A stretch of DNA of 11,560 nt, from the UHGV virus genome UHGV-0176440. One strand, given 5' to 3'. Below the pieces are notes generated by a model that saw only the letters and a program-made list of their open reading frames with translations, did not search any database and was not told where the DNA came from. Position 1 is the first letter of the stretch, and the number at the start of each line of letters is the position of its first letter. Position numbers and translations under genes: made by a program. This document shows positions 1 through 11,560 of the stretch, one piece after another. The stretch comes from a virus.

Positions 1-121
1 GCTTAACGACAACTTCTGCGCCATCCACTTTGCTTGCACCCTCAGCAACTGCGCGTGCCATCGTTTCAATATGTCCGTACATGGAATAATAAAGCACTAG
101 TATTCTTGCCTTAACACTCAT
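1..121 (-). CDS. wrbA: NAD(P)H:quinone oxidoreductase WrbA, N-terminal fragment (gene continues beyond window start)
   Basis: Reverse complement of 1-121 reads from ATG (119-121) as [40 protein letters not shown], the flavodoxin-like WrbA N-terminus ([33 protein letters not shown] as I recall it from E. coli WrbA). GC is clearly higher here than in the rest of the window. Confidence 0.85.
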
Positions 122-172
122 ATCATTGTTCTCCTGTTCAATGAACCACTTAGATAAGCATAGTCCGAAGAT

Positions 173-1816
173 ATGAAGCTGCTAGTGACATACATCAGGT
201 GGAGTACTAAAGAGCAAGACTCAGGAGACTCCTTAAGACGGCAAACAAACCTCATTGATGCTTTCTACTCTAAGCACAAAAACGATTATTACCTTCTTCC
301 TGCTCACAGATACGTTGATAAGGGTAAATCTGGTTTTCACCAGCAACATAAGGCTCAAGGTTCTGACTTCAGACGTATGTTTGAAAATGTTATGTCTGGG
401 GCTATTCCAGAAGGTTCCCTGATTGTTGTAGAGAACTTTGACCGCTTCAGTAGGGCTGATATCGACACAGCTATAGATGATGTCAGGCAGATACTGAGGA
501 AAGGAGTCTCTATACTGACTCTGGGAGATGGTGAACTCTACGACAAATCAGCATTAACAGACCCTGTGAAGTTGATTAAGCACATCATCATAGCTGAGAG
601 AGCACATCAGGAATCTCTTGTTAAGCAAAAGCGTATAGCTCAGGTCTGGAACCATAAAACACAGCTTGCAAGAGAACTTAAGAAGCCTATGGGTAAGCAA
701 GCCCCCGGATGGTTAGAGCTATCAGAAGACGGTTCACACTACATCGTTGATGAAGATAAAGCGTCACTGGTGAATATCATCTATGACAAGCGTCTTTCTG
801 GTATGTCGATGTTTGCTATCTGTAAATGGTTAAACGAACAAGGTTACCCGACCATTAATCAGCGTAAGGTCAGAATATCCAAGACTAAGAAACCTGATGG
901 TAACTGGTCAGCATTAAGCGTTAAACACATCCTGACTTCACGAAGTGTATTAGGTTACCTTCCCGCTAAGATTTCTACAGAAGACCGTAAAACAGTGTTA
1001 CGTGAAGAAATTGAAGGGTTCTATCCTCAGATTGTCACAGATTCTAAGTTTTACGCTGTACAGCAACTGTTAGAGGAAACAGGGAAGGGGAAAACATCCA
1101 GCGGTGAACACTGGCTATATGTGAACATACTGAAGGGGCTTATCCGTTGTAAGTGTGGGCTTGTAATGACTCCTACAGGGATACGTAAACCCGTTTATCA
1201 AGGTACTTACCGTTGCAATGGTAATAAGGAGTCCCGTTGTAGCTACGGTACAGTGTCCAGAAAGTTACTTGATACACAGCTTTGCAGTCGTCTGTTTAGC
1301 AAACTATCACAGCTACACGATGAAGCTACCGATACAGCTAAATTAGATGAACTACAAAGAAGATTAAACACCGTTGATAGTGAACTGGAAAAACTCACTG
1401 AGACGCTGATACAGCTACCTAACATCACCCAGATTCAGGAAGCACTACGGGTTAAACAGGAAGAAAAAGATGAACTGATAGTTCAGTTATCACGAGAAAA
1501 GGCGAGGGTAAAATCTGTATCAAGCTTGGATTTAAGCGGTCTTGATATGGAGTCTGTAGAGGGGAGAACTGAAGCCCAGATTATCATTAAGCGTCTGGTG
1601 AAAGAGATTGTTGTTTCTGGTAATGAAAAGCTGGTGGATATATATCTTCACAATGGAAATATGATTCGTGGTTTCCCTCTTGATGGTAAAGATGACCACA
1701 CCTTAACGCTTGAAGAAGCAACCGATGAGATGCAGTCATTAGATGATATGCTTATTTTTGGTGAACCAGTAACAAGGATTTATCCTGCTGGTGATATGGA
1801 AGAGGTGGACGCTTAG
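173..1816 (+). CDS. Large serine recombinase (integrase)
   Basis: 547-aa ORF. N-terminal resolvase-type catalytic motif YIRWSTKEQ, Cys-rich zinc-ribbon segment (CKCG...[13 protein letters not shown]) and coiled-coil C-terminal region, the standard large-serine-recombinase architecture. Confidence 0.92.
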
Positions 1817-2601
1817 TATTTTTTATTAGGGTTCACTGAGTACTTTTTAAGCTTTGAAGCTACTCGACCAGCGTTACTATTAGCATTGGTGACGTTGGTT
1901 TTTTCAGCTTCTGTTAAGTCTGAATAGTCCAGCTTCCAAGCCTTATTACACTTAATCTGAGCATCGAGAATATCATTTCTGATAGCTGGAGCGTAACCGG
2001 ATACATCGCTAATACTCATTAGCTCTTTGCACGATAGCATAGGCGCGTTATTGCGTTCAGTGGTCACGTTACCTGTATTCTTCTTACTGGTAGCACCACC
2101 ATCATTCGTAGTCGCGGCTTTTCCAGTTGCAGCCGAGATATCAGTCTGCCCCACAACAGCTTTGAAGTTGATTTCCTGAAAAGTTAGCTGGATTCTTAGA
2201 CCATTTGAAATACCAACATCTTTAGAGGCTTTAAAACTTGTGATAATGGAATCATCAATTTTAATTCCGTCTTTACAGATGACCGAAATAATTTGTTTCT
2301 GGTCACGCCAGTTTTCCAGAGTGTCAATGAAGTTTTCTACTAATTGGCCCTGACGAGTTAATAATAAGCTCCCTTCATAGCCAACTACAACGACACCACT
2401 AATAGTGATTGTTCTGGGTGCTCTTTGCACATTATCTGTGACGGTTTGCCCTGATTGCATGTTCTGTGTAGTCACCTGCATAGGGCTATCAAATTCCATA
2501 TTTTCAGTTGCTGATAAGGTTAAGAAGGCATCTACATTATCTCTTAAGTGGAAATAGATGCCATCTTTGCCACTGTAGCGGATTTGATTAGAGTAAATCA
2601 T
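1813..2601 (-). CDS. Hypothetical protein (262 aa), immediately downstream of the tape-measure-like gene; possibly a tail-associated protein
   Basis: ORF-track ORF 1813-2622 trimmed to the ATG at 2599-2601, which has an AGGAG SD 8 nt upstream (minus-strand sense ...AAGGAGAATTTAATG). Stop codon overlaps the integrase stop (convergent). No recognisable motif. Confidence 0.6.
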
Positions 2602-2757
2602 TAAATTCTCCTTTGATTTCAAAGGCTTAGTGTATTTTAATCATTTTTAACCAAGCCTTTGATATATAAGTGTTTTCTCTGTTAAGCGTGAGCTACGTGA
2701 AAAATAATTTTTGGTGTGGGTATTAACTTTGCTTTATTCACGTAGAACACCGTTAAA

Positions 2758-4926
2758 TCAATCATCTTCTGGGAATGATGAACTTAATAGCGTAGCTTCT
2801 GCATATTGGTCGTAGATATTACTGCTAAAGGTCATAAAGCTGGTTTCATCTGGTTTAATGGCAACTTCACCACCAAGTGAAACTTTCACAGGCTCCTGAA
2901 TACGCTTACTTAAAGCAGAGATTTCATCCCTCAGACCCTGAATATCTGCACTCGTTAATGATGCATCTTGTTTCATGGTAATTAATTCTGGATGATTGAA
3001 TCTTGCAATATTCATTGTGGCATTGTTAAACAATTCACCCATTGAACTAAAAATTCTACTCCATCCTTCGTTAATCACATTCGGTTTATTAGGGTCACCA
3101 GAATACACAGGATTAAAGTCACTACCCACACCTACCCCAGATGGATGCATATTAGCGTTTTTGACTACTTCCTGATTCATAAAATCCAGTGCTTTCTTCA
3201 ATGCATATAAACCAAGGGTGACACCTCTGATTTGTGGAATCATTGAAGCTAATGCTAACGCTGTTTCATAACCGTCATCAGCATAACCAATTGCAAGAGC
3301 ACTACCTACACCACCAGCTACACCTTTCAGTTTACCAGTAGCTACCTGACCAGCCACCTGATTAGCTCTTGTACCTAACGTTGTGATTGCTCTTGTCAGG
3401 TTCATAACCCCTGTAGTAGCACTGAATAGTGTCTTTGCAGATAACGCTATAGCAAGACCTTTGACGAAGTTGATAAAACCATCACCGACTTCATCAAGTA
3501 GTTTTCGTTTAGTGTCATCAAGGCTGTAATAGAACTTCTTAGTCTGTAAAATCCAGCCTTCAATGGTGTTATTGAATACGCGAATATCATCTACACCAGC
3601 TTTAAGCATGTCGATAAGTCCACCGATAGCATCACCAGCGATAGAAGAACTCATCCCCATTTCACTAAGCAGGTTACTCAGGCTGGATAAGAAGCCGTTT
3701 AACTCATCCTGTGAACCTGAGAAGATTTTCACCATCGTATCATCCCAGTTGTTAGCCAGTTTCCCTAAAGCTGTCTGAGTGCTCTTAGCGACTTCAGCCC
3801 AGCCACCCGCTTTATCAATCATCAAGCCCATCTGTTTAGCGACTTTAGGGAGAGTATCACTACTTAAAATCTTCCCGTTTTTCATGGCTGCATCAAGCTC
3901 TGTAGCAGTCATACCCAATGCTTCAGCGAATAGCTTAAATGCACCAGCCATACGGTCACCTAACTGCCCACGTAATTCTTCAGCCTGAATCTTGCCCTTA
4001 GAAGCCATCTGCTCAAATGCTTTCAAAATGCCGTTTAGCTCGTCGTTAGAAAGCCCCATTAAGCGACTCATAGCCGTTGCATTACCAAATAGTTCCTGTG
4101 TCTGTTCCTGTGACATAGAACCCTGAGCACCTGCTGCAAACTTAGCGTAGCTTGATAGCCCTTCAGAGATATTAAGACCTGTCTTGTCAGCCAGTCCCCT
4201 GATAAATGTTTCAGCTTCAGATGCTTTATCACCAAGTACAAACTTAGCGGCTCTCTGTGCGGAATCTCGTTTAAGACCTGCATTCATAATGGCCTTGTAA
4301 GCGTTAAGAGCACCCATCACAGAGTAAAATGCACCAGATAATTTAATTGCATTGCTTGCAAGATTATTAAATGCGTCGCTTGTATTATTAATGCTGGTGG
4401 TCTTTGTCTGTGACCTGAGTTTATTCAACGTTTCACGAAGAGATTGATTTAATTTTGCAAGTTCAGCGTTAAACTTTTCACTTCCAATATTACCAGCCTT
4501 GCCGCTTAAACTGTAATATTGTGCTTTAAACATTTTAGCCATCAGCGGATTAATATCACCAAGCTTAGACATATTCACACTATGCGCTGCTGTGATTGCT
4601 CTGTTGCCGCTAATTCGTGGCTGTCTCGGTTGTTTTGGAGGATTAACAGTGTCATTAAATCTGGTGGTAAACTGGAAAACTTTTGTGCTTCGTGCTCTAG
4701 CTTCCAGACGGTCAAAGGTCTTATTAATTTTTCCTTCCATTGACTTTAAAGAACTTGTCAGATTGCTGTCAAATTTCTTGGTATCGACCTTAAACGCCCT
4801 ATTCAAATTACGTTCAATTCTTTGTGCTGATTGCAAAGCTGCCTTTTCAACTCTTTGCAAGCCCTTAACAACGTTCTCGCTGAAGCCTAGCTCAACGATA
4901 AAACTATCAACTGTGAATTTGCTCAT
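2758..4926 (-). CDS. Phage tail tape-measure-like protein (722 aa)
   Basis: Long low-complexity helical protein rich in A/L/K/G/S. Central segment SNDELNGILKAFEQMASKGKIQAEELRGQLGDRMAGAFKLFAEALGMTATELDAAMKNGKILSSDTLPKVAKQMG resembles the conserved tape-measure domain; Gly-rich hydrophobic C-terminal stretch. SD GAGGTG upstream of ATG. Confidence 0.7.
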   Translation of the reverse strand: MSKFTVDSFIVELGFSENVVKGLQRVEKAALQSAQRIERNLNRAFKVDTKKFDSNLTSSLKSMEGKINKTFDRLEARARSTKVFQFTTRFNDTVNPPKQPRQPRISGNRAITAAHSVNMSKLGDINPLMAKMFKAQYYSLSGKAGNIGSEKFNAELAKLNQSLRETLNKLRSQTKTTSINNTSDAFNNLASNAIKLSGAFYSVMGALNAYKAIMNAGLKRDSAQRAAKFVLGDKASEAETFIRGLADKTGLNISEGLSSYAKFAAGAQGSMSQEQTQELFGNATAMSRLMGLSNDELNGILKAFEQMASKGKIQAEELRGQLGDRMAGAFKLFAEALGMTATELDAAMKNGKILSSDTLPKVAKQMGLMIDKAGGWAEVAKSTQTALGKLANNWDDTMVKIFSGSQDELNGFLSSLSNLLSEMGMSSSIAGDAIGGLIDMLKAGVDDIRVFNNTIEGWILQTKKFYYSLDDTKRKLLDEVGDGFINFVKGLAIALSAKTLFSATTGVMNLTRAITTLGTRANQVAGQVATGKLKGVAGGVGSALAIGYADDGYETALALASMIPQIRGVTLGLYALKKALDFMNQEVVKNANMHPSGVGVGSDFNPVYSGDPNKPNVINEGWSRIFSSMGELFNNATMNIARFNHPELITMKQDASLTSADIQGLRDEISALSKRIQEPVKVSLGGEVAIKPDETSFMTFSSNIYDQYAEATLLSSSFPEDD

Positions 4927-4956
4927 TCATATTTTTCACCTCTTAAGTGTTCATAT

Positions 4957-4999
4957 ACAAAAAAGGGAGAGCTACCGATGTCACTCGATAATCTCTCCC
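4957..4999 (-). terminator. Rho-independent terminator/attenuator (minus strand) between the 67-aa gene and the tape-measure-like gene
   Basis: Minus-strand RNA: GGGAGAG...CTCTCCC stem (plus strand 4965-4971 / 4993-4999) with inner CGA/TCG pairing, followed by UUUUUUGUAU (plus-strand A-run 4957-4964). Confidence 0.5.
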
Positions 5000-5046
5000 C
5001 GTGTTATAGATTCGATAGAACCTATCTCATACACCCAACCAATTCT

Positions 5047-5250
5047 TTATCTAATCAGATAATAATTACCATCTTCACCGACAATCTGACAATCACTTGG
5101 TAATTTATCAAGACACCATTTAGCGATTCTTCTGATTCTGTTATTTTGCTTAGAGGTGGATGATTTGATTCGTTTTGGTTTGTTGGGTTGTTCTTTCAAT
5201 CTCTCGCTAATTGCTTTAATAAGTTCATAGCGTTCCGTTAAATCAATCAT
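5047..5250 (-). CDS. Hypothetical small basic protein (67 aa)
   Basis: ORF with a very strong SD (AAAGGAGGTG, 6-nt spacer) before ATG; 25 nt downstream of the 236-aa gene stop. Confidence 0.6.
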   Translation of the reverse strand: MIDLTERYELIKAISERLKEQPNKPKRIKSSTSKQNNRIRRIAKWCLDKLPSDCQIVGEDGNYYLIR

Positions 5251-5275
5251 TCACCACCTCCTTTTTAATTCATAG

Positions 5276-5986
5276 TCAAAGTGCCTTTGCATACTTCTGA
5301 GAAATCTTCGTAAGCTGCTCAATATCAGCCTGCATAGCAACCTTCTTCTGCGTTTCATATGCAGAAATAAGGTCTTTCATAGCCTGAAGCTCTCTTGAGA
5401 GATACAACTTAGCACTATCAAGCTGCTTGTTACGTGATGCCAAGATGTTCTGTCTAGCAAGTTCACAGAGTTCTTCATCGCTCTTATCGGTCATGTAAAT
5501 AAACTGACCAGCACCTCTTGAAGCTTTAACCATCTTCACAATTCGATATCCATCAGGAAGACTACTAATCGCGGCTGGGATGTTTTCTGGATAAATACCA
5601 AAACCGTCATTGTCTTCGTATTGGTAATAGACAAATGGTTTCTGTGACAATTCATCCTGAATCTCAAATTCTGACGGCTCAATAGCTGATTGCATCAAGG
5701 TAACTTTGCTGTAAGCGTCATCTAATCTAAGGCGCTGTTCTTTTAACTGTGGGTAATATTCACGCTCAAGATTAAATAGTGCTTCAGTTTTGCATACATC
5801 AGGCATCTCTTGAGATTCAGGAGCCACAAAGGTAACTTGCTTTGGTGACATCTTTAGCGATTGCTCAAGCTCAATACGCTTGTCATGCTCTTGACGCTGG
5901 ATAGTGATAGCTGGATGCTCAGTCTGTGGTGACCAGTCGCCAAAACTATCAATCTTTTTACCGTTAATATATAAATCGTTTGTCAT
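5276..5986 (-). CDS. Hypothetical protein (236 aa) with helical/coiled-coil C-terminus
   Basis: ORF with SD AGAGGAAA upstream of ATG; no recognisable catalytic motif. Confidence 0.65.
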   Translation of the reverse strand: MTNDLYINGKKIDSFGDWSPQTEHPAITIQRQEHDKRIELEQSLKMSPKQVTFVAPESQEMPDVCKTEALFNLEREYYPQLKEQRLRLDDAYSKVTLMQSAIEPSEFEIQDELSQKPFVYYQYEDNDGFGIYPENIPAAISSLPDGYRIVKMVKASRGAGQFIYMTDKSDEELCELARQNILASRNKQLDSAKLYLSRELQAMKDLISAYETQKKVAMQADIEQLTKISQKYAKAL

Positions 5987-6014
5987 TGTTTCATTTCCTC
6001 TAAGTGTGTGGTTA

Positions 6015-6092
6015 TTTCTTAATAGAGCACCTTCAACGCCAATACACTTAGAAGATGACTTAACGATTTATTAAAGATGCTCTATTAAGAAA
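6015..6092. repeat. Perfect 15-bp inverted repeat (TTTCTTAATAGAGCA / TGCTCTATTAAGAAA) separated by 48 bp
   Basis: Arms at 6015-6029 and 6078-6092 are exact reverse complements; located in the upstream region of the 236-aa gene. Confidence 0.8.
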
Positions 6093-6102
6093 AGCCCTAA
6101 AC

Positions 6103-6146
6103 ATAGGTGATTCGGATATTCATGGAATCATCCTCATCTGTGAAGG
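6103..6146 (+). repeat. Copy A of a roughly 40-nt dispersed repeat with an internal hairpin (TGATTC-11nt-GAATCA)
   Basis: ATAGGTGATTCGGATATTCATGGAATCATCCTCATCTGTG matches 11465-11508 (ATAGTTGATTCGGATGTTCTAGGAATCATCCTCATACGTG) at about 36 of 41 positions, same orientation. Confidence 0.8.
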
Positions 6147-6220
6147 GCTTTGAAGGTTTGCTTTAACGTTAACGAAGTTTCAGGAAAAACTTTCTTTAAA
6201 AGCTCTGTTTAAAAACTCTT

Positions 6221-6250
6221 AAAGAAAACGCCCTAATCATGAGTTAGGGC
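6221..6250 (-). terminator. Rho-independent terminator (minus strand) downstream of the 107-aa/micro-ORF unit
   Basis: Minus-strand RNA GCCCUAA-cucauga-UUAGGGC followed by GUUUUCUUU (plus-strand stem 6230-6236 / 6244-6250, A-rich 6221-6229). A weaker hairpin plus U-tract lies at about 6393-6412. Confidence 0.55.
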
Positions 6251-6474
6251 AAAGCTGTAAGGGTTCAATAATGAATGATTAAGCACTTTTTGATATATAG
6301 CCTATCTAGTGGGCTAAATAGGCCATGTAGCGAAAAGCATTGCACCTTTCAGAATAACTATCCCTAGATGTAGATGGAATTGTTGAAAGAAATAAGAGAG
6401 AATTGCTCTCCCATACTTAAAATTATGGCATATTTAAGGTTATTTGTCAACAGCTTTTTAACAGATTGGTAACA

Positions 6475-6552
6475 TTAATTCTTATTTACCGTGTTACCTA
6501 CCCAGCAACCAACAAATAAACCCAAAGCTGTCCAAGCAATTATTAAGCCCAT
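6475..6552 (-). CDS. Unannotated micro-ORF, 25-aa hydrophobic peptide (MGLIIAWTALGLFVGCWVGNTVNKN)
   Basis: ATG overlaps the stop of the upstream 107-aa ORF in a TAATG arrangement (translational coupling). Single predicted transmembrane-like helix. Not in the ORF track because of length. Confidence 0.35.
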   Translation of the reverse strand: MGLIIAWTALGLFVGCWVGNTVNKN

Positions 6553-6875
6553 TAATGCACCACCTTCGAATCCGTCACCAAAATATTGTCAGCGTACAAA
6601 ATTGCTATAGCTGCCTTGAGATATCTTTCAGGGCTAACGCTGTATCGGTTCGTTTGCTCGATAACCAATCTTTTCATGTTGCTGTCTTTAATTGGTAGCA
6701 TCATTCGAGGCTCGTTAAACTCCACCGACTGAATAAAATCTTCAATTGCTTCTGAGTTTTCAGCCATGAGCTTTAGCAGCTTGTCAAAGTCAATGCTAAC
6801 ACCTACATCAGTGAAAGCCTGAATCATCATAGCGGTGTCGCTATCAACGAAAATTTGCATTGGGTGATTATTCAT
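6552..6875 (-). CDS. Hypothetical acidic protein (107 aa)
   Basis: ORF with SD AGAGGAAT 8 nt upstream of ATG; no recognisable motif. Confidence 0.6.
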   Translation of the reverse strand: MNNHPMQIFVDSDTAMMIQAFTDVGVSIDFDKLLKLMAENSEAIEDFIQSVEFNEPRMMLPIKDSNMKRLVIEQTNRYSVSPERYLKAAIAILYADNILVTDSKVVH

Positions 6876-7012
6876 TTTTAAATTCCTCTAAAACACATCT
6901 TAAATCTGCCAAAATAGCCATTCTGAGGCCAGTAACCATGCGGGTTACAGAGGGAGTGAGACACCTTAGTAATAGGGTAGCTCATCTTTGAGTCTCACTC
7001 ATTCTCACAGGC

Positions 7013-7399
7013 TTACACAGACGCTTTAATCTTGTAGTATTGACTGCGTGATAAGCCGTATTTCTCAGAAATATAACTTTGTGATTGTCCTTTGGTGATT
7101 GCATCAATGATTAAATCTTTATTGTATCTGTTGCCATTGGTTTTGTGCTTGTCACCACTTTTAATAGAGTTGAAATTCTCAATTAATTTAATGGCGTCTT
7201 TAAGGTCGTCTTCGTAAGCATAATCAAAACCCCTGATAAACTCGAAATCACCATTATCTTTTTGTGCTTCAGTCCAGATATCAAATCTTGAGGCTAATTG
7301 CTGGTGGGTAAACTTGGGTTTATTGGTTTCTGTTATGTCTTTCCAGACTCTACCGTCAAATCTTACCAAATGGTCACGATGTTTATAAAAGTCATACAT
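7013..7399 (-). CDS. Putative DNA-binding protein with C-terminal helix-turn-helix (128 aa)
   Basis: ORF-track ORF 7013-7432 starts at TTG; the internal ATG at 7397-7399 has AGGAGG just upstream and overlaps the HNH gene stop (TAATG). C-terminal segment NRYNKDLIIDAITKGQSQSYISEKYGLSRSQYYKIK looks like a resolvase/terminase-small-subunit-type HTH. Confidence 0.6.
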   Translation of the reverse strand: MYDFYKHRDHLVRFDGRVWKDITETNKPKFTHQQLASRFDIWTEAQKDNGDFEFIRGFDYAYEDDLKDAIKLIENFNSIKSGDKHKTNGNRYNKDLIIDAITKGQSQSYISEKYGLSRSQYYKIKASV

Positions 7400-7671
7400 T
7401 AAACCTCCTGTAGTAAATTGTTTGGGTGGCAATTTCTTTTATTACCATCCCTGAAGATAATTTTTTTAGTTGCCTGAACTTCATGATGCAAAAACCAGAT
7501 GACATATTTCACATAATAATCACGAGTGCCATAACGAATCATTGGATTACCGTAAGCGTCATCTCTTGTCTTAACCTCTCCACCATCAATCCATTCAAGC
7601 ATTCCTGTTTCGTAATTAATCATGAAGTAAGTTGCAAAGAACCGTTTAATATCATCTCGCCATTGCTTCAT
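7399..7671 (-). CDS. HNH endonuclease (90 aa)
   Basis: Motif VIWFLHHEVQATKKIIFRDGNKRNCHPNNLLQ (paired His, then DGNK..N..NL) typical of small phage-associated HNH nucleases. SD AAGAGG upstream of ATG. Confidence 0.7.
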   Translation of the reverse strand: MKQWRDDIKRFFATYFMINYETGMLEWIDGGEVKTRDDAYGNPMIRYGTRDYYVKYVIWFLHHEVQATKKIIFRDGNKRNCHPNNLLQEV

Positions 7672-7673
7672 AA

Positions 7674-7952
7674 TCAGACCTCTTGAGATAACTTGTGAAT
7701 CTTGATGCTCAATAGTCGGGCAATATCAATTTTAAAGCTGTTAAGTGCCTTCAAAGTATCTAAAGCGTCCGTAGTAATTCGGATGTGCTTACGACCTTTA
7801 GAGACTGGATATTTAAGTAAATCCGACTCAGTGACTTCTTTAGCAATTGCAAGCTGCATAACAGTCTGATGAGGCAAGTTAGTTGCTCGTTTAATTCTGT
7901 TAAGCTCGTTAAAAGCTTCCTCTGAAATACGGGTTAATGTGTGTTTATTCAT
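7674..7952 (-). CDS. Putative ribbon-helix-helix DNA-binding protein, possibly tandem RHH (92 aa)
   Basis: Two beta-strand-then-two-helix patterns (HTLTRISEEAFNELNRIKRATNLPHQTVMQLAIAK and KHIRITTDALDTLKALNSFKIDIARLL). ATG directly follows the TAA of the upstream gene; SD AGAGGAA. Confidence 0.55.
   Translation of the reverse strand: MNKHTLTRISEEAFNELNRIKRATNLPHQTVMQLAIAKEVTESDLLKYPVSKGRKHIRITTDALDTLKALNSFKIDIARLLSIKIHKLSQEV

Positions 7953-11560: not shown

Follow-up and report, generated by a model that had tools for sequence, protein, structure and literature searches.

Why does the wrbA gene at one end of the viral genome sequence UHGV-0176440 begin with codons that Escherichia coli wrbA does not have, and what became of its native start? 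A preliminary description of this 11,560-nt sequence (hereafter the window, meaning the whole stretch of DNA that was analysed) had taken its first 175 positions for the meeting point of wrbA and an integrated element. The WrbA N-terminus looked remodelled compared with the MAKVLVLYY of the E. coli protein, and only 51 bp were counted between the wrbA ATG and the integrase ATG. It was suggested that the element had integrated into the 5′ end of wrbA and now supplied its start codon, first codons and promoter, with attL in about 100–172.

An alignment with an unoccupied wrbA locus, which the preliminary description had proposed as a check, was made with L001 (strain FDAARGOS_1253). The window proved to contain the element complete, both junctions included. 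Identity to the empty site is 100% over positions 1–97, with the first mismatch at 98; it resumes at 11506 and runs to the window end at 11560, which gives breakpoints at 97/98 and 11505/11506. A 7-bp core, AAAGCAC, is present as a direct repeat, one copy at 91–97 in attL and the other at 11506–11512 in attR. Defined by its junctions against the empty site, the whole integrated element spans 98–11512 (11,415 bp counting one core copy), and the insertion point is codon 6 of wrbA. Integration into the 5′ end of wrbA is thus borne out at both junctions. The position given for attL has to be corrected: the window departs from the empty site after 97, the core occupies 91–97 and the inferred crossover is at 96–97, so that attL lies at roughly 75–122. 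In the complete genomes L002, L013 and L014 the element sits between wrbA and ymdF.

The two ends of the window show how the gene has been divided. Positions 1–97 (minus strand) are the host-derived wrbA body, from the crossover in Val6 (GTG) to native Lys37, and form the B arm of attL. The displaced native 5′ end is found at attR in 11513–11560 (minus strand), where the native RBS, the 5′UTR, the ATG (11525–11527) and the first five codons are preserved. Joined to element DNA, this native start opens a 10-codon mini-ORF (MAKVLVLLHS, then a stop; 11527 to 11495), which is directed into the element.

The hybrid wrbA lies on the minus strand at 1–121, its ATG being the reverse complement of 119–121. 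Its first eight codons, ATG AGT GTT AAG GCA AGA ATA CTA (MSVKARIL; 98–121, minus strand), are absent from the empty site, and the start codon and first codons are indeed supplied by the element, as had been supposed; the same segment is the P′ half-site of attP. Upstream, an element-supplied Shine-Dalgarno sequence, CAGGAG, is located at 131–136 (minus strand), its GGAG separated from the ATG by 9 nt. From the hybrid wrbA to the divergent recombinase gene (122–172) the distance is exactly the 51 bp counted earlier, all of it element DNA. The remodelling of the N-terminus is likewise upheld by the native protein, which starts MAKVLVLYY in the unoccupied locus, in agreement with the crystallised protein 2r96. 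Eight element codons replace five native ones (M-A-K-V-L becomes M-S-V-K-A-R-I-L), and hybrid and native WrbA are identical from Val6 on. When the hybrid is compared with 2r96, its A5-R-I-L aligns with native A2-K-V-L, and the SMYGH loop is unchanged. We take native A-K-V-L to be the first beta strand of WrbA and SMYGH to be its flavin-binding loop. Judged from this alignment ARIL mimics AKVL, so that the hybrid protein is predicted to retain both the first beta strand and the SMYGH loop and would presumably be an active enzyme. PGAP calls an intact 201-aa wrbA in occupied E. coli strains, and the attL segment 98–175 does not vary even between strains with up to 4.6% difference in int.

How tightly the new start is tied to the element can be seen from its distribution. 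The wrbA part of the window was matched in 5,417 of 5,426 complete E. coli genomes, and in only 74 of them does the match pass approximately position 100. Positions 98–400, used alone as a query, returned the same 74 of 5,426 genomes, each at full length, and all 98–400 matches listed carried the annotation of a recombinase family protein together with wrbA. We also sought the counterexample named in the preliminary description, an MSVKAR start in element-free genomes, and found 0 cases among the 5,426; no complete E. coli genome in this set has the MSVKAR 5′ end without the recombinase. The remodelled wrbA start is therefore strictly linked to the recombinase and reflects neither chance nor allelic noise. 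That MSVKAR should be a natural wrbA allele, with the element merely upstream, is practically out of the question, given this linkage and given that the native ATG and five codons stand at attR beside the duplicated core.

The recombinase gene (173–1816, plus strand) encodes a protein of 547 aa with recognisable Pfam domains. A catalytic domain (PF00239 Resolvase, E = 6.3e-11) covers residues 5–155, and a Recombinase domain (PF07508, E = 5.6e-20) follows at residues 194–302. The match to a zinc ribbon (PF13408 Zn_ribbon_recom, 2e-4) scores 22.1 bits, under the curated cutoff of 25.3; cysteines 326, 328, 348 and 356 form a CxC...Cx7C pattern. Ser11 in YIRWSTKEQ is the predicted nucleophile. By its predicted domains, the integrase of the element is a large serine recombinase and not a tyrosine integrase. 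No candidate for a directionality factor for excision was identified in the element.

The enzyme class and the position of the junction set this element apart from the Stx phages that use the same gene. Phages of the 933W/Sp5/O104 type insert in the same 5′ region of wrbA, and PGAP still calls a wrbA ORF there; they carry a tyrosine integrase and an excisionase, and the breakpoint at the O157 locus differs from that of the element described here. Their att core at wrbA, TTGAAACSAT (PMC5592225), corresponds to window positions 60–69, 27 bp deeper in wrbA, where it is uninterrupted. A 933W/Sp5-type integration was therefore rejected as the origin of the window junction, TTGAAACSAT being intact and the enzyme not being a tyrosine integrase. 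In the hybrid WrbA formed by the Stx phage, MINHILRHVETMARAV, both beta strand 1 and the SMYGH loop are lost, and wrbA has been counted among the genes disrupted by phage integration (PMC3603311).

At position 98 attL has a T where the equivalent attR position has a C, so the exchange took place left of that position. Strand exchange by serine recombinases occurs at an overlap of 2 bp, and the crossover dinucleotide is here most likely AC at 96–97, i.e. the GT of the Val6 GTG, judging from comparison of the att sites. In a Klebsiella michiganensis relative (L004) the core shared by attL and attR is ACCAG, which overlaps with the E. coli AAAGCAC only in AC. The dyad of the reconstructed attP, when centred on AC, matches at 13 of 24 positions against a window background of 6.2 ± 2.2; this is the best of 13 offsets and falls in the top 0.5% of window positions. 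The P half-site, TACGTGTTTAGCTATGTAAAAGCAC, occupies 11488–11512 and includes the attR core copy, and the P′ half-site matches the P arm in inverted orientation, the outer motif being (C/A)GTGTTWAG. The corresponding attB, ATGG-N11-AC-N11-CCAT, has a weak dyad symmetry (9/24) that is not significant. Between E. coli elements that are otherwise mosaic, 11488–11560 is 100% conserved, and the conserved right end amounts to only ~25 bp.

We propose that a serine-integrase element entered wrbA at codon 6 and supplies the gene with a replacement 5′ end, and we put the probability of this explanation as a whole at about 0.85. On this view the element-encoded large serine recombinase has recombined attP with an attB centred on wrbA codon 6, most likely by strand exchange at the 2-bp AC (96–97). 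The P′ half-site of attP doubles as coding sequence and provides the MSVKARIL codons after a GGAG ribosome-binding site. Integration has swapped native MAKVL for MSVKARIL and left the wrbA ORF whole, and the native promoter, RBS and five codons have been carried to attR, 11.4 kb off. Transcription of the gene would then have to start in element DNA; the most likely source is a predicted sigma-S-type promoter within the 51 bp between the two genes, its –10 lying at 156–163.

Relatives of the integrase show the same arrangement. The integrase cluster holds 2,970 member sequences, and nine homologues have 53–65% identity to the query; six of the nine, from K. michiganensis, Enterobacter hormaechei, Erwinia and metagenomes, were examined. 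These relatives were reached by the homologous-protein route, a search of genome contigs with the integrase protein alone having matched 47 pattern stretches and no true relatives. All six homologues divergently adjoin a wrbA of 205–206 aa, and the element-supplied leaders of wrbA in relatives read MSSSELRGKPRIL, MTDEVRGKARIL, MQDEERVKARIL and MQDEQRAKTRIL. The half-site-encoded K(A/P/T)RIL is conserved across these leaders, and the distal part of the leader differs in sequence and length. Leader lengths are 8, 12 and 13 codons, every one in frame with its ATG and free of stop codons, and a purine-rich, SD-like stretch is present upstream of the wrbA ATG in all relatives. This pattern, drawn from only three or four independent lineages, argues for selection that keeps wrbA translatable. 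A more distant relative at 35% identity, P0010 (L012), splits yecE mid-gene; target preservation is thus a property of the wrbA clade and not of the enzyme family.

It can be asked whether the hybrid N-terminus is simply the by-product of a P′ half-site that resembles attB, with no selection to keep WrbA. The codons VKARIL fall precisely on the P′ half-site and its inverted partner, attP and attB agree at 14 of 19 bases along the P′ arm when compared by eye, and the conservation of KARIL could stem from integrase half-site constraints alone; moreover, the Stx phage hybrid in wrbA is clearly not preserved. We nevertheless consider such an origin quite improbable. Beyond the half-site the leaders vary, yet at each of the three lengths they keep the frame, the ATG, the SD-like stretch and the freedom from stops, and in strain SLK172 the hybrid wrbA ORF is intact although int is broken by ISEc12.

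The native wrbA promoter, together with its RBS and first five codons, is now 11.4 kb away at attR, and any wrbA transcript must for this reason begin in element DNA. On the minus strand, positions 156–163 read CTATGCTT, a candidate sigma-S-type extended –10 whose hexamer TATGCT precedes the wrbA ATG by 35 nt. For sigma-S, the extended –10 consensus is given as TCTATACTTAA or KCTAYRCTTAA (PMC3367168, PMC5650638); at –14 the window has A in place of K. CTAYRCTT has a single match on either strand of the 11.56-kb window, namely at 156–163 in wrbA orientation; the motif was picked after viewing the sequence and ~2 chance matches are expected in the window, so that only its location is informative. 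In five relatives GCTACGCTT is found 33–34 nt from the wrbA ATG, and over all the –10 motif stands 33–35 nt upstream of this ATG in 6 of 7 lineages. Its spacing to the int start codon varies (3 vs 9 nt), as does that to the crossover (59 vs 69–70 nt). The K. michiganensis relative is the one without a CTAYRCTT motif. From the placement of this motif, the balance tips slightly towards an element-borne sigma-S-type promoter for wrbA.

The frame might instead have been rescued without a promoter, in which case wrbA would be silent or would depend on read-through from the minus-strand tail-gene cluster across the antisense of int. A sigma-70 consensus scan of 1–700 on both strands found nothing, no terminator-like site was found in the same 700 positions, and the missing –10 motif of the K. 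michiganensis relative points the same way; furthermore, the Dit-like and tape-measure genes (1813–4926) share the strand of wrbA. We regard this possibility as unlikely. The constant 33–35 nt between the sigma-S-type –10 and the ATG in 6 of 7 lineages speaks against it, a retained SD and in-frame ATG would be pointless if there were no transcript, and in relatives the tape-measure gene lies at a great distance and on the other strand, which means that read-through cannot be the general mechanism. As to other promoters, none was identified for int in the 1–700 scanned, and a promoter scan of the element right end gave only two weak minus-strand sites. The native wrbA promoter region was also considered as the origin of the element intergenic region, which would then be a diverged copy, the two having CTTATCT and TAAGTGGT in common; this was rejected, the local alignment score of 18 against 16 ± 2.3 for shuffles being not significant.

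The remainder of the element was searched for recognisable genes. With Pfam and PHROGs only a tape measure, a Dit-like protein, an HNH nuclease, a DNA invertase and the large serine recombinase were recognised, and no capsid, terminase or lysis genes. The Dit-like baseplate gene (1813–2622) and the tape-measure gene (2758–4926) are both on the minus strand, that of wrbA, and stand in phage order. An ORF at 7013–7432 encodes a weak helix-turn-helix protein. The element also includes several ORFs without a family match, a ~2 kb non-coding stretch and, as the DNA invertase-type protein, a small recombinase. The orientation of the small recombinase gene varies by strain, and we considered that it might lie on an invertible segment; BLAST showed a replaced, non-homologous module and no simple inversion, and this idea was dropped. 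A tblastn search of phages with the 236-aa ORF gave nothing, and PADLOC run on ten element proteins found no known defence proteins.

Several parts of the element have counterparts in virulent Felixounavirus phages. Identity between the Dit-like protein and a Felixounavirus protein is 77%, and ~98% over the first 186 residues. The tape measure has ~85% identity to its Felixounavirus counterpart over the first 45 residues and 33% overall. At 10065–10152, phased GGTNN repeats followed by CCACGTTAAAAATC are 76–80% identical to a non-coding repeat region of virulent Felixounavirus. For the tape measure of the Enterobacter relative, the best phage matches are Ounavirinae-like 87–92-kb myoviruses.

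Two accounts of this gene content have to be weighed. One is that the element is a decaying prophage remnant and the junction a fossil without current mobility. The short list of recognisable phage genes (tape measure, Dit-like baseplate protein and HNH nuclease), the lack of recognised capsid, terminase or lysis genes and the IS-disrupted int of one strain agree with such decay. We find it rather unlikely, as int is intact in the window and both att sites are perfect, and as copies in unrelated E. coli strains, which are 82–98% mosaics, have a constant size of ~11 kb and the same gene order; a similar small architecture, with large serine recombinase, small resolvase and tape measure, is met in other genera. 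The other account, for which a decayed prophage is the main alternative, is that the wrbA serine-integrase elements are satellites or anti-phage islands of virulent Felix-O1-like (Ounavirinae) myoviruses, with a cost-free residence and sigma-S control kept. We offer it tentatively, as a possibility that we rate below even. A satellite-type trait is present, in that the element is a small island without recognised capsid, terminase or lysis genes and with helper-related sequences. If this account is true, the tape measure of the element would be a substitute one, carried along with a baseplate protein and a copied cis-acting repeat of phage origin; the prosthetic wrbA 5′ end would make residence in the chromosome cost-free and retain stationary-phase (sigma-S) control, and the displaced native wrbA promoter at attR would fire into the element.

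Among satellites, the PLEs of Vibrio cholerae are small chromosomal islands with a large serine recombinase that are tied to a virulent myovirus (PMC6002521). The wrbA element resembles them as a small island with an enzyme of this class and with tail genes and a non-coding repeat in common with virulent Felixounavirus. PLEs differ in integrating in repeat sequences and not in a coding 5′ end, and their gene content is unrelated to that of the wrbA element. With the large serine integrases of phages phiC31, Bxb1, TP901-1, A118 and SPbeta, the wrbA enzyme shares the Resolvase and Recombinase domains, followed by a putative zinc ribbon, short att sites with an imperfect dyad and a probable 2-bp crossover. 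Classic serine-integrase phages split their target genes (comK, spsM, sigK), which are restored only upon excision, whereas the target of the wrbA element is intact while occupied.

The closest parallels for a replaced gene end come from tyrosine-integrase elements. Elements at dusA (DAI integrases, e.g. that of IMEVchUSA3) bring about an in-frame N-terminal replacement and a new promoter, the latter demonstrated with a lacZ fusion for IMEVchUSA3 (PMC8409611; PMC4482086). Like these elements and ICE SXT at prfC, the wrbA element is inserted in the first codons and supplies start codon, N-terminus and RBS in frame. Both of the former use tyrosine integrases and other targets, in contrast to the large serine recombinase at wrbA. 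A further difference is that the replaced segment at wrbA is only 5 codons, exchanged for 8, that it doubles as an attP half-site, and that the promoter is a predicted one. Membership in the DAI family proper was rejected, the enzyme being a serine recombinase and the target wrbA, not dusA. Phage 21 and e14 at icd carry a substitute gene end and keep the ORF length (PMC3603311); there it is the 3′ end that is replaced, by a tyrosine integrase, and the supply of a promoter or start codon is therefore not needed. Replacement of a 5′ end is thus a known trick of integrative elements, and what is new here is the wrbA site and the serine class of the enzyme. In the open-access papers searched, we found no integrative element, satellite or serine recombinase described for wrbA.

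These findings bear on how an occupied wrbA locus is to be read. Occupancy need not mean disruption: an Stx phage removes the flavin-binding N-terminus, and 27 bp away the serine-integrase element rebuilds the gene. It follows that typing a strain by PCR as 'wrbA occupied' does not predict its WrbA phenotype. [quoted passage not shown] Its attB is conserved coding sequence, found in nearly all E. coli as well as in other Enterobacterales, and might be used as a native landing site. The element itself is possibly a satellite, so far undescribed, of virulent phages with uses in typing and therapy. More generally, the '5′ prosthesis' strategy of tyrosine-integrase elements at dusA and prfC is extended to a serine integrase, for which the attP half-site is itself coding.

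Two minus-strand genes in the left-hand part of the element (1813-4926), encoding a Dit-like baseplate protein and a tape measure, have the order found in virulent Felixounavirus phages, whose genomes are of about 88 kb. Parts of this region are 90-96% identical to Felixounavirus DNA. The Dit-like protein is 77% identical overall and about 98% identical across its first 186 aa; the tape measure is about 85% identical at the N-terminus and 33% over the whole protein. It is unusual for strictly lytic phages and an 11-kb integrated island to have tail genes in common.

A second likeness to these phages lies in a region of about 2 kb (8511-10554) that is unusually long for one with no convincing ORFs. 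Within it, a run of approximately 13 phased GGTNN repeats, together with the GGATnGTnGTAnCCACGTTAAAAATC that comes next (10065-10152), is 76-80% identical to a non-coding Felixounavirus ‘repeat_region’, such as that downstream of DNA ligase in phage tootiki (10140-10226). This segment may be a borrowed cis site that acts, for instance, as origin, pac site or promoter. The same region holds several other short repeats besides a 48-nt direct repeat whose copies (9105-9152 and 9200-9247) lie 95 bp apart and are 92% identical.

Near the right end, a second, small serine recombinase is encoded on the plus strand (10555-11130; PHROG DNA invertase, E = 7.6e-56). In other E. coli carriers of the element this module is swapped for a non-homologous recombinase gene in the opposite orientation (minus strand at both L002 30086-30634 and L013 32565-33113). 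A simple inversion of the module was ruled out, the genes in the other carriers being non-homologous. Beyond the small recombinase gene, at attR (11495-11560, minus strand), the native promoter, RBS and ATG of wrbA, displaced from their gene, now drive a 10-codon mini-ORF, MAKVLVLLHS and a stop. They face into the element, antisense to the recombinase gene, an arrangement that could couple the element to the wrbA promoter. The native wrbA promoter is sigma-S (stationary-phase) dependent.

Two carriers differ at the left end. Strain 2012C-4227 has the attL core AAAGTAC and not AAAGCAC (L014 about 13999, equivalent to window position 95), a synonymous Val6 change (GTG to GTA); the AC of the inferred crossover is unaltered. 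In strain SLK172, where the hybrid wrbA is still intact, the serine integrase gene is interrupted by ISEc12 of the IS21 family (L013 20076-23450), which probably immobilises the element.

Abortive-infection-type cargo (AbiJ_NTD4/Abi_C, DUF4145) is present in relatives of the element from Enterobacter, Erwinia and metagenomes, at L006 21053-21701, L007 11157-11805, L011 11418-12335, L008 14980-15672 and L010 21359-21698. In those from Enterobacter and metagenomes, this cargo follows directly on the tape-measure gene, in the direction of the far end. PADLOC gave no match for ten proteins of the E. coli window.

The hybrid wrbA retains an intact Stx phage att core, TTGAAACSAT (60-69), and therefore an Stx phage could still integrate beside the element. 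In O157:H7 (L003 3040-3130), the phage-made hybrid WrbA, MINHILRHVETMARAV..., has neither strand 1 nor the SMYGH loop, and the start of its gene overlaps the tyrosine integrase stop codon. A similar small island, with a small resolvase, DUF4145 and a serine integrase 35% identical to that of the element (L012 9601-18042), has inserted mid-gene in yecE (DUF72), splitting it into 121 and 165 aa. Both yecE and wrbA are classic Stx phage sites; thus, integrases that are unrelated have come to target the same genes.

Follow-up and report, generated by a model that had tools for sequence, protein, structure and literature searches.

The window, by which we mean the whole 11,560-nucleotide stretch analyzed, consists of a single complete island of 11,415 bp inserted in the E. 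coli gene wrbA. Beside its integrase the island encodes a tape measure protein (TMP) and a tube initiator (TI), both homologous to proteins of Felix O1-type myophages. On the basis of sequence and analogy, we lean toward the view that it is a PLE-like satellite of virulent Felix O1-type (Felixounavirus) myophages that would build chimeric tails. We give about an even chance to the broader proposition that it represents a widespread, undescribed family of E. coli satellites that swap the inner tail core, build chimeric tails, draw on three reassorting TMP types and mimic the helper's terminal repeat for packaging. The features of the island are listed in Table 1.

Table 1. Features of the wrbA island and its flanks (positions in the window)
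Feature	Position	Strand	Remarks
wrbA (host NAD(P)H:quinone oxidoreductase), part downstream of the insertion	1..97	-	Matches wrbA in thousands of E. coli records
attL core AAAGCAC	91-97		Mapped against empty site L044
Left island end	98..121	-	Gives wrbA a new start codon and N-terminus, replacing MAKVLVLYYS... (translation)
Large serine recombinase (island integrase), 547 aa	173..1816	+	PF07508, PF00239, PF13408; phrog_95, E=2e-78
TI C-terminal extension, island-specific, residues about 179-262	1813..2067	-	Nucleotide identity to every phage about 43%
TI core, residues 1-178, tube-like Dit_like domain	2068..2601	-	Nearly identical to the Felixounavirus gene
TMP-TI spacer, two hairpins (2693-2745, 2620-2661)	2602..2757	-	156 nt
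TMP, 722 aa, island type 1	2758..4926	-	TMP_3, TIGR02675, phrog_4036, 9ndy_F
Terminator-like hairpin and T-run, downstream of the 67-aa gene and ahead of the TMP start	4959..5000	-	
67-aa island-specific protein, directly upstream of TMP	5047..5250	-	No family match
236-aa island-specific protein	5276..5986	-	
Small-gene block: 107 aa, 128/139 aa (weak HTH), 90 aa (HNH_3-like), 92 aa, 185 aa	6552..8510	-	
Homologue of phage genome terminus (direct-terminal-repeat boundary)	10211..10373	+	About 170 nt
Small serine recombinase, resolvase/invertase type, 191 aa	10555..11130	+	PF00239
attR core AAAGCAC	11506..11512	.	Mapped against empty site L044; remaining wrbA and its upstream region lie beyond

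The island excises from wrbA as a circle

Two AAAGCAC cores bound the island, which is indeed the small element that the initial annotation had taken it for. In a relative, L001, PGAP calls an intact 201-aa wrbA that spans the island/wrbA junction. The integrase of L001 and of one further wrbA island, L046, is 100% identical to that of the window. The exact attP junction, with the right end joined to the left end, was seen in three metagenome contigs, one of which, 11,233 bp long, has termini that overlap by 55 nt and is therefore a circle. The island thus occurs naturally as an excised circle, although this contig is not proof of encapsidation. An integrase of its own, mapped att sites and an excised state give the island the mobility expected of a satellite.

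The small serine recombinase sits at the same end in every island whose sequence extends that far, and the 67-aa protein occurs in all islands, as two sequence types. The 236-aa protein had no significant match in Pfam, PHROG or NCBIfam and one weak match in PADLOC (PDC-S47, E=0.0027); it has 3,105 homologues, and the 120 of them listed are nearly all in Escherichia/Shigella records. PGAP names it a transposase, which no model supported. The remaining island genes matched no annotated families, and nothing in the island could be identified as a replication initiator, capsid-size factor or excision factor.

The tail genes encode a tape measure protein and a tube initiator

The larger tail gene had been described as tape-measure-like, and HMM searches bore this out. 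Its product scored well above the cut-offs of Pfam PF20155 TMP_3 (80.3 bits; cut-off, 41) and TIGR02675 (55.3 bits; cut-off, 21.35) and matched phrog_4036 (E=1e-95) and PDB 9ndy_F (E=2.9e-74), which is Bas63 gp17, the TMP from a solved tail. Homology therefore confirms that the gene encodes a true TMP, the counterpart of Bas63/Felix O1 gp17.

The gene downstream (1813-2601, minus strand) encodes 262 aa from an ATG at 2601 that is preceded by AAGGAG. A program-made ORF list gives it 269 aa, from an upstream TTG, but 262 aa is also the length called by PGAP in a relative and by a metagenome gene caller. No motif had been recognized in this protein, yet it contains a Dit-like domain (PF21821 Dit_like, 73.3 bits; cut-off, 24.2) and matches phrog_3721 (E=1e-130) and PDB 9ndy_A, "tube initiator protein gp018" (E=1.2e-115). 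These comparisons confirm it, at the level of sequence, as a myophage tube initiator with a Dit-like domain, homologous to Bas63/Felix O1 gp18. Seated on the baseplate hub, this protein is where the tail tube begins. As first reported, the TI stop codon (TTA at 1813-1815, TAA on the minus strand) overlaps that of the integrase on the opposite strand (TAG at 1814-1816); the two have 2 nt in common, so that nothing separates the genes. Sister islands show either a gap of 14 nt between the TI and integrase genes or a 4-nt overlap.

The two genes are also, as had been noted, the only ones of tail type in the window. No other ORF matched a structural family in Pfam or PHROGs, and genes for chaperone, hub, tube, capsid, terminase, portal, sheath and fibre proteins were not found with Pfam, PHROGs or hhalign, which gave probabilities of at most 1.6% when the remaining protein families of the island were aligned with phage chaperones, spacer, hub, spike and tube. 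The island thus lacks most virion and packaging genes, as a satellite would. No chaperone pair precedes the TMP gene; the genes upstream encode the unrelated 236-aa and 67-aa proteins. The phage tail-chaperone gene is preceded by a hairpin of the same design as that at 4959-5000.

The gene pair is maintained across a family of islands

Related islands matched in 447 of 5,426 complete E. coli genomes (about 8%), and we found no earlier description of such a family in the literature. Gene order is identical at wrbA, mdtG and the yecD-yecN DUF72 gene, that is, at a minimum of three integration sites. All 12 islands covering both positions carry the TMP-TI pair beside the integrase, so the expectation that homologous elements always carry both genes held. 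There are three deep TMP types, which reassort between backbones; the same integrase is paired with TMP type 1 and with type 3.

The initial annotation had raised the possibility of a tail-module remnant, which we now regard as very improbable, whether as the decaying remains of a temperate Felix O1-like prophage or as inert tail-gene cargo. In its favor, there are just two tail genes, and a few copies carry disruptions: the TMP gene is interrupted in the Citrobacter island L009, and H111, one of the complete-genome matches, has an IS inside it. Against decay, however, the 11-kb architecture and the island ends are constant at these sites, synteny is constant in the 12 islands, and both genes are intact in 11 of them. 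Among islands the TMP has a dN/dS of 0.13-0.30, which argues that it is not a remnant; together with the constant synteny, this value speaks against a defective prophage. In addition, it is the interface regions that are conserved, the island is found as an excised circle, and neither a temperate Felixounavirus-type phage nor a closer phage TMP turned up in the phage collection searched.

Phage-like segments coincide with predicted docking surfaces

Nucleotide matches of 90-96% linked the island to 231 phage records, mostly of the Felixounavirus type. The TI core is 94-96% identical in nucleotide sequence to many phages and 96-100% identical to the best phage (in 90-nt windows), with a dS of 0.20-0.44, compared with 0.31-0.39 for the two phage pairs compared. 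The island and phage TI proteins are 77% identical overall and about 99% identical over residues 6-178. Identity breaks sharply near residue 178-182, and the last 80 or so residues, which are common to islands only, could not be aligned at the nucleotide level with any of the 27 phages, although they keep a terminal SVNPNK motif and two Cys. In the phage type of TI, the C-terminal extension passes along the spacer protein as it crosses the baseplate; the island TI does not have this type of extension. A second TI core type, in the L006 group, is at most 75% nucleotide identical to any sequenced phage, so recent exchange with phages is shown for the lineage of the window and not for all islands.

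In the TMP, the first 45 aa and the C-terminal tip (LLSSSFPEDD) are phage-like and the remainder is about 33% identical to the phage protein; the TMP_3 core is also conserved between the island TMP and Felixounavirus gp17. The N-terminus and tip are conserved as protein sequence, with dS saturated. The variable part is the body, including a hydrophobic Gly/Ala-rich segment. No phage in INPHARED has a TMP closer to that of the island. In the Bas63 structure (PDB 9ndy), gp17 is the TMP and gp18 the tube initiator, and the last 25 TMP residues lie on the puncture apparatus and hub (PMC12609058). In this structure, the conserved parts of the pair appear to be exactly those that touch other phage parts.

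In another reading, a satellite tail core would serve DNA delivery and not interference, the TMP body altering the entry route or evading exclusion or resistance in the recipient; it might also link the short DNA of the island to the tail. TMPs are the first to be ejected and have been proposed to form the DNA-entry channel (PMC12609058), the body is the variable part, and the TMP types are discrete. The argument is purely inferential, however, and no result points to a host factor or exclusion system; we consider this reading improbable.

Part of the island is homologous to the phage genome terminus

Besides the two tail genes, a terminus-like element gives the island a specific sequence tie to its putative helper phage. 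It is 68% identical over 167 nt to P54 1539-1699, contains the block ATGTATACCTGCTAAGTACCC at 10296-10316 and is conserved across all island subfamilies. An islands-only profile of the element matched the 88-kb phage once, at 1522-1698 (E=4.5e-22). The terminal repeat of phage D4 is 581 bp long (PMC11737134, PMC8303462), and its end, as placed by the depositors' PhageTerm results, maps to P54 1636, within the profile match. The other terminal-repeat boundary has no counterpart in the islands. Alternatively, island and phage might have this stretch in common as a promoter or regulatory region.

A proposed satellite with chimeric tails

In the satellite reading that we favor, infection by a Felix O1-type phage would cause the island to excise. 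The island would then borrow phage capsids, terminase, hub, spike, wedges, tube, sheath, fibres and tail chaperones, while its own TMP and TI would replace the two innermost tail components, giving particles with chimeric tails. Phage-like parts would be kept where docking onto phage components is needed, namely in the tube-like core of the TI and in the C-terminal tip of the TMP, which in Bas63 touches both the puncture apparatus and the hub. The first 45 residues of the TMP would also dock, onto a partner that we guess to be either the tube terminator or a phage chaperone. Through the terminus-like element, the packaging machinery of the phage would recognize island DNA. By analogy with PLE11, the island could block the helper's TMP or tails yet build its own; alternatively, the tail-core swap could change DNA delivery. 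The earlier suggestion that the element may alter helper tail assembly thus stands by inference, from the Felixounavirus tail-core homology and the PLE precedent (PMC12987554), whereas an effect on tail length would be minor, as the window TMP is 20 residues below the 742 of the phage.

The same two proteins might instead be dominant-negative decoys that yield dead Felix O1-type tails and protect a clonal population, with no need for packaging. Such a tail-poisoning defence island would be compatible with the satellite reading, and we think it unlikely as the explanation. Its design would be decoy-like, with phage-like docking surfaces and an altered functional body; blocking of tail assembly is a documented defence, as in Tai (PMC11364771) and Rta of PLE11; and three deep TMP types suggest an arms race. 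PADLOC, however, returned no characterized defence system, only marginal matches to SspC (E=0.0092) for the TMP and to PDC-S47 for the 236-aa protein. Defence by itself would also leave unexplained the conserved phage-terminus homologue and how an 11-kb element without conjugation genes reaches several sites and species.

If the satellite reading is correct, no earlier satellite of a virulent coliphage would be known, and E. coli would gain a tractable counterpart of PLE-ICP1; to our knowledge, the E. coli satellites described so far have temperate helpers. Phage therapy and biocontrol make wide use of Felix O1-type phages, and the islands bear on both because of that use and because about 8% of complete E. 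coli genomes carry them. Chimeric tails from a satellite-encoded TMP were not demonstrated experimentally until 2026, in V. cholerae PLEs, and why satellites swap the TMP and how theirs is chosen over the helper's were left open (PMC12987554). An E. coli family would make these questions testable in the best genetic system, with a simple module (TMP and tube initiator alone, no detectable chaperone), a solved helper structure in Bas63 and clear boundaries between helper-identical and island-specific segments.

Comparison with known systems

The island genes are direct homologues of Felixounavirus gp17 and gp18 (Bas63) in the same order. They differ in standing alone beside an integrase, in a TMP that is 20-60 residues shorter (682-693 residues in the other island types), in an island-specific TI extension that replaces the phage one, and in the 156-nt hairpin spacer; in the phage, a 742-aa TMP gene directly abuts a 265-aa TI gene.

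Among satellites outside Vibrio, cf-PICIs have been reported with predicted TMP genes, but they have their own capsid and packaging module, which the island does not. Searches of Pfam, PHROG and NCBIfam found neither the cf-PICI capsid module nor PICI alpA/pri-rep or P4 psu/delta/sid/alpha in the island, and PICIs have a tyrosine integrase in place of its serine recombinase. Tai (PMC11364771) and Rta of PLE11 share the would-be target, helper tail assembly, but are small nonstructural inhibitors, whereas the island candidates are structural homologues.

In V. cholerae, PLEs carry a large serine integrase and parasitize ICP1, a virulent myophage. Their TMP is their own, in some cases accompanied by a chaperone and a hub protein, and PLE virions were shown to contain this TMP and exclude that of ICP1 (PMC12987554). 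The island differs in host (E. coli, at wrbA, not Vibrio), in the source of its phage homologies (Felixounavirus, not ICP1), in size (11.4 kb, against about 18 kb) and in the partner of its TMP (the tube initiator, against the hub BhuB). No chaperone was detected in it, and no Rta-like inhibitor was identified, the 67-aa gene upstream of the TMP being no more than a candidate. Its TI core almost matches the gene of the putative helper, compared with 41% identity in PLEs. Both are nevertheless small chromosomal islands with a large serine integrase, a virulent-myophage helper (a putative one for the island) and a partial tail module in which their own diverged TMP, about 20% identical to the helper TMP in PLEs and about 33% in the island, lies beside a baseplate-core gene; in both, the TMP is slightly shorter than the helper's and the tail module comes in discrete types among family members.

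The two tail genes encode a tape measure protein and a tube initiator

The initial annotation described a 722-aa open reading frame and a second one downstream of it, ending at position 1813, and both are present as claimed. The second most likely starts with the ATG at 2601, which is preceded by AAGGAG and gives a 262-aa product; the same start was chosen by PGAP in a relative and by a metagenome gene caller. Its stop codon, TTA at 1813-1815 (TAA on the minus strand), does overlap that of the integrase, TAG at 1814-1816, by 2 bases.

Profile searches bore out the suggestion of a tape measure protein (TMP) for the 722-aa product, with matches to PF20155 TMP_3 (80.3 bits; cutoff, 41), TIGR02675 (55.3 bits; cutoff, 21.35), phrog_4036 (E = 1e-95), and, in the Bas63 tail structure, chain 9ndy_F ("Tape measure protein gp017"; E = 2.9e-74). 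The 262-aa protein had been thought to lack a recognizable motif, but it contains a Dit_like domain (PF21821; 73.3 bits; cutoff, 24.2) and has a solved homolog in 9ndy_A, "Tube initiator protein gp018" (E = 1.2e-115). In Bas63, the tube initiator (TI) adopts a tube-like fold and forms a hexamer that acts as an adapter between the threefold hub and the sixfold tube, its C-terminal extension of ~100 residues passes through the baseplate alongside the spacer protein, and the TMP rests with its last 25 residues on the puncture apparatus and hub (PMC12609058). PADLOC found no characterized defense system in the window, the only matches, both marginal, being SspC (E = 0.0092) to the TMP and the candidate PDC-S47 (E = 0.0027) to a 236-aa protein encoded beyond it.

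The genes lie on an island in wrbA

Comparison with the empty site located a 7-nt core, AAAGCAC, at each end of the inserted DNA, defining an island of 11,415 bp within codons 5 to 7 of Escherichia coli wrbA. At its left end the island brings in a new ATG and N terminus for wrbA, so that the wrbA frame survives, intact at 201 aa. We saw no virion or packaging genes in the island besides TMP and TI. When all island proteins were searched by tblastn against one whole phage genome, only these two matched, and in hhalign comparisons of the other island families, no probability above 1.6% was reached for the phage chaperones, spacer, hub, spike, or tube. Scans of the window for tRNAs and Rfam families returned nothing.

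Features of the wrbA island, in island gene order
Feature	Position	Strand
E. coli wrbA, left part	1-114	
Left core, AAAGCAC	91-97	
Island left end with new wrbA start	98-121	
Large serine recombinase	173-1816	+
TI, 262 aa	1813-2601	-
17-nt repeat, first copy	2750-2766	
TMP, 722 aa	2758-4926	-
Terminator-like hairpin	4959-5000	
Island-specific 67-aa gene		-
17-nt repeat, second copy	5235-5251	
Island-specific 236-aa gene	5276-5986	-
Leader	6229-6450	-
Five small genes, including that of the 90-aa protein		-
90-aa protein	7399-7671	-
Stretch of ~2 kb without an ORF of >72 aa	8511-10554	
Match to phage left end	8597-8616	
Conserved block	8755-9150	
Tandem duplication	9105-9247	
Conserved block	9532-9731	
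65-nt phage-like segment	10087-10151	
Hairpin	10156-10181	
Terminus-like element	10211-10373	
Small serine recombinase	10555-11130	+
Terminator hairpin	11144-11175	
Right core, AAAGCAC	11506-11512	
E. coli wrbA, right part	about 11530-11560	

The 67-aa gene lies directly upstream of TMP, with a terminator-like hairpin between them. Its first codons are copied, as a 17-nt repeat, directly after the TMP stop codon, which suggests that the TMP-TI spacer may have arisen by duplication. Ahead of the 236-aa gene, the leader carries a strong sigma-70-like promoter (TTGACA-17-CATAAT with TG) followed by two terminator-like hairpins, an arrangement suggesting that expression of the operon ending in TMP-TI might need read-through or antitermination. 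The name "transposase" for the 236-aa protein was set aside, as NCBIfam gave it no support. The 90-aa protein has a weak, truncated HNH_3 match, and its relatives are annotated as HNH endonucleases or AP2-type factors. CapR, a regulator of the PLE islands of Vibrio cholerae, is a domesticated homing endonuclease, and we take the 90-aa protein to be reminiscent of it.

The TI core, but not the TMP N terminus, points to recent exchange with Felixounavirus phages

A megablast search of 50,697 phage records gave 231 matches at 90 to 96% identity. [quoted passage not shown] In the phages, two chaperone genes are followed by a 742-aa TMP, directly by a 265-aa TI, and then by spacer, hub, and spike.

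Residues 6 to 178 of the island TI are ~99% identical to the phage protein, and the last ~80 are unrelated save for the end motif SVNPNK. In 90-nt windows, the TI core has 96 to 100% nucleotide identity to the closest phage, which switches along the gene, and identity drops to ~43% past codon 180. The dS of the core against phages (0.20 to 0.44) resembles that of the two phage pairs compared (0.31 to 0.39), which places the core in the phage gene pool and implies recent exchange. The TMP keeps its first ~45 residues and the tip LLSSS[FY]PE in common with phages, and the rest is ~33% identical to the best phage protein, none of the 50,697 phage records holding a closer TMP. At the TMP N terminus, dS is saturated and dN is low, so this segment has been kept by selection; recent exchange there was ruled out by the saturated dS and a best phage nucleotide identity of at most 80%.

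The GenBank record of phage vB_EcoM_P54 (PV390658.1), used in the comparisons below, carries the taxonomy line Straboviridae / Tequatrovirus; its 88-kb genome and tail-gene layout are, contrary to that line, Felixounavirus-like.

The island belongs to a mobile family under constraint

The TMP-TI region had matches in 447 of 5,426 complete E. coli genomes, always on the chromosome and at as many as five places in a single genome. Annotated sites are wrbA, mdtG, and a DUF72 gene between yecD and yecN; islands at the three sites share their gene order, and their large serine integrases differ (~35% identical). Further islands were found in IMG/VR, E. albertii, an Escherichia species, and a Citrobacter species. 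All 12 islands spanning both positions have TMP and TI adjoining the integrase, so homologous elements do keep the same pair. In the island of Citrobacter sp. ANG330, outside Escherichia, the architecture is the same and the TMP is interrupted, its ORF ending at 374 aa; the ~3 kb between this ORF and the TI gene is probably an insertion.

The TMPs fall into three discrete types (722 to 725, 682, and 688 to 693 aa), with 89 to 99% identity within a type and 41 to 50% between types, and the window carries type 1. TI cores form two main types, A and B, plus one intermediate (in the relative L012). A match of all island TI cores to sequenced phages was ruled out: type A alone is close to them, and type B is at best 75% identical. 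The types of TMP, TI core, TI extension, 67-aa gene, and integrase are not congruent across islands, and one and the same wrbA integrase is paired with TMP type 1 and with TMP type 3. Together with a TMP dN/dS of 0.13 to 0.30 between islands, this incongruence identifies the tail module as a cassette that reassorts and is under constraint.

The predicted attP junction (right end-core-left end) was matched exactly in three metagenome contigs. One of these sequences, L046 (ERZ506742 NODE-633), is 11,233 bp long with the full island gene set and a 55-nt terminal overlap that marks it as a circle. The exact junctions and this circle show that the element excises in nature. L046 is a sister island, with the wrbA integrase of the window but TMP type 3. 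A second contig, L047 (OOBX01000469.1), has the junction on 23,009 bp, about twice the island length, and is a candidate dimer or concatemer (6 kb read). The junction had no match in IMG/VR viral contigs, and the three standalone contigs of 11 to 23 kb with the 236-aa protein that we examined showed ordinary chromosomal context, being neither circles nor dimers.

The view that the tail genes are a remnant, raised in the initial annotation, or inert cargo is disfavored, since synteny, constraint, and excision all speak against it.

The islands carry a homolog of the phage genome cut region

Beyond TMP and TI, island and phage have a few short segments in common. The terminus-like element (~170 nt) aligns with P54 1539-1699 and is kept in all island subfamilies, even those that differ elsewhere in the region. 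When a profile was made from island copies alone, 12 in number, it matched the 88-kb phage genome once, at 1522-1698 (E = 4.5e-22). Felixounavirus genomes are packaged with direct terminal repeats. For phage Pr103Blw, the repeat is reported to be 581 bp long (PMC8303462), and the termini of phage D4 were set with PhageTerm (PMC11737134); the linear D4 record has 581 identical bases at each end. The last base of D4 falls on P54 1636, which lies within the conserved block, where the phage reads ATGTATATCTGCTT before the end and GGTAGCCC after it and the island reads ATGTATACCTGCTAAGTACCC at 10296-10316. The islands thus hold a homolog of the cut region of the helper genome. Judged from this alignment, the element is a candidate packaging-site mimic; it may instead have a regulatory role common to island and phage. 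The other boundary of the phage terminal repeat had no significant homolog in the islands. An 18/20 match to the leftmost bases of the phage genome was taken as chance, since it is not conserved across islands.

The 65-nt segment is 85% identical to P54 45031-45095 and is followed by a hairpin in the window. Preceded by GGT-rich repeats, its core, GGTATGGGTRG-N7-AGCYACRTTAAAA, is found in three copies in a phage intergenic region (44.9 to 46.4 kb) and in one copy in window-type islands only (the window, L001, and L011); the segment may be a promoter, an origin, or a small RNA. Downstream of the small recombinase gene, the terminator hairpin shares 94% identity with a phage terminator hairpin found in two or more places, including P54 1051-1082 and 37755-37789.

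Substitutions in the ORF-poor stretch show no three-base periodicity. It contains two very conserved blocks, the second with a 150-nt span that varies at just 3 sites among four islands, and a 95-nt tandem duplication absent from relatives. RNA folding of the most conserved noncoding block gave a z score of about -1.9, alike on both strands. Sister islands have a helix-turn-helix protein of ~305 to 322 aa and a Dam methylase at this place, and no remnants of either gene were found in the ORF-poor region of the window. Five relatives (L011, L045, L046, L051, and L052) break with the window sequence exactly where the conserved ...GCCAAATATC of the terminus-like element ends. There are two forms of the small serine recombinase module, only 30 to 36% identical, and its gene is oriented oppositely in L011 and L046; a module swap and an invertible segment are both candidate explanations.

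The island as a possible satellite of Felix O1-type phages

We have high confidence in the descriptive points, namely, gene identity and origin, the island, the family, constraint, excision, and the terminus-like element. As to mechanism, we lean toward the island being a satellite of Felix O1-type phages that builds chimeric tails. Such a satellite would borrow its helper's capsids and packaging enzymes along with most of the tail parts, including the chaperones, and would place its own TMP and TI in the hub complex. The conservation pattern fits this reading, because the docking surfaces (the tube-like TI core, the TMP tip, and the TMP N terminus) are helper-like and the TMP body and TI extension are private. 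A role of the private TMP body in DNA delivery is possible. By position and size, the 67-aa gene is a candidate for a role like that of Rta, a tail assembly inhibitor discussed below.

The initial annotation had also proposed that the element alters helper tail assembly or length. A change in length would be minor: the window TMP is 20 residues shorter than that of the phage and the other types are 50 to 60 shorter, which at ~1.5 Å per residue amounts to only 3 to 9 nm (the Bas63 disc rise is 38 Å). Altered assembly survives as part of the satellite reading. Pure defense by tail poisoning is a plausible alternative and is compatible with a satellite, but it leaves both the terminus-like element and the spread of the island unexplained.

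Relation to described satellite families

Among described elements, the PLEs of V. cholerae come closest. They carry a large serine integrase, parasitize the virulent myophage ICP1, and encode their own TMP and chaperone and, in some cases, a hub protein; their virions contain the PLE TMP to the exclusion of the ICP1 TMP and have tails 10 nm shorter (PMC12987554). Rta of PLE11 (80 aa) stops ICP1 tail assembly via the ICP1 TMP, and predicted tmp genes are also noted in some cf-PICIs and in PLE-like elements from other Vibrio species (PMC12987554). The E. coli island differs in its host and helper, has no detected chaperone, and pairs its TMP with TI rather than a hub protein; it is set apart from PLEs by host, helper, and tail-gene content. 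Nor does it fit the cf-PICIs, PICIs, or P4-like elements, as it has no capsid module and its integrase is a serine rather than a tyrosine recombinase. Our literature search, with subscription journals mostly outside its scope, found this E. coli island family nowhere described, and an earlier description is possible. The novelty would lie in the host, the helper lineage, and the combination of genes, all of them new for a satellite that brings its own tail core.

Follow-up and report, generated by a model that had tools for sequence, protein, structure and literature searches.

A phage-derived island in wrbA

The stretch analysed here (the window) comprises 11,560 nucleotides of the virus genome UHGV-0176440, and comparison with the closest E. 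coli genomes shows that the whole of it represents a single ~11.4-kb insertion in the E. coli gene wrbA. The island extends from ~98 to ~11505, the last 55 bases of the window are 100% identical to E. coli wrbA, and the 5' end of wrbA, including its start codon, is rebuilt by the island. Its genes and other features are collected in Table 1; small DNA-binding-like proteins are also encoded. Parts of the tail genes are ~91% identical to Felixounavirus DNA, and in the phage comparison of the control region upstream of the 236-aa gene only the mini-hairpin described below and the stretch that resembles a terminal-repeat boundary (10211-10373) proved common to phages. Related islands with a different integrase have yecE as their target. 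The control region is present in 346 of 5426 complete E. coli genomes (~6%), and neither a megablast search of plasmids nor a distant blast search of phages gave a match to it. The island family (~11 kb, in E. coli) is derived from Ounavirinae phages; a literature search for an Ounavirinae satellite, a serine-recombinase island in wrbA or phage mini-hairpins returned nothing relevant.

The protein encoded by the 236-aa gene has no match in Pfam, NCBIfam or PHROGs and no homologue in phages by tblastn. Its one PDB match, to a chain that bears no other name than RPB_PLP3_R6, is marginal (39 residues, E = 4e-6), and its one PADLOC match, to PDC-S47, is weak (E = 0.0027). We rejected its identification as a transposase or HUH enzyme: the RefSeq label 'transposase' has no supporting match, and the HxH motif is absent from every small ORF.

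Table 1. Features of the window, in order of position.
Feature	Position	Strand	Basis and remarks
attL core AAAGCAC	91-97	none	junction comparison
547-aa large serine recombinase (integrase)	173-1816	+	
Dit-like baseplate protein	1813-2622	-	
Tape-measure protein	2758-4926	-	
Mini-hairpin copy 3	5005-5030	+	TATA-GATTC-GATAG-AAC-CTATC-TCAT
67-aa ORF	5047-5250	-	
236-aa ORF, orphan acidic protein, downstream of the control region	5276-5986	-	ORF list and profile searches
Long inverted repeat, probable ~22-bp RNA hairpin	6015-6092	-	repeat search and fold; ends 28 nt before the ATG at 5986
Terminator-like outer hairpin	6091-6151	-	AAAGCCCT (6091-6098) pairs with AGGGCTTT (6144-6151), then UUUUCUU
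Mini-hairpin copy 1	6105-6137	+	AG-GT-GATTC (6109-6113); upper stem GGATATTC (6114-6121), loop ATG, GAAT-(C bulge)-ATCC (6125-6133); TCAT (6134-6137)
3-4 tandem 13-nt units (CTTTCTTTAAAAG-like)	6172-6229	none	repeat search; island L001 one unit short
Terminator-like hairpin GCCCTAA...TTAGGGC with T-run	6229-6251	-	scan and alignment
Terminator-like hairpin directly downstream of the promoter	6392-6414	-	scan
Sigma-70-like promoter	6422-6450	-	TTGACA, 17-nt spacer, CATAAT, upstream TG; 11/12 matches; consensus match only
Small ORFs, an HNH protein among them	6552-8510	-	
Homology to the direct terminal repeat of Felixounavirus UAB_69 (left boundary region)	10211-10373	+	120/173 identical
191-aa small serine recombinase	10555-11130	+	
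Mini-hairpin copy 2	11456-11488	+	AG-TT-GATTC (11460-11464); stem GGATGTTC / GAAT(C)ATCC with one G·T pair, loop TAG; TCAT (11485-11488)
attR core AAAGCAC	11506-11512	none	junction comparison; native wrbA sequence from here on

The leader of the 236-aa gene

The control region lies within a non-coding gap of 565 nt (5987-6551), as a preliminary description of this DNA had stated, and the 15-bp inverted repeat reported there is exact: 6015-6029 (TTTCTTAATAGAGCA) and 6078-6092 (TGCTCTATTAAGAAA) can be read directly as reverse complements. The arms extend to 22 nt with 91% complementarity (6015-6036 and 6071-6092), and both imperfections of this 22-bp stem are U·G pairs on the - strand, which is the mRNA sense. 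The hairpin is part of the minimum-energy fold of the - strand and is absent from that of the + strand; the - strand RNA of 5975-6160 folds, as a single sequence, with z = -6.4 into two parts, the outer hairpin and then the inverted-repeat hairpin. The left arm shows no change in any of the 42 related islands, which were retrieved with a 26-nt probe containing most of the right arm, so that only the left arm is an independent observation. Islands of subtype 2 (L230 and L231) have other arm sequences, CAGCUUUUAAAAAGCA and UGCUUUUUAAAAACUG, and still form a ~26-bp hairpin that keeps a conserved loop motif, UCUUCUAAGU; the covariation in the inverted repeat comes from these two sequence types only. 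Fold and left-arm conservation together bear out the earlier description of the region as structured and conserved.

The leader is likely ~430 nt long, starting at the predicted - strand promoter at 6450-6422, both hexamers of which are conserved in island alignment A1. The -10-like TATTAA to which attention had been drawn does sit in the right arm of the inverted repeat on the + strand, but the gene is on the - strand, and no sigma-70-type promoter was found there. A transcript from the 6450-6422 promoter would pass three terminator-like hairpins before it reached the inverted-repeat hairpin, and expression of the tail-gene block may thus depend on read-through or processing. The loop of the hairpin at 6229-6251 is reverse-complemented relative to that in other islands. 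The outer hairpin, which in - strand RNA pairs as AAAGCCCU/AGGGCUUU followed by the U-run, with mini-hairpin copy 1 in its loop, has a stem that is invariant in island alignments A1 and A4. We note that a subtype breakpoint between islands falls at the site of the outer hairpin and the mini-hairpin.

The mini-hairpin family

The repeat of ~40 nt that had been described as common to the control region and the right end of the window is real, with 35 of 41 positions (85%) shared between direct copies at 6102-6142 and 11453-11493; the second copy had been placed ~12 nt too far to the right, at 11465-11508. A 30-nt core pattern of this repeat has exactly two matches in the window, against none in 200 shuffles. 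The conserved unit is a mini-hairpin, and a third copy of it, overlooked earlier, lies between the 67-aa gene and the tape-measure gene. Copy 1 is seated in the loop of the outer hairpin (between 6091-6098 and 6144-6151), copy 2 ends 17 nt from the attR core, and these two copies, in direct orientation, flank 5.3 kb with the small recombinase gene inside. All three window copies are antisense to their neighbouring genes.

We surveyed 246 kb of phage DNA (33 loci) and 439 kb of island DNA (44 loci) for GATTC with an adjacent hairpin and TCAT, and obtained at least 17 distinct members as judged by stem sequence, every one of them with GATTC, a hairpin and TCAT, and every one complementary. The common architecture is (T)AG-NT-GATTC, in which the two bases ahead of GATTC vary, then a variable stem of 4-9 bp with a loop of 3-4 nt, and TCAT(AG), with a unit length of 24-34 nt; TGA and TCA form a conserved lower stem and TTC a 5' bulge. 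Sequence is conserved only at the base of the hairpin, and the upper stem is conserved as pairing alone. The stems include GATAG/CTATC, GGTAG/CTACC, GGATG/CATCC, GGATAA/TTATCC and GATTAG/CTAATC, and further AGGTAA/TTACCT, GGTTTAT/ATAAACC, GGAT(A/G)TTC/GAAT(C)ATCC and GGTTGTTC/GAAT(C)AACC. Long members carry GTTC/GAAT, and short ones, for example GATAG-AAC-CTATC and GATAG-AAGA-CTATC, are without GAATCA. The TGATTC/GAATCA stem proposed earlier is present in both of the copies in which it was seen and can form in long members, yet the family as a whole conserves a different one: in TGATTC, the lower-stem TGA and the TTC bulge make up a conserved tag, and the covarying stem begins right after it.

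An alignment of 20 members shows covariation at all four outer pairs of the upper stem, with both sides changing and 24 double changes, and a covariation score reached by none of 500 shuffles. When partners are slid out of register, pairing falls from 95% to 33-57%; the aligned members were picked as hairpins, so that their pairing of 100% is partly by construction, while the diversity of pair types is not. This circularity is addressed by ascertainment from the flanks only, in which 17 of 92 distinct GATTC-N9-26-TCAT middles have at least four outer Watson-Crick pairs (0.49 expected), and with longer flanks nearly all independent instances are hairpins. The stem GGTAG/CTATC, with a G·T pair on the GATTC strand, bridges two Watson-Crick forms, GATAG/CTATC and GGTAG/CTACC. 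Because both the G·T pairs and these G·T evolutionary intermediates occur on the GATTC strand, this strand appears to fold on its own, and we infer that the mini-hairpin acts as a single-stranded hairpin on it. Further copies and compensatory changes are thus both found, and the earlier suggestion of a functional hairpin holds for the conserved hairpin part.

Several other identities for the unit were considered and rejected. The mini-hairpin has neither a promoter motif nor a T-run, and a terminator scan does not call it; the intrinsic terminator class does not apply, since TCAT(AG) rather than a T/U run follows the stem and the U-run belongs to the outer hairpin that hosts copy 1. A mini-ORF with a ribosome-binding site on the reverse strand (ATGAGG...) was dropped because it varies between copies, and significance of the GANTC (HinfI/CcrM) site because several members are without a second one. 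The resemblance to a tRNA T-arm is superficial, and there is no tRNA in the phage region. A search of the whole window with the covariance models of Rfam 15 gave nothing at E <= 1.

Distribution of the mini-hairpins

Apart from weak chance matches, a blast search of 50,697 phage records with the short form found only Ounavirinae, and the long form found only three phages, again Ounavirinae, within a gene-free region of 1.6 kb. Measured from the terminal-repeat boundary, the positions of all 18 phage copies fall between -630 and +1030 nt. Of 5426 E. coli genomes, 168 contain the long form, which is on the chromosome and without annotation in every case. Copy number is low throughout, with 1-4 places per E. 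coli genome and 1-3 per phage. A strict pattern had 12 matches in 185,579 species genomes (GTDB representatives), all of them without a hairpin and hence attributable to chance; looser pattern scans of viral contigs gave mostly chance or coding matches, which the hairpin test removed. The mini-hairpin family is previously undescribed and, on the evidence of these sequence searches, restricted to Ounavirinae (Felix-O1-like, lytic) phages and the phage-derived E. coli island.

Filled and empty sites

The site of copy 1 is filled in the window, in islands L005, L009 and L230 and in a few metagenome islands; in an alignment of four island leaders the window alone has the element at this internal site. 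The alleles there form a series of 45, 27, 26, 17, 15 and 14 nt, of which the shortest cannot be polarised and those of 26 and 27 nt are clearly deletion derivatives, so that loss by deletion occurs too. The site of copy 2 has a clean empty allele, TCATAGTGTATT, in yecE-type islands, and in an alignment of island right ends the element is absent from L001, which has a deletion derivative at this site, and present in the others. At the copy-3 site other islands have alleles of 14-16 nt without a hairpin. Additional copies, one of which is inverted, are found at other places in islands L001 and L003, and L001 also has a mini-hairpin with a degenerate tag (ACTTC-GGATAG-AAGA-CTATCC-TCA) just after the terminator-like hairpin at 6392-6414; across islands, the leader upstream of the 236-aa gene contains three different insertion sites.

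Searching the flanks of each copy in all loci gave ten site comparisons in which filled and shorter alleles differ by 22 to 34 nt, with insertion and precise deletion not provably distinguishable at an individual site. The shorter alleles are TCATAG|CCACGC (+30 nt, one of several clean junctions), TCATAG|TGTATT (+33 nt, at the right-end site of the island family), TTATAG|TTACCT (+33 or +34 nt), AACAAGCCC (+27 nt), TTGCAG|ATATTT, TGGTAACAATAC and ATATAG|ATGTTTG (+26 nt each), TTTCTCATAGGGGC (+22 nt), GATAG|AATCTATC (+28 nt, nested in another member) and, in phages, GTCTAG|GATG (+24 nt), at a site that lies 38 nt before the terminal-repeat boundary and is filled in 5 of 31 loci. The usual product of insertion reads ...(T)AG-NT-GATTC-hairpin-TCAT-AG... 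Many junctions follow (T/C)(A)TAG, and others show TGA, ATG or AG repeats or none. The junction repeats are mixed and of 0-6 nt (AG, TGA, ATG, TCATAG or none), they have a likeness to the element's own ends, and no single target rule describes them.

At least 12 island sites have been used, with 29 copies in + and 15 in - orientation, and phages differ in presence or absence at eight sites or more. Identical elements occur at different sites when island types are compared: occurrences of GGATAAGAATTATCC on opposite strands are separated by ~6 kb, and GGTAGAATCTACC recurs in either orientation at several positions. An alignment of four phages shows the element in Sf18 and EcSzw_1 but not in UAB_69 or EF202P1, and shorter relatives of it appear as indels elsewhere in the same alignment, two in terminator loops and one nested. 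All copies lie in non-coding DNA, often in terminator loops, and every compared site is dispensable. Mini-hairpins have thus been gained at, and lost from, many non-coding sites, hairpin loops often among them.

Discussion

We propose, with a probability of about 0.7, that the control region holds two unrelated things, a mini-hairpin insertion element of 24-34 nt and a separate leader RNA hairpin. The 15-bp (~22-bp) inverted repeat is best read as a hairpin of the 5'-leader RNA with a role in the control of processing, stability or read-through. A competing reading, in which an island regulator binds the inverted repeat as DNA, either as an operator whose two inverted half-sites are spaced 63 bp apart or as a cruciform, would account for its perfect conservation upstream of the gene and for the change of both arms together between subtypes, as in immunity-type operators. 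A dyad operator co-evolving with its protein would show paired changes too, and hence it is the G·U pattern that serves as the main discriminator: every imperfection, in either subtype, is a G·U pair when read on the mRNA-sense strand and would be A·C when read on the opposite one. Together with the retention of a hairpin in subtype 2, this strand specificity favours RNA, as does the appearance of the hairpin in the minimum-energy fold of the - strand and not the + strand, and the spacing of 34-48 nt would be unusual for a dimer operator. We consider the DNA reading of the inverted repeat weaker, and improbable.

Since insertion and loss are seen at many non-coding sites, the three window copies of the mini-hairpin are to be regarded as paralogous insertions, passengers in the control region rather than a shared regulatory site. 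The element behaves like a miniature insertion element, as the alternative of an IS or MITE terminus in the preliminary description had in part foreseen, but it is not a known one. Recognition would probably be of the hairpin base (tag, bulge and lower stem) on single-stranded DNA. Copying may be due to a structure-specific single-strand nuclease or transposase in phage-infected cells, acting as on the hairpins of REP/RAYT and IS200/IS605, or else to microhomology-guided copy-choice during phage replication. Slippage between short repeats across a hairpin produces precise deletion, and precise loss of the element could occur by such hairpin-stimulated slippage between short flanking repeats. 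Among the island ORFs there is no Y1/HUH match, no HxH motif and no TnpA that could represent a mobilising enzyme. That the mini-hairpin is actively transposing single-stranded DNA, mobilised by a structure-specific nuclease or transposase of Felix-O1-like phages, or of the host during infection, and shuttling between virulent phage and satellite-like island, is a scenario that we hold only tentatively and think the less probable outcome.

Three further accounts of the mini-hairpin have to be weighed against an insertion element. The one with most in its favour, although we think it unlikely, is a mobile cis-regulatory RNA cassette, be it a terminator extension, a stabiliser or a processing site, whose usefulness would have spread it among co-infecting phages and islands through homologous or microhomologous recombination, a route that has been proposed for the PeSL cassettes of T4-type phages. 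Terminator loops and positions immediately after genes host several copies, it is the GATTC strand that is transcribed at either end of the gene-free region in phages, island subtype breakpoints coincide with the hairpin site, and the resemblance of junction repeats to the element's own ends would fit such recombination. A useful cassette is harder to reconcile with the use of both orientations relative to the same operon (29 + against 15 -), the antisense position of all three window copies, the lack of a promoter motif or T-run in the element, and the dispensability of every site. A crossover site of the res/hix kind for the 191-aa recombinase, or a part of attP or of a terminase signal, is brought to mind by the two direct copies that flank 5.3 kb with a recombinase gene, by the 17 nt between copy 2 and the att core, and by the phage site 38 nt from the terminal-repeat boundary. 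Yet L003 has no small recombinase and four copies; the same copy is found at the right end of yecE islands, whose integrase and target are different, and the site is cleanly empty in one of these; the boundary-proximal copy is found in only 5 of 31 loci, most Felixounaviruses being without it; and variable stems are unlike the half-sites of a sequence-specific recombinase. A function in recombination or packaging is accordingly very improbable.

Scarcely any weight is left for the operator that had been proposed, at which a dimeric HTH or RHH protein of the island would act at two distant loci. The dyad TGATTC-N11-GAATCA in copies 1 and 2 and the small DNA-binding-like proteins encoded by the island gave it some appeal, but the family-wide constants are a tag and pairing, not a sequence dyad, GAATCA is absent from short members, stems vary freely, and elements occur in both orientations at many unrelated, dispensable sites. 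In close relatives the sites of copies 1 and 2 are either empty or decayed, and the same elements occur in lytic phages without these island genes. What appeared to be a shared operator is a mobile-DNA footprint, and it gives no basis for inferring co-regulation of the two loci.

The confinement of the mini-hairpin to Ounavirinae and one island family, together with the phage-like tail genes and the mimic of a terminal-repeat boundary, raises the possibility that the island, present in ~6% of complete E. coli genomes, is a satellite of virulent Felix-O1-like phages. It is unusual for virulent phages and a satellite-like island to have in common so small and apparently mobile a hairpin. If it is actively transposing, it would be among the smallest mobile DNAs known, and both a natural marker and a driver of DNA exchange between phage and satellite.

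Comparison with known elements

The PeSL are mobile regulatory cassettes of T4-type phages that carry an early promoter. Like the mini-hairpins they are short units with a stem-loop that are scattered through lytic-phage non-coding DNA, differ in presence from one relative to another and lie at module boundaries; the mini-hairpin is smaller, has no promoter motif and has a variable stem. With MITEs it shares the character of a small non-autonomous insertion with inverted-repeat structure and short junction repeats, but it is several-fold smaller, its 'TIRs' are not conserved in sequence, no parent IS is seen, and there is no target-site duplication of fixed length. The ends of IS200/IS605 elements and of their miniature derivatives (PATEs) have subterminal imperfect hairpins with bulged bases of which one strand is recognised, and they insert beside a brief defined sequence, 3' of a fixed tetra- or pentanucleotide in the IS200/IS605 type, duplicating the target little or not at all and preferring single-stranded DNA, much as the mini-hairpin may do. 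Those elements need two different hairpin ends (LE and RE; at least 90 nt) and TnpA, whereas the mini-hairpin is a single hairpin of 24-34 nt with a loose target rule (often T|AG or TCATAG), and no TnpA was detected in the island.

The closest known kind is that of the REP-like tagged palindromes. REP elements are extragenic palindromes tagged by GTAG or CGTC (PMC3733652) and associated with RAYT in the REP/RAYT system (PMC3333891, PMC3479197). Both they and the mini-hairpins are extragenic imperfect palindromes of 20-40 nt whose hairpin has a short conserved tag at its base and a stem that differs between subfamilies; both are located downstream of genes and between convergent genes, and both are thought to act and move as single-stranded hairpins. 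We nevertheless do not file the mini-hairpin as a REP, because tag, host and copy number differ and no RAYT was found among the island ORFs: the tag is (T)GATTC, with its TTC bulge and a 3' TCAT(AG), rather than GTAG or CGTC (the preceding ATAG or CTAG only resembles GTAG), the hosts are a lytic phage subfamily and islands rather than bacterial chromosomes at large, and there are 1-4 copies per genome where REPs number hundreds. For the mini-hairpin one can, moreover, see alleles filled and empty for a single unit, as well as a nested insertion. Should its mobility prove genuine, the mini-hairpin would be a remarkably simple system, with one hairpin, a 5-nt tag and clean empty sites; its lytic-phage host should make the responsible enzyme accessible to genetics, and it would offer a good setting in which to learn how REP-like palindromes spread.

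An island resembling a satellite of Felix-O1-like phages

The island is complete, spanning about 11.4 kb (window 98-11505), and encodes a large serine integrase, together with Dit and tape-measure genes that are Felixounavirus-like and an internal stretch that mimics the phage terminal-repeat boundary. No capsid, terminase or replication genes were recognised within window 98-11505, and the island resembles a satellite of virulent Felix-O1-like phages. Among complete E. coli genomes, 346 of 5426 contain the island's control region; no description of such an island was found in the literature searched.

Insertion at the 5' end of wrbA restores an intact ORF (window 1-121 and 11506-11560), with the start codon and upstream region provided by the island and a new N-terminus replacing MAKVLVLYYS...; RefSeq annotates a full-length wrbA at the insertion. 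From about 8.5 kb to the right end the cargo differs among islands, with methyltransferase, recombinase and AP2/ERF genes. The 2-kb gene-free stretch at 8510-10555 abounds in short phage-style motifs (CTCTTAAC and CTGTAAC) and contains a pair of direct repeats, both of which include the motif TAT(T/A)TTTCAATAAGTT; a third copy of this motif lies close to the right end, at 11311-11326. The repeats and motif copies could be iterons or an origin.

Features in the window and in related islands
Feature	Window	Other island
Direct repeats, 48 nt, 92% identical, 95 nt apart	9105-9152 and 9200-9247	
Terminator-like hairpin GCCCTAA-TCATGAG-TTAGGGC	6231-6251	
Motif CTACGTGA(A)A	2678-2756 and 9617-9647	L001 ~17040
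Two long-type mini-hairpins, inverted orientation		L003 14346-14386 (-) and 14725-14765 (+)

Recombination in the leader of the 236-aa gene

Lying upstream of both the 67-aa gene and the tape-measure gene, the 236-aa gene (window 5276-5986) occupies the tail-chaperone slot, and its product has no phage-encoded homologue. RefSeq labels the protein a 'transposase', an assignment that no library or structure search supports. The module formed by the leader and this gene exists in two subtypes whose recombination breakpoint coincides exactly with the outer hairpin and mini-element (window ~6090-6137; the second subtype is represented by islands L230 and L231): BLAST pieces begin at query position 104 or 150, with approximately 100% identity to the right of the breakpoint and divergence to the left. 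In the terminator-like hairpin the loop reads TCATGAG; related islands carry its exact reverse complement, CTCATGA, a hairpin flip (loop inversion).

Mini-hairpins in islands and phages

Copies of the CTACGTGA(A)A motif are found in inverted and direct orientation, both in islands and in phages (TTTCACGTAG), and the GGATAA/TTATCC mini-hairpin targets the motif repeatedly, at two different places. The inverted mini-hairpin pair of L003, a yecE-type island, encloses about 340 bp near its right end; this island has an AP2/ERF-type gene in place of the small recombinase.

The phage loci concerned are L161, L164 and their relatives, together with UAB_69 (OL656108 14626-15243). In five of 31 Ounavirinae loci a GGTAG/CTACC mini-hairpin is inserted upstream of the direct terminal repeat, 38 nt from its left boundary (...CTGCTT|GGTAGCCC). 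GGTAG is common to the boundary sequence and the stem of this mini-hairpin, and some islands carry the same GGTAG/CTACC element at the orthologous island position.

Follow-up and report, generated by a model that had tools for sequence, protein, structure and literature searches.

The 11,560-nt stretch of viral DNA analysed here (the window; UHGV virus genome UHGV-0176440) carries on its minus strand a reading frame of 25 codons, the micro-ORF, which directly follows the gene for an acidic protein of 107 aa (net charge -6) and is the terminal cistron of the minus-strand operon of an Escherichia island. The two frames share one base, and this stop/start overlap, of the form TAATG, had been described in the initial annotation together with the acidity of the upstream protein; coordinates, sequence and charge all confirmed that description. 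The predicted product had also been described as a hydrophobic peptide of a single helix, in agreement with the 17-residue window of mean Kyte-Doolittle hydropathy 2.0 found in it, a value to be read with the provisos that the frame has only 25 codons and that T-rich codons, in an element of 40% GC, favour hydrophobic residues. The surroundings are rich in short frames, with 13 ORFs of at least 20 aa in 800 bp. The features discussed below, including a promoter and a candidate RNA unit beyond the micro-ORF, are collected in Table 1.

Table 1. Features at and around the micro-ORF, in window coordinates
Feature	Position	Strand	Remarks
107-aa acidic protein gene	6552..6875	-	Cistron directly upstream of the micro-ORF; predicted tandem ribbon-helix-helix protein
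Shine-Dalgarno-like AAGGTGGTG	6558..6566	-	Read 6566..6558; one mismatch; 7 nt 5' of the micro-ORF ATG, within the final codons of the 107-aa gene
TAATG stop/start overlap	6550..6554	-	TAA of the 107-aa gene and ATG of the micro-ORF
TAA stop of the 107-aa gene	6554..6552	-	Its last A is the first base of the micro-ORF ATG
ATG of the micro-ORF	6552..6550	-
Micro-ORF, 25 codons and TAA, MGLIIAWTALGLFVGCWVGNTVNKN	6475..6552	-	Predicted single-pass membrane peptide, G11-x3-G15-x3-G19
TAA stop of the micro-ORF	6477..6475	-
Most conserved gap DNA, with sigma-70-type promoter	6422..6474	-	Begins right after the micro-ORF stop
-35 box, TTGACA	6450..6445	-
-10 box, CATAAT	6427..6422	-
Promoter-to-terminator unit	6221..6415	-	Candidate small RNA or terminated leader; separate from the peptide gene
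Hairpin of the RNA unit	6414..6392	-
Intrinsic terminator of the RNA unit	6251..6229	-
Long hairpin	6007..6105
58-aa single-pass TM protein gene	8808..8984	+	Divergently oriented

Translational coupling of the micro-ORF to the upstream gene, as previously proposed, is supported by the overlap and by the Shine-Dalgarno-like core in the final codons of that gene. A G-rich core (GGTGG, GAGG or GGAG) was present 7-9 nt 5' of the micro-ORF ATG in nearly all of the upstream contexts tabulated, the exceptions being two rare variants (3 loci) with no listed core or a weak one. The core was found across five different sequence contexts, and was kept despite differing upstream C-termini (SKVVH, SVRVH, GVNE, or the end of an inserted 74-aa ORF). 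In a first-order Markov simulation using the composition of the window, a TAATG with an ORF of at least 20 aa following a TAA stop arose in 1.6% of cases, and in 0.04% per gene when a TM-like 17-mer was demanded as well, so that even from a single sequence the micro-ORF is improbable by chance.

The micro-ORF had been expected to be missed by standard annotation, and PGAP placed no CDS on it at the 17 RefSeq loci retrieved. Five peptide variants were looked for by exact match in a collection of 15 billion proteins and none was present, Pfam-A and NCBIfam profiles gave no match to peptide alleles A, B and C at E ≤ 10, and thus no toxin or small-protein family in Pfam or NCBIfam could be assigned. 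No match in phage genomes was obtained either with DNA of the micro-ORF region or, by tblastn, with the peptide, the 107-aa protein and the 236-aa protein of the island, and a full-text literature search for the peptide strings found none. On its sequence, the product is predicted to be a small single-pass membrane peptide from a coupled terminal cistron, which is a known class, and it has no detectable family.

The 107-aa protein has ~3500 close relatives, nearly all of them Escherichia entries named 'hypothetical protein', and is also encoded on metagenome contigs identical to the window. Nothing was found for it in Pfam, PHROGs, NCBIfam or PADLOC, or by a PDB sequence-profile search. Its AF2 model (pLDDT 81) shows a tandem ribbon-helix-helix (RHH) fold, and the closest structures are TraY, DndE and single-chain Arc.

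The island carrying the micro-ORF

The micro-ORF is part of the conserved core of an Escherichia island of ~11.5 kb. The region was matched in 467 of 5426 complete E. coli genomes (~9%), always in the chromosome, and in strain MDR_56 (NZ_CP019903) the island (copy L003) is flanked by tonB and yciI. Except for local replacements and insertions the gene order is constant, and runs from a large serine recombinase through a Dit-like baseplate protein, a tape-measure protein and proteins of 67 and 236 aa to a gap of ~500 nt; beyond it come the micro-ORF and the 107-aa gene, then a number of small genes of DNA-binding or HNH-like type, and a small resolvase. Identity between the Dit-like protein and that of Felixounavirus myophages is ~74%, and the tape-measure protein matches PHROG tape-measure families. 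Genes neighbouring the micro-ORF specify the tandem-RHH protein, an HTH protein and an HNH-like protein, and no lysis cassette was evident in the island. The motif CTGTTAAR is enriched in the window, with 8 sites against 1.4 expected.

A second small membrane protein, of 58 aa and with a single predicted membrane pass, is also encoded by the island. It occurs as at least three sequence types, and the commonest form of the micro-ORF peptide (type A, see below) was found with all three; no co-variation of peptide alleles with the types of the 58-aa protein was seen. A hydropathy scan of the other well-supported island proteins revealed no clear membrane-spanning segment, p185 being marginal. None of the island proteins was matched by a PADLOC model, and a homologue search with the 236-aa protein returned close Escherichia relatives only, with no deeper islands. 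The island is widespread in E. coli and apparently undescribed, no account of it being found in the published literature searched. Its gene content suggests a satellite-like or defence element, resembling the PLE-type satellites of lytic myoviruses.

Conservation of the reading frame and divergence of the peptide

A total of 107 homologous loci were compared, taken from RefSeq (17 E. coli loci, 76-97% DNA identity), from other Escherichia species (3 loci), from metagenomes (80 loci, and 2 contigs identical to the window), and from 6 contigs on which the most distant homologues of the 107-aa protein are encoded, one of 60% and one of 41% identity. Twelve further copies, one of them a further variant, came from a DNA-motif scan of IMG/VR with a conserved downstream 16-mer. 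An intact micro-ORF whose ATG overlaps the preceding stop was present in 103 of the 107 loci; the overlap was TAATG in 99 of these and ATGA in 4, with an identical relative frame. Of the four exceptions, L018 has a frameshift that makes the upstream gene a pseudogene, L104 reaches the end of its contig, L079 has an internal deletion, and L009 has lost a stop codon. As either the ORF or the upstream gene is damaged in L009, L018 and L079, the peptide is dispensable at least occasionally.

Type A, the form present in the window, was found at 70 loci, which gave 24 peptide variants from 46 unique DNA sequences; all copies were exactly 25 codons long, and the stop alternated between TAA and TGA at one fixed codon. 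Pooled Nei-Gojobori pN/pS over the 46 sequences was 0.29 in the micro-ORF frame and 1.09 and 1.37 in the other sense frames, and the annotated 107-aa gene gave comparable figures (0.34 in frame; 0.84 and 1.43 in the others). Antisense frames over the micro-ORF gave 0.81, 0.41 and 1.69. All of these are pooled pairwise values over related, recombining sequences, in which events are not independent; they therefore describe the pattern without formally testing it, but the frames contrast clearly. Stop codons were absent from the micro-ORF frame in all 46 sequences and present in all 46 in each of the other sense frames; in the antisense frames they occurred in 46, 7 and 10 of the 46 sequences.

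Seven codons (I4, T8, L10, G11, G15, C16 and N20) showed synonymous change only, with L10 written by four codons and G11 by three while the amino acid stayed constant, and core replacements within type A exchanged one hydrophobic residue for another. Synonymous diversity was high (pS = 0.48), and the DNA of the micro-ORF is therefore not merely frozen. Conservation of the frame and a synonymous bias among homologues, the pattern that the initial annotation had named as a check on its proposal, were thus both recovered (103 of 107 loci; pN/pS 0.29). This pattern of substitution indicates that purifying selection acts on the amino-acid sequence of the product, and the micro-ORF is highly likely to be a real, translated gene.

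The strongest evidence for a membrane-peptide product, and for selection on it, comes from loci where the sequence has been replaced outright, because position, coupling geometry, length class and physico-chemical character were all kept. Four peptide types were distinguished, of 21, 22 and 25 aa, all of them hydrophobic and all with a small-xxx-small motif. Type B (MELVIICFVLIGMIAGASIKV, 21 aa) has the position of type A and an identical TAATG overlap, at 21 loci with the exact sequence or 26 when close 21-aa variants are included. Types A and B were both found beside one and the same C-terminal allele of the 107-aa protein, which means that the peptide gene and the 107-aa gene recombine independently. 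Type C (MTLIILWVLLGIVLSFAISMER, 22 aa) was found at four loci (L023-L026), where the overlap is ATGA and the upstream gene is 41% identical. The remaining type (MDLVIAWTMLGLFVGCLIGNEANKN) belongs to the 60%-identical island type of L021 and L022, in which an ORF for a soluble 74-aa protein has been inserted downstream of a 108-aa gene, and the peptide gene follows this insertion, coupled to it by TAATG.

Across these alleles the best 17-residue hydropathy window ranged from 2.0 to 2.8, and every allele ended in a short polar C-terminal tail bearing K or R. The small-xxx-small motif lies at positions 11/15, or 12/16 in type B; it extends to G/S-x3-G/S-x3-G/S in types A, C and that of L021, while the A' and B alleles have one GxxxG only. 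Judged by these retained features, the product is very probably a membrane peptide.

The candidate RNA unit downstream and alternative readings

Conservation within the gap is highest just after the micro-ORF stop, over ~50 nt (column conservation of 52 unique gap sequences). This segment contains a near-consensus sigma-70 promoter (scan score 11/12) with a 17-nt spacer carrying a TG, and this promoter lies 21-25 nt past the stop in all peptide types. From the promoter, a unit of 174-257 nt extends to an intrinsic terminator; it contains hairpins at the 5' end and in the centre, and an invariant single-stranded GUGCAAUGCUUUUCG. The distance to the terminator is conserved, and in L023-L026 a terminator of different sequence occupies the same place. 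RNAalifold, applied to 27 sequences, returned 29 pairs, of which 8 showed compensatory changes. The unit is a candidate small RNA or a candidate terminated leader of the structural operon. Rfam contained no family for it, either at gathering thresholds or at permissive E-values; the permissive search gave miRNA-like scores only, at the long hairpin listed in Table 1. The small RNA candidate showed no pairing signal with the translation-initiation regions of the micro-ORF or of the 107-aa, 236-aa and 58-aa genes, its invariant motif had no complementary site elsewhere in the window, and no link between the RNA unit and the peptide was found.

Several explanations other than a selected peptide gene were weighed. 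Small ORFs are abundant nearby and one antisense frame has a lowish pN/pS (0.41), so the micro-ORF might be a chance frame hitch-hiking in conserved DNA, or reflect constraint on the opposite strand. This is close to refuted by the synonymous diversity, by the closure of both other sense frames in every one of the 46 sequences, by the conserved start, Shine-Dalgarno-like core and stop position, and by the chance expectation of 0.04%; the stops in the antisense frames (46, 7 and 10 of 46) led to rejection of an antisense-strand gene. A -1 frameshift, by which the micro-ORF would add a membrane anchor to a fraction of the 107-aa protein and not be an independent gene, has the geometry on its side, as TAATG and ATGA alike put the micro-ORF in frame -1 with respect to the upstream gene. 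However, the final 90 nt of the upstream gene lack an X XXY YYZ slippery heptamer at every locus, and in 98 of 105 loci a stop closes the micro-ORF frame 10-13 codons before the ATG. Both the ATG and the Shine-Dalgarno-like core are conserved, and L021 has another gene as the upstream partner. A frameshift fusion was rejected, its chance of being correct being negligible. It could also be that the act of translation is what matters and the peptide is functionless, with ribosomes being kept on the mRNA against Rho-dependent termination, or the downstream promoter being modulated. The constant 21-25 nt between the end of the ORF and the -35 box of a highly conserved promoter, whatever the length of the ORF, is what such a function would predict, and the DNA right after the stop is more conserved than the micro-ORF itself. 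What makes it very improbable is the low pN/pS (0.29), the seven residues that are invariant despite synonymous changes, the conservative replacements in the core, and the hydrophobicity and small-xxx-small motif kept in four divergent alleles.

The initial annotation had likened the arrangement to small toxin/immunity or membrane-peptide modules. In a toxin/immunity module the peptide would be a membrane toxin and the acidic, RHH-fold 107-aa protein, or an RNA, its antidote. The size of the peptide fits the type I toxins, which are hydrophobic single-TM proteins of <60 aa (here 21-25 aa, with hydropathy windows of 2.0-2.8). Those of E. coli include Ibs (18-19 aa), ShoB (26 aa), TisB (29 aa) and DinQ (27 aa), and share with the peptide its size class, a single hydrophobic helix, a polar or charged C-terminus, and a history of often being missed by annotation. 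Type I toxins, however, are transcribed from a promoter of their own, with a structured and repressed 5' UTR and an antisense or adjacent sRNA, rather than being coupled to an upstream ORF, whereas the micro-ORF is a coupled last cistron and not an independent transcription unit, with the stop/start overlap present in 103 of 107 loci. No plus-strand promoter or terminator for an antisense RNA was found in the region scanned (5900-7100), and pairing of the sRNA candidate with the micro-ORF region did not exceed that of shuffled controls (z +0.15 to +1.05). As a type II antitoxin the 107-aa protein would have a suitable model, the tandem RHH, yet it is acidic (net -6) and matches no antitoxin family by sequence, and we know of no type II toxin that is a 25-aa TM peptide. 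Nor does the 107-aa protein model as any known immunity protein. The presumed pair is also separable, as in L021 and L022 the 74-aa gene stands between its members and it is to this gene that the peptide is coupled, and the alleles are shuffled, A and B occurring with the same 107-aa C-terminal allele. With the peptide also lacking a match to any toxin family in Pfam or NCBIfam, the toxin/immunity proposal is not supported and is considered improbable. The reading preferred here, that of a real, selected and translationally coupled gene for a small membrane peptide, with no classical toxin-antitoxin pair, is probably correct.

Possible role and significance

The peptide would have a simple layout, with a short N-terminus, a hydrophobic helix of ~17-19 residues carrying a small-xxx-small face (GxxxG or GxxxS), and a short, polar, positively charged C-terminal tail. 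Ribosomes that finish the upstream gene would re-initiate on the micro-ORF, and the peptide would therefore be made together with the DNA-binding-type proteins of the operon. It may then insert in the inner membrane, where the positive-inside rule would probably place the K/R tail on the cytoplasmic side and packing through the glycine face could lead either to self-association that perturbs the membrane or the proton-motive force, or to binding of a host or phage membrane protein. We tentatively favour a role as a membrane-acting accessory factor in the conflict between the island and phages of the Felix O1 type, a suggestion that is plausible but falls short of probable. The outcome for a Felix O1-type infection could be altered timing of lysis, abortive membrane damage, or a block to genome entry; the single likeliest of the sub-mechanisms, a membrane-damaging or lysis-modulating effector, is by itself rather unlikely. 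A bolder version would make the peptide the core membrane effector of undescribed, satellite-like Escherichia islands directed against Felix O1-type myoviruses, a counterpart of PLE, in which a glycine-zipper helix collapses the membrane potential or lysis timing, or blocks genome entry mediated by the tape-measure protein. As it stands, this must be called unlikely.

The closest parallel in terms of biology is LidI of the Vibrio cholerae PLE, a serine-recombinase-integrated island that parasitises a lytic myovirus (PMC7182436). LidI has a TM domain and acts at the membrane on phage lysis, collapsing the lysis inhibition of the helper phage; it was unannotated in PLE 1-3, was found by synteny, and has no homology to known domains (PMC7182436). 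The micro-ORF product is similarly a probable small TM protein overlooked by annotation, in an island with a serine recombinase, the satellite nature of which is suggested here by gene content. LidI differs in length, at 66 or 121 aa against the 21-25 aa of the peptide.

Other comparisons are instructive in different ways. Small membrane proteins encoded within operons, such as KdpF (29 aa), CydX (37 aa), AcrZ (49 aa) and MgtS (31 aa), are also single-pass, pack a TM helix against a larger membrane protein, and are in some cases translationally linked to their neighbours, but they adjoin or act on an identifiable membrane complex, and the peptide has no sequence similarity to them (Pfam, NCBIfam). 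TMD2 of the phage 21 pinholin S21-68 has a GxxxSxxxG glycine-zipper, a motif linked to homo-oligomeric membrane pores, and its G/S-x3-G/S-x3-G/S face on a single TM helix is mirrored in peptide types A, C and that of L021. Holins, however, are 60-150 aa long, have at least one further TM segment or domain, and lie beside an endolysin, while the peptide is far shorter. An assignment as holin or pinholin was rejected, the neighbours being tandem-RHH, HTH and HNH-like genes and not a lysis cassette.

Proteins of <30 residues are systematically omitted from genome annotation, and the peptide is absent from every RefSeq record examined, even though purifying selection on the micro-ORF appears as strong as that on its annotated neighbour (pN/pS 0.29 vs 0.34). 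The comparison also points to mutants that are ready to use: alleles A, A', B and C occur naturally, the GxxxG residues are targets for change, and the start codon can be altered with the stop of the upstream gene left intact. The surrounding island, uncharacterised and with no publication found on it in the literature searched, accounts for much of the potential interest. Felix O1-type phages are used in biocontrol and typing, and if the island is a satellite of, or a defence against, such phages, the peptide and the 58-aa protein would be obvious candidates for activity at the membrane. Should the peptide prove to be the core effector of these islands, its 21-25 aa would rank it with the smallest known effectors of phage conflict.

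The candidate RNA unit downstream of the micro-ORF

The stretch that follows the micro-ORF, the 25-codon last cistron of the minus-strand operon, could specify a small RNA or a terminated leader and has its own promoter, hairpins and intrinsic terminator (see table). Among 39 distinct copies its length ranged from 174 to 257 nt, and compensatory changes were present in its central hairpin. In the most divergent island type, a terminator of other sequence occupied the equivalent position. The unit was without a match to any Rfam family. The miRNA-precursor scores that Rfam did return were spurious and stemmed from a separate long hairpin, which immediately precedes the ribosome-binding site of the gene for the 236-aa protein and contains a perfect 12-bp inverted repeat (CTTAATAGAGCA, 6019-6030; TGCTCTATTAAG, 6079-6090).

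The octamer CTGTTAAR occurred at 8 sites in the window, against 1.4 expected, a number reached in 0 of 200 shuffles, and may serve to bind a regulator. One of these sites falls within the invariant block that separates the micro-ORF stop from the -35 box of the RNA unit. A stretch of about 1.5 kb without a convincing ORF (about 8985-10554) carries a 48-nt direct repeat (9105-9152 and 9200-9247), the copies of which are 92% identical and 95 nt apart, and could be an origin or operator region.

Features of the window and of two homologous loci (L021 and L022, of the 60%-identical island type)
Feature	Position	Strand	Remarks
Candidate small RNA or terminated leader	6221-6450	-	promoter, hairpins, terminator
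Promoter, TTGACA-17-CATAAT with TG	6450..6422	-	near-consensus; ahead of 5' hairpin
5' hairpin	6412..6396	-	after promoter
GUGCAAUGCUUUUCG	6346..6332	-	invariant, single-stranded; inside RNA unit
Intrinsic terminator	6251..6229	-	end of RNA unit
Long hairpin	6007-6105	-	directly upstream of 236-aa gene ribosome-binding site
236-aa protein gene	5276-5986	-	
58-aa single-pass membrane protein (MVNLPPELGSPDVWAGGGVGLLAGLLLRYVLV...)	8808-8984	+	divergent from operon
CTGTTAAR sites	1911, 2679, 6457, 7738, 7897, 9196, 9639, 9757		
Inserted 74-aa soluble ORF	L021 6327-6551; L022 718-942		between 108-aa gene and micro-ORF

Neighboring proteins

The ORF inserted ahead of the micro-ORF in the 60%-identical island type is joined to its neighbors by a TAATG overlap at both ends. 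Every island type kept the slot of the 58-aa protein, which comes in at least three sequence types, and no co-variation of these with the micro-peptide allele (the sequence type of the micro-ORF product) was seen. Many copies of the 236-aa protein are named 'transposase' at NCBI, but the protein had no Pfam, PHROG or PADLOC match, nor any tblastn match to phage genomes, and so, judged by these sequence searches, the name appears unsupported.

The island as a whole

The whole window corresponds to an island of about 11.5 kb, flanked in the copy of E. coli MDR_56 (NZ_CP019903, 3288143-3305014) by tonB and yciI, and matches to it were found in 467 of 5426 complete E. coli genomes. None of its proteins matched PADLOC, and a literature search found no paper on it. 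Its genes include a large serine recombinase, a small resolvase, a tape-measure gene and a Dit-like baseplate gene, the product of which is about 74% identical to its Felixounavirus counterpart. The island appears to be a satellite or defence element that acts against Felix O1-type myophages and is as yet undescribed.
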